A stretch of DNA of 64,000 nucleotides from a virus (IMGVR_UViG_637000265_000001); one strand, 5' to 3'. Shown: positions 1 through 64,000, counted from the stretch's first letter. Translations and numbers: made by a program. The notes: generated from the letters alone by a model not told the origin.

Positions 1-129
1 TCGCTCGCCACGGGAATATCTGCGGCAGCGGGCTTGTAATGGGTTAAGTGATAACAGATGTCTGGAAATATAGGGGCAAATCCAGTATAAGCCATTATCA
101 AACCCACCCGTAGATAGGCTTTGTAATGG

Positions 130-417
130 CTACTTCTTCAGAAATGATTCGATGAATTCACGTCGAGGATGACGATAGTTCAGAATATCTTCTGGCATCC
201 TCATAAAGCGGTTGTTGCCGTCTTTGGCAGTAACAAAACAGCTGTGAACTCCGCAGACATCCGTTTTGATCGTGTCGCTATACTCAAAAAGCAACTGAGC
301 CATCTTCTCTTGCCATTCTGGAGGCATAGCCTCCATGAATACTCGCGGCATCACGCAGAACGACGCATGCGTAAGACCAAACCACAGTTGCAGGTCTTTA
401 CGATATTCTTCATCCAT
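130..417 (-). CDS. hypothetical phage protein downstream of the spanin genes (95 aa from MDEEYRKDL)
   Basis: Frame of tracked ORF 130..648. Internal ATG at 417 preferred because the longer form overlaps Rz. No domain recognised. Confidence 0.4.
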   Translation of the reverse strand: MDEEYRKDLQLWFGLTHASFCVMPRVFMEAMPPEWQEKMAQLLFEYSDTIKTDVCGVHSCFVTAKDGNNRFMRMPEDILNYRHPRREFIESFLKK

Positions 418-635
418 CGTCTTTACCTTTGTTGCAATAAAAAGCCCCGCGAATGCGAGGCTAAATCCTGGTGTTTGTGATGACTGGCTCTTATCTAAAC
501 GCAGCCCCTTACCGCGCGCCAAATGCTCAACTTTAAGCATCAGCAATGAGATGTTTAATCTGGATTCACTCCAGAAGTGATCACCACCCTGTCTACAGAG
601 CCAGATGTGAAGGATGATGAGTAAAATTATCTCTA

Positions 636-1103
636 TCATCGAAGGCATTGCGTCCTGATATATTCCTGAAGCGTTCTCAGTGCTGTCTGGTCTCTGATGA
701 TTCCGTCCCGGATACCGAGAACGTTTCGTCCAGCAACTGGAGAGAGTTCGACGGTGGCATCATTGCCCATGCCGGAGGCGCTGGAGGTTTCGGCTGAGGA
801 TGGCACAGGGCATTTTCCTTTGACGAGCACCCGACCACCATTATCAAGCTTGCGCCGAAGAGCATCATTTTCAGCTTTCGCATCAGCTAACTCCTTCGTG
901 TATTTAGCATCGAGTGCATCAGCATCACGCTGGCGCTGCTGCATGTCAGTAATGGTTGCGTTCGCCAGCTTCAGTTCTCCGGCGTTTTTGTCGCGCTGCT
1001 CTTTGTAGGTAATGGCGTTATCACGGTAATGATTAACAGCCCATGACAGGCAGACGATGATGCAGATAACCAGAGCGGAGATAATCGCGGTGACTCTGCT
1101 CAT
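636..1103 (-). CDS. Rz: i-spanin Rz
   Basis: Tracked ORF 636..1118. ATG at 1103 forms an ATGA overlap with the endolysin stop. N-terminal [25 protein letters not shown], coiled coil, and C-terminal EYIRTQC as in lambda Rz. Confidence 0.9.
677..883 (-). CDS. Rz1: o-spanin Rz1 lipoprotein embedded out of frame in Rz
   Basis: Tracked ORF inside Rz. AAGGAG 7 nt upstream of ATG 883. Lipobox LIMVVGC followed by proline-rich [11 protein letters not shown], as in lambda Rz1. Confidence 0.8.
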
Positions 1104-1633
1104 TGATCTATCTCCCAACAGGCTAATGCGCTTTCCTGGTCACGACGAATAACCTGTCCATAGCAGTTATTTGAACGTATGCGGCAATCGCGCCCAACAT
1201 CTTTTATCCACCAGCGAATCGCCTCGCATGCGCCCTTACGATCACCGGCATTCAGCCGCTTATAAAACGTCGACGGGAAACACTTACCGGGGCCAATGTT
1301 ATAGGGGCAAAATGACGCTATACCCGCTTTCTGGGGTTCGGTCAGAGGTACTTTAATATTGCGCTCCACCCATGCCAGCGCCTTATCACGTTCAATAGCG
1401 TTAACCTGGTCACATTTTTCCTTCGACAGCTTCATTCCCGGTATGACAGGCTTACCATCCACCATTGTGGCACCACGACAGATGGTCCATATGCCAGAAC
1501 CATCACGGTATGCCGTTGTGTGATTACCCTCTTTTTCGTTCAGAAACTGGTCAAGTATCTGGGGAGCAGACGCGCCTGCGGCAATCAGCGCCAGAACAGC
1601 AGCCGACAGGCCGTATTTGATTTTTGCGCTCAT
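1100..1633 (-). CDS. SAR endolysin, T4-lysozyme family (phage 21 R / RrrD type)
   Basis: 177 aa. Weakly hydrophobic N-terminal segment [17 protein letters not shown], then catalytic E-x8-D-x5-T pattern ([16 protein letters not shown]). Sits between pinholin and Rz. Confidence 0.9.
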
Positions 1634-1698
1634 GGATATTTATCAGGATTTATCGGCAACAAATAACGAGCCAACTTATATACGCCTTTTAAGATAAG

Positions 1699-2286
1699 TC
1701 AGCCCCGGCTGGATCCAGTCATCAGGCTCTTTCTTAAAGGGGGAGTATTGAAATCACGAAGAAGAGCCTCCCGCACCGCAGCATCCATGTCTGCACCACT
1801 GGCAAGTGCTTCAATCTCTGCCGCCACCTGCAAATACCCCATGCAACGGCCAATGCGTTTCATAACTCTGGTGTTTTCGTCTTTCAGGCATCTGATAGCG
1901 AGATTAATAATTTTCAGGCAGTGATGATGCGATGCCCGGACAGGTTTTCCGTTCTCATAAACGACGAACTCACCCTCTTCACAGGAAACCCTGAAAGGCC
2001 GATGGGGTTCCTGGTCTTTATCCGGTGCAGACGCAATAAAATCACTTTTATGCTCTTCCTCTCCGGCACTGTTAACCGTAATGACGTACTCAGGCCGCAG
2101 GTAAGCCGCCTCTTTTTCTGACAATGCGGCCGGTAAAAACTTTTCCTGCAAAAACTTCATAAAAGTCTCGTGAGCGACTTTGTGGCAGTAATCGTAAATC
2201 GCCGCATAATGCTCATCGCGGCGTTTGTTTTCATCTTCAGAACTCACCAACGCCGACAAATTTTTTATTAAGCTCAGTGATTTCAT
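1699..2286 (-). CDS. hypothetical protein inserted between pinholin and endolysin (195 aa)
   Basis: Tracked ORF with no recognisable domain. A 30-codon ORF in another frame (2237..2329) precedes and overlaps it. Confidence 0.55.
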   Translation of the reverse strand: MKSLSLIKNLSALVSSEDENKRRDEHYAAIYDYCHKVAHETFMKFLQEKFLPAALSEKEAAYLRPEYVITVNSAGEEEHKSDFIASAPDKDQEPHRPFRVSCEEGEFVVYENGKPVRASHHHCLKIINLAIRCLKDENTRVMKRIGRCMGYLQVAAEIEALASGADMDAAVREALLRDFNTPPLRKSLMTGSSRG

Positions 2287-2332
2287 TTTCCAGGTGATTG
2301 AATCGCTGATTCATTTCTTCATGCTTCATTAT

Positions 2333-2548
2333 TTACTCTCCCCGTGCAGCCTTACGCTTGTCTTCTCTTATTTTGAAATATAGATTCGTCAGATAAGTCA
2401 GAAGCCCCAGAAGCAGACTTCCCAGCACACCAATCGCAGCCCACTGTGATGGCCTGACCTGATCCAACCACTGCAAAAACCAGTAGCCGGCACTGCCGGC
2501 GGAGGTGCCGTAGGCAATGCCCGTTGAAATTTTGTCCATGGATTTCAT
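2333..2548 (-). CDS. S: class II pinholin, phage 21 S / EssD type
   Basis: 71 aa [31 protein letters not shown]... matches the S21 sequence as I remember it. Two TM segments, MKSM dual-start motif, basic C-terminus, GGAGG RBS. Confidence 0.92.
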
Positions 2549-2610
2549 AGCCTCACCTCCGCAAATAACGGATGGCGTAGTTTTACACTGAGAAATGAAA
2601 GGGATTTGAA

Positions 2611-2632
2611 AAGAAAAACCCGCAAAAGCGGG
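2611..2632 (-). terminator. intrinsic terminator 62 nt upstream of the pinholin start (tR'-like position)
   Basis: On the minus strand CCCGC-TTTT-GCGGG is followed by TTTTTCTTTT. Confidence 0.7.
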
Positions 2633-2655
2633 CGAAACGATATATACAGTAAGGA

Positions 2656-2833
2656 AAGCACTCTATCCAACAAACCACCCACAGTTAATCGGAATAAAAG
2701 CAGAGTGCTTATGAATGATCGCCTGCCCGAAGGTTAGTATTTCTGCACAGCAATTTTGCAAAAAAAGCGATCATTCATAACTTAAACGTCTTTCAGTCAC
2801 TCCGGGATTTCCCATCATCGCAGACTGAAAGAC
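2656..2833 (-). other. three consecutive long-stem hairpins; candidate structured leader or ncRNA
   Basis: Perfect inverted repeats of 9 bp (2656-2664/2702-2710), 14 bp (2709-2722/2767-2780) and 11 bp (2788-2798/2823-2833). No credible ORF. Strand inferred from neighbours. Confidence 0.3.
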
Positions 2834-3302
2834 TCTAACTGGAGCGGGCAGCGGGAATCGAGGTATCGAAGATAATCAGCCGCTAACCATTTGCTTCCTA
2901 AAGGATGATGAATCCTTGTGGTTACAGTTATGGTTACACATTAATTTATCTCTGGTCAAGTCCTCTCGTGACTCTGGAACGAGTAACCGAAGTCCTAACT
3001 TTAAGACAGTGGCCCCAATCGTCCAGACTTGAAAGGGGCCAAGGGGGGAGAGGCACCGACCTTTGTCTATTAGATACCTACAGAGATTTTTGTGAGATTT
3101 TTTTAATACAAGGTCATAACCTACCGCCACTAGCCCCCACCGACCGCAAAGTGAAGACCTGTAAGCACCAGAGCAATAGCTATTGCGGGCATACTGCTGA
3201 TTGTTATTATCTATCACTCCCTGTAGAGCATCTGGCAGACCAAGTGGACACAGAGGACGAGCTCAAACAACTCCTGTAAGCTCATGGATGTACTCCTTAT
3301 GT

Positions 3303-4442
3303 TCACTCAGGGTTTATAGTTACTCTGGGGGTAGTAAACCGAATAACATGTATCAACGGGAAAGAGGCGTCTTTCTCAACGTCAAACTCACCTGCTTTCA
3401 CCTTAACGGAACCAGTAGCCAACACATCGACCACACTGATTAACTCAAGGTCATACCCAGCAGTGTTACTATTTCGGGTCACTTTGACATCTACCGTCTT
3501 AGCGTCTTTAGTTGACCTGAAAGAGATAGAAGCGAACCGCTTAGGCAGGAGATAGATACCTGTATCATCGCCCGCATAGCTGCATACAGTGCAGCCCAAT
3601 AGCTCACTAATATCCTCATGACCTGCGCGTTGAGCGGCTCGGTCCAAGATTGCCTCAAGTCTCTCAGGGACCAATACAGCGTAATCGCTCAGTGTATTTC
3701 CCAACTCGACCGGAAGATTCAACGCTAATGTATCCAGAAGATCTTCAGCTTGATCAGACGGTTTACCACTTAGTGGGGCTGCCTCAATGATTTGAAGGTC
3801 TGGCGTATCTTTCAGGACATCGACCACAGCGGCGAACATCTGGCGGCAGTATTGAACCTGCATATCACCTACAGTCTGGATTAATGCCCCCTCGGTCCAA
3901 CCGCCCATCATATCGAAGTCAGATACATGAGTAGTAGCAGAACACAGGATGCCCGTCTTATTGGTCTCAGGGTTCAACACTGGGGTGACAGTTACGCTTG
4001 CCCCTTTGATGGCTGTGGTAGACGGAGCATCCTTAGCTGGATTAAACGCGCCATTATGCTTAAAGCGGACGGTGCGATTCTGGAGAGCCTGACGGCGAAT
4101 AGGCGTAGGGTCAGTGCCGTATGGGCGAAACTCACAAGGGAAGACATTCTCCATTACAGCAGTGCGGAAGTCTCCATCATTGAAGGTCTCATCCAAAGAG
4201 TCCTCCAGCGCCTGAACAAAATCATGTGAATCATTCCCGAAGGCCATCGGACGGCCTGAGCGGTCCGTAAAGCCTACGTTGAGAACTTGGGCGTCTTGAC
4301 CATTGGTCATCTGAACATAGTCAGTGCGTGAGATGTCAGTGCCCCATATAGACCCCTTAATGATTTGACCGTCTTTATCTCGCTGAGGCTGACGCAGAGA
4401 AGCCAGTGAGGATGCTTTGTTAATTTGATTTGTAATAGACAC
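3303..4442 (-). CDS. HK97-fold major-capsid-like protein (380 aa), orphan
   Basis: Tracked ORF 3303..4520. GTG at 4442 with AAGGAG 7 nt upstream is preferred. The C-terminal pattern DYAVLVPERLEAIL...LLGCTVCSYAGDDTGIYLLPKRFASISFRS and the E-loop-like ASVTVTPVLNPETNKTGILCSATTHVSDFDMM resemble capsid proteins. Fold was judged by eye only. Confidence 0.5.
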   Translation of the reverse strand: MSITNQINKASSLASLRQPQRDKDGQIIKGSIWGTDISRTDYVQMTNGQDAQVLNVGFTDRSGRPMAFGNDSHDFVQALEDSLDETFNDGDFRTAVMENVFPCEFRPYGTDPTPIRRQALQNRTVRFKHNGAFNPAKDAPSTTAIKGASVTVTPVLNPETNKTGILCSATTHVSDFDMMGGWTEGALIQTVGDMQVQYCRQMFAAVVDVLKDTPDLQIIEAAPLSGKPSDQAEDLLDTLALNLPVELGNTLSDYAVLVPERLEAILDRAAQRAGHEDISELLGCTVCSYAGDDTGIYLLPKRFASISFRSTKDAKTVDVKVTRNSNTAGYDLELISVVDVLATGSVKVKAGEFDVEKDASFPLIHVIRFTTPRVTINPE

Positions 4443-4543
4443 GATGAATATCTCCTTATGGTATGAATGCACTACGTAAAAAGTAACTGGTGACACCATT
4501 GGTCTTATCTCAGAATCCAAGCAGCGCCACCGAAAGTTATCAG

Positions 4544-4954
4544 TTACAGCCCGAAAGCGGCCCCTTTATTGCCGAAGCGTTTAATCAATGCTTCCTCTCG
4601 GGCTTTACGTTCAGCGACCGCCTTAGCAATCTCTTCTGGTGTAGCATGAATAGCAGCCATACGTTCTTGATGTGCCTTAGCTTCTTTACGTCGGCGTTCA
4701 GCCTCTTGGCGCTCCTGTGCGTTGCTTTGAGCCCACCAGCGGGAATACTTGCCGTAATCACCTGCATCAAGACCAGCGGCGTGAATATCGTTAAGAATAC
4801 GATTTGAGTTCGCCATGTCAGAGCCTGTACTGTTCAGCATGGTTGTAACGACAATTTCGGTGAAATACTTAGTGGATAGCTCCTGACCGAATACCAGTAC
4901 AGTTTCTTTGTCAGCGCTCAGTGCGATATCCAGTTTGCGATAAGAAATAGACAT
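4544..4954 (-). CDS. scaffold-like or decoration-like charged helical protein (136 aa)
   Basis: Frame of tracked ORF 4544..4999. ATG 4954 with AAGGAG RBS. C-terminal half is highly charged (ERQEAERRRKEAKAHQERMAAIHATPEEIAKAVAERKAREEAL). Lies directly upstream of the capsid-like gene. Confidence 0.45.
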   Translation of the reverse strand: MSISYRKLDIALSADKETVLVFGQELSTKYFTEIVVTTMLNSTGSDMANSNRILNDIHAAGLDAGDYGKYSRWWAQSNAQERQEAERRRKEAKAHQERMAAIHATPEEIAKAVAERKAREEALIKRFGNKGAAFGL

Positions 4955-5081
4955 GTTTGTTTCTCCTTTGAAAAGATGTTTTAAAAGGATTAAACTCATC
5001 GGTCTTCCATAGGTATTCCTACGGCGTCTCCCCGTATCTTGGTCAGTTCAAAAGGTGGTGCTAGCTGTGCTAGTGGGTTAA

Positions 5082-5276
5082 TTACATGAAATCTCTTGGG
5101 GTCAGCCCTGCGTCAACCGCCATGAGACAGAGGGCAGCTTTAGAGTAATACGGGCGGTTTTCCTTGGCAGGCAGACCCAGAGTAGCTATCAGTGCCTTGG
5201 TGGGTACCACCATCAGGCGTAACGCCTTACGGCCTTCTGGTGTCCTTGGGTCAATCTTGATTGTGTTATTAGTCAT
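5082..5276 (-). CDS. hypothetical 64-aa protein
   Basis: Tracked ORF. Starts 3 nt after the stop of the upstream truncated ORF. Confidence 0.4.
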   Translation of the reverse strand: MTNNTIKIDPRTPEGRKALRLMVVPTKALIATLGLPAKENRPYYSKAALCLMAVDAGLTPRDFM

Positions 5277-5279
5277 GAA

Positions 5280-5614
5280 TTACCTCCCCTCCAGCTTTGC
5301 TACTGCCTGTATGTGTTGCTGTTTAGCAGCGTCGCTTCCATGAACCGCTATGACCTTTCTGTGCATCTTGAGTACGTTTTCAGGTCGGCTGAAGAACTCC
5401 AGCCCCTTAGCGTTAAACCGAATGTTTATACCGTTTGGGTTGAATCGATGGTCAGTAGGTTTGATAATTCGAAAGTACTCCACATAGTTTGGATTGACTG
5501 ACCACTCGCCACTGAAAGGATGTACTCGGAACAGCTTGCGCTCTTTCTTAAGGATGGTCATCAGTTTCTGAGCGGGTAGACCATTGGCCTTGCAGTAATC
5601 GCCCCAAGTCACGC
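5280..5614 (-). pseudogene. 5'-truncated ORF cut by IS911
   Basis: The tracked ORF 5280..5687 reads out of the IS911 left end. Only residues from ..VTWGDYCKANGLPAQKLM.. onward are non-IS sequence. Confidence 0.5.
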
Positions 5615-5686
5615 TGAAGTGGCACACTGAATTTGGCCACCTGAACAGAGGTGATATGCTCACCTCAGAACAACACAGGTGCTCCA

Positions 5687-6856
<1,170 letters not shown>

Positions 6857-6864
6857 CCACTTCA

Positions 6865-7914
6865 GCCACTTCACCTTTCTTTCCGAACCTTGTTGATCAC
6901 CTTCTGGTTAAGCATCACACGGCTGATGGCGTTGAAGATGGCATTTCAATCTGCTACTTCAAGCCATACTCGCAAGGCCGTGCTCGCTGGCAGGGTGACA
7001 CAATCCACGGCGTGTGGTTTGACGAAGAGCCACCATACAGCATTTATGGCGAAGGTCTTACCCGTACCAACAAATACGGGCAATTCTCAATTCTGACGTT
7101 TACCCCGCTGATGGGGATGTCTGACGTTGTTACCAAGTTCCTGAAGAACCCCAGCAAGTCGCAGAAAGTGGTCAACATGACCATCTATGACGCTGAGCAC
7201 TATACCGACGAGCAGAAAGAGCAAATCATCGCATCATATCCCGAGCATGAGAGAGAGGCGCGTGCTCGCGGTATTCCTACGATGGGTAGTGGTCGAATCT
7301 TCCAGATACCGGAAGAGACGATTAAGTGTCAGCCGTTCGAGTGTCCTGATCACTTCTACGTAATTGGCGGGATGGATTTCGGATGGGATCACCCACAGGC
7401 GCAAGTTCAGCTTTGGTGGGATAAGGAGGCAGACACAATCTACGTTTCACGCGTGTGGAAGGCGAAAGAAAAAACAGCCGTTCAGGCGTGGGGAGCCGTT
7501 AAATCATGGGCGCATAAAGTGCCAACCGCATGGCCTCATGATGGAAACCAGCACGAGAAGGGCGGCGGTGAGCAGCTCAAAGGGCAGTATGCAGACGCTG
7601 GATTTATGATGTTGCAGGAGCATGCGACATGGCCTGATGGCGGTAACGCTGTTGAGCCAGGCATCACTGAATTGCGCGACATGATGCTCGATGGTCGCTT
7701 CAAAGTATTCAATACCTGTGAGCCATTCTTTGAGGAGTTCCGCCTCTATCACCGTGATGAAAACGGGAAAATCGTCAAGCTTAACGACGACGTGCTATCC
7801 GCCGTTCGCTATGCATACATGATGCGCCGCTTCGCAAAAATGATGCGCGACATCAAAAAACCAAAAGAGAAAAAGATACCAGCCCCAATCAGGCCCATCG
7901 CACGGAGAACTTAA
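6865..7914 (+). pseudogene. terminase large subunit, P22 gp2 / Sf6 gp2 type, 5'-truncated by IS911
   Basis: The reading frame continues from the IS911 right end. Only the C-terminal (nuclease) part remains, directly upstream of the P22-type portal. Confidence 0.85.
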
Positions 7915-10080
7915 ATGGCCGACGAAAACAGACTCAATTCCATTCTGTGTAAGTTTGACGCAGACTGGATGGCGAGCGATGAAGCCAGAACCGAGGCGAC
8001 AAATGACCTGTATTTTAGCCGAGTGTCGCAATGGGATGACTGGCTATCAAACTACACTACCCTGCAATATCGCGGACAATTCGATGTTGTTCGCCCGGAG
8101 GTCAGGAAACTGGTCGCAGAGATGCGCCGGAACCCTGTCGACGTTCTCTTCCGACCCAAAGACGGCGCTAATCCTGATGCAGCCGATGTATTGATGGGGA
8201 TGTATCGTACTGATATGCGCCATAACACGGCAAAGATTGCCGTTAACGTTGGCGTTCGTGAGCAGATAGAGTCAGGCGTTGGTGCATGGCGTCTGGTCAC
8301 GCAGTACGAAGACAACGATCCAACAAGCAACAATCAGGTAATCCGACGCCTGCCAATCCATGAAGCCTGCTCACACGTCATATGGGACGCCAACAGCAAG
8401 CAGATGGATAAGAGCGACGCTAAGCACTGCACGGTGATTAACGCCTTGTCGCGCAATGGCTGGAAAGAGTTCGCAGAGGATTACGGTATTGACCCGGATA
8501 CCCTGCCATCTTTCCAGAATCCTAACGATACATGGCTATTCCCGTGGGTGTCGAATGATGTCGTCTACGTCGCTGAGTATTACGAGGTAGAAGAGGAGAA
8601 GGAGAAGGTCTTCATCTACCGCGACCCGCTGACAGGTGAGCCGGTCAGCTATTACCAGCAGGATATCAAAGACGTCATCGACGACCTGGCTAATCGTGGA
8701 TTCATTAAGGTAGCAGAGCGCAAGGTGAAGCGTCGGCGTGTGTATAAGTCGATCATCACCTGTACGCAGATACTGAAAGACCGCGAGAAGATAGCCGGAG
8801 AGCATATTCCAATCGTTCCAGTGTATGGCGAATGGTCATTCGCTGGTGACAAGGAGTGCTACGAGGGTGTGGTAAGGCTGACGAAAGACGGTCAACGCCT
8901 TCGTAACATGATTATGTCGTTCAACGCCGATATTGTTGCTCGGTCACCGAAGAAGAAACCGACCTTCTTCCCTGAGCAAATCGAAGGCTACGAATACATG
9001 TACGGCGGAAATGATGACTATCCGTACTATCTGCAGAACAGGACCGATGAAAACGGTAACGACCTGCCGATTGGTCCAATCTCCTACATGGAAAACCCTG
9101 AAGTGCCGCAAGCCAACGCTTACATGCTTGAGGCTGCCACCAACGCAGTGAAAGAAGTGGCTAGTCTTGGCGTGGATGCGCAGGCGGCAAATGGTCAGGT
9201 CGCTTTTGATACCGTCAATCAACTGAACATGCGGGCAGACCTTGAGACATACGTGTTTCAGGATAACCTGGCTACCGCAATGCGACGTGATGGCGAGATT
9301 TATGCCTCAATGGTCAACGATATTTATGACGTTCCTCGTCATGTAACGCTGACACTTGAAGATGGAAGCGAGAAAGACGTTCAACTCTATGCGCAAGTTG
9401 TCGATTACCAGTCCGGCAATGTGGTCACACTCAACGACATTCGCGGTCGATATGAGTGCTATACAGACGTTGGGCCATCCTTCCAGAGTATGAAGGAACA
9501 GAACCGCGCAGAGATTCAGGAGTTGCTCACCAAGGTTCCGCAAGGTACTCCAGAGTTCCAGATGCTGATGCTGCAATACTTCACGCTGCTTGACGGTAAA
9601 GGCGTCGAGATGATGCGAGAGTACGCGAACAAGCAACTGGTGATGATGGGGCTGAAGAAACCAGAAACACCTGAAGAGATGGAGATGGTGCAGCAGGCAC
9701 AACAACAGCCGCAGCAGCCATCAGCAGAGCAAATTCAGGCGCAGGGTATCCTTCTGCAAGGTCAGGCTGAATTGCTCAAGGCAGAGAACCAACAGGCGCA
9801 GATTCAGGTTGAAGCTGCCAAGGTTGAAGCCCAAAACCAACTCAACGCCGCGAAGATTGCAGAAATATTCAACAATATGGACCTCGACAAGCAGGCAGAA
9901 CTGCGTGAGTACCTCAGGCTCGTAGGTCAATTCCAGCAACAGCGCAGCAAAGATGCTCGTGCTAACGCTGAGCTGCTTCTTAAAGATGCAGACCAGACTC
10001 ATTCACAACGCATGGATTTCGCGAATCTTATGCGTCAAGTTCAAATCCCCTCCGGCGGAGTAGCCGAGACACCTCAATAA
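7915..10080 (+). CDS. portal protein, P22 gp1 type (721 aa)
   Basis: Size, position and Gln-rich C-terminal barrel region. The N-terminus resembles P22 gp1 as remembered. Confidence 0.9.
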
Positions 10081-10093
10081 GAGAGAGTTAATC

Positions 10094-11005
10094 ATGGACC
10101 AAACCACCGACATTCAGGCTTCTGAAGAATTAACCCTGCCCGGCAATCATGCAGCGGCATCTGCTGATGGCTTAGTTGTCGATAATGCCAACGACAGCGC
10201 AGGTCAGGAAGAAGGCTTTGAGATTGTCCTGAAAGACGATGAGAAACCAAAACAAGACCCGGCAACTAATGCTGAATTTGCCCGTCGCCGCATCGAACGC
10301 AAACGCCAGCGTGAGCTTGAGCAGCAGATGGAAGCGGTTAAGCGTGGAGAGTTGCCGGAGCACCTGCGGGTGAACCCTGAGTTACCAAAACAACCAGACC
10401 CTAACGATTATCTTTCCGAAGATGCACTGGCTAAGTACGACTATGACCAGAGCCGCGCACTGGCTGCCTTCCAGCAGGCAAACAGTGAATGGCAGATCAA
10501 GGCTATGGACGCACGAAGCCAGGCTGTCGCCGAGCAGGGTCGCAAAACTCAGGAGTTCACCCAGCAATCAGCGCAATACGTCGAGGCGGCCCGTAAGCAC
10601 TACGACGCAGCGGAAAAGCTCAATATCCCTGACTATCAGGAGAAAGAGGATGCATTCATGCAACTGGTGCCGCCAGCAGTCGGTGCCGACATCATGCGCC
10701 TCTTCCCGGAGAAATCCGCCGCTCTCATGTATCACCTTGGTGCTAATCCTGAGAAAACACGCCAGTTGCTGGCGATGGACGGGCAATCCGCGCTGATTGA
10801 ACTCACTCGACTGTCAGAACGTTTAACTCTCAAGCCTCGAGCCAAGCCTGTTTCAGAAGCCCCGTTACCTGATGAACCCATTCAGGGACATGCTGTTGCT
10901 GCAAATATCTCTGCGATTGAAAAGCAGATGGAGGCGGCAGCAAACAAAGGGGATGTAGAGACGTACCGCAAGCTCAAGGCGCAACTGAATAAAGGAATTC
11001 GATAA
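10094..11005 (+). CDS. scaffolding protein, P22 gp8 type (303 aa)
   Basis: ..[44 protein letters not shown].. closely matches the remembered P22 gp8. Same length. Confidence 0.92.
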
Positions 11006-12300
11006 TGGCATTAAATGAAGGTCAACTGGTCACGTATGCTCTGGATGAAATCATCGAAACCGTCCAGAACCTGACGCCAATGGCGTCAAAAGTGACAAAA
11101 TACACCCCTCCGGCAGAATCCATGCAGCGTTCAAGCAACACCGTGTGGATGCCTGTTGAGCAGGAAGCGCCAACCCAGACTGGCTGGGATTTAACTGGCA
11201 ACGCAACCGGGATTCTGGAACTCTCCGTGAAGTGCAACATGGGCGATCCGGATAACGATTTCTTCGAGCTTCGTGCAGATGACCTGCGTGATGAGCGTTC
11301 TTACCGTCGCCGCATCCAGGCATCCGCCAAAAAACTGGCGAATAACATTGAGTCAGCGATTGCCAAACAGGCAACTGAAATGGGCTCGCTTGTTGTTCAC
11401 GATACCCGCGCAATTGGTCCATCGACTGGCCTGCCTGGCTGGGATTTTGTGTCTGATGCAGAGCGACTGATGTTCTCCCGTGAGCTAAACCGCGACATGG
11501 GCATCAGTTACTTCCTGAACCCTGACGATTACCGCAAAGCAGGCCGCAACCTGGTAGATGGTGACATCTTCGGGCGCGTTCCTGAAGAAGCATATCGAAA
11601 CGGTACTATTCAGCGTCAGATTGCTGGCTTTGATGAAATTCTTCGCTCACCGAAACTTCCGGCAGTTACCAAGTCAACCGCGACTGGTGTAACTGTTTCT
11701 GGTGCGCAGAAGTTTAAGCCGCAGGCATACACCCTTGATACCGATGGTAACAAAGAGAACGTCGACAACCGTGTTGCAACGGTGACCGTATCCTCCACCA
11801 CCGGATTTAAGCGCGGCGACAAAATCAGCTTCACTGGTGTGAAGTTCCTGTCTCAGATGGCGAAGAATGTGCTGACTGATGACGCGACTTTCTCAATCAC
11901 CCGTGTGATCGATGGTACTCACATCGAAATCACGCCGAAGCCGATTGCGCTGGATGACGCGTCACTGACAAAAGAAGAGAAGGCTTACGCTAACGTAAAC
12001 ACCTCTCTTGCTGATACCACTCCGGTAAACGTTCTGAACGTGGCAACAACCACCGCTAACGTGTTCTGGGCTGATGACTCAATCCGCCTGCTGTCTCAGC
12101 CGATCCCGGTAACCCATGAACTGTTTGCTGGCATGAAAACGTCTTCCTTCAGCATTCCAGGTATTGGTGTTAACGGCATCTTCGCAACGCAGGGTGATAT
12201 CAACACTCTGTCTGGTAAGTGCCGTATTGCTGTGTGGTATTCAGCATGTGCTGTACGACCAGAGGCAATTGGTGTTGGTCTGCCTAACCAGACCGCGTGA
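11005..12300 (+). CDS. coat (major capsid) protein, P22 gp5 type (431 aa)
   Basis: MALNEGQ..MQRSSNT.WMPVEQE...GVGLP.QTA is collinear with the remembered P22 gp5. Confidence 0.95.
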
Positions 12301-12344
12301 TAACCAGAGGGAGCTTCGGCTCCCGTTTTTATCTGGAGACAAGC

Positions 12345-12569
12345 ATGACACACATGATCTTTCGTCATGGCGACATGAAGAAGTGGAAAGGCGTTGGCTA
12401 CGACTTTGAAATCGTGAAAGCCGAAGAGCTTCAGGAATATCTGGATGCTGGCTGGTTTTCACATCCTGATGACCTTTTGAAGGATGTTGCAGAGCCAGAA
12501 GAAAAACAGCGTAAAAAGCCTGGTCGAAAACCTAAGGCGGCAGCAGATGAACCTGACAACGAAGGGTGA
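12345..12569 (+). CDS. hypothetical small protein between coat and gp4 genes (74 aa)
   Basis: Frame of tracked ORF 12297..12569. ATG 12345 with GGAG upstream. Lys/Pro-rich basic tail. Confidence 0.5.
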
Positions 12570-13047
12570 TTTAGTTCTTGCGGCATTACGTAAGCTCGGT
12601 GTTGCATCAAATGCCACGTTAACCGATGTCGAACCGCAGTCTATGGAAGACGGCGTCAACGACCTTGAAATGATGATGGCTGAATGGCTTGGCGGTGATG
12701 CGTCACCTGGTATCAACGTTGGCTACATTTTTGCTGATGCAGATGTTGCTCCGGATCCGGGCGATGAGCACGGTTTATCAAATAACGCTATCAATGCCGT
12801 CATTTTCAACCTTGCCTGCCGAATTGCTCCGGATTATGCGCTGGAAGCGTCTGCAAAACTTATAACCACTGCCAGATACGGGAAAGAGCGACTCGTCAAA
12901 CTGTCTGCAATGGACAGGGCAAAAGCAGCTAAATGTAAGTCCGGTTATCCAAACCGTATGCCTGTTGGTAGCGGTAATCAGTTGGCGAAGTGGAACGGTT
13001 GGAATTACTTCCACCGGAAGGAACCTTGCGATAACGGGAGCGAATAA
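12547..13047 (+). CDS. tail accessory / head completion protein, P22 gp4 type
   Basis: [41 protein letters not shown].. matches the remembered gp4 N-terminus. Internal ATG of tracked ORF 12484..13047. Confidence 0.88.
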
Positions 13048-14466
13048 ATGCCGATTCAGCAACTTCCGCTTATGAAAGGTGTCGGCAAAGACTTTCGAAA
13101 CGCTGACTATATCGACTATCTGCCAGTGAATATGCTGGCTACACCCAAAGAAATCCTGAACAGCAGCGGATATCTTCGCTCATTCCCTGGCATTGCCAAA
13201 CGCTCTGATGTGAACGGTGTATCTCGCGGCGTCGAGTACAACATGGCACAAAATGCTGTTTATCGCGTGTGTGGTGGCAAGCTGTACAAAGGCGAAAGTG
13301 AAGTCGGTGATGTTGCCGGAAGTGGTCGCGTATCAATGGCGCATGGTCGAACATCTCAGGCGGTAGGCGTTAATGGTCAACTGGTCGAGTATCGCTATGA
13401 TGGCACGGTTAAAACCGTCTCAAACTGGCCTGCAGACAGTGGATTTACTCAGTATGAGTTAGGTTCAGTCCGCGACATTACACGCTTACGTGGGCGTTAT
13501 GCGTGGTCAAAAGACGGCACTGATTCATGGTTTATCACTGACCTTGAAGACGAATCGCATCCTGACCGTTACAGCGCACAATATCGCGCAGAATCTCAGC
13601 CGGACGGCATCATCGGCATCGGAACATGGCGAGACTTCATCGTCTGCTTTGGCTCATCGACGATTGAATATTTCTCCCTGACGGGTGCAACCACCGTTGG
13701 TGCCGCTTTGTATGTCGCACAGCCATCGCTGATGGTGCAGAAAGGCATTGCCGGGACTTACTGCAAAACGCCATTCGCTGATTCTTATGCGTTCATCAGC
13801 AATCCGGCAACAGGTGCGCCGTCTGTATATATCATCGGCTCCGGTCAGGTATCACCAATCGCCAGCGCGAGCATTGAGAAAATCCTCCGCTCCTACACCG
13901 CTGATGAACTGGCTGATGGCGTGATGGAATCGTTGCGGTTTGATGCTCATGAATTGCTGATTATCCATCTTGCGCGCCATGTTCTCGTGTACGACGCATC
14001 TTCAAGCGCCAATGGTCCGCAATGGTGTGTGCTGAAAACAGGCCTGTATGACGATGTGTACCGCGCTATCGACTTCATTTACGAAGGCAATCAGATAACG
14101 TGCGGCGATAAGCTGGAGTCCGTGACCGGGAAATTGCAATTCGACATCAGCAGCCAGTACGACAAGCAACAGGAACACCTGCTGTTTACTCCACTGTTCA
14201 AAGCGGATAACGCCAGAGTGTTCGACCTTGAGGTTGAATCGTCAACTGGCGTTGCGCAGTATGCTGACCGCCTTTTTCTCTCTGCAACCACTGACGGCAT
14301 AAATTACGGGCGTGAGCAGATGATTGAGCAGAATGAACCGTTCGTTTACGACAAACGCGTTTTGTGGAAGCGTGTCGGGCGCATCAGGAAAAATGTCGGC
14401 TTCAAATTGCGTGTTATCACTAAGTCACCTGTCACTCTGTCTGGCGCTCAGATAAGGATTGAGTAA
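13048..14466 (+). CDS. tail accessory protein, P22 gp10 type (472 aa)
   Basis: [46 protein letters not shown].. is near identical to the remembered gp10. Confidence 0.93.
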
Positions 14467-15314
14467 TGGCGGATTCGAATCTCAATGTGCCGGTAATCAT
14501 TCAGGCCACACGGCTCGACACATCAGTCCTTCCACGCAATATCTTCTCGCAGTCGTATCTGCTTTACGTTATCGCACAGGGCACTGATGTTGGTAATGTG
14601 GCTAACAAGGCCAACGAGGCCGGACAGGGCGCTTATGATGCACAGGTCAGGAACGATGAGCAGGATGTGATTCTCGCTGACCATGAGCAGCGAATTTCTG
14701 CTGCGGAAGCAACGCTTGTTAATCATGAGGAGCGAATCAGCCAGGCAGAATCAACTCTTCAGGAACATGAAACGCGAATCGCTCAGAATGAAAGCGATAT
14801 TGCGTCGCTTGATACCAGAGTTCAGTCGCTGGAATCGCAGGTTTCAGACCATGAAACGCGCATCGATGCTCTGGAGTATGCCACTACTCGCAAGAAGTCA
14901 GAGGTTGTTTACTCTGGCGTATCAGTAACCATCCCGACAGCGCCGACCAACCTTGTTAGCCTGCTGAAAACGCTCACGCCGTCATCCGGCTCGTTGACAC
15001 CATTCTTCGACACCGTTAACAACAAGATGGTTGTGTTCAACGAGAACAAAACCCTGTTCTTCAAGCTGTCGATTGTCGGGACGTGGCCCAGCGGAACCGC
15101 CAACAGGTCAATGCAGCTAACCTTTTCCGGCGCTGTTCCTGACACGCTGGTAAGCAGTCGCAACTCGGCGACAACAACCGATAACATCCTGTTAGCTACG
15201 TTCTTCAGCGTGGATAAAGACGGATTTCTTGCCGCAAATGGCAGCACGTTAACCATTCAGTCAAATGGTGCGGCGTTTACTGCCACAACCATCAAGATAA
15301 TCGCGGAGCAGTAA
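14466..15314 (+). CDS. tail needle, P22 gp26 type with extended C-terminal (Sf6-like knob) domain, 282 aa
   Basis: gp26-like N-terminus ([29 protein letters not shown]), then HE.RI heptad coiled coil, then about 140 aa of non-P22 C-terminus. Confidence 0.88.
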
Positions 15315-15769
15315 TGATTCAGTTCAAACCAACGCGAAACATCGACCTGATCGAAGCAGTAGGAAATCACCCTGACATTATCGCCGGGAGCAACAACGGT
15401 GATGGATACGACTACAAACCTGATTGCCGTTACTTTGAGGTGAACGTGCACGGGCAGTTCGGCGGCATTGTTTACTATCAGGAAATTCAGCCGCTGGCAT
15501 TCGATTGCCACGCCATGTACCTGCCAGAGATTCGCGGCTTCAGCAAGGAAATCGGGCTGTCGTTCTGGCGATACATTCTGACTAACACCACCGTTCAGTG
15601 CGTCACATCGTTCGCTGCACGCAAATTCCGCCACGGTCAGATGTACTGCGCAATGGTTGGCCTTAAGCGTGTAGGAACCATCAAGAAATACTTCAAAGGC
15701 GTGGATGACGTGACGTTTTACAGCGCCACACGCGAAGAACTAATCGACTTCCTGAATCACGGGAGATAG
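15314..15769 (+). CDS. P22 gp14-position head assembly / ejection-associated protein
   Basis: Tracked ORF assigned by synteny between needle and ejection proteins. Confidence 0.6.
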   Translation: MIQFKPTRNIDLIEAVGNHPDIIAGSNNGDGYDYKPDCRYFEVNVHGQFGGIVYYQEIQPLAFDCHAMYLPEIRGFSKEIGLSFWRYILTNTTVQCVTSFAARKFRHGQMYCAMVGLKRVGTIKKYFKGVDDVTFYSATREELIDFLNHGR

Positions 15770-15771
15770 CC

Positions 15772-16464
15772 ATGTTATATGCATTTAAGCTGGGCAGAAA
15801 ACTGCGCGGCGAGGAACCTTATTGCCCTGAAAAAGGCGGGAAAGGTGGCAGCTCTGATAAAAGCGCAAAGTATGCAGCAGAAGCTCAGAAGTATGCCGCA
15901 GACCTGCAAAATCAGCAGTGGCAGACGATCATGAAAAACCTTGCTCCGTTCACGCCTCTTGCGGAGCAGTATGTTAACCAGCTTCAGAACCTTTCCAGTT
16001 TAGAAGGTCAGGGGCAGGCACTTAATCAGTATTACAACTCTCAGCAGTATAAAGACCTTGCAGGTCAGGCTCGTTACCAGAGTCTTGCTGCTGCGGAGGC
16101 GACGGGTGGACTTGGTTCGACAGCCACAAGCAATCAACTGGCTACGATCGCGCCGACACTCGGTCAGTCTTGGTTATCAAATCAGATGAGCAATTACAAC
16201 AATCTGGCAAACGTTGGGCTTGGTGCGCTGCAAGGTCAGGCAAACGCCGGGCAGACATACGCCAACAACATGAGCAGCATTGCACAGCAAAGCGCAGCTC
16301 TTGCCGCTGCTAATGCCAACAAACCATCAAGTCTTCAGACAGCAATTAGTGGCGGAACGTCTGGTGCGATTGCCGGTGCAGGTCTTGCCAGCCTTTTGGG
16401 AACATCAACACCTTGGGGCGCTGGCATTGGTGCTGGTATCGGATTGCTTGGCTCGTTGTTTTAA
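15772..16464 (+). CDS. ejection (DNA transfer) protein, P22 gp7 type
   Basis: MLYAF.LGRKLRGEEP..PEKGGKGGSS matches the remembered gp7. Gly/Ala-rich C-terminus. Confidence 0.85.
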   Translation: MLYAFKLGRKLRGEEPYCPEKGGKGGSSDKSAKYAAEAQKYAADLQNQQWQTIMKNLAPFTPLAEQYVNQLQNLSSLEGQGQALNQYYNSQQYKDLAGQARYQSLAAAEATGGLGSTATSNQLATIAPTLGQSWLSNQMSNYNNLANVGLGALQGQANAGQTYANNMSSIAQQSAALAAANANKPSSLQTAISGGTSGAIAGAGLASLLGTSTPWGAGIGAGIGLLGSLF

Positions 16465-16473
16465 GGGGTAATC

Positions 16474-17805
16474 ATGGCTACTTGGCAAGGATCAAATGGC
16501 GGATTATTGGCTGGTATCGGCGGCGTCAACTCAAACGCTCCGAACGTAAATGACATCGGCAATACGCTTCAGCTTATCAGGCAGAACAATGATATTGAGC
16601 GTTCAGGCGCTAACAATGTTGGGCTGACTGCTTTGCAAGGTCTTTCAGGTATTGCGGGTGTTTTTCAGCAGGAAAAGCAGGCTCAGCGGCAGAAAGAATT
16701 TCAGCAGGCGTACGCTAATGCTTATGCGTCTGGTGATCGCGGTGCTTTGCGTCAGTTGGCTACTCAATATCCAGACCAGATTGAATCCGTTCGTAAAGGC
16801 ATGGGATTCATTGATGAAGACCAGCGTAATTCTATCGGCACCTTAGCGGCTGGCGCACGCCTTGCGTCATCGTCTCCAGAAGCAATGCAATCATGGCTGC
16901 AAAACAACGCCGGTGAGTTAGCTCGTGTTGGCGTTAATCCTCAGGACGTCGCTCAGATGTACCAACAGAACCCGCGGCAGTTCGGCGAATTTGTCGATCA
17001 CCTGGGGATGAACAGTCTCGGGCCCGAAAAATACTTTGACCTACAGGATAAAATGCAGGGTCGCCAAGTTACCATGCGCGGTCAGGACCTGGATTCGCAA
17101 ACCGCCGCTCGGAATCAGGCAATCACAATGCGCGGGCAAGATATCCAGGCGAATTTAGGTCAGCAGCGCATTAATCTGGACGCAGAAACAAACCGCATTA
17201 ACAACGAAAATAAGCGCCTTGACCGGATGCTATCAGCAGAAACTAACGACCTGAAGCGCCAGGAAATACAGAGCCGCATAGCAGCCAACAATCAGCAGTT
17301 GCAGCAGAAGCAGCAAGCGCTAAATGATGGCTACAAAGACGGCATCAACACCCTCACAACCAGCATGTTCACTCTGAACGATATCGTTAGTTCTCCTTCA
17401 CTTAAGAGCATTACAGGCTTACGTGGAGTAATCCCCAACGTTCCAGGCTCACAGGCTGCAGACACTCAGGCACGACTTGATACCTTTAAATCCCAAGCAT
17501 ACCTGACAGCGGTTCAGGCCATGCGAGGCATGGGCGCACTTTCTGATGCCGAGGGCAAAAAGCTCGACCAGGCTGTTGGTTCGCTGCAGAACTCGCAGAG
17601 CGAGGAGTCCTTTCGTCGCAACGCTGGCGTCATCCTGAACACGCTCAACCAGAAGCGTAATGAGGCGGTTGGTAAGTACGTTCAGCAAAACGGTATCAAG
17701 CGAGTGGAAGCGCCTCAGGCTTCTATAGATTACCTGAAGCAGCACCCCGAGCTGTCAATCGACTTCATTAATCGCTACGGATATCTTCCATCTTTGGGGC
17801 AGTAA
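16474..17805 (+). CDS. ejection protein, P22 gp20 position
   Basis: Synteny and Gln-rich repetitive composition. Confidence 0.7.
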   Translation: MATWQGSNGGLLAGIGGVNSNAPNVNDIGNTLQLIRQNNDIERSGANNVGLTALQGLSGIAGVFQQEKQAQRQKEFQQAYANAYASGDRGALRQLATQYPDQIESVRKGMGFIDEDQRNSIGTLAAGARLASSSPEAMQSWLQNNAGELARVGVNPQDVAQMYQQNPRQFGEFVDHLGMNSLGPEKYFDLQDKMQGRQVTMRGQDLDSQTAARNQAITMRGQDIQANLGQQRINLDAETNRINNENKRLDRMLSAETNDLKRQEIQSRIAANNQQLQQKQQALNDGYKDGINTLTTSMFTLNDIVSSPSLKSITGLRGVIPNVPGSQAADTQARLDTFKSQAYLTAVQAMRGMGALSDAEGKKLDQAVGSLQNSQSEESFRRNAGVILNTLNQKRNEAVGKYVQQNGIKRVEAPQASIDYLKQHPELSIDFINRYGYLPSLGQ

Positions 17806-19523
17806 ATGGCTAATTACCGTGATTTGTTAGAGCAGGCTGGCGCACGTTACGGTGTGCCAGAAGGGTTGATGACTGCACTGGGTGCCAAGGAGTCTTCTTA
17901 CAACCCTGCCGCAGTAAGCTCCGCCGGGGCTGTAGGATTGACTCAGGTCATGCCTGGGACATGGCGTGATATGGGTTATACCGATGAGCAAATGCAAAAC
18001 CCCGAATATCAGGCTGACGCTGGCGCGCGCTATCTGGCAAAGATGTACCAGCAGTTTGGTAACTGGCGTGACGCTCTTCAGGCTTATCACGACGGTCCCG
18101 GCAACGTTATGAAGGCAAAGCGTGGTGAATATACGCCAGGACCTGAAGGCCGCGGTTACGTTGATGATCGCTTTGCTCAATGGGCGGGTGACCCGGTGAC
18201 AGACTCAACAGTCGAACAGCGCGCCACCTCTGCAAAGGTACATCCTCAGCAAGACCCTAACAACCCGTTTGCACAACTGGAAGTACAGTCATCCGAACAA
18301 GTATCGGCATCAGGTGTGCAGTCAGACCCAAATAATCCATTTGCTCAGATTGAGCAGCAGGCAGCCAGTCAGCAGCCACCTCAACCCGTAAGTTCTGTCG
18401 CACCGAAACCTGTTCAGCAACAAACAGTTAATCAGGCCAATAATGCACCAACACGGGAAGAACCATCATTGATGCAACAAGCTGGCGATTGGCTCACTGG
18501 TGGTCAAAGTGCAGGGCAAATTGCAGAACAGGCTGGTCGTGGTCTGGTAAACATACCATTTGACGTATTGCAGGGTGGCGCAAGTCTGATTAATGCAATC
18601 AGTCAGGGGCTTGGGGGGCCAAAAGTATTGGATGATGTTTATCGTCCAGTAGACAGACCGACAGACCCCTACGCGCAAGCTGGAGAGTCAATAGGCGGTT
18701 ATCTTGTTCCTGGAGCAGGTGTAGCTGGAAACATGGTCATTGGTTCTCTCGCTGACGCGGCGAATCAACGGGGTGATTTTGCCGAAAATGCCGCTATTAA
18801 TGCCGGACTTAGCATTGCTACGCATGGCCTGATAAATGGCGTTACCCGTGGTGTTCGTGGTGCATCAAATATAATTAGTGGCAATAAAACATCTGCACAG
18901 AGAGCGACCACTGCGCCAACAGAAACATCACCATTCTCCGGTGATGCCGCTGCAGCAACAAATCCTGCGGTTCATGCCGCAGAGGCAAGAGTAGCACAAG
19001 GTGTACCAATGACGCCTGCGACGAAGAACCCAGAGGAAGTCGTTCGCACAGTAGCAGCACAAAAAAGGCCAAATCTCGCTTCATCGCTTGATGAACTAGA
19101 TATCAATCCTCAGGCTGAAGTTCTGGAGTCTGCTGAAAGGCTTAATGTTGATTCATTACTCCCTTCACACTTTTCCGGGAACGAGCAATACAAGGCAGTT
19201 GAGCAAGCAATCAAGTCCCGTGCGGGTTCTGCTCTACAGGTGCAGGAAAATGAAGCAATCAGGCAGCTAGCACAGGGCGCGGGTGAGATAATTGATCGCG
19301 TTTCCGGTGCAAAAGATGCTCTTGGTATGAGCGACAAGTTTATTGATACGGTCAATGGAAGAATGTCTGCGCTGATGAAACGAAGCGACCAGCTTTATCG
19401 CAATGTTGAAAAGGCGATGCCTGCAGGTGCAAAAATTGATGCGCCATCAACAAGGTCAATGCTCAAACAGGTGGAAGAAGATCTTGGCGGGATGAAAAAC
19501 CTTGACCCTATTGAAAAGAGAGT
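17806..19523 (+). pseudogene. ejection protein (P22 gp16 position) with N-terminal lytic-transglycosylase-like motif, 3'-truncated by IS600
   Basis: ..[30 protein letters not shown].. is SLT-like. The frame runs into the IS600 left end at 19524 and stops inside it. Confidence 0.75.
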
Positions 19524-19607
19524 TGAGGTAGCCTGAGTTTAACGGACACTCCTTCCTGAAATAGAATGGCATCAGAAGGAGCTAATAATGAGCAGAAAAA
19601 CCCAACG
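19524..19607 (+). mobile_element. IS600 left-end fragment (nt 1-84; continues for about 4 nt at 20921-20924 after the IS629 insertion)
   Basis: TGAGGTAGCCTGAGTTTAACGGACACTCC.. is identical to the start of the full IS600 at 62378. Confidence 0.9.
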
Positions 19608-19661
19608 TGAACCGCCCCGGGAATCCTGGAGACTAAACTTCCTGAGAAAGAGGTAAACAGG

Positions 19662-19988
19662 ATGACTAAAAATACTCGTTTTTCCCCCGAAGTCCGTCAA
19701 CGGGCAGTCCGTATGGTTCTGGAAAGTCAGGGCGAATATGACTCACAATGGGCGACAATTTGTTCCATTGCCCCAAAGATTGGCTGTACGCCGGAGACTC
19801 TGCGTGTCCGGGTTCGCCAGCATGAGCGGGATACCGGGGGCGGTGATGGAGGGCTCACCACCGCTGAACGTCAGCGTCTGAAAGAGCCGGAACGTGAAAA
19901 TCGTGAACTGCGCCGCAGTAACGATATCCTTCGCCAGGCTTCCGCTTATTTTGCGAAGGCGGAGTTCGACCGCCTCTGGAAAAAATGA
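19662..19988 (+). CDS. IS629 OrfA
   Basis: [41 protein letters not shown].. as remembered for IS629/IS1203. Confidence 0.9.
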
Positions 19989-20875
19989 TGCCACTGCTGG
20001 ATAAGCTGCGTGAGCAGTACGGGGTCGGACCGCTATGCAGCGAACTGCATATTGCCCCGTCAACGTATTACCACTGTCAGCAACAGCGACATCATCCGGA
20101 TAAACGCAGTGCCCGTGCGCAGCGCGATGACTGGCTGAAGAAAGAGATACAGCGCGTATACGATGAAAATCACAAGGTATACGGTGTGCGTAAAGTCTGG
20201 CGTCAGTTGTTACGGGAAGGTATCAGAGTGGCCAGATGCACTGTGGCACGTCTCATGGCGGTTATGGGACTTGCCGGTGTTCTCCGGGGTAAAAAGGTCC
20301 GTACGACCATCAGCCGGAAAGCCGTTGCCGCAGGCGACCGCGTAAACCGTCAGTTCGTGGCAGAACGACCTGACCAGCTGTGGGTGGCTGATTTTACTTA
20401 CGTCAGCACATGGCAGGGCTTCGTCTATGTGGCGTTCATCATTGATGTGTTTGCCGGATACATCGTGGGGTGGCGGGTCTCATCGTCCATGGAAACGACA
20501 TTCGTGCTGGATGCACTGGAGCAGGCGTTATGGGCCCGTCGACCGTCCGGCACGGTCCATCACAGTGATAAAGGTTCTCAGTATGTATCGCTGGCCTACA
20601 CACAGCGGCTTAAGGAAGCCGGATTACTGGCATCAACAGGAAGTACAGGCGACTCGTATGACAACGCGATGGCGGAGAGCATCAATGGTCTTTACAAAGC
20701 GAAGGTAATACACCGTAAGAGCTGGAAAAACCGTGCAGAAGTGGAACTGGCCACACTCACGTGGGTGGACTGGTATAACAATCGACGATTGCTGGAAAGG
20801 CTGGGCCATACTCCTCCGGCAGAAGCAGAAAAAGCTTATTATGCTTCCATCGGAAACGATGATCTGGCAGCCTGA
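19985..20875 (+). CDS. IS629 OrfB (DDE transposase domain)
   Basis: 296-aa tracked ORF overlapping OrfA at AAAAAATGATG. Confidence 0.9.
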
Positions 20876-20920
20876 GTTCACAGATAAAACACTCTCCAGG
20901 AAACCCGGGGCGGTTCAACG

Positions 20921-21358
20921 TTACATGGCGTAGCCGACAATTTCGCACGTATAAACATCTTTGATGCCAGCGAGGTACAACCATCCCTCCTGTGTGGCAA
21001 CATACGTCAGGTCCGCCACCCAGACCTGATTTGGTGCTGTAGGAGCGAACGTCTGGTTCAGCAGATTTGGCGCAACTGGCAGATTGTGGTTCGGGTTCGT
21101 AGTCGCTCTGAACTTGCGTTTCTGCTTACAGCGTAGCCTCAGCTCCTTACGAAGACATGCCAGTCGGTCACGACCAACGATGATGCCATTCTCTGCCAGC
21201 TCCGTCTGGAGCCGCCGGGTTCCATATGTTTCGCGAGTGCGGATATGTGCCACCTTAATCTCCAGTTTTAGCCGCTCATCACTTTGTTTTCTGTCTGAGG
21301 GTTCATGCTGTACCCAGTTGTAATAACCGCTCCTGGATACACCAAATACCTGACACAT
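20921..21358 (-). pseudogene. IS600 OrfB, 3'-truncated (145 of 272 codons)
   Basis: Identical to the first 145 residues of the 62780..63598 product, then runs into the junction. Confidence 0.85.
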
Positions 21359-21760
21359 CGCTTCAATGGGAAATTGTTGTCGCCATTGTTCGATTAACGC
21401 GTATTTTTCAGCGACTCCTGTGCAAAATACGCTGTTGCTTTTTTTAATATATCGCGCTCAAGGCGAGCTTCATTTAACGCCTTACGCAGTTGCAGAATTT
21501 CAGATTCCAGTTCAGCCACCGTGCGGGAACCAGGAGTACCGAGCCCTTTTCTGGCGGCGGTAACCCATTGTCCTAAAGTGCCTTCAGGAAGGGATAATCG
21601 GGAAGCGCCTTCACTGATCGAAAGTTGATTTTCAAGAACCGTTCTGACAGCTTCGGCTTTGAACTCTTTAGAGTAACGTTGGGTTTTTCTGCTCATTATT
21701 AGCTCCTTCTGATGCCATTCTATTTCAGGAAGGAGTGTCCGTTAAACTCAGGCTACCTCA
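20924..21760 (-). mobile_element. partial IS600 (nt 1-837) in inverted orientation
   Basis: Reverse complement of 62378-63214 with rare mismatches. Outer end ..CTCAGGCTACCTCA at 21760. Confidence 0.9.
21394..21696 (-). CDS. IS600 OrfA
   Basis: 100 aa, identical to the OrfA at 62442..62744. Confidence 0.9.
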   Translation of the reverse strand: MSRKTQRYSKEFKAEAVRTVLENQLSISEGASRLSLPEGTLGQWVTAARKGLGTPGSRTVAELESEILQLRKALNEARLERDILKKATAYFAQESLKNTR

Positions 21761-22180
21761 TATCGCTACATCCTCGAGGAGGCCAAAGCGGCGAACAAAA
21801 TCAGCCCGGTCAGTGAGTCACCCATCGACCCCTTCGGGGCGACCGGGTTGTCACATGACCTTGCTGATGAAGACCTGAACCCCATCACTATCATTCAGAA
21901 CTACACCAACATGTCCGACCCGATGAAAGAGCTGGAAGCGGCAATTGAATCGGGGCGCTTTCATCATGATGGCAATCCCATCATGACCTGGTGTATCGGC
22001 AACGTGGTCGGCAAAACCATTCCGGGTAACGATGATGTGGTGAAGCCCGTCAAAGAGCAGGCGGAAAACAAAATCGATGGTGCAGTTGCGCTGATTATGG
22101 CGGTTGGCAGAGCCATGCTGTACGAGAAAGAAGACACGTTGTCTGACTACATTGAGTCCTATGGGATCCGCTCGCTTTAA
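21761..22180 (+). pseudogene. terminase large subunit (HK97 / SfV type), C-terminal fragment only
   Basis: The open frame starts at the IS600 boundary (tracked from 21848). Ends directly upstream of an HK97-type portal. No terS or N-terminal ATPase part present. Confidence 0.75.
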
Positions 22181-22191
22181 CTGAGGTAATT

Positions 22192-22374
22192 ATGATCATG
22201 CTGATTCTCGCGCCTCTGGTGGGCGTGCTGGGGGCGCTTTTGCTGGCGTATGGTGCCTGGCTGATTTATCCCCCGGCGGGGTTTGTTGTTGCCGGGGCGT
22301 TGTGCCTGTTCTGGTCGTGGCTGGTGGTGCGATATCTCGACCGTACACAGCTGTCTGTTGGTGGAGGTAAATAG
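22192..22374 (+). CDS. small two-TM membrane protein (60 aa)
   Basis: Tracked ORF. Hydrophobic [39 protein letters not shown]. Confidence 0.55.
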
Positions 22375-23615
22375 TGTTCTTTTCGGGATTATTTCAACGA
22401 AAAAGTGACGCACCGGTGACCACGCCAGCAGAGCTGGCGGATGCCATCGGGTTGTCCTACGACACCTATACCGGAAAGCAGATCAGCAGTCAGCGAGCCA
22501 TGCGACTGACGGCGGTTTTTTCCTGCGTCAGAGTGCTGGCAGAGTCGGTCGGGATGTTGCCCTGCAATCTGTATCACCTGAACGGCAGCCTGAAGCAGAG
22601 AGCCACCGGCGAACGTCTGCATAAACTGATCTCCACGCATCCCAATAGCTATATGACGCCGCAGGAGTTATGGGAGCTGGTGGTCACCTGTCTGTGTCTG
22701 AGGGGAAATTTTTACGCCTACAAAGTGAAAGCATTTGGCGAAGTGGCTGAACTGCTGCCCGTCGATCCCGGTTGTGTGGTACCGAAGCTTAACAGTAGCT
22801 GGGAACCGGTTTACCAGGTCACATTTCCGGATGGCTCCACGGATGTACTGAGCCAGGAAGATATCTGGCATGTGCGCACGCTGACGCTGGACGGTCTGGT
22901 GGGACTGAATCCCATCGCCTATGCCCGCGAGGCAATATCGCTGGCGGCAGCGACCGAAGAGCACGGGGCCAGACTGTTCAGCAATGGCGCGGTGACGTCG
23001 GGTGTGTTGCGTACAGAGCAGACGCTGTCGGATCAGGCTTATGAGCGCCTGAAGAAAGATTTTGAGGAGCGTCACACCGGGCTTGGCAATGCTCACCGCC
23101 CGATGATCCTTGAGATGGGGCGGGACTGGAAGTCGATGGCGTTGAACGCAGAGGACAGCCAGTTCCTGGAAACCCGCAAGTTTCAGCTTGAAGAAATCTG
23201 TCGTCTGTTCCGGGTGCCATTGCACATGGTGCAGAACACCGATCGCGCCACCTTCAACAATATCGAAGAACTGGGGCTCGGATTTATCAACTATTCACTG
23301 GTGCCGTATCTGACCCGCATCGAACAGCGGATCAACACCGGACTGGTACGAAAAAGTAAGCAGGGCGTTTATTACGCCAAATTTAACGCCGGGGCGTTAC
23401 TGCGCGGGGATATGAAGTCCCGTTTTGAAGCCTACGCCACCGGGATTAACTGGGGAATTTACTCTCCCAATGACTGCCGCGACCTGGAAGATATGAATCC
23501 GCGTCCCGGTGGGAATGTCTATCTCACACCGATGAACATGACCACGAAACCCTCCGATGGCAGTAAAGCCGGTAAGCAGAAGGATAACGCCAATGCAGAC
23601 GAAACAACGTCTTGA
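22374..23615 (+). CDS. portal protein, HK97 family (413 aa, GTG start)
   Basis: Size and position between terminase and prohead protease. Confidence 0.85.
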   Translation: MFFSGLFQRKSDAPVTTPAELADAIGLSYDTYTGKQISSQRAMRLTAVFSCVRVLAESVGMLPCNLYHLNGSLKQRATGERLHKLISTHPNSYMTPQELWELVVTCLCLRGNFYAYKVKAFGEVAELLPVDPGCVVPKLNSSWEPVYQVTFPDGSTDVLSQEDIWHVRTLTLDGLVGLNPIAYAREAISLAAATEEHGARLFSNGAVTSGVLRTEQTLSDQAYERLKKDFEERHTGLGNAHRPMILEMGRDWKSMALNAEDSQFLETRKFQLEEICRLFRVPLHMVQNTDRATFNNIEELGLGFINYSLVPYLTRIEQRINTGLVRKSKQGVYYAKFNAGALLRGDMKSRFEAYATGINWGIYSPNDCRDLEDMNPRPGGNVYLTPMNMTTKPSDGSKAGKQKDNANADETTS

Positions 23616-24243
23616 TGTACCGCTGAGTCTGAAATCTGTCAGTGACTCCGGTGAGTTTGAAGGGTATGGCTCCGTCTTTGGTGTAAAGGACAGCCACGAT
23701 GATGTGGTGATGTCCGGGGCATTTGCTGCTTCCCTGCGGGCGTGGAGTGACCGAAAAGCGTTACCTGCGCTGCTCTGGCAGCACCGCATGGATGAACCCA
23801 TCGGTGTTTACACCGAAATGAAGGAAGACGATGTCGGGCTTTACGTCAGGGGGCGGTTGCTCATTGATGATGATCCCCTGGCAAAACGCGCACATGCACA
23901 CATGAAGGCCGGTTCGTTAACCGGCCTTTCTATTGGGTACGTCCTGAAGGACTGGGAATACGACCGGACGAAAGAAGCCTTTCTGCTGAAAGAAATCGAC
24001 CTCTGGGAAGTCAGCCTGGTGACGTTCCCGTCTAACGACGAGGCGCGGATCAGCGACGTCAAGAACGCACTGGCCCGCGGGGAAATCCCCGAACAGAAAA
24101 AAATCGAAAGAGTCCTGCGTGATGTCGGACTCTCCCGTACCCAGGCCAAAGCATTCATGGCCGGGGGCTATGGCGCACTGTCCCTGCGCGACGCTGAGGA
24201 TGTGGGCTCTGCACTGGATGCACTGAAAAATCTGAACTTCTAA
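23593..24243 (+). CDS. prohead protease, HK97 family
   Basis: Tracked ORF 23557..24243. ATG 23593 has the better RBS. ..GEFEGYGSVFGVKDSHDDVV.. is a typical N-terminal motif. Confidence 0.85.
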   Translation: MQTKQRLDVPLSLKSVSDSGEFEGYGSVFGVKDSHDDVVMSGAFAASLRAWSDRKALPALLWQHRMDEPIGVYTEMKEDDVGLYVRGRLLIDDDPLAKRAHAHMKAGSLTGLSIGYVLKDWEYDRTKEAFLLKEIDLWEVSLVTFPSNDEARISDVKNALARGEIPEQKKIERVLRDVGLSRTQAKAFMAGGYGALSLRDAEDVGSALDALKNLNF

Positions 24244-24257
24244 TCAGGAGAAATACG

Positions 24258-25463
24258 ATGGCGGTTGATATTAAAGATGTCGAACAGGTCGCGCAGGAGC
24301 TGCAGCAGAAGTTTGACGACTTCAAAGCAAAGAACGACAAGCGCGTGGATGCGATTGAGCAGGAAAAAGGCAAACTTGCCGGGCAGGTGGAAACCCTGAA
24401 CGGGAAACTCAGCGAGCTGGAAAACCTCAAAAGCGATCTTGAAAAAGAGCTGCTTGAGCTGAAACGTCCGGCAGGTGGTGCGCAAAATAAACTGGCCACC
24501 GAGCATAAAGAAGCGTTTGTGGGCTTCCTGCGTAAAGGCCGTGAAGATGGTCTGCGCGATCTGGAGCGCAAGGCATTACAGGTGGGCACCGATGAAGACG
24601 GTGGCTACGCCGTGCCGGAAGCGCTGGATCGCAACATTCTGACCCTGCTGAAAGATGAAGTGGTGATGCGCCAGGAAGCCACGGTGATCACCGTTGGCGG
24701 TTCCGACTACAAAAAACTGGTGAATCTGGGCGGCACGGCTTCCGGATGGGTTGGCGAGACTGACGCGCGTTCCCAGACTGCCACCTCAAAACTGGGGCTG
24801 ATTGAACCTTTCATGGGGGAAATCTACGGTAACCCGCAGGCCACCCAGAAAATGCTGGATGATGCCTTTTTCAACGTGGAGGCCTGGATCAACAGCGAGC
24901 TGGCAACCGAATTTGCCGAACAGGAAGAAATAGCCTTTACCACCGGCGATGGTACCAAGAAGCCGAAAGGGTTCCTGGCGTATGAATCCACGGATGAAAC
25001 CGACAAGGTCCGGGCGTTCGGCAAACTTCAGCATATTGTATCCGGCGACGCGACTGCGGTGACCGCAGACGCCATTATCAAACTGATTTACACGCTGCGA
25101 AAGGCACACCGCACTGGCGCGAAGTTCATGATGAACAACAACAGCCTGTTTGCCATCCGTCTGCTGAAAGACACCGAGGGTAACTATCTGTGGCGTCCGG
25201 GGCTGGAACTGGGGCAGCCGTCCTCTCTGGCGGGTTACGGTATCGCTGAAAACGAACAGATGCCGGATATCGCCGCTGATGCGAAAGCCATTGCATTTGG
25301 TAACTTCAAACGGGGTTACACCATCGTTGACCGTATCGGCACCCGCATTCTGCGTGATCCGTACACCAATAAACCGTTTGTCGGTTTTTATACCACCAAG
25401 CGCACCGGCGGGATGCTGGTCGATTCGCAGGCCATCAAACTGCTGAAGATTGCAGCGGCGTAA
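24258..25463 (+). CDS. major capsid protein, HK97 family (401 aa) with N-terminal delta/scaffold coiled coil
   Basis: Coiled-coil N-terminus, then a capsid core ending ..FYTTKRTGGMLVDSQAIKLLKIAAA. Follows the protease. Confidence 0.9.
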   Translation: MAVDIKDVEQVAQELQQKFDDFKAKNDKRVDAIEQEKGKLAGQVETLNGKLSELENLKSDLEKELLELKRPAGGAQNKLATEHKEAFVGFLRKGREDGLRDLERKALQVGTDEDGGYAVPEALDRNILTLLKDEVVMRQEATVITVGGSDYKKLVNLGGTASGWVGETDARSQTATSKLGLIEPFMGEIYGNPQATQKMLDDAFFNVEAWINSELATEFAEQEEIAFTTGDGTKKPKGFLAYESTDETDKVRAFGKLQHIVSGDATAVTADAIIKLIYTLRKAHRTGAKFMMNNNSLFAIRLLKDTEGNYLWRPGLELGQPSSLAGYGIAENEQMPDIAADAKAIAFGNFKRGYTIVDRIGTRILRDPYTNKPFVGFYTTKRTGGMLVDSQAIKLLKIAAA

Positions 25464-25471
25464 TCATTCAG

Positions 25472-25491
25472 GGGCGCGGAACCGCGCCCCC
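25472..25491 (+). terminator. GC-rich hairpin after the capsid gene
   Basis: GGGGCGCGG-AA-CCGCGCCCC. The downstream T-tract is weak. Confidence 0.5.
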
Positions 25492-25512
25492 TGTTCTGAC
25501 GGGTGAAGAATC

Positions 25513-25713
25513 ATGATCCTGAAACAAGATCTGAAATGGTCACCGGACGGTATGCGTGTTGAGGTCATTCGGGCCGGTGAGTATGACGACGGGGCGCTTC
25601 CTGCCCGGGTGCAGGAGATTGCACTTCAGGCCGGGTTAGCAGAGCGCGGAATCAGTGCAAAAAGCAGTAAAGCGGCAAAAGAGAAAAAAGCCACGACCAG
25701 TAAAGAGGGCTGA
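25513..25713 (+). CDS. hypothetical head-region protein (66 aa)
   Basis: Tracked ORF assigned by synteny. Confidence 0.5.
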   Translation: MILKQDLKWSPDGMRVEVIRAGEYDDGALPARVQEIALQAGLAERGISAKSSKAAKEKKATTSKEG

Positions 25714-25715
25714 GT

Positions 25716-26039
25716 ATGCTTCTGACAATGGAAGAGATTAAAGCCCAACTCCGGCTGGATGAGGATTTCGATGTTGATGACCGCCATCTGCAACTGCTGG
25801 CCTGTGCGGCGCAAAAGCGGACGGAAACGTATCTGAACCGGAAGCTCTATGCACCGGATGAAACCATTCCGGACAGCGACCCGGACGGGCTACACCTGCC
25901 GGATGATATTCGTCTGGGGATGCTGATGCTTATCAGCCATTTTTACGAAAACCGCTCGTCGGTTACGGAAGTGGAGAAACTCGACATGCCGCAGAGTTTT
26001 GGCTGGCTTGTTGGCCCGTACAGGTACTTTCCGCAATGA
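25716..26039 (+). CDS. head-tail connector (gp6-like DNA packaging) protein
   Basis: Size, position and ..EEIKAQLRLDEDFD.DD..L motif. Confidence 0.7.
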   Translation: MLLTMEEIKAQLRLDEDFDVDDRHLQLLACAAQKRTETYLNRKLYAPDETIPDSDPDGLHLPDDIRLGMLMLISHFYENRSSVTEVEKLDMPQSFGWLVGPYRYFPQ

Positions 26040-26446
26040 AAATTCGTCAGGCGCAGACCAGCGCAACCTACATTCTGCCGGACCCCGGCGAACTGAATAA
26101 ACGCGTCCTGATCCGCCAGCGGGTGGATATGCCCGCGGATAACTTTGGCGTGGAGCCTCAATATCCGGTTACGTTCCGGACATGGGCGAAGGTTATCCAG
26201 ACCAGTGCCACCACCTGGCAGGAAACCGCGCAGACCGGGGACGCCATCACCCATTACATCACCATTCGTTACCGCAGGGGGATCACCGCTGATTATGAGG
26301 TGGTCTGCGGTGACAGTGTGTACCGGGTGAAACGTCAGCGCGATCTGAACGGGGCGCGGCGCTTTCTGCTGCTGGAGTGTACGGAGCTGGGCGAATTTAC
26401 GCAGAGTCACGGAGGCAGCAATGGCGACTTCCTTTTTGCACGTTGA
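26036..26446 (+). CDS. head closure / head-tail adaptor protein
   Basis: Synteny and overlapping stop/start. Confidence 0.6.
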   Translation: MKIRQAQTSATYILPDPGELNKRVLIRQRVDMPADNFGVEPQYPVTFRTWAKVIQTSATTWQETAQTGDAITHYITIRYRRGITADYEVVCGDSVYRVKRQRDLNGARRFLLLECTELGEFTQSHGGSNGDFLFAR

Positions 26447-26927
26447 TTTTCAGCAGCCCGCGGAGATGCGCTTTAACCGCGCCCGTGTCCGGCGGGCGTT
26501 TGTCACGATTGGTCAGCGTCATATGCGTGATGCCCGTCGGCTGGTGATGCGCCGTGCGCGGTCGGCACCGGGTGAAAACCCCGGTTATCAGACCGGACGC
26601 CTGGCTCGTTCGATTGGTTACATGGTACCCAGAGCCAGTAAACATCGCCCTGGTTTTATGGCACGTATAGCCCCTAACCAGCGTAATGGAGAGGGAAACC
26701 GCCGTATCACCGGTGATTTTTATCCGGCTTTTTTGTTCTATGGCGTGAGGCGAGGGGCAAAGCGTCGTCGCAGCCATCATCGTGGTGCATCCGGTGGCAG
26801 CGGCTGGCGACTGGCTCCACGTAATAACTTCATGGTGGAAACGCTTGAAAAGAACCGCAGCTGGACACGCTATTTTCTGGCGCGGGAATTGCGTAAATCA
26901 CTGAAGCCGGAGCGACGACACAGATGA
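26421..26927 (+). CDS. HK97 gp10-like tail completion protein
   Basis: Synteny. Arg-rich. GGAGG RBS. Confidence 0.55.
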   Translation: MATSFLHVDFQQPAEMRFNRARVRRAFVTIGQRHMRDARRLVMRRARSAPGENPGYQTGRLARSIGYMVPRASKHRPGFMARIAPNQRNGEGNRRITGDFYPAFLFYGVRRGAKRRRSHHRGASGGSGWRLAPRNNFMVETLEKNRSWTRYFLARELRKSLKPERRHR

Positions 26928-27484
26928 AACTGACGCCTGTTATTGCTGCACTGCGTGCCCGCTGTCCGTATTTTGAAAACCGGGTTGCAGGCGCGGCCCA
27001 GTTCAAAAATCTGCCGGAGGTCGGAAAGCTGAAACTCCCGGCGGCATATGTTGTACCGGGTGATGATTCTCCGGGAGAAAACAAAAGCCAGACCGACTAC
27101 TGGCAGGAGCTGAAAGAGGGTTTCTCCGTGGTTGTCATACTGAGTAACGGGCGTGATGAGCGCGGTCAGTTTGCCTCGTATGATGTGGTGGACGATGTCC
27201 GGCAGATGCTCTTTAAGGCTCTGCTGGGCTGGAACCCGGAGGCGTGCGGTAACCCGATTACCTATGACGGCGGCACGCTGCTGGATCTGAATCGTCATGA
27301 GCTGATTTATCAGTTCGATTTTTCGGTCATCAGCGAGCTGACTGAAGACGATACCCGCCAGCAGGATGATCTGAACAGTCTGGATGAACTGCAAACGCTG
27401 GCGATTGATGTTGATTATCTCGAGCCCGGTAACGGGCCTGACGGCGATATAGAACATCACACCGAAATAACCCTTCCTTCCTGA
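26924..27484 (+). CDS. tail terminator / Mu gp37-like protein
   Basis: Synteny directly upstream of the sheath gene. Confidence 0.5.
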   Translation: MKLTPVIAALRARCPYFENRVAGAAQFKNLPEVGKLKLPAAYVVPGDDSPGENKSQTDYWQELKEGFSVVVILSNGRDERGQFASYDVVDDVRQMLFKALLGWNPEACGNPITYDGGTLLDLNRHELIYQFDFSVISELTEDDTRQQDDLNSLDELQTLAIDVDYLEPGNGPDGDIEHHTEITLPS

Positions 27485-27492
27485 GGATCCTC

Positions 27493-27663
27493 ATGTTTGT
27501 CAAACCTGTTAAAGGGCGGTCAGTGCCTGACCCTGCCCGCGGCGACCTTTTGCCCGCCGAAGGGCGAAATGTTGATGAGAACAACTACTGGCTGCGCCGT
27601 GAAGCAGCGGGTGATATCCGGCGCGTGAATAAAAAGGTGAACACCGATGACGATAAGCTTTAA
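27493..27663 (+). CDS. small conserved protein preceding the sheath gene (56 aa; Mu gp38 position)
   Basis: Not in the ORF track (<60 aa). ATG 27493, MFVKPVKGRSVPDPARGDLLPAEGRNVDENNYWLRREAAGD.. Overlaps the sheath start. Confidence 0.5.
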   Translation: MFVKPVKGRSVPDPARGDLLPAEGRNVDENNYWLRREAAGDIRRVNKKVNTDDDKL

Positions 27664-29143
27664 CACCATTCCGTCGAATACGCTGGTTCCGCTGTTTTAT
27701 GCGGAAATGGATAACCAGGCTGCGAATACTGCACAGGACAGCGGAGCATCGCTGCTGATTGGTCATGCCAATAACGGTGCAGAGATTGTTGCCAACAGTC
27801 TGGTGCTGATGCCGTCGGCAGACTATGCACGCCAGATTTGTGGTGCGGGAAGTCAGCTGGCGCGTATGGTCGAGGCTTATCGCCAGACCGACCCGTTTGG
27901 TGAGCTGTATGTGATTGCCGTTCCGGAAGCCACAGGCGCGGCGGCAACGGTTACGCTGACGGTGACCGGGGAAGCAACCGAAAGCGGCACGGTGAATGTC
28001 TATGTGGGACGTACCCGCGTGCAGGCTCCGGTGACCAACGGCGATAACGTCACGACGATTGCCAGCAGTATCAAAGATGCCATCAATGCCGTTCCGACTC
28101 TGCCGTTTACAGCTTCATCTTCGGCTGGTGTTGTCACGCTGACCGCGCGTCATAAGGGGCTTTGCGGGAATGAAATTCCTGTCAGCCTCAATTACTACGG
28201 CTTCGGTGGGGGCGAAGTGCTGCCAGCGGGCGTACAGATTGCCGTGGCGACGGGGACCGCCGGAACGGGCGCTCCGGTTCTCACCGGCGCGGTGGCTGCA
28301 ATGGCGGATGAGCCGTTTGATTATATCGGTCTGCCGTTCAACGACACGGCCTCCGTTAACACGCTGGTGACCGAGATGAACGATACCAGCGGTCGCTGGA
28401 GCTATGCGCGTCAGCTGTATGGTCATGTGTATACGGCAAAGACCGGCACACTGTCAGAACTGGTGAACGCAGGTGACCAGTTTAACCAGCAGCACATCAC
28501 CCTGGCGGGGTACGAAAAAGAGACCCAGACGCCTGCCGACGAGCTGGCGGCAAGCCGTACCGCCCGCGCAGCGGTGTTTATCCGCAACGATCCGGCACGT
28601 CCCACGCAGACCGGTGAGCTGGTGGGTATGCTGCCTGCGCCGAAGGGGAAACGGTTCACGATGACCGAGCAGCAGACCCTGCTGTCTCATGGCGTGGCAA
28701 CGGCGTATGTCGAAAGCGGGGTGCTGCGCATTCAGCGTGATGTCACCACGTACAGGAAAAATGCTTACGGGGTTGCGGATAACAGTTACCTCGACAGTGA
28801 GACGCTGCATACCAGCGCGTATGTACTGCGCAAACTGAAATCCGTCATTACCAGTAAGTACGGGCGTCACAAGCTTGCCAGTGACGGTACCCGCTTTGGT
28901 CCCGGTCAGGCGATTGTCACCCCGGCGGTGATCAAAGGGGAACTGCTGGCAACCTACCGTCAGCTTGAGCGTGCGGGGATCGTGGAAAACTACGAACTGT
29001 TTAAGCAGTACCTGGTTGTGGAGCGTGATGCCAGCGATCCGAACCGCCTTAACACGCTGTTCCCGCCTGACTATGTTAACCAGCTGCGTGTCTTTGCCGT
29101 GGTTAATCAGTTCCGTCTTCAGTATTCAGAGGAGTCTGCATAA
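27647..29143 (+). CDS. contractile tail sheath protein (Mu gpL-like, 498 aa)
   Basis: Size and position upstream of the tube gene. Confidence 0.88.
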   Translation: MTISFNTIPSNTLVPLFYAEMDNQAANTAQDSGASLLIGHANNGAEIVANSLVLMPSADYARQICGAGSQLARMVEAYRQTDPFGELYVIAVPEATGAAATVTLTVTGEATESGTVNVYVGRTRVQAPVTNGDNVTTIASSIKDAINAVPTLPFTASSSAGVVTLTARHKGLCGNEIPVSLNYYGFGGGEVLPAGVQIAVATGTAGTGAPVLTGAVAAMADEPFDYIGLPFNDTASVNTLVTEMNDTSGRWSYARQLYGHVYTAKTGTLSELVNAGDQFNQQHITLAGYEKETQTPADELAASRTARAAVFIRNDPARPTQTGELVGMLPAPKGKRFTMTEQQTLLSHGVATAYVESGVLRIQRDVTTYRKNAYGVADNSYLDSETLHTSAYVLRKLKSVITSKYGRHKLASDGTRFGPGQAIVTPAVIKGELLATYRQLERAGIVENYELFKQYLVVERDASDPNRLNTLFPPDYVNQLRVFAVVNQFRLQYSEESA

Positions 29144-29499
29144 TGGCCCGTATCGGGGGAACCTGTTATTTCAAAATTGACGGTCAGCAGCTATCGCTGA
29201 CCGGCGGCATTGAGGTGCCCATGAACAGGACGGTCAATGATGACATCATCGGCCTGGACGGTTCAGTGGACCGCAAGGAAACTCACCGTGCGCCTTATGT
29301 CAAAGGGACCTTCAAGGTGCCGAAGAATTTTCCGGTGAACAAAATCACCTCGTCTGATGAGATGACAATCACTGCCGAGTTGGCGAACGGTCAGGTCTAT
29401 GTACTGTCGTCTGCCTGGCTGCACGGCGAAGCGAACCATAATGCCGAAGAAGGCACGGTTGATCTTGAGTTCCACGGTGAAGAAGGGGATTACCAGTAA
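29143..29499 (+). CDS. tail tube protein (Mu gpM-like)
   Basis: 118 aa immediately after the sheath, with an ATGA-type overlap. Confidence 0.85.
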   Translation: MARIGGTCYFKIDGQQLSLTGGIEVPMNRTVNDDIIGLDGSVDRKETHRAPYVKGTFKVPKNFPVNKITSSDEMTITAELANGQVYVLSSAWLHGEANHNAEEGTVDLEFHGEEGDYQ

Positions 29500-29768
29500 T
29501 GAAAGAGCTTGAGTTAAAGAAACCGATTACTGCTCATGGCGAGACACTCTCCGTACTGGAGTTTGATGAGCCCACCGGGAAGGATGTCCGCGAGCTGGGG
29601 TATCCCTACCAGATGAATCAGGATGAGTCAGTCAGACTTCTGGCGCATGTGGTGTCGAAATACATTGTGCGGCTGGCGAAAGTGCCGCAAAGCTCTGTCG
29701 ACCAGATGTCTCCGGCAGACCTGAATGCAGCGGCGTGGCTTGTGGCTGGTTTTTTCCTCCAGGCCTGA
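29499..29768 (+). CDS. tail assembly chaperone, short form
   Basis: 89 aa between tube and tape measure. Confidence 0.8.
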   Translation: MKELELKKPITAHGETLSVLEFDEPTGKDVRELGYPYQMNQDESVRLLAHVVSKYIVRLAKVPQSSVDQMSPADLNAAAWLVAGFFLQA

Positions 29769-29917
29769 CGGCTGAATACCTCACTGATCGCTTCTTTGAC
29801 TGCGCCAGCTACTGGCGCATTAATCCTTTCGAATTGCTGAATATGCCGATCAGTGAAATTCCCTTACTGGTCAGTCAGGCAAACAGGATAGAGCAGGAGA
29901 AACGCACACATGGCTGA
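29499..29917 (+). CDS. tail assembly chaperone, -1 frameshift extended form
   Basis: Slippery T-TTT-TTC at 29750-29756 in the zero frame. The -1 frame continues as FFPPGLTAEYLTDRFFDC.. (tracked ORF 29735..29917) and ends overlapping the tape-measure ATG. Confidence 0.75.
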
Positions 29918-31745
29918 ATTTGAGCTTAAGGCGTTGATCACCGGTGTCGACAGGCTTTCTCCCGCGCTGTCGAAAATGCAAAAGAAAATCCGGGGATTTA
30001 AACGCCAGGCGGAAGAAGCGTCACAGGGTGGGCTGGCGCTTGGTGGCGGACTGGCTGCGGGTCTGACGCTTTCCCTGAAATCTTATGCCGATCAGGAAAA
30101 CGCCGCCACCGGGCTGAAAGTCGCCATGATGGATGCGAACGGCGAGGTTGGAAAGAGCTTTCAGGACATCAATAAACTGGCTATTGGCCTGGGTAACCAG
30201 CTACCCGGTACAACGGCTGATTTCCAGAACATGATGCAGATGCTGGTGCGTCAGGGGATCCAGGCAGAAAACATTCTTGGCGGTGTGGGTAAAGCGACAG
30301 CTTATCTTGCGGTACAACTGAAAAAAACACCGGAAGCGGCTGCTGAGTTTGCTGCAAAGATGCAGGATGCTACCGGAACGGCGTCAGAAGACATGATGGG
30401 GCTGTTCGACACTATCCAGAAGGCGTTTTATCTGGGCGTTGACGATACCAACATGTTGTCCTTCTTCACTAAAACCAGTTCTGTTCTGAAGATGGTGAAC
30501 AAGGACGGTCTTCAGGCTGCACAGAGCCTTGCCCCCATCAGCGTCATGATGGATCAGATGGGGATGAACGGGGAGTCGGCAGGTAATGCCCTGCGAAAAG
30601 TTATCCAGTCCGGATTAAGCGTTAAGAAAATCAGGGACGTCAATAAAGTTATGGCCCGCCAGAAACTCGGGGTACAGCTCGATTTTACTGACGGCAAAGG
30701 GAGTTTTGGCGGTCTTGATAACATGTTTAAACAACTGGCAAAGCTGCGAAAACTGACCGACGTTAAGCGAACAGGTGTACTTAAGGCAATATTTGGTGAT
30801 GATGCCGAAACCCTTCAGGTGGTAAATGCTCTGATCGATAAAGGAAAGGATGGTTACGATCAGATCCAGCAGAAGATGAATAAACAGGCCAGTCTGAATA
30901 AACGTGTTCAGGCCCAGCTTGGTACGCTGTCCAACCTGTGGGAGGCAATGACGGGGACCGCAACTAACGGCCTTGCGGCTATTGGCGGCGCATTTTCTGG
31001 TGACGCCAAAAATATCACGCAATGGCTGGGGGAGTTAGGGGAAAAATTCACGAAGTTTGCGGATGAAAATCCCCGGGTTATTCGCGGTGTCGTCGGGCTT
31101 GCTGCCGGTCTTGCGATTCTGAAACTGGGATTGATGGGCGTGGGCAGTGCCATCAGTATCGTCAGCAGGATCATGTCGATGACGCCGATTGGCATGATTG
31201 CGACGGCGATTGCCCTGGCTGCGGGATTAATTATCACTAACTGGGATGTTGTCGGACCTTATTTTAAGAAACTCTGGGAAACCATTAGTCCTTATTTTGA
31301 GGCTGGCTGGGAACTTCTGAAGAAGGTTTTTGCCTGGTCGCCGCTGGGGATGGTGATCAATAACTGGGGACCGGTTGTTAAGTGGTTTCAGGATATGTGG
31401 GATAAGCTGAAGCCGATTATTGAATGGTTTACCGATAGTTCCGGTGACACGGTCGATGCCATTAACTCGGCGCAGTGGGGCGCGGGTGCTTATGATGCTT
31501 ATGGGACGGGAATACCGGCACGGGGATACACACCTTATCAGGCGGTAGATCCGGCTCAGTCAAACAACGCCTCCGATGCCACAGGCCCGAATCCCTTCAT
31601 GATTAACAAAGCTTCTGCGCCAAAAGTTGATGGTGAGATCAAGGTCTCTTTTGTGAATTCGCCTCCGGGTATGCGGGTTATGGAAACGCGATCCAGCGGT
31701 TTTGATGTCAGCCATGATGTTGGCTATACGCGCTTTGGCAGGTAA
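29910..31745 (+). CDS. tail tape measure protein (611 aa)
   Basis: Length, position, and helical plus hydrophobic central segments. Confidence 0.88.
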   Translation: MAEFELKALITGVDRLSPALSKMQKKIRGFKRQAEEASQGGLALGGGLAAGLTLSLKSYADQENAATGLKVAMMDANGEVGKSFQDINKLAIGLGNQLPGTTADFQNMMQMLVRQGIQAENILGGVGKATAYLAVQLKKTPEAAAEFAAKMQDATGTASEDMMGLFDTIQKAFYLGVDDTNMLSFFTKTSSVLKMVNKDGLQAAQSLAPISVMMDQMGMNGESAGNALRKVIQSGLSVKKIRDVNKVMARQKLGVQLDFTDGKGSFGGLDNMFKQLAKLRKLTDVKRTGVLKAIFGDDAETLQVVNALIDKGKDGYDQIQQKMNKQASLNKRVQAQLGTLSNLWEAMTGTATNGLAAIGGAFSGDAKNITQWLGELGEKFTKFADENPRVIRGVVGLAAGLAILKLGLMGVGSAISIVSRIMSMTPIGMIATAIALAAGLIITNWDVVGPYFKKLWETISPYFEAGWELLKKVFAWSPLGMVINNWGPVVKWFQDMWDKLKPIIEWFTDSSGDTVDAINSAQWGAGAYDAYGTGIPARGYTPYQAVDPAQSNNASDATGPNPFMINKASAPKVDGEIKVSFVNSPPGMRVMETRSSGFDVSHDVGYTRFGR

Positions 31746-31805
31746 TGAAAAATTAATCTGTTAATGAGTCCCACTCCGGTGGGATTTTTTATGTACGGAG
31801 TTTAT

Positions 31806-42900: not shown

Positions 42901-42990
42901 TTACCATATCCACCCAATTTCACCAGACATGATTCTCGCAATCACTATTATCACCAAAGTGATAATCACAACTTTAACTGGCGGCATCAT
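42901..42990 (-). CDS. 29-aa hydrophobic peptide (MMPPVKVVIITLVIIVIARIMSGEIGWIW)
   Basis: Not in the track. ATGA overlap with the stop of the upstream DUF551 gene. Single TM segment. Confidence 0.3.
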   Translation of the reverse strand: MMPPVKVVIITLVIIVIARIMSGEIGWIW

Positions 42991-43826
42991 TCACCATCCT
43001 GCTCCGGCGGTTCTAGCAGCGGCATCCAGTGGGTTACGTCATCCAAGATATTTCCTGATAAATATGTGAAAGCTCTATATTTTTTGTAATCAATTGGACT
43101 CATTACCCAGTTCCAATATGCTGCCACTATTTGACCTTGACTAAATGCCAGTAACATTTTGGTGTCTTCCGGCATTCGCTCACTACAGCTTATCCAACCA
43201 TCCGGAGTTACCGGATAGTTGCGCATTGCGACCTTTAATGCCTCATAGAAGCAACCTTTCAGATTGTTGAACTGACGCCCATTTAGCGGGCCATGTTCAG
43301 TCAGCATGTTGTGTAATTTCCATGCCGCGTCGTTTACTTCGTTGGATGACAGGGGAGGCAACTTGTAAGTTTGGCTTACAGGTTCGGCACCATGAAGCAT
43401 GGCGTCGCTCCGCTCTATGCCATCCAGCGCGATTCGTAGTGCCTGAATTGTGGTAGAGCTATCGTTTGGGGCTATTCCATATCGCTCGAATACAGCTAAA
43501 TGGTTGCGCATAATCTCAGGCGTAAGCTCTTTGTAAGCATAAGCGAGAGGCTCTGATGCATTATCCGGCACAACCGACGCAGGCGCGGCAGCATAAACAG
43601 GAATAACGTCCGCTTGCTCTTTATTGCTTTCATCCGTTAAAGCCCAGAATAATTTCCCGGCCGGATGTTTGAAAATATAAGCAACTGGCTCTGCTTCCAG
43701 CGATGCCAGTGCAATTCGTGCCAGTTCTTCCGCTTCTTCTGCTGGCAGTACAACGTTGCTACCAGGTCCGTATGTTTCGCGCCACTGCTTGATTGTCAGT
43801 AGTCGCTCTTTGGTAATAGTGGTCAT
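42987..43826 (-). CDS. DUF551-domain early protein
   Basis: Internal ATG 43826 of the tracked ORF. C-terminal ..GWISCSERMPED....THWMPLLEPP is the DUF551 signature as I remember it. Confidence 0.65.
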   Translation of the reverse strand: MTTITKERLLTIKQWRETYGPGSNVVLPAEEAEELARIALASLEAEPVAYIFKHPAGKLFWALTDESNKEQADVIPVYAAAPASVVPDNASEPLAYAYKELTPEIMRNHLAVFERYGIAPNDSSTTIQALRIALDGIERSDAMLHGAEPVSQTYKLPPLSSNEVNDAAWKLHNMLTEHGPLNGRQFNNLKGCFYEALKVAMRNYPVTPDGWISCSERMPEDTKMLLAFSQGQIVAAYWNWVMSPIDYKKYRAFTYLSGNILDDVTHWMPLLEPPEQDGE

Positions 43827-43827
43827 C

Positions 43828-44484
43828 TCACTCTCCTTTGATGCGAATGCCAGTAGCGCGGATTGCATCGATGACTTCAGAAACTTTGTATGCCATTACC
43901 GTTTGGTAATCCTCGTGAAAATCTGTTCGATGAAGCATGCTGCTACGTTCCGGGAGCAGTATTTCCCGCTCCTCCAGTTCTGCTATGCGCTTCTCTGCGG
44001 ATTCCAGCTTCTCGCGCATATCGTCAACGTACTCGACCAGAGAACCGCCAGCAGGAATTTCGCACTCCTCGACCAGTTGGAAGTAGATATCAGCTGCGGC
44101 CCGTGTGTTGCTATACCTAGCGTCGCCCATCTCACCTTCACGAAGAGCATCGCGTTCGGCGGTAAGATTGGCTATTTTGCTGTCTTTGCCTTCCAGCTCA
44201 ACGCGCAGCTTCCCTACCGTTAGCGCAATATCCTCGTTCTCCTGGTCGCGGGATTTGATGTATTGCTGGTTCCTTTCCCGTTCATCCAGTAGTGCCAAAG
44301 CAATCTTTGGATTAAAGGCAGCAATAAATTCAGCGTTGTTTTTCAGAACGTGTTGCGCAATGGCCTGACTACTTAGTCGGACCTCATAACCACGTGCGCC
44401 ACGGTGTGGTTTATATGAGTCCCAGTCTCCCCACGTTGCCTTCTCTGCCGCCTCACGCAGTGCCTGATAGTCAATCTTGCTCAC
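43828..44484 (-). CDS. Ead/Ea22-like coiled-coil early protein
   Basis: ..AAEKATWGDW...AEFIAAFNPKIALALLDERE.. is a typical Ea22-family N-terminus. Confidence 0.65.
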   Translation of the reverse strand: MSKIDYQALREAAEKATWGDWDSYKPHRGARGYEVRLSSQAIAQHVLKNNAEFIAAFNPKIALALLDERERNQQYIKSRDQENEDIALTVGKLRVELEGKDSKIANLTAERDALREGEMGDARYSNTRAAADIYFQLVEECEIPAGGSLVEYVDDMREKLESAEKRIAELEEREILLPERSSMLHRTDFHEDYQTVMAYKVSEVIDAIRATGIRIKGE

Positions 44485-44788
44485 TGGTTGTCTCCTTTGC
44501 TTGGCCTTCTAACTTCTGAGTGGTTGTATCAAACTCAAACAACTTAACCACGTCATCAAACAGGACATAATCGCCATCAGAATCTTCAGTCATGTCAGCG
44601 CCACAATCCTGACCGAACGAGTCACAACCATCCATATCAAGCTCGTATCGCTTCAGGTTTGCGATATTTGATAAATTCAGCGCCAGTACAGCCAGGTCAT
44701 AAACCTCGTCAGCGGTATACCCTGCACCATGTCCATACATTTCAATGCGGGATATGATTTCTTCTAACCGTTGTTTTGTGATTGTCAT
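44471..44788 (-). CDS. hypothetical acidic early protein (105 aa)
   Basis: Tracked ORF. Confidence 0.45.
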   Translation of the reverse strand: MTITKQRLEEIISRIEMYGHGAGYTADEVYDLAVLALNLSNIANLKRYELDMDGCDSFGQDCGADMTEDSDGDYVLFDDVVKLFEFDTTTQKLEGQAKETTSEQD

Positions 44789-44890
44789 TTTTGCTCACCA
44801 CTCTGTTCTTCCAGAAAAATACGCATAGCCTCAAGCATCTCTTCGGTGTCATACGGTGACAACTTGTCACGCAGGATGTGTTCAATGCTG

Positions 44891-45247
44891 TTAATGAACT
44901 TGCGGATTCCTTCGCGTTTCAATTTCAGCCAGGAAAGCGTCGGTGGCTGGGGTTTCAGTAACATCATCTTCCCATTCGCTAAACTCCTCACGACAAAAGT
45001 CATTAAATTCCTTCTCAGATTGCTTAAGTGAGGTATTTTCAGCAGCCATCTTCGCGCATTTAGCCTCAAGGTTATCAATCGTGATTCCAGCAGAACGACA
45101 CTCCCGCAACGCCGTTTCCAGTTTTGATTCAAGTTCACCGAACTTACGCACCAGATATTCAGTGTTTGTTTCGTTCACCTTTAAATCTCGGGGGATGCAT
45201 TTACCTTTCAGAAAACCATCCATCTCAATTAGTGACATTTGTTTCAT
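44891..45247 (-). CDS. hypothetical coiled-coil early protein, possibly frameshifted at its 3' end
   Basis: ATG 45247 (MKQMSLIEM..) is ATGA-coupled to the upstream 54-aa ORF. The overlapping tracked ORF 44785..45138 continues in another frame. Confidence 0.45.
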
Positions 45248-45408
45248 TTCTTCCCACTCCGCCACATCGCATTCAGATATTTGTTTTGATTCACTGAAGG
45301 AAAAGAATTTCTTTTAAGCAATTCCTCTCTCGATGGCATTGGCTTTACGCGTTGGCGAATAATCATTTCTGCCGGAAGAATGCCGGGATTGTATGCAAGT
45401 CTTCTCAT
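45244..45408 (-). CDS. hypothetical 54-aa protein
   Basis: Not in the track. AGAGGA RBS. Stop overlaps the next ATG. Confidence 0.35.
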
Positions 45409-45424
45409 GATTAATTCCTCTTTG

Positions 45425-45739
45425 TTAATTTATTTGTATGCCTGCTCTTTCTTCATCGAGTTTTTTTAGCTTGTATCGCATAGCTCTTACTGAATAAATT
45501 GAGCGGCAGGTTGCAATTGCTATTTCTTCTGCGGAGAACTTACCGAAAAGTGATACTTCGGCTCTTGTCCATCGTCTTCCACGAAGTCGGCTAACAATGT
45601 CAGCGCCAATCCTTGTTGCTTTCGCCATTACTGCTTTTTCAGTCCTTTCCAGTTTTTCAGCGATAACTTCAACTGGCATTGTCGCCGCTACTTCGCGTAA
45701 GAAATCGACTTCCCATTTCTCCCATGGAGTCTTTTTCAT
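45425..45739 (-). CDS. hypothetical protein with two SANT/Myb-like W-x-x-x-E repeats (104 aa)
   Basis: Tracked ORF with WEKWEVDFL and [11 protein letters not shown] motifs. Confidence 0.45.
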
Positions 45740-45750
45740 AGGCGATACCG

Positions 45751-46233
45751 TTATTTGATAAGAAGTGAAGGTTTCCCAACCTTGAGTTGAGCGCCTGGGA
45801 TATTTATTCCTGCTTTTAGTTGGTGCTTGATTGCCAACTTGTCGGGTTTAATTGTCGTTTCGAACTCAACGTATTCAGGAGGAAGGGCGCTTGAGTCGAA
45901 GATTTCTACAGTTTCTGACGATTTGCGGATTGTTACCTGGTGAATACCTGCTCGAATCTTTTTCTTGCCAACCATTTCAAGCGATGACGCTATATACGCC
46001 ATAATGCTGTTAATCTTATTTTGAATTACTGCGGCTCGCTCATTTAGTGACTTTGCCTCTTCCTTGAGGCGTTCAGCATAACCAGTTTCATTTTTAATGA
46101 CGGAAAGAAGTTGCTCTATTTTATCGGTAAATTCTCCTTCCATGCCTTCTATTGTGTCAGCAATCATCTCTGGTTCTAAATCTGAATCCATCAATTTTGC
46201 GTATTCATTGGCAATTTCATACAGTTTGCTCAC
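45751..46233 (-). CDS. Siphovirus Gp157-family protein (host nuclease inhibitor-like)
   Basis: Tracked ORF 45751..46239. GTG 46233 behind GGAGG is preferred. Lies next to RecT, as is usual for this family. Confidence 0.55.
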   Translation of the reverse strand: MSKLYEIANEYAKLMDSDLEPEMIADTIEGMEGEFTDKIEQLLSVIKNETGYAERLKEEAKSLNERAAVIQNKINSIMAYIASSLEMVGKKKIRAGIHQVTIRKSSETVEIFDSSALPPEYVEFETTIKPDKLAIKHQLKAGINIPGAQLKVGKPSLLIK

Positions 46234-47119
46234 TGGCAACCTCCAGTTTCGCTTTGCATTCTATGTAAATGGCTTGTACGTTCTGCTGCAATTTCATTCC
46301 AGATGTCAGGCGATATGCTTCTGCAAAATATCGCTTCAAATCATCCATGTTTTCTGCCTGAGCCATTTCATCGCAAAGAAGTTGTGCTTTATCCATTATT
46401 TCCTGCTGGCGTTTCCGTTCATCTTCGCGGATATCTTCCTCTGATTTGTGCGGCATAACTGGTTCCTGATGCATACCTTCATCTTCGTTAAGCAGGTGAA
46501 TGGCATTATCCAGTCGCTGGGCTTTAGGCCAGTATTTGCTGGCGCGTTTAATTATTGTTTTACGCGCCATCTCTTCCCAGAATGTTTTCCACGGTCCATT
46601 CTTTGCCTTGCTCGTTGCTTCCACAGCTTTAATTTCTGCCAGACTCATTTCTTCAGTCAGGTAGTCACCATCTGCTGTTTTAACCGTGCAATAACCTCCA
46701 ACAATAGAGCCTCGCTCACCAAATGCGTTGTATTTGTGGGTTGGTGCTGAATCAAGGCCATTTGATTCATAGGTGTCGTTTGAGTACACCAGTTTGCATT
46801 GCCCCCACTTAATTGATCCTGTCGATTGCGCAAGATGAAGTAATCCCATGTAACTGATATCAAGGCACACCATGCCGTCGCGAGGAACCAGATAAGCCAG
46901 TTTGCTGGCCGGGTTTAAGGTGATGCCGATCGCCGCAACATTGATGATGGCGTTCTGTGCGCTGGTTGGATTTGCCAGTGCCGTTTTAGCCAGGTAATCA
47001 TTTTTCTGGAAATACTGAATTGCAAACTGGCTTTCCTTAGCCCATGTCACCGTCTGTTCAGTCAATGCTCCGCAGAATAACTGCTCTTGCTGTTTAACGA
47101 ATTCAACGATATTGCTCAT
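46217..47119 (-). CDS. recT: RecT-family single-strand annealing recombinase
   Basis: ..NVAAIGITLNPASKLAYLVPRDG..GPW..F.EEMARKT.IKR..KYWP is a RecT signature. Confidence 0.85.
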   Translation of the reverse strand: MSNIVEFVKQQEQLFCGALTEQTVTWAKESQFAIQYFQKNDYLAKTALANPTSAQNAIINVAAIGITLNPASKLAYLVPRDGMVCLDISYMGLLHLAQSTGSIKWGQCKLVYSNDTYESNGLDSAPTHKYNAFGERGSIVGGYCTVKTADGDYLTEEMSLAEIKAVEATSKAKNGPWKTFWEEMARKTIIKRASKYWPKAQRLDNAIHLLNEDEGMHQEPVMPHKSEEDIREDERKRQQEIMDKAQLLCDEMAQAENMDDLKRYFAEAYRLTSGMKLQQNVQAIYIECKAKLEVASEQTV

Positions 47120-47427
47120 GCAGCTTCTCCATAAATATGTCTGCGTTTGAATATTGCGAAGGCATATTCAGCCTTAACTCTTTCGGTTATTGCATCCCAG
47201 AACCATTCAGCGGCTTTTTCCTGATAGTTACAGTCATCATCTTCCAGCCAGTCGATAGCGTCCTTAGTGTGTTCATCTGGCTTATATGAGCGAAGCATTT
47301 CGCTTATTGGGTCGCAACGTTTGCAGAGGCGATCAACTTCACTGTTGATTCGTTCGTAATCTTCATCAGTAAAACTTGCGATTATTTGCGATATTTCACG
47401 CTTATCATTCAGAGTCAGAATCATCAT
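47116..47427 (-). CDS. hypothetical early protein (103 aa)
   Basis: Tracked ORF. Confidence 0.45.
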   Translation of the reverse strand: MMILTLNDKREISQIIASFTDEDYERINSEVDRLCKRCDPISEMLRSYKPDEHTKDAIDWLEDDDCNYQEKAAEWFWDAITERVKAEYAFAIFKRRHIYGEAA

Positions 47428-47698
47428 CTTTCTCCTGTTCTTTGTGCTGATTGAGCATTTTGTTCATCTGACGAATGAATTCTTCGTCTGACCAGTTATC
47501 TGTAAAACTCATGGACGGCCTTGTTGTTTCAAAATATCCCAAAGCTTTTCGAGCAAACTTTTCATTCTTGGTTGTTTAAAGTCTGCTCCGGTTAAAATAT
47601 TTTTTCGTGAATGCTGTACCGATAAAATCGGGTTGAAAGGGCGGGTAATGCTGCCAACTTACTGATTTAGTGTATGATGGTGATTTTAAGGTGCTTGC

Positions 47699-47974
47699 GT
47701 GGCTTCCATTTCCATCAGATGTCCTTCCTGCTCCGCTACTGAAGGCGTGGTGCGTAACGGCAAAAGCACTGCCGGACATCAGCGCTATCTCTGCTCTCAT
47801 TGCCGTAAAACATGGCAACTACAGTTCACTTACACCGCCTCTCAGCCCGGTACGCACCAGAAAATCATTGATATGGCCATGAATGGCGTCGGATGTCGCG
47901 CCAGTGCACGCATTATGGGCGTTGGCCTCAACACGGTTTTACGTCACTTAAAAAACTCAGGCCGCAGTCGGTAA
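47699..47974 (+). CDS. insA: IS1 InsA
   Basis: [43 protein letters not shown].. The A-run frameshift site TTAAAAAACTC lies near 47947. Confidence 0.9.
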
Positions 47975-48396
47975 CCTCGCGCATACAACCGGGCAGTGAT
48001 GTGATTGTCTGCGCTGAAATGGACGAACATTGGGGCTACGTCGGTGCTAAATCACGTCAGCGCTGGCTGTTTTACGCGTATGACAGGATACGGAGGACGG
48101 TTGTGGCGCACGTCTTCGGTGAACGCACTCTGGCCACACTGGAGCGTCTTCTGAGCCTGCTGTCGGCCTTTGAGGTCGTGGTATGGATGACGGATGGCTG
48201 GCCGCTGTATGAATCACGCCTGAAGGGAAAGCTGCACGTTATCAGCAAGCGTTACACTCAGCGCATTGAGCGACATAATCTGAATCTGAGACAACATCTG
48301 GCAAGGCTGGTACGGAAGTCACTGTCGTTCTCAAAATCGGTGGAGCTGCATGACAAGGTCATCGGGCATTATCTGAACATAAAACACTATCAGTAA
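47893..48396 (+). CDS. insB: IS1 InsB frame (expressed as InsAB' fusion)
   Basis: 167-aa tracked ORF, a typical IS1 InsB. Confidence 0.9.
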
Positions 48397-48520
48397 GTTG
48401 GAGTCATTACCGAAAGGGCGAACCGATGCCGCCCCTGCAATAGCGAACTGTTGCATAGGATGCTCCTTCTGTTTGATTGCATAACGAAAACGCCTCGAGT
48501 GAAGCGTTATTGGTATGCAT

Positions 48521-48546
48521 ATAAAAAGGCCCTCACATTGGAGGGC
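48521..48546 (-). terminator. intrinsic terminator in the pL operon upstream of the cIII-like gene
   Basis: On the minus strand GCCCTC-CAATGT-GAGGGC is followed by CTTTTTAT. Confidence 0.5.
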
Positions 48547-48703
48547 AAAGAAGATTTCCAATAATCAGAACAAGTCGGCTCCTGTTTAGTTACGAGCGAC
48601 ATTGCTCCGTGTATTCACTCGTTGGAATGAATACACAGTGCAGTGTTTATTCTGTTATTTATGCCAAAAATAAAGGCCACTATCAGGCAGCTTTGTTGTT
48701 CTG

Positions 48704-48883
48704 TTAACCAAGTTCTCTGGCAATCATTGCCGTCGTTCGTATTGCCCATTTATCGACATATTTCCCATCTTCCATTACAGGAAACATTTCTTCAGGCTTA
48801 ACCATGCATTCCGATTGCAGCTTGCATCCATTGCATCGCTTGAATTGTCCACACCATTGATTCTTATCAATAGTCGTAGTCAT
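48704..48883 (-). CDS. ral: restriction-alleviation protein Ral, 59 aa (premature TAA versus the 66 aa I remember for lambda)
   Basis: MTTTIDKNQWCGQFKRCNGCKLQSECMVKPEEMFPVMEDGKYVDKWAIRTTAMIARELG then stop. Lambda continues KQNNKAA. Confidence 0.8.
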   Translation of the reverse strand: MTTTIDKNQWCGQFKRCNGCKLQSECMVKPEEMFPVMEDGKYVDKWAIRTTAMIARELG

Positions 48884-48963
48884 ACGGATAGTCCTGGTAC
48901 TGTTCCATTACATCCTGCGGATGCTCTTCGAACTCTTCAAATTCTTCTTCCATATATCACCTT
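48877..48963 (-). CDS. lambda orf28-like acidic peptide (MEEEFEEFEEHPQDVMEQYQDYPYDYDY)
   Basis: Not in the track. Same sequence context as in lambda upstream of ral. Confidence 0.4.
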
Positions 48964-49080
48964 AAATAGTGGATTGCGGTAGTAAAGATTGTGCCTGTCT
49001 TTTAACCACATCAGGCTCGGTGGTTCTCGTGTACCCCTACAGCGAGAAATCGGATAAACTATTACAACCCCTACAGTTTG

Positions 49081-49632
49081 ATGAGTATAGAAATGGATCC
49101 ACTCGTTATTCTCGGACGAGTGTTCAGTAATGAACCTCTGGAGAGAACCATGTATATGATCGTTATCTGGGTTGGACTTCTGCTTTTAAGCCCAGATAAC
49201 TGGCCTGAATATGTTAATGAGAGAATCGGTATTCCTCATGTGTGGCATGTTTTCGTTTTTGCTCTTGCATTTTCGCTAGCAATTAATGTGCATCGATTAT
49301 CAGCTATTGCCAGCGCCAGATATAAGCGATTTAAGCTAAGAAAACGCATTAAGATGCAAAACGATAAAGTGCGATCAGTAATTCAAAACCTTACAGAAGA
49401 GCAATCTATGGTTTTGTGCGCAGCCCTTAATGAAGGCAGGAAGTATGTGGTTACATCAAAACAATTCCCATACATTAGTGAGTTGATTGAGCTTGGTGTG
49501 TTGAACAAAACTTTTTCCCGATGGAACGGGAAGCATATATTATTCCCTATTGAGGATATTTACTGGACTGAATTAGTTGCCAGCTATGATCCATATAATA
49601 TTGAGATAAAGCCAAGGCCAATATCTAAGTAA
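49081..49632 (+). CDS. sieB: superinfection exclusion protein B
   Basis: ..MDPLVILGRVFSNEPLERTMYMIVIWVGLLLLSPDNWPEY.. matches lambda SieB as remembered. The tracked ORF starts at TTG 49078. Confidence 0.88.
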   Translation: MSIEMDPLVILGRVFSNEPLERTMYMIVIWVGLLLLSPDNWPEYVNERIGIPHVWHVFVFALAFSLAINVHRLSAIASARYKRFKLRKRIKMQNDKVRSVIQNLTEEQSMVLCAALNEGRKYVVTSKQFPYISELIELGVLNKTFSRWNGKHILFPIEDIYWTELVASYDPYNIEIKPRPISK

Positions 49633-49956
49633 CTAGGTAAGAGGAATCGATTTTCCCTTAATTTTCTGGCGTCCACTGCATGTTATGCCGCGTTCGCCAG
49701 GCTTGCTGTACCATGTGCGCTGATTCTTGCGCTCAATACGTTGCAGGTTGCTTTCAATCTGTTCGTGGTATTCAGCCAGCACCGTAAGGTCTATCGGATT
49801 CAGTGCGCTTTCTACTCGTGATTTCGGTTTGCGATTCAGCGAGAGAATAGGGCGGTTAACTGGTTTTGCGCTTACCCCAACCAACAGGGGATTTGCTGCT
49901 TTCCATTGAGCCTGTTTCTCTGCGCGACGTTCGCGGCGGCGTGTTTGTGCATCCAT
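49633..49956 (-). CDS. N: antitermination protein N (lambda type, 107 aa)
   Basis: MDAQTRRRERRAEKQAQWKAANPLLVGVSAKPVNRPILSLNRKPKSRVESALNPIDLT.. is lambda N. Internal ATG of tracked ORF 49633..50046. Confidence 0.93.
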   Translation of the reverse strand: MDAQTRRRERRAEKQAQWKAANPLLVGVSAKPVNRPILSLNRKPKSRVESALNPIDLTVLAEYHEQIESNLQRIERKNQRTWYSKPGERGITCSGRQKIKGKSIPLT

Positions 49957-50066
49957 CTGGATTCTCCTGTCAGTTAGCTTTGAGTAACGCGCCGTGATGC
50001 TTATCTCCACGGTTGCTGTCTTGCAGCTGCATTTCGCGCTACTCAAAGCTTTCTGCTTTGAATGCT

Positions 50067-50081
50067 GCCCTTCTTCAGGGC
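50067..50081 (-). promoter_or_regulatory. nutL boxB
   Basis: The minus strand reads GCCCTGAAGAAGGGC, the lambda nutL boxB hairpin. Confidence 0.85.
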
Positions 50082-50142
50082 TAAATTTTTAAGAGCCTCA
50101 CCTTCAATGGTGGTTAGTGCGTCCTGCTGATGGCTTAAAATT

Positions 50143-50210
50143 ACAAGAAAGATTGTGTGCTGCAAACAAGAAATATTGTAAAAATAGGCATGAAAAACAA
50201 ACTCCATTGT
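50143..50210. promoter_or_regulatory. phage 434-type OL operators (three 14-bp ACAA-N6-TTGT sites) with pL
   Basis: ACAAGAAAGATTGT (50143-50156), ACAAGAAATATTGT (50166-50179), ACAAACTCCATTGT (50197-50210). Confidence 0.85.
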
Positions 50211-50260
50211 TTTTAAACGGAAAATAGTTTGTTTTTTGGCTGTCGAAATCGAGGTGAGGA

Positions 50261-51613
<1,353 letters not shown>

Positions 51614-51621
51614 GACATTCC

Positions 51622-51653
51622 CGCTCTTACACATCCCAGCCCTGAAAAAGGGC
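51622..51653 (+). promoter_or_regulatory. nutR (boxA CGCTCTTA, boxB GCCCTGAAAAAGGGC)
   Basis: Exact lambda nutR motifs at 51622-51629 and 51639-51653. Confidence 0.9.
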
Positions 51654-51680
51654 ATCAAATTAAACCACACCTATGGTGTA

Positions 51681-53106
51681 TAATGCCAGTCAGTTAAGCA
51701 ACTGACTGGCTCTTTTTCGGGGCTGTGGGGTATTTCCAGGGCCTCTCCTTTACCACTCTCGGGAAGGCCCTTCCCCTTCTCGTCGGTAATTTCACAAGTT
51801 GTCCCATACTTGCAAGATCGCGCATCAGCTCCGGTATACGTCCCGGTGAAGCGCCCTGCAATGTCATCAGCATTCTCATCACCATTCCGCATGATTCTGA
51901 GAAACTCAGTTGATTCGGCCAGTAACCTTTCAGATGTTCCGCCATTTTAATCATCTGATATCTCACCAGATTATAAGCCAGTAAGACACCCCACAGCTCT
52001 TGCTCCACAAGCTCCGGCTTTTTACTTCTCAGCGTCAGCCTGCTCAGTTGCATCGTCTGTTTTATCTCCCTGTATCCCAGTTCGATTTCCCAGCGATGAC
52101 TGTACAGATCCGCCATTTCTCCTCCGGGGAAGCGCATGGCGTCCGTCATCGACGTCAGCAGATGGCAGACTTTTCCTTTGCGCGTCACGGTCAGCAGGCG
52201 GGCTGTCACTTCATTTCCCAGTCCCGGCCACTTTTTTCGTGCCTGCGGGCTGGTTTTCAGCTTCACCAGATGATCGCCTTTACCCAGTTTTCTGAGCTCT
52301 TCATATTGCGCTCCCTTTCTGAGAGGTATCATCCAGTGGCGGTGTTCTCCCGCCAGGCTCCAGCCATTTAACAGTCCCAGTGAGTAATAACCTTTATCCA
52401 TTAACGTCAGAGTGTTATCGCCGGTTTGTTCTATAAGTTGCTCAGCAAGCTCATTTTCGCTGTTCTTCATCGTGCCGAAGGCTGCAGCCGTCAGCAGATG
52501 GCTGGTCAGTTCCATCTGGCAGACCATTTTGACCTGCGGGTAGAGCGCCGGGTTCCCGGCATGTGTCTGGCGGGGGAAGGCTGCATCGTTCTCTGGTGTA
52601 TCCGGTGTGCGCCAGAACACACCATCGATGGCCAGCAGGGTCAGGCCGCACCAGTGCGGATGCGGCGTGGCGTTATGCCAGAGCTGCGCTGTTTTCGTGA
52701 ACACGCGGCGGACAGCCTCACTTCCCAGGCGCTGGCGGGCCTGAATAACGGCACTGGGGGCAACGAAGGGGCGATTGCCCGGCAGCATGATGTCCAGGCG
52801 ATTCACAATCTGGTGAAGAGGTTCTTTACGCTCAAGCACCATGCCAACAATACACCAGACCATCATTTCGAGGGGAAGACGGCGCTTGCGTAGCGTTACA
52901 GTACCTGATTCGGCAAGGCAACGAGAGATGAGTTCGGGGGCGAGGTAATCCCCCAGAGAAGTCAGTGGGTTACGCAGAGAATCGTAACGGGATACCAGAT
53001 CAAGAGCCTGTCCAATGTGCATAAAAGAATCCGGAAACAAGTGAGCGTTTCCGGATTCTTACACAGCCACTGGATCGGTCAACTGATCCTTAACTGATCG
53101 GCATTA
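51681..53106 (-). mobile_element. IS4, 1426 bp, with 13-bp target duplication CACCTATGGTGTA
   Basis: Ends TAATGCC... / ...GGCATTA. Direct repeats at 51668-51680 and 53107-53119. The uninterrupted target equals the lambda tR1 region. Confidence 0.95.
51694..53022 (-). CDS. insG: IS4 transposase InsG (442 aa)
   Basis: [27 protein letters not shown].. Internal ATG of tracked ORF 51694..53040. Confidence 0.92.
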
Positions 53107-53171
53107 CACCTATGGTGTATGCATTTATTTGCATACATTCAATCAATTGTTATCTAAGGAAATACTTACAT

Positions 53172-53450
53172 ATGCAACTTACAAGTACTCGCAAGAAAGC
53201 GAATGCAATTACAAGCAACATCCTGAATCGAATTGCTGTACGTGGTCAGCGAAAGGTTGCCGACGCGTTAGGGGTTAATGAATCGCAAATTTCGCGATGG
53301 AAAGACAGCTTCATCCCCAAAATGGGAATGCTTCTGGCTGTTCTTGAATGGGGTGTTGAAGACGAGGAGTTGGCGGAACTGGCTAAGCAAGTAGCCAGAA
53401 TGCTGACAAAAGAAAAAGCCCCGAAGAACGGCGAATTCTTCGAGGCCTAA
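53172..53450 (+). CDS. cII: cII-type lysogeny activator (92 aa)
   Basis: Lambda cII leader TTATCTAAGGAAATACTTACATATG. Conserved ..SQISRWK....PK..MLLAVLEWGV. Confidence 0.85.
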   Translation: MQLTSTRKKANAITSNILNRIAVRGQRKVADALGVNESQISRWKDSFIPKMGMLLAVLEWGVEDEELAELAKQVARMLTKEKAPKNGEFFEA

Positions 53451-53484
53451 TGTAGAAAGACTGGATCAATCCACGGGAGTAATT

Positions 53485-53646
53485 ATGACAAAACGTCGTA
53501 AGAAATACCAGGAAAAAGAAGAGATTCGACACCCTGATTCACCTGAGGGATTAGTGGTAGCCGCAGCAAATAACAGGGCGTTCGCAGAGCGCCTTGTTGG
53601 TGTTTACAGACTAGCCAAAGCAGGAGTGAAACATGGGCGTCGTTAA
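53485..53646 (+). CDS. hypothetical 53-aa basic protein
   Basis: Not in the track. GGGAG RBS. MTKRRKKYQEKEEIRHPDSPEG.. Confidence 0.35.
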   Translation: MTKRRKKYQEKEEIRHPDSPEGLVVAAANNRAFAERLVGVYRLAKAGVKHGRR

Positions 53647-54457
53647 GTTAGCTGATTACAGGCATAACCCTGTACAACATCAGGAGGCATCCAGTATGGG
53701 GTATGTCTCTATACACCGCCAGTTTATGGACAGCAGGCTCTATAAGGACTCTCAGGCAGTACATCTTTGGCTTCACTTAATCCTCAAGGCTAATCACGAA
53801 TCTACTGTCGTCAATACGGATATCGGTCCGATAACTGTTGATCGCGGTCAGATGATAACTGGACGCCCGTCGCTGGTCAGAGAAACATTCATCCCCGACA
53901 ACAAAGTTCGGAGCTTATTACGGACTTTTGAGTCGAAAGGGATGCTTAATATTTGCTCGATGGGGAAGAAATTTAGCCTGTTTACAATCGTTAAATATGA
54001 CGATTTTCAGGCAAAAAATTGTCCAACGGTTGTCCAACGGTTGTCCATAAACAATAATATAAATAATATCTCTAATACTGACGTATTAGAGAGTGCCACA
54101 GCAGACAAAAAGTCTAACAAGAAAAAACCTTCCGTCAGCTGTCAGGATGTTGTCGATGCTTACCACGAAATCCTTCCTGAAGCGCCAAGAATCCGCGCAC
54201 TGAATGACAAGCGTAAAAACCAGATCCGAACGTTCTGGCGCAAAGCCGGAGTGATAACCCGCCAGCTTGACGGACATGGGTTCACGATGCAGGACTGGAG
54301 AAATTATTTGAGCTACGTAGGCGAAAATTGTCGATGGATGTTCGAAGAGCGTCCAAACCATCAACGCGGAACTGTCTGGCACAAAAAGGGATTTGATTTC
54401 CTGCTTAACGATAATACCTACCTGAAAGTTCGTGAGGGTGAACACGATGACCGATAA
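53633..54457 (+). CDS. replication initiator (lambda O / P22 gp18 position) containing the origin
   Basis: Position upstream of the DnaB-like helicase. Internal iterons plus an AT-rich tract. Confidence 0.7.
   Translation: MGVVKLADYRHNPVQHQEASSMGYVSIHRQFMDSRLYKDSQAVHLWLHLILKANHESTVVNTDIGPITVDRGQMITGRPSLVRETFIPDNKVRSLLRTFESKGMLNICSMGKKFSLFTIVKYDDFQAKNCPTVVQRLSINNNINNISNTDVLESATADKKSNKKKPSVSCQDVVDAYHEILPEAPRIRALNDKRKNQIRTFWRKAGVITRQLDGHGFTMQDWRNYLSYVGENCRWMFEERPNHQRGTVWHKKGFDFLLNDNTYLKVREGEHDDR
54019..54048 (+). repeat. ori iterons: TTGTCCAACGG x2 plus TTGTCCATAA, followed by an AT-rich stretch to about 54080
   Basis: Direct tandem repeats read in the sequence, inside the initiator gene. Confidence 0.65.
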
Positions 54458-55883
54458 TTTTTATGCGCCGCCCCATAGCATCGAGGCAGAGCAGGCGGTG
54501 ATTGGTGGATTGCTTCTGGATGATGACAGCAGTGAGCGCGTCCAGAAAGTTCTGGCGATGCTGAAGCCTGATTCATTTTACAGCCGACCACACAAAATCA
54601 TTTTCGAAGAAATAACCAGAATGCACCGTGAGCAAAAGCCAGTAGATGGCCTGACGCTTTTCGATGAACTGGAGCGTAAATCGTTAACGGCTTCTGTTGG
54701 CGGTTTTGCTTATATCGCTGAGATCGCAAAGAACACGCCAAGCGCAGCAAATATCGTTGCCTATGCAATGCAGGTTCGTGAAACCGCAATGGAACGCTAC
54801 GCCATCAACCGCATGACTGAAGCGACGGAATTGCTCTATTCCCGCAACGGAATGACTGCAACGCAGAAGTACGAAGCTATTCAGGCGATTTTCACGCAAC
54901 TGACAGACCATGCAAAAACCGGATCGCGTCGCGGCCTTCGCTCATTTGGTGAGGTCATGGAAGACTGGGTTAGCGACCTTGAGAAGCGATTTGACCCGTC
55001 AGGTGAACAACGAGGAATGAGCACAGGGATCCCATCGCTGGACAGGATGCTGTCACCGAAAGGTCTGGTGAAAGGCTCTCTGTTTGTCATTGGCGCTCGC
55101 CCTAAGATGGGGAAAACGACGCTATACAGCCAGATGGCAATCAACTGCGCAGTGCATGAGAAAAAGCCCGCTCTTATGTTCAGCCTTGAAATGCCAGGTG
55201 ACCAGATACTGGAAAAACTGGTAGGGCAGAAGTCTGGTGTTAACCCGAATATTTTTTACCTTCCGGCGACAAATGACGCTGATGACGGCTATCAGGGTGA
55301 TTACGATGGTGACTTCAACAGGGCGATCGAAACAGCCAATCGCTTGAGTGAAATCGACCTGCTTTACATCGACGACACGCCGGGATTATCTCTGGCTCAA
55401 ATCGTCAGCGAAAGCCGTCGAATCAAGCGAGAAAAAGGATGTGTTGGCATGATTCTGGTCGATTACCTGACACTAATGACCGCTGAGAAGGCCGATCGCA
55501 ACGACCTTGCTTACGGCATGATCACCAAAGGACTGAAGAACCTTGCCAAAGAGCTTGATTGCGTTGTTGTGCTTCTGACACAGCTTAACCGCGCACTGGA
55601 AAGCCGAACCAATAAACGCCCATTACCAAGTGACTCACGAGATACAGGGCAGATTGAACAGGATTGCGATTATTGGGTTGGGATCCATCGGGAAGGTGCT
55701 TTTGATGACAGCGTTCCTCCTGGTGAAACCGAACTAATCCTTCGTCTCAATCGTCATGGCAATACCGGCACGGTGTATTGCATTCAGGCAAATGGCGCTA
55801 TTTATGACACAGACCAACAGTCTGCTGAAATGCGCCGCCGTGAACGCGAGGAACCGCAGTCCAAGAAGAAAGGAGGATTCTGA
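54447..55883 (+). CDS. replicative DNA helicase, DnaB family (P22 gp12 type)
   Basis: PPHSIEAEQAVIGGLLLD.. N-terminus, Walker A GARPKMGKT, and ..LLTQLNR..E.R. Confidence 0.92.
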   Translation: MTDNFYAPPHSIEAEQAVIGGLLLDDDSSERVQKVLAMLKPDSFYSRPHKIIFEEITRMHREQKPVDGLTLFDELERKSLTASVGGFAYIAEIAKNTPSAANIVAYAMQVRETAMERYAINRMTEATELLYSRNGMTATQKYEAIQAIFTQLTDHAKTGSRRGLRSFGEVMEDWVSDLEKRFDPSGEQRGMSTGIPSLDRMLSPKGLVKGSLFVIGARPKMGKTTLYSQMAINCAVHEKKPALMFSLEMPGDQILEKLVGQKSGVNPNIFYLPATNDADDGYQGDYDGDFNRAIETANRLSEIDLLYIDDTPGLSLAQIVSESRRIKREKGCVGMILVDYLTLMTAEKADRNDLAYGMITKGLKNLAKELDCVVVLLTQLNRALESRTNKRPLPSDSRDTGQIEQDCDYWVGIHREGAFDDSVPPGETELILRLNRHGNTGTVYCIQANGAIYDTDQQSAEMRRREREEPQSKKKGGF

Positions 55884-55963
55884 TGACCATCTACATCACT
55901 GAGCTTGTAACAGGCCTGCTGGTAATAGCAGGCCTTTTTATTTGGGGGAGAGGGAAGTCATGA
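55883..55963 (+). CDS. 26-aa hydrophobic ORF ([26 protein letters not shown]) containing a terminator-like hairpin (55912-55940)
   Basis: Chain-coupled (TGATG with the helicase stop, ATGA with the ninB start). AGGCCTGCT-GGTAAT-AGCAGGCCT plus TTTT could instead be a tR2-type terminator. Confidence 0.3.
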   Translation: MTIYITELVTGLLVIAGLFIWGRGKS

Positions 55964-56400
55964 AAAAACTAACCTTTGAAATTCGATCTCCAGCACATCA
56001 GCAAAACGCTATTCACGCAGTACAGCAAATCCTTCCAGACCCAACCAAACCAATCGTAGTAACCATTCAGGAACGCAACCGCAGCTTAGACCAAAATCGG
56101 AAGCTTTGGGCTTGCCTTGGTGACGTCTCTCGTCAGGTTGAATGGCATGGTCGCTGGCTGGATGCAGAAAGCTGGAAGTGTGTGTTTACCGCAGCATTAA
56201 AGCAGCAGGACGTTGTTCCTAACCTTGCCGGGAATGGCTTTGTGGTAATAGGCCAGTCAACCAGCAGGATGCGTGTAAGCGAATTTGCGGAGCTATTAGA
56301 GCTTATACAGGCATTCGGTACAGAGCGTGGCGTTAAGTGGTCAGACGAAGCGCGACTGGCTCTGGAGTGGAAAGCAAGATGGGGAGACAGGGCGGCATGA
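55960..56400 (+). CDS. ninB: NinB (Orf) recombination mediator
   Basis: [51 protein letters not shown].. is lambda NinB. Confidence 0.92.
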
Positions 56401-56573
56401 GACGACAGCGACGAAGCATCACCGACATAATCTGCGAAAACTGCAAATACCTTCCAACGAAACGCTCCAGAAATAAACGCAAGCCAATCCCAAAAGAATC
56501 TGACGTAAAAACCTTCAACTACACGGCTCACCTGTGGGATATCCGGTGGCTAAGACATCGTGCGAGGAAATGA
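56397..56573 (+). CDS. ninD: NinD
   Basis: [58 protein letters not shown]. Confidence 0.85.
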
Positions 56574-56977
56574 CAATGCTTTTAATTCAACCTGGATTTG
56601 GACTTAGCATCAAAAAAGGCCACATGTTTGGCGAGAAAGAGTCACAACGAAAAATGGTGTCTATCCGGTTGCCATTTATCAGTATTTATTGGCTAAACAG
56701 GGAGGCAACAAATTATTGGTATACATGCGCCAGAGCAGCATTTAACGACCCTGACTGGTTTGTGAAAAACCACCACGCAGTTCGTCAGGCAAAGAGAAAG
56801 GCCAACCTGACATACATAAAGGCGTATCAAAAAGCATGGAAAGAACACCGCGATCGATACCAACAAGACATGGAAAAGCTTGAATCAGAAAACATGGAAT
56901 TAAGACGAAAGCTCGGTGAAGCAAAACGAGACATTGATGCTTACAAGCGACTTTTTAATGGTGAAAGCCATGCTTAG
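56570..56977 (+). CDS. hypothetical nin-region protein (135 aa)
   Basis: ATGA overlap with the NinD stop. C-terminal coiled coil. Confidence 0.5.
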
Positions 56978-57146
56978 CCCATCCCAATCCATTCAATACC
57001 AGAAAGAAAGCGTCGAGCGGGCTTTAACGTGCGCTAACTGCGGTCAGAAGCTGCATGTGCTGGAAGTTCACGTGTGTGAGCACTGCTGTACAGAACTGAT
57101 GAGCGATCCGAATAGCTCAATGTACGAGGAAGAAGACGATGAATGA
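56970..57146 (+). CDS. ninF: NinF
   Basis: [55 protein letters not shown]. Confidence 0.85.
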   Translation: MLSPSQSIQYQKESVERALTCANCGQKLHVLEVHVCEHCCTELMSDPNSSMYEEEDDE

Positions 57147-57861
57147 GTTAATAAATGGCAATGTCATCAAAATGACAAGCATTGAAATCGCTGAGTTGGT
57201 GGGTAAGCGTCATGACAATGTGAAACGTACCATCGAAACGCTGGCTAAAAATGGTGTTATCCGGCTTCCTCAAATTGAGGATTGTGGAAGAATCAATGGG
57301 TTAGGCTTAAATCAAAGTTTTTGTGTGTATGTATTCGAAGGCGAACAAGGAAAGCGAGACAGTATTGTCGTTGTAGCCCAGTTGTCGCCGGAATTCACCG
57401 CTCGTCTTGTTGACCGTTGGCGAGAGCTTGAAGAATCTGCGGTTAATATCCCAAAAACGCTACCAGAAGCGTTGCGCCTTGCTGCTGACCTTGCTGAGCA
57501 GAAAATGCAACTGGAAAACCAGCTCGCAATTGCCGCACCTAAAGTTGAGTTTGCCGATCGCGTTGGCGAGGCCAGCGGAATTTTGATTGGAAACTTTGCA
57601 AAGGTTGTCGGTATTGGTCCAAACAAACTGTTTGCGTGGATGCGCGATCACAAAATCCTTATTGCTTCAGGTACCCGGCGCAATGTGCCAATGCAGGAAT
57701 ATATGGATCGCGGCTATTTCACAGTGAAAGAAACAGCGGTCAACACAAATCACGGAATACAGATATCGTTCACCACAAAAATCACCGGGCGTGGTCAACA
57801 GTGGCTGACCAGAAAGCTGCTCGATAACGGAATGCTGAAAGTAACAGGGGAGGCTGCTTAA
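57139..57861 (+). CDS. Rha-family regulator fused to a KilAC/ANT antirepressor domain (240 aa)
   Basis: MTSIEIAELVGKRHDNVKRTIETL (Rha motif). KVEFADRVGEASGILIGNFAKVVGIGPNKLFAWMRDHKIL (ANT motif). Confidence 0.7.
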   Translation: MNELINGNVIKMTSIEIAELVGKRHDNVKRTIETLAKNGVIRLPQIEDCGRINGLGLNQSFCVYVFEGEQGKRDSIVVVAQLSPEFTARLVDRWRELEESAVNIPKTLPEALRLAADLAEQKMQLENQLAIAAPKVEFADRVGEASGILIGNFAKVVGIGPNKLFAWMRDHKILIASGTRRNVPMQEYMDRGYFTVKETAVNTNHGIQISFTTKITGRGQQWLTRKLLDNGMLKVTGEAA

Positions 57862-58151
57862 TGGCTAATCTACGCAAAGAAGCACGCGGCAGAGAATGCC
57901 AGGTACGTATTTACGGCGTATGCAATGGTAATCCTGAAACTACAGTTCTGGCACATTACCGGATGGCTGGAATTTGCGGAACGGGAATGAAGCCTGACGA
58001 CATGATCGGCGCATGGGCTTGTAGCGCGTGTCACGATGAAATCGACCGACGCACCCATAATATCGACAACAAAGACGCCAGACTTTACCACCTCGAAGGC
58101 GTAATCAGGACGCAGGCGGTATTGCTGAAGGAGGGGAAGGTTAAGTCATGA
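57861..58151 (+). CDS. YbcO-like (DUF1364) Cys-rich protein, 96 aa
   Basis: Position upstream of rusA as in DLP12. CxxC-type cysteines. Confidence 0.6.
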   Translation: MANLRKEARGRECQVRIYGVCNGNPETTVLAHYRMAGICGTGMKPDDMIGAWACSACHDEIDRRTHNIDNKDARLYHLEGVIRTQAVLLKEGKVKS

Positions 58152-58510
58152 ATGAATATCGGTTTGTGCTTCCATACCCGCCGTCGGTGAATACCTACTG
58201 GCGAAGACGGGGAAGCCAATATTACATCAGCGATAAAGGTCAGAAATACCGAAAAGACGTTCAGCAAATCATCCGCCAACTTAAGTTAGACATTTTCACC
58301 AAATCACGACTCCGCATCAAAGTCATCGCAGACGTTCCAGACTCCCGCCGCCGCGACCTCGATAACATCCTGAAAGGTTTACTCGACTCCCTTATCCACG
58401 CCGGATTTGCGGAAGACGACGAGCAATTCGATGACATTCGCGTAATTCGTGGTGTGAAAGTACCAGGCGGACGGCTTGGAATAAAAATCACCGAACTGGA
58501 GAACGTATGA
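58148..58510 (+). CDS. rusA: Holliday junction resolvase RusA
   Basis: 120 aa with ..PPS.N.YWR......Y.S..G..YR......RRRDLDN..K...D.L...G...DD motifs. Confidence 0.88.
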   Translation: MNEYRFVLPYPPSVNTYWRRRGSQYYISDKGQKYRKDVQQIIRQLKLDIFTKSRLRIKVIADVPDSRRRDLDNILKGLLDSLIHAGFAEDDEQFDDIRVIRGVKVPGGRLGIKITELENV

Positions 58511-58695
58511 ACGCCACAATTCAAACGATACCAGAGCTTCTTATCCAGACACGAGGCAATCAGACCGAAGTGGCGAGGATGCTTTCCTGTGCAAGAGGAA
58601 CAGTGCTCAAGTACAACCGAGACAGCAAAGGTGAGCGTCACGTAATAGTTAACGGCGTCCTGATGGTCAAACAGGGCAAGAGGGGTAGACCATGA
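58507..58695 (+). CDS. ninH: NinH-like protein
   Basis: ..GNQTEVARML.C.RGTV.KY..D..G..H.IVN.VLMV resembles lambda NinH. Confidence 0.75.
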   Translation: MNATIQTIPELLIQTRGNQTEVARMLSCARGTVLKYNRDSKGERHVIVNGVLMVKQGKRGRP

Positions 58696-59315
58696 GACTC
58701 GAAAGTGTAGCTAAATTTCATTCGCCAAAAAGCCCGATGATGAGCGACTCACCACGGGCTACGGCTTCTGACTCTCTTTCCGGTACTGATGTGATGGCTG
58801 CTATGGGGATGGCGCAATCACAAGCCGGATTCGGAATGGCTGCATTCTGTGGTAAGCACGAACTCAGCCAGAACGACAAACAAAAGGCTATCAACTATCT
58901 GATGCAATTTGCACACAAGGTATCGGGGAAATACCGTGGTGTGGCAAAGCTCGAAGGAAATACTAAGGCAAAGGTACTGCAAGTGCTCGCAACATTCGCT
59001 TATGCGGATTATTGCCGTAGTGCCGCGACGCCTGGCGCAAGATGCAGAGATTGTCACGGTACAGGCCGTGCGGTTGATATAGCAAAAACAGAGCAGTGGG
59101 GGAGAGTTGTTGAGAAAGAATGCGGAAGATGCAAAGGTGTCGGCTATTCAAGGATGCCAGCAAGCGCCGCATATCGCGCTGTGACGATGCTAATCCCAAA
59201 TCTTACCCAACCCACCTGGTCACGCACTGTTAAGCCGCTGTATGACGCTCTGGTGGTGCAATGCCACAAAGAAGAGTCAATCGCAGACAACATTTTGAAT
59301 GCGGTCACACGTTAG
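58692..59315 (+). CDS. Q: late antiterminator Q (lambda type, 207 aa)
   Basis: MRLESVAKFHSPKSPMMSDSPRATASDSLSGTDVMAAMGMAQSQAGFGMAAFCGKHELSQNDKQKAINYLMQFAHKV.. is lambda Q. Confidence 0.95.
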   Translation: MRLESVAKFHSPKSPMMSDSPRATASDSLSGTDVMAAMGMAQSQAGFGMAAFCGKHELSQNDKQKAINYLMQFAHKVSGKYRGVAKLEGNTKAKVLQVLATFAYADYCRSAATPGARCRDCHGTGRAVDIAKTEQWGRVVEKECGRCKGVGYSRMPASAAYRAVTMLIPNLTQPTWSRTVKPLYDALVVQCHKEESIADNILNAVTR

Positions 59316-59357
59316 CAGCATGATTGCCACGGATGGCAACATATTAACGGCATGATA

Positions 59358-59386
59358 TTGACTTTTTGAATAAAGTTGGGTAAATT
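59358..59386 (+). promoter_or_regulatory. late promoter pR' (-35 TTGACT, 17-nt spacer, -10 TAAATT) with qut region
   Basis: Near identical to the lambda pR' sequence as remembered. Confidence 0.85.
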
Positions 59387-59527
59387 TGACCCAACGATGG
59401 GTTAATTCGCTCGTTGTGGTAGTGAGATGAAAAGAGGCGGCGCTTACTACCGATTCCGCCTAGTTGGTCACTTCGACGTATCGTCTGGAACTCCAACCAT
59501 CGCAGGCTGAGAGGTCTGCAAAATGCA

Positions 59528-59586
59528 ATCCCGAAACAGTTCGCAGGTAATAGTTAGAGCCTGCATAACGGTTTCGGGATTTTTTA
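59528..59586 (+). terminator. tR' (end of 6S-type leader RNA)
   Basis: ATCCCGAAAC....GTTTCGGGAT followed by TTTTTAT, as in lambda. Confidence 0.85.
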
Positions 59587-59983
59587 TATCTGTGTAACAG
59601 GTAAGAGCATTCTCCCTTATGGGGCTTGGCTTAAATGCACCGAGTGCTCTTTCCGTTGTGCTGAATTAAGCGAATACCGGAAGCAGAACCGGATCAACAA
59701 ATGCGTACAGGCGTCATCGCCGCCCAGCAACAGCACAACCCAAACTGAGCCGTAGCCACTGGCTATCCTGAATTCATCAGTAATAGTTACGCTGCGGCCT
59801 TCTACACATGACCTTCGTGAAAGCGGGTGGCAAGAGGTTGCGCTAACAACCTCCTGCCGTTTTGCCCGTGCATATCGGTCACGAACAAATCTGATTACTA
59901 AACACAGTAGCCTGGATTTGTTCTATCAGTAATCGACCTTATTCCTAATTAAATAGAGCAAATCCCCTTATTGGGGGTAAGAC

Positions 59984-60307
59984 ATGAAGATGCCAGAAAA
60001 ACATGACCTGTTAGCCGCCATTCTCGCGGCAAAGGAACAAGGCATCGGGGCAATCCTTGCGTTTGCAATGGCGTACCTTCGCGGCAGATATAATGGCGGT
60101 GCGTTTACAAAAACAGTAATCGACGCAACGATGTGCGCCATTATCGCCTGGTTCATTCGTGACCTTCTCGACTTCGCCGGACTAAGTAGCAATCTCGCTT
60201 ATATAACGAGCGTGTTCATCGGCTACATCGGTACTGACTCGATTGGTTCGCTTATCAAACGCTTCGCTGCTAAAAAAGCCGGAGTAGAAGATGGTGGAAA
60301 TCAATAA
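59984..60307 (+). CDS. S: class I holin S (S107/S105 dual start MKM)
   Basis: [67 protein letters not shown].. is lambda S. Confidence 0.95.
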
Positions 60308-60768
60308 TCAACGTAAGGCGTTCCTCGATATGCTGGCGTGGTCAGAGGGAACTGATAACGGACGTCAGAAAACCAGAAATCATGGTTATGACGTCATTGT
60401 TGGCGGAGAGCTATTTACCGATTACTCCGATCACCCTCGCAAACTTGTCACGCTAAACCCAAAACTCAAATCAACAGCAGCAGGACGTTACCAGCTTCTT
60501 TCCCGTTGGTGGGATGCCTATCGTAAGCAGCTTGGCCTGAAAGACTTCTCTCCCAAAAGCCAAGACGCTGTTGCGCTGCAGCAGATTAAGGAACGTGGCG
60601 CTTTGGCCGATGATTGATCGCGGTGATATCCGTCAGGCAATCGACCGTTGCAGCAATATCTGGGCTTCACTGCCGGGTGCTGGTTATGGTCAGTTCGAGC
60701 ATAAGGCTGACAGCCTGATTGCAAAATTCAAAGAAGCAGGCGGAACGGTCAGAGAGATTGAGGTATGA
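60291..60768 (+). pseudogene. R: lambda R transglycosylase, frameshifted
   Basis: Split into tracked ORFs 60291..60617 and 60571..60768. gctttGGCCGatgattg carries one nucleotide more than the lambda GCTTTACCTATGATTG I remember. The frame breaks at ..IKERGAL|PMIDRGDIRQAI. Confidence 0.85.
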
Positions 60769-61202
60769 GCAGAGTAACCGCGATTATCTCCGCTCTGGTT
60801 ATCTGCATCATCGTCTGTCTGTCATGGGCGGTTAATCATTACCGTGATAACGCCATGACCTACAAAGAGCAGCGCGATAAGGCCGCATCCACAATCGCTG
60901 ACATGCAGAAGCGTCAACGTGATGTAGCAGAACTTGACGCCAGATACACAAAGGAGCTTGCTGATGCTAACGCGACTATCGAAAGTCTCCGTGATGATGT
61001 TTCTGCTGGGCGTAAGCGGCTGCAAGTCGCCGCCTCATGTGCAAAGTCAAAGACCGGAGCCAGCGGCATGGGCGATGGAGAAAGCCCAGGACTTACAGCA
61101 GATGCTGAACTCAATTATTACCGTCTCCGAAGTGGAATCGACAAGATAACCGCGCAGGTTAACTACCTGCAGGAATACATCAGGACGCAATGCCTGAAAT
61201 AA
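60765..61202 (+). CDS. Rz: i-spanin Rz
   Basis: 145 aa. The N-terminus is nearly identical to the Rz at 636..1103. Confidence 0.9.
60964..61149 (+). CDS. Rz1: o-spanin Rz1 embedded in Rz
   Basis: AAGGAG 7 nt upstream of ATG 60964. Lipobox LLGVSGC. Internal start of tracked ORF 60934..61149. Confidence 0.75.
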
Positions 61203-61403
61203 TTTTTTTGCAAATCACAAAGTCCATTTAATGAGCCTCACGATGCGGGGCTTTTTGCAATAAATGCGTACCGCAACGCATGTTTTTTACACCGAACCTG
61301 CCCCTTTGGAATGGGCCTTTGAGGATACCAGTTAGTGCTGGCGAGCCTCGGTGGGCTGGTTTTCTGTGCGGCAAAGGTTCATTTCAAATGGTAGGTAAAC
61401 GTT

Positions 61404-61925
61404 ATGAATATCGTGCCACTTAATTACAAAGGTGAAATTGTCAGTTTCAACACTGATGGTTGGATCAACGTCACAGGTGTTGCTGAGAGATTTGGGAAAC
61501 GCATTGATAACTGGATGAGTTTGGCAGAAACGCTTGAATACGTTCGTGCTTTAGACGAAGCGTTGACCGGGAAAGAATCTCAAATTTTACATCCCTCACA
61601 ATCGAGGTATGTAAAAACCAGCAAGGCACGAAAGGACAGGGGTGGTGGTACGTGGCTACATCCAAAACTTTCAGTTGCATTTGCCCGTTGGTGTGATGCT
61701 CGTTTTGCTGTGTGGTGCGACCTGCACATTGATAGTCTGCTTCGCGGTGAACTGACTGAGCAGCAGAAATATGAGCAAGCATGTCGCATTCGCGATGACC
61801 GGAAATCAAAAGCCAGCAATGGGGCAAGAGAGATGGCTCGCTGGCGATGGGATAAGCCGGTTATTGAAGCAAATGTCGAGTACTGGCGCGAGCAACTGCA
61901 GTTGACTCTCGATATCGCTTGCTGA
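61404..61925 (+). CDS. KilA-N domain protein (173 aa)
   Basis: ..GGGTWLHPKLSVAFARWCDARFAVWCDLHI.. is a KilA-N hallmark. Confidence 0.7.
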   Translation: MNIVPLNYKGEIVSFNTDGWINVTGVAERFGKRIDNWMSLAETLEYVRALDEALTGKESQILHPSQSRYVKTSKARKDRGGGTWLHPKLSVAFARWCDARFAVWCDLHIDSLLRGELTEQQKYEQACRIRDDRKSKASNGAREMARWRWDKPVIEANVEYWREQLQLTLDIAC

Positions 61926-62341
61926 TGGCAAACGCAAAACTGCGTTATCGGAAAAATCAAAGCATTACGAGAACTGAGCAACAGCTATCCATTACAAAGC
62001 CCATCAATGGGTGAGCTTGATAATGAAACCGGAATTTATTCTGGGCAACCAGTTACGGCAGTACCGCGAAACAACCCAAGCCAGTAAGTGGGGAAATAAC
62101 ACTGGCAGCCACTGAAAGATGAACCTCCTGCCTTATGGCAAAAAAGATTCTTTGTGGTGGCGGACTGATGGAAAGACATCCTAATTTCAGCCAAACATTG
62201 AAGAAGTTGTTATGTCAGCAGAAGGTTTCAATAACCCATCAAAATTCCGGGATGAGTGGGATAGCAGCGTAAAGAGTAAGTGATGCCATCACAAAAGCCA
62301 TTCCCTACAGAGTGGCTTTGATAATGGCTTATACCCTACAC

Positions 62342-62367
62342 GGGATATCTTAACTGATATCCCTTTT
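62342..62367 (+). terminator. hairpin plus T-tract just before IS600
   Basis: GGGATATC-TTAACT-GATATCCC followed by TTTT. Confidence 0.5.
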
Positions 62368-62441
62368 AACGGATAAATGAGGTAGCCTGAGTTTAACGGA
62401 CACTCCTTCCTGAAATAGAATGGCATCAGAAGGAGCTAATA

Positions 62442-62744
62442 ATGAGCAGAAAAACCCAACGTTACTCTAAAGAGTTCAAAGCCGAAGCTGTCAGAACGGT
62501 TCTTGAAAATCAACTTTCGATCAGTGAAGGCGCTTCCCGATTATCTCTTCCTGAAGGCACTTTAGGACAATGGGTTACCGCCGCCAGAAAAGGGCTCGGT
62601 ACTCCTGGTTCCCGCACGGTGGCTGAACTGGAATCTGAAATTCTGCAACTGCGTAAGGCGTTAAATGAAGCTCGCCTTGAGCGCGATATATTAAAAAAAG
62701 CAACAGCGTATTTTGCACAGGAGTCGCTGAAAAATACGCGTTAA
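62442..62744 (+). CDS. IS600 OrfA
   Basis: MSRKTQRYSKEFKAEAVRTVLENQLSISEGASRLSLPEGTLGQWV.. Confidence 0.92.
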   Translation: MSRKTQRYSKEFKAEAVRTVLENQLSISEGASRLSLPEGTLGQWVTAARKGLGTPGSRTVAELESEILQLRKALNEARLERDILKKATAYFAQESLKNTR

Positions 62745-62779
62745 TCGAACAATGGCGACAACAATTTCCCATTGAAGCG

Positions 62780-63598
62780 ATGTGTCAGGTATTTGGTGTA
62801 TCCAGGAGCGGTTATTACAACTGGGTACAGCATGAACCCTCAGACAGAAAACAAAGTGATGAGCGGCTAAAACTGGAGATTAAGGTGGCACATATCCGCA
62901 CTCGCGAAACATATGGAACCCGGCGGCTCCAGACGGAGCTGGCAGAGAATGGCATCATCGTTGGTCGTGACCGACTGGCATGTCTTCGTAAGGAGCTGAG
63001 GCTACGCTGTAAGCAGAAACGCAAGTTCAGAGCGACTACGAACCCGAACCACAATCTGCCAGTTGCGCCAAATCTGCTGAACCAGACGTTCGCTCCTACA
63101 GCACCAAATCAGGTCTGGGTGGCGGACCTGACGTATGTTGCCACACAGGAGGGATGGTTGTACCTCGCTGGCATCAAAGATGTTTATACGTGTGAAATTG
63201 TCGGCTACGCCATGGGAGAGCGCATGACAAAAGAGCTGACAGGTAAAGCCCTGTTTATGGCGCTCAGGAGCCAGCGCCCACCTGCCGGGCTAATCCACCA
63301 CTCTGATCGAGGTTCACAGTACTGCGCATACGATTACCGGGTCATACAGGAGCAGTCTGGTCTGAAAACATCAATGTCGCGTAAAGGTAACTGTTACGAC
63401 AACGCTCCGATGGAAAGCTTCTGGGGAACGCTGAAAAATGAGAGCCTGAGCCACTATCGTTTTAATAACCGGGATGAAGCCATCTCAGTAATACGGGAAT
63501 ACATTGAGATTTTCTACAATCGTCAGCGTCGTCACTCTCGTCTGGGGAATATCTCCCCGGCAGCCTTCAGGGAAAAATATCATCAGATGGCTGCTTAA
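62780..63598 (+). CDS. IS600 OrfB (DDE domain)
   Basis: 272-aa tracked ORF. Confidence 0.92.
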   Translation: MCQVFGVSRSGYYNWVQHEPSDRKQSDERLKLEIKVAHIRTRETYGTRRLQTELAENGIIVGRDRLACLRKELRLRCKQKRKFRATTNPNHNLPVAPNLLNQTFAPTAPNQVWVADLTYVATQEGWLYLAGIKDVYTCEIVGYAMGERMTKELTGKALFMALRSQRPPAGLIHHSDRGSQYCAYDYRVIQEQSGLKTSMSRKGNCYDNAPMESFWGTLKNESLSHYRFNNRDEAISVIREYIEIFYNRQRRHSRLGNISPAAFREKYHQMAA

Positions 63599-63641
63599 AA
63601 AAAGAACAAATGGTAGTGTCCGCTATTGCCAGTACACCTCA

Positions 63642-64000
63642 GGGTGTTTGTCCACACCAAACCTGCCTACCGAAGCGACGGAACAAAAACAGCAGCGGTA
63701 AGGAAGATGAGAACCGACAGCAACAAGGCATGGAAGGGAGCGTTAAAGCGGGCAGGCATTAGCAACTTCCGCTTCCATGACCTGAGGCATACCTGGGCAA
63801 GCTGGCTGGTTCAGTCCGGTGTCTCTCTTCTTGCGCTTAAAGAGATGGGAGGATGGGAAACTCTCGAAATGGTTCAAAGATACGCCCACCTTTCAGCCGG
63901 GCATCTCACCGAGCACGCGAGCAAAATCGATGCGATTATAAGTCGCAATGGCACAAATACGGCACAAGAGGAGAACGTAGTTTACTTAAATGCGAGGTAA
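63642..64000 (+). pseudogene. int: second integrase copy, 5'-truncated by IS600, opposite orientation to the intact int
   Basis: Encodes the same last 119 residues as the int at 40786..41946. 5 nucleotide differences in 359 nt, all synonymous. The tracked ORF 63626.. starts inside IS600. Confidence 0.9.

Follow-up and report, generated by a model that had tools for sequence, protein, structure and literature searches.

Why should a protein with the look of a phage capsid be encoded just upstream of the lysis genes of a Shigella flexneri prophage, with neither portal, protease nor terminase gene beside it? The window analysed here, a 64,000-nt stretch of viral DNA (IMGVR_UViG_637000265_000001), carries such a gene in a cassette of four minus-strand ORFs, all of which were recovered by ORF calling together with the peptides that a sequence-only reading had quoted from them. 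That reading proposed the remnant of a further phage, the remnant of a satellite head module, or a capsid-like protein kept as cargo in the late leader. On the evidence set out below, the cassette is probably the right part of an integrative element dependent on lytic phages of the T7-like group (Studiervirinae), i.e., a phage satellite, and the second of these proposals was essentially right. The features of the locus are collected in Table 1.

Table 1. Features of the cassette, of its right end and of the flanking DNA, in window coordinates
Feature	Position	Strand	Remarks
IS911 (context), complete, 1250 bp	5615..6864	+	truncates the element's Rha-like gene
Rha / KilAC-type (antirepressor-like) gene, C-terminal 110 codons	5280..5614	-	abuts IS911
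64-aa protein, function not assigned	5082..5276	-	conserved operon member in enterobacterial elements (60-76 aa)
136-aa DUF6971 protein	4544..4954	-	ATG 4954, stop 4544, preceded by AAAGGAG
HK97-fold capsid-like protein, 379 aa	3303..4442	-	GTG 4442 preceded by AAGGAG, stop 3303
Hydrophobic micro-ORF, 23 codons, MSLQELFELVLCVHLVCQMLYRE, own RBS	3214..3285	-	directly after the capsid-like gene
Concatemer-junction mimic (terminal-repeat start of T7-group phages)	3035..3115	-	core CACAAAAATCTCTGTAGGTA/TCTAATAGAC...TCCCCCC
Hairpin AAGGAT-TCATC-ATCCTT	2901..2917	-	~40 nt inside the element's right end; conserved
attR, last 22 nt of prophage-borne tRNA-Gly(UCC), TCGATTCCCGCTGCCCGCTCCA	2840..2861	-	displaced 3' end
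Lambdoid late-leader DNA, tRNA-Gly to holin gene, 290 nt (context)	2549..2839	-	intrinsic terminator 2618-2633

The largest ORF begins, as had been proposed, at the GTG behind AAGGAG, but it encodes 379 residues rather than 380. The HK97-type fold suggested for its product was found in the predicted structure, which has an N-arm, an E-loop hairpin, a long spine helix, and P and A domains; the stretch described as E-loop-like forms a beta-hairpin (residues 149-174) directly ahead of the spine helix (184-210), which is the correct topology. Confidence in the model is moderate (pLDDT 70.6), and its best structural matches are closed encapsulin-like shells. At the sequence level, the protein has no match in Pfam, PHROG, PADLOC or the PDB, permissive thresholds included, and it belongs to no curated capsid family (Pfam phage-coat clan, PHROG head proteins). 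Comparison of its profile with T7 gp10 indicated no relationship (hhalign probability 0.15), and one UniRef label, 'DUF4043', was not reproduced by Pfam. The family is a small orphan group, with 59 clusters among 1.84e9 representatives. A homologue of the gene is nevertheless found in 113 of 5426 complete E. coli genomes (~2%), and the only one of these carriers inspected, M217, contains an intact element.

The protein directly upstream is a member of DUF6971 (Pfam PF22318, 1.8e-43, above the gathering score) and is identical to SF216, with 100% identity over 136 aa to the three chains of PDB 5EUR, an entry that names it merely 'uncharacterized protein'. The reference for SF216 is Kim et al. 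2017 (FEBS Lett 591:3692), as cited in PMC7132871. The protein consists of a small alpha/beta head and two long charged helices at the end (AF2 pLDDT 81.6), and an F-G motif is conserved at the DUF6971 C-terminus. A recognisable DUF6971 homologue is present in 17 of the 35 genome loci and, where detected, always lies directly upstream of the capsid-like gene. It may act on the capsid-like protein as a scaffold or assembly partner; similarity searches detected no resemblance to known scaffolds. Searches of the full-text literature yielded nothing relevant on DUF6971 and no mention of SF216 in the context of a phage-dependent element.

One way to read the pair is as an encapsulin-like nanocompartment unlinked to phage particles, with the capsid-like protein as its shell and the DUF6971 protein as cargo targeted by the conserved C-terminal peptide. 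This we consider very improbable. The shell protein has no Linocin_M18 or encapsulin match in Pfam, its gene has integrase, Rha and DUF6971 genes as neighbours, and no ferritin, peroxidase or desulfurase cargo is encoded beside it. Moreover, the genes are driven by T7-group phage promoters, within an integrase-bearing element that carries a phage genome-end mimic (see below).

The two remaining ORFs are less conspicuous. The Rha-like remnant, which was also compared by tblastn, matches Pfam ANT (0.0068) and the PHROG anti-repressor family (4.6e-6). Its full-length relatives are proteins of 244-253 aa with a PF09669 domain; the window gene has lost its N-terminal Phage_pRha domain to IS911. The 64-aa protein is 59-70% identical to its counterparts in three related loci (L003, L005, and L007) and has no match in Pfam, PHROG or PADLOC. 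Downstream of the cassette lie the lysis genes already recognised from the sequence, namely those for a holin of the P21-S type (Pfam PF04971, 5.5e-35), for a lysozyme, and for Rz.

The DNA between the capsid-like gene and the holin gene (2549-3302), previously taken for about 750 nt free of ORFs, proved to hold a micro-ORF, a genome-end mimic, a tRNA-Gly fragment and a late leader with a terminator. The micro-ORF peptide is identical in L001 and L039, and analogous hydrophobic ORFs of 21-45 aa occur in L005 and L055. The 22 nt of attR are identical to the 3' end of the tRNA-Gly(tcc) gene of phage phi467, whose downstream DNA continues beyond this point; the late-leader segment is 99.7% identical to that of more than 2000 E. 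coli prophages and of phages phi467 and vB_EcoS-689R5. The attR junctions of the window, L001, L003 and L005 can be aligned, the window having the phage tRNA-Gly(UCC) 3' end followed by phage DNA, and its homology to the element of E. coli LR-64-1 ends exactly at the attR of the latter. ARAGORN found no intact tRNA in the window, an Rfam search of the window region and of the intact E. coli element returned nothing except tRNA, and a sigma-70 promoter scan gave matches at chance level. The hairpin was seen in the junctions of the window, L001, L003, and L005, and in a Klebsiella copy compensatory changes preserve its pairing; it may serve as an arm site or as an RNA element.

These alignments place the Shigella element within the tRNA-Gly(UCC) gene of a lambdoid prophage late leader, between the late promoter and the holin gene, and not in chromosomal glyU. 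Its position upstream of the lysis genes results from the site-specific insertion of an integrase-bearing element into a prophage tRNA gene. This origin is at odds with the earlier suggestion of a capsid-like cargo kept in the late leader, or more generally of a moron selected for expression from the late promoter. The cassette does have the orientation of the late operon, with the expected pR' region on one side of it and the holin gene on the other. However, the prophage tRNA-Gly is interrupted exactly where the element interrupts chromosomal tRNA-Gly genes elsewhere, the more than 2000 related prophages have an intact tRNA-Gly and no cassette, and none of the related loci surveyed outside Shigella has lysis genes next to the cassette. 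A moron seems extremely unlikely to us.

At its other side, the cassette is bounded by an IS911 (IS3 family) of 1250 bp with terminal inverted repeats TGAAGTGG... and orfA/orfB ORFs, which matches IS911-annotated records. Its flanks lack a target-site duplication (CGC/IS/GCC); the junction is therefore chimeric, which points to recombination between two IS911 copies. The far side of the IS adjoins a truncated P22/Sf6-type terminase gene (6850-7914), and the P22-type genes beyond it are a separate fragment, unrelated to the cassette, in a region crowded with prophage remains and insertion sequences. Nowhere in the window is there an integrase, a T7-group promoter or a Rha N-terminus; at up to 5 mismatches no T7-group promoter was found, and the core motif is absent from the remnant. 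The layout is identical in five S. flexneri chromosomes, which we count as fixation. Judged against intact relatives, positions 2840-5614 (minus strand) are the right-hand 2.8 kb of an integrative element whose integrase, cargo, promoters, and Rha N-terminus were removed by an IS911-mediated rearrangement. Because of this loss, the Shigella copy is most likely an inert remnant, its ORFs still intact.

Intact relatives delimit what the fossil once belonged to, which by sequence comparison is a family of integrative elements of about 6.1-6.7 kb in Enterobacterales and Pseudomonas. Reading from the left, they begin with attL in a tRNA-Gly 3' end, although the one Pseudomonas copy examined in detail (L028) is inserted in a nadB-like gene. 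There follow a tyrosine integrase of 480-545 aa, a variable cargo slot that often holds the anti-T7 defence gene PD-T7-4 (E 1e-97 in intact members), between one and three promoters of the kind read by the single-subunit RNA polymerase of local T7-like phages, and TTAAAGAC repeat arrays resembling the T7 left end. The operon comes next (Rha-like protein, small protein, DUF6971, HK97-fold capsid-like protein, and hydrophobic micro-peptide), and the right end is formed by a copy of the helper concatemer-junction motif and then attR. In 24 loci the direct repeats are spaced 6267-6747 bp apart (median 6512), and 31 of the 35 genome loci encode an integrase homologue on the same strand, 3-4.5 kb upstream. 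The observation that the pair lacks portal, protease, and terminase genes holds not only for the window but also for about 90 related loci. Pfam scans of all ORFs of representative members identified only integrase, Rha, DUF6971, and DUF4145, and the virion and lysis gene sets are incomplete in all six members inspected for them (L001, L005, L028, L039, L055, and L061), as expected of a satellite. Genes for replication, excisionase, portal, protease, and terminase could not be recognised in the element, so that the replication, excision, and packaging steps would have to come from the helper or from unrecognised genes. The relatives do possess their own integrase and att sites for excision, of which the window copy retains attR alone.

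The same relatives bear on whether the cassette is the head-module remnant of an ordinary temperate phage from which IS911 and deletions removed the portal, protease, and terminase genes. A helical protein does precede an HK97-fold gene here, amid prophage debris and IS elements, but in the intact relatives the bounding direct repeats are no more than 6.3-6.7 kb apart and those three genes are missing as well, the element stops on its right side in the window at a precise att junction and not at a deletion scar, and neither PHROG nor Pfam gives a match to phage capsid families. This origin, and with it the remnant of a further phage proposed earlier, is hardly credible for an element of such size.

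A circular or tandem form of the element was found in a single example. The two ends of the metagenome contig L055 overlap by 141 nt, and L056, which comes from a different assembly, is a circularly permuted version of it in which the capsid-like gene runs into int. Ten other metagenome contigs of 6.4-7.2 kb were considered as circles and rejected: terminal overlap occurs in none and both direct repeats are present in 6/10, so that they represent integrated elements, with contig breaks where the element ends. A scan of IMG/VR gave five loci, all at the ends of 21-76 kb contigs, and no stand-alone contig of ~6.5 kb or with terminal repeats, hence no virome support.

The sequence-only reading had missed the signals that link the element to a helper, i.e., the genome-end mimic and the att site in the window and the phage-RNAP promoters in intact relatives. 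Exact 23-nt T7 consensus promoters occur twice in L001 and once each in L005 and L061, and in the latter two the T7-type promoter has K11-type promoters on both sides, as judged from the annotated promoters of K11; both consensus types are found exactly in E. coli and Klebsiella copies. Fifteen Pseudomonas loci instead carry gh-1-type promoters (by comparison with those annotated in gh-1), all on the + strand and located between int and the capsid-like gene, and T7-like variants are present in L039 and L055. The promoters match the T7-like phages local to each host, and all aim into the operon. A vector origin of the T7 promoters was rejected, since they lie in conserved element context in complete chromosomes, K11-type promoters adjoin them, and Pseudomonas members have gh-1 promoters in their place.

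The second signal is a copy of the helper genome end. The motif can be aligned to the terminal-repeat boundaries annotated in T3, T7, and gh-1, and a regular expression for it gave 35 matches on both strands of 0.9 Mb; one was stray and the others lay in elements or at phage ends. A host-matched junction copy is present in every related element. In the window, 28 of the 29 core positions are shared with Enterobacter phage NJ2 (Berlinvirus), and terminase is predicted to cut between 3075 and 3074. When 2.3 Gb of phage DNA was searched by BLAST with the non-coding DNA of the window, the best E value was 2e-4; the best 12 matches all fell in unannotated DNA of ~40 kb phages of Klebsiella, Enterobacter or Yersinia, and the two of these phages that were inspected are both Studiervirinae. 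The likeness covers the left boundary motif and the first ~40 nt of the terminal repeat. Packaging of T7 itself requires the whole terminal repeat and its duplication. In L001, the closest full-length relative, a Berlinvirus/T3-type junction is combined with T7-type promoters. Together, the RNAP promoters and the concatemer-junction motif constitute, at the sequence level, the coupling to a helper that is expected of a satellite, and from them we infer that the element is packaged and transferred by the helper.

The promoters could also be explained by a mobile defence island that is never packaged, in which the helper RNAP acts solely as a sensor of infection and turns on interference proteins, among them PD-T7-4 and the capsid-like protein, the latter as a decoy by which the assembly of T7 heads is poisoned. 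The experimentally validated anti-T7 cargo in the same element, the operon driven by phage-RNAP promoters, the lack of encoded portal and terminase, and the structural likeness to closed encapsulin-like shells all agree with it. However, sensing leaves unexplained the host-matched copy of the genome-end junction in every member, the constant length of 6.3-6.7 kb among very divergent members, and the existence of a circular or tandem form. Pure defence therefore appears unlikely, and interference and satellite transfer can in any case coexist.

For the satellite, a life cycle may be proposed in which the RNA polymerase of the infecting helper turns on the element operon and the element is copied by the helper replisome; the arrangement of phage promoters in tandem ahead of AT-rich repeats is like that of the primary origin of T7. 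The capsid-like protein would then build or remodel shells, with DUF6971 as assembly partner, the helper terminase would cut the junction mimic, and the helper portal, core, and tail would complete a transducing particle, from which the DNA would be put into a tRNA-Gly of the next host by Int. Simple scaling gives no neat fit of the 6.5 kb unit to a T=1 or a T=3 shell; six units (~39 kb) make up roughly one T7 genome, so that the capsid-like protein might not serve small heads. In its full form, the proposal is of an undescribed ~6.5 kb satellite family of T7-like virulent phages in Enterobacterales and Pseudomonas, which senses infection by helper-RNAP promoters (sometimes for several helper types in tandem), replicates by the helper replisome, is cut and packaged via the junction mimic, has its own orphan capsid with DUF6971/SF216, and carries anti-T7 cargo such as PD-T7-4, the Shigella cassette being its fossil. 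We hold this composite picture to be somewhat better than an even bet. Searches of the full-text literature found no description of a satellite of T7-group phages.

T7 and its relatives are textbook virulent phages, widely used in phage therapy and biotechnology. If the proposal is true, it extends satellite biology to the T7 group with a first system of its own, supplies a genomic setting and a rationale for PD-T7-4, a validated defence gene, and provides a functional context for the orphan crystal structure of SF216/DUF6971. It would also offer a minimal and experimentally tractable satellite system available in public strains, e.g., K. pneumoniae ATCC 13883, which has an intact copy. With a homologue of the capsid-like gene in ~2% of complete E. 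coli genomes, the outcome of therapy with T7-like phages may be affected. For the Shigella window the consequence is modest: its genes are element debris, and the case illustrates that prophage-borne tRNA genes can capture tRNA-targeting elements.

Parts of this element have been met before in other settings. In the passages searched of Vassallo et al. 2022 (PMC9519451), PD-T7-4 is said to be one that 'often overlaps an integrase gene' and is treated as a single defence gene beside an integrase; these passages name neither a 6.5 kb element nor the promoters, capsid gene or genome-end mimic belonging to it. The part with PD-T7-4 is missing from the window copy. The temperate, tail-less mini HK97 elements of gut viromes (Aguilar et al. 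2025, bioRxiv 10.1101/2025.06.18.659913) are likewise small integrase-bearing genomes with an encapsulin-like HK97 protein and a scaffold but without portal, tail or terminase. They differ in size (~8.9 kb), in having RepA or a helicase and sigma factors, and in gene set and capsid family, and neither T7-type promoters nor junction mimics were reported for them. The HE-PICI (PMC10111431) also resides within a prophage late region, oriented with late transcription; there, however, the surrounding prophage is the helper and a clade of integrases targets late genes. Purposeful embedding of this kind was rejected for the present element, as its integrase targets tRNA-Gly generally, the lambdoid prophage just carries one, and the helper signals are not lambdoid but indicate T7-like phages; the embedding looks accidental.

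The PLEs of Vibrio cholerae and the PICMIs of Vibrionaceae are comparable in being small and integrated, in responding to infection by a lytic phage, and in exploiting the replication and packaging machinery of that phage, and the minimal size of PICMIs is similar to that of our element. PLEs are ~18 kb long and have their own replication initiator, and PICMIs reportedly integrate next to fis, use three core proteins for excision and replication, and have no capsid genes. We know of neither a PLE nor a PICMI that uses promoters for a helper single-subunit RNAP or T7-type junctions. Pfam scans of representative members detected no marker genes of PICIs, P4-like elements, PLEs or PICMIs (pri-rep and Stl/AlpA; Sid, Psu, Delta, and alpha; PLE RepA; and PICMI Int-AlpA-Prim next to fis). 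The PICMI paper (PMC10803314) describes a Prim gene, and in the passages searched T7-like phages and capsid proteins are not mentioned. In contrast to the capsid-size redirection exerted by SaPIbov5 Ccm, P4 Sid, and PLE TcaP, the capsid-like protein is unrelated in sequence to gp10 of the presumed helper. The cf-PICIs (e.g., EcCI2; PDB 9gyi), finally, are elements of ~10-15 kb that encode a full head and packaging set, i.e., portal, protease, connectors, and terminase, and take only tails from temperate helpers. Our element, at 6.3-6.7 kb, encodes no portal, protease, head-tail connectors or terminase, and it differs from the cf-PICIs in carrying helper-RNAP promoters and a mimic of the helper genome end, which point to virulent T7-like phages as its helpers.

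The window holds a truncated member of a probable new phage-satellite family, the intact arrangement of which is seen in the element of E. coli LR-64-1 (L001). There, a chromosomal tRNA-Gly(CCC) is followed by a 544-aa tyrosine integrase (Int; DUF6538 + Phage_integrase), 1.3 kb of non-coding DNA, the antirepressor-like Rha, a 71-aa ORF, DUF6971 and a 373-aa protein, and about 430 nt further on by an 18-nt repeat of the tRNA 3' end, exactly where the homology of the window to L001 ends. The right (attR) junctions of the window, L001, the Pectobacterium element L003 and the Klebsiella element L005 align base for base. Past the window junction come 22 nt of a tRNA-Gly(UCC) 3' end; lambdoid phages, phi467 among them, have this tRNA about 290 nt upstream of S. 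Beyond this fragment lies the phage's own downstream DNA; ARAGORN found no intact tRNA in the window. The element was therefore integrated site-specifically into a prophage tRNA gene. Its position upstream of the lysis genes, which the sequence-only reading had ascribed to a possible role as late-leader cargo, thus reflects the suitable tRNA of the prophage and not selection. About 40 nt inward from attR is a hairpin, the pairing of which is kept in the Klebsiella copy through compensatory changes (AAGGAT/ATCCTT versus AGACGG/CTGTCT).

Positions of features in the window and in related elements
Feature	Sequence	Position	Strand	Remark
Truncated ORF	window	5280-5614	-	ORF listing
64-aa ORF	window	5082-5276	-	ORF listing
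136-aa ORF	window	4544-4954	-	ATG behind AAAGGAG
379-aa ORF	window	GTG at 4442	-	start 8 nt behind AAGGAG
Micro-ORF	window	3214-3285	-	
Micro-ORF	L001; L039; L005; L055	~17249; ~6228; ~11174; 4805-4942		
Junction mimic	window	3035-3115		
Hairpin	window	2901-2917	-	
195-aa ORF	window	1699-2286	-	PHROG 1085
IS911, complete	window	5615-6864		1250 bp; flanks CGC and GCC
Truncated large terminase gene	window	6850-7914		P22/Sf6-type
Rha-family N-terminal match	window	57163-57243	+	59% over 27 aa
CACCACTAG / CAGCTAGCACCACC-type repeats	window	5050-5080	-	64-aa ORF/DUF6971 gap
CACCACTAG / CAGCTAGCACCACC-type repeats	L001	14354-14403		upstream of Rha
TAGGGTCTCTCTC array	L001	14013-14196		~15 tandem copies
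CCTGTGTGGT array	L001	13354-13391		4 copies
Tandem phage-RNAP promoters	L061; L005	3891-4007; 7504-7620		three, two specificities
Conserved non-coding blocks	L001; L039; L055	13590-13780; 2960-3090; 1060-1190		

Scanning genomes turned up 35 loci, in Pectobacterium, Klebsiella, Pseudescherichia and about 30 Pseudomonas. Of the 35, 31 have an integrase homologue 3-4.5 kb upstream in the same orientation, a DUF6971 homologue is recognisable in 17, directly upstream of the capsid-like gene in every case, and the direct repeats are spaced 6267-6747 bp apart (median 6512; 24 loci). Of 5426 complete E. coli genomes, only 2 have the cassette at about 93% identity; in 113, the chromosome has a single homologue of the capsid-like gene, at about 65% nucleotide identity and in many cases at a similar coordinate (~977 kb). 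E. coli M217 (L061), the sole one of the 113 inspected, has a PD-T7-4-bearing element at the glyU tRNA-Gly beside the ETT2 region. The single Pseudomonas member whose target gene was examined (L028) has no tRNA as its target; it is integrated at the 3' end of a gene resembling nadB (L-aspartate oxidase family), and this gene end is restored by a 171-nt imperfect repeat (5626-5796 / 12161-12331). One 6487-bp member was recovered from two independent metagenome assemblies as circular permutations in which int follows the capsid-like gene, and therefore a circular or tandem form exists.

The four minus-strand ORFs described in the sequence-only reading are all present in the ORF listing, the largest encoding 379 aa from its GTG, not 380. 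The 379-aa protein has no sequence match in Pfam, PHROG, PADLOC or PDB and no profile similarity to T7 gp10, and only 59 clusters among 1.84 billion representatives make up its family. Its AlphaFold2 model, built from 42 homologues, is of moderate confidence (pLDDT 70.6, pTM 0.64), and Foldseek against viral models returned 153 matches at E<=1e-3, with most of the matches listed being annotated as capsid or head proteins. The model thus favours the proposed HK97-type capsid fold, and the suspected E-loop appears in it as a predicted hairpin (149-174) followed by a spine helix (184-210). Portal, protease and terminase, noted earlier as missing beside the pair, are likewise encoded by no member examined, and a search for relatives with these genes in an ordinary head module, portal and terminase adjacent, revealed no such module. 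The 136-aa protein is a DUF6971 protein (1.8e-43) and matches SF216 of S. flexneri M90T (PDB 5EUR; Kim et al. 2017, as cited in PMC7132871) at 100% identity; its model shows a small alpha/beta head and then two long, charged helices, with a conserved FG motif at the C-terminus. The truncated ORF encodes the C-terminal region of a protein of the Rha/KilAC type, and a second, unrelated Rha-family match lies in another prophage region. Directly 3' of the capsid-like gene, enterobacterial members conserve a hydrophobic micro-ORF (21-45 aa, own RBS), which may encode a membrane peptide, e.g., a holin, antiholin or toxin.

The L001 non-coding stretch contains two perfect 23-nt T7 class III promoters, TAATACGACTCACTATAGGGAGA, directed into the operon from Rha to the capsid-like gene. 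The elements of Klebsiella ATCC 13883 and E. coli M217 carry a tandem trio (K11-type, exact T7, exact K11; the K11 calls were compared with K11's annotated promoters), which suggests that a single element may respond to several helper species. Variants such as ATTAAGACTCACTATAGGGAGA occur in other enterobacterial members. Among the 12-mers that Pseudomonas elements share in the interval from int to the capsid-like gene, the most frequent, TTAAAAACCCTCACT..., represent the promoter of gh-1, a phage of P. putida; this motif is found in 15 loci, without exception on the + strand and in that interval. Non-coding blocks downstream of the promoters are well conserved and have no Rfam match; about 130 nt preceding the Rha start codon are also conserved in L001 and L055, and one block, a long hairpin immediately 5' of the Rha RBS, is similar to T7 RNase III processing sites. 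Short CACCACTAG / CAGCTAGCACCACC-type repeats recur in the element non-coding DNA.

In every member, the DNA downstream of the capsid-like gene contains CA.AAAAATCT(G/C)... and, about 40 nt further on, at least five C in a row (usually TCCCCC). The same motif lies 8-9 nt ahead of the annotated terminal repeat in T3, T7 and gh-1, and its position therefore corresponds to the concatemer junction. Pseudomonas elements copy the gh-1 version near-exactly (GAATCTGACAGAAAAATCTGAA.GGTCACC), and the window version, CACAAAAATCTCTGTAGGTA followed by TCTAATAGA, agrees with Enterobacter phage NJ2 at 28 of 29 positions. When 441 nt of window non-coding DNA was compared with all phage records by BLAST, the best 12 matches all fell in unannotated DNA of ~40 kb phages that infect Klebsiella, Enterobacter and Yersinia; both of those inspected, NJ2 (Berlinvirus) and vB_YpEc11 (Helsettvirus), are Studiervirinae. 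The Shigella/E. coli LR-64-1 lineage mixes T7-type promoters with a Berlinvirus/T3-type junction. TTAAAGAC/CCTAAAGAC arrays in the elements are similar to repeats beside T7's left terminal repeat. L001 also contains TAGGGTCTCTCTC and CCTGTGTGGT arrays, with GGGTC within each unit of the former and TGGTC at each unit junction of the latter, which are recognition sites of the T7 primase. These arrays, of a type absent from the other members inspected (L039, L055), may serve as a priming hot-spot or decoy.

Judged from sequence, the simplest reading is that the family comprises satellites of T7-like phages. The operon would be switched on by the helper RNA polymerase and the element copied by the helper replisome; the HK97-fold protein and DUF6971 would act on head assembly, the junction mimic would be processed by the helper terminase, and the transferred DNA would be inserted into tRNA-Gly by Int. 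The cargo, too, ties the elements to T7-like phages: in several members, the gene after int is PD-T7-4 (E 1e-97), a defence gene selected experimentally for T7 protection and noted to 'often overlap an integrase gene' (PMC9519451). The main rival is a defence island that is triggered by phage RNA polymerase and never packaged. A defence island leaves the junction mimic, the tight element length and the circular form unexplained.

The S. flexneri copy keeps the last 110 Rha codons, the 64-aa ORF, DUF6971/SF216, the capsid-like gene, the micro-ORF, the junction mimic and attR, but has lost int and cargo. All phage promoters are gone, and a promoter scan found sigma-70 signals no better than chance; by its sequence, this copy is most likely inert debris. 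The IS911 that truncates it has no target-site duplication at its flanks, and its far side adjoins a P22/Sf6-type large terminase gene that has lost its 5' part. The junction is therefore an IS recombination product, and this region was shaped by at least one recombination between IS911 copies, an inversion or a deletion. The exact 379-aa protein occurs in five S. flexneri chromosomes, including CP000266.1, all with the same layout (IS911, 64 aa, DUF6971, 379 aa, holin), and therefore the window derives from S. flexneri and the arrangement is fixed in that lineage. Downstream lie a P21-S-type holin, a 195-aa ORF, lysozyme and Rz. A 104-aa DUF1327 gene takes the place of the 195-aa ORF between holin and endolysin in other S. 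flexneri strains (L041 versus L042-L045), which makes this a variable slot of the lysis cassette.

To our knowledge, no satellite of T7-like phages is known, and a full-text literature search found neither a description of one nor a paper mentioning DUF6971. The cf-PICIs, the Ccm of SaPIbov5, PLE, the PICMIs, the HE-PICIs and the gut 'mini HK97' elements are all related in concept to the element described here. However, each of them differs from it in gene set, size, helper type and hijack signals, and on the basis of these differences we class the element as a new family of phage satellite.
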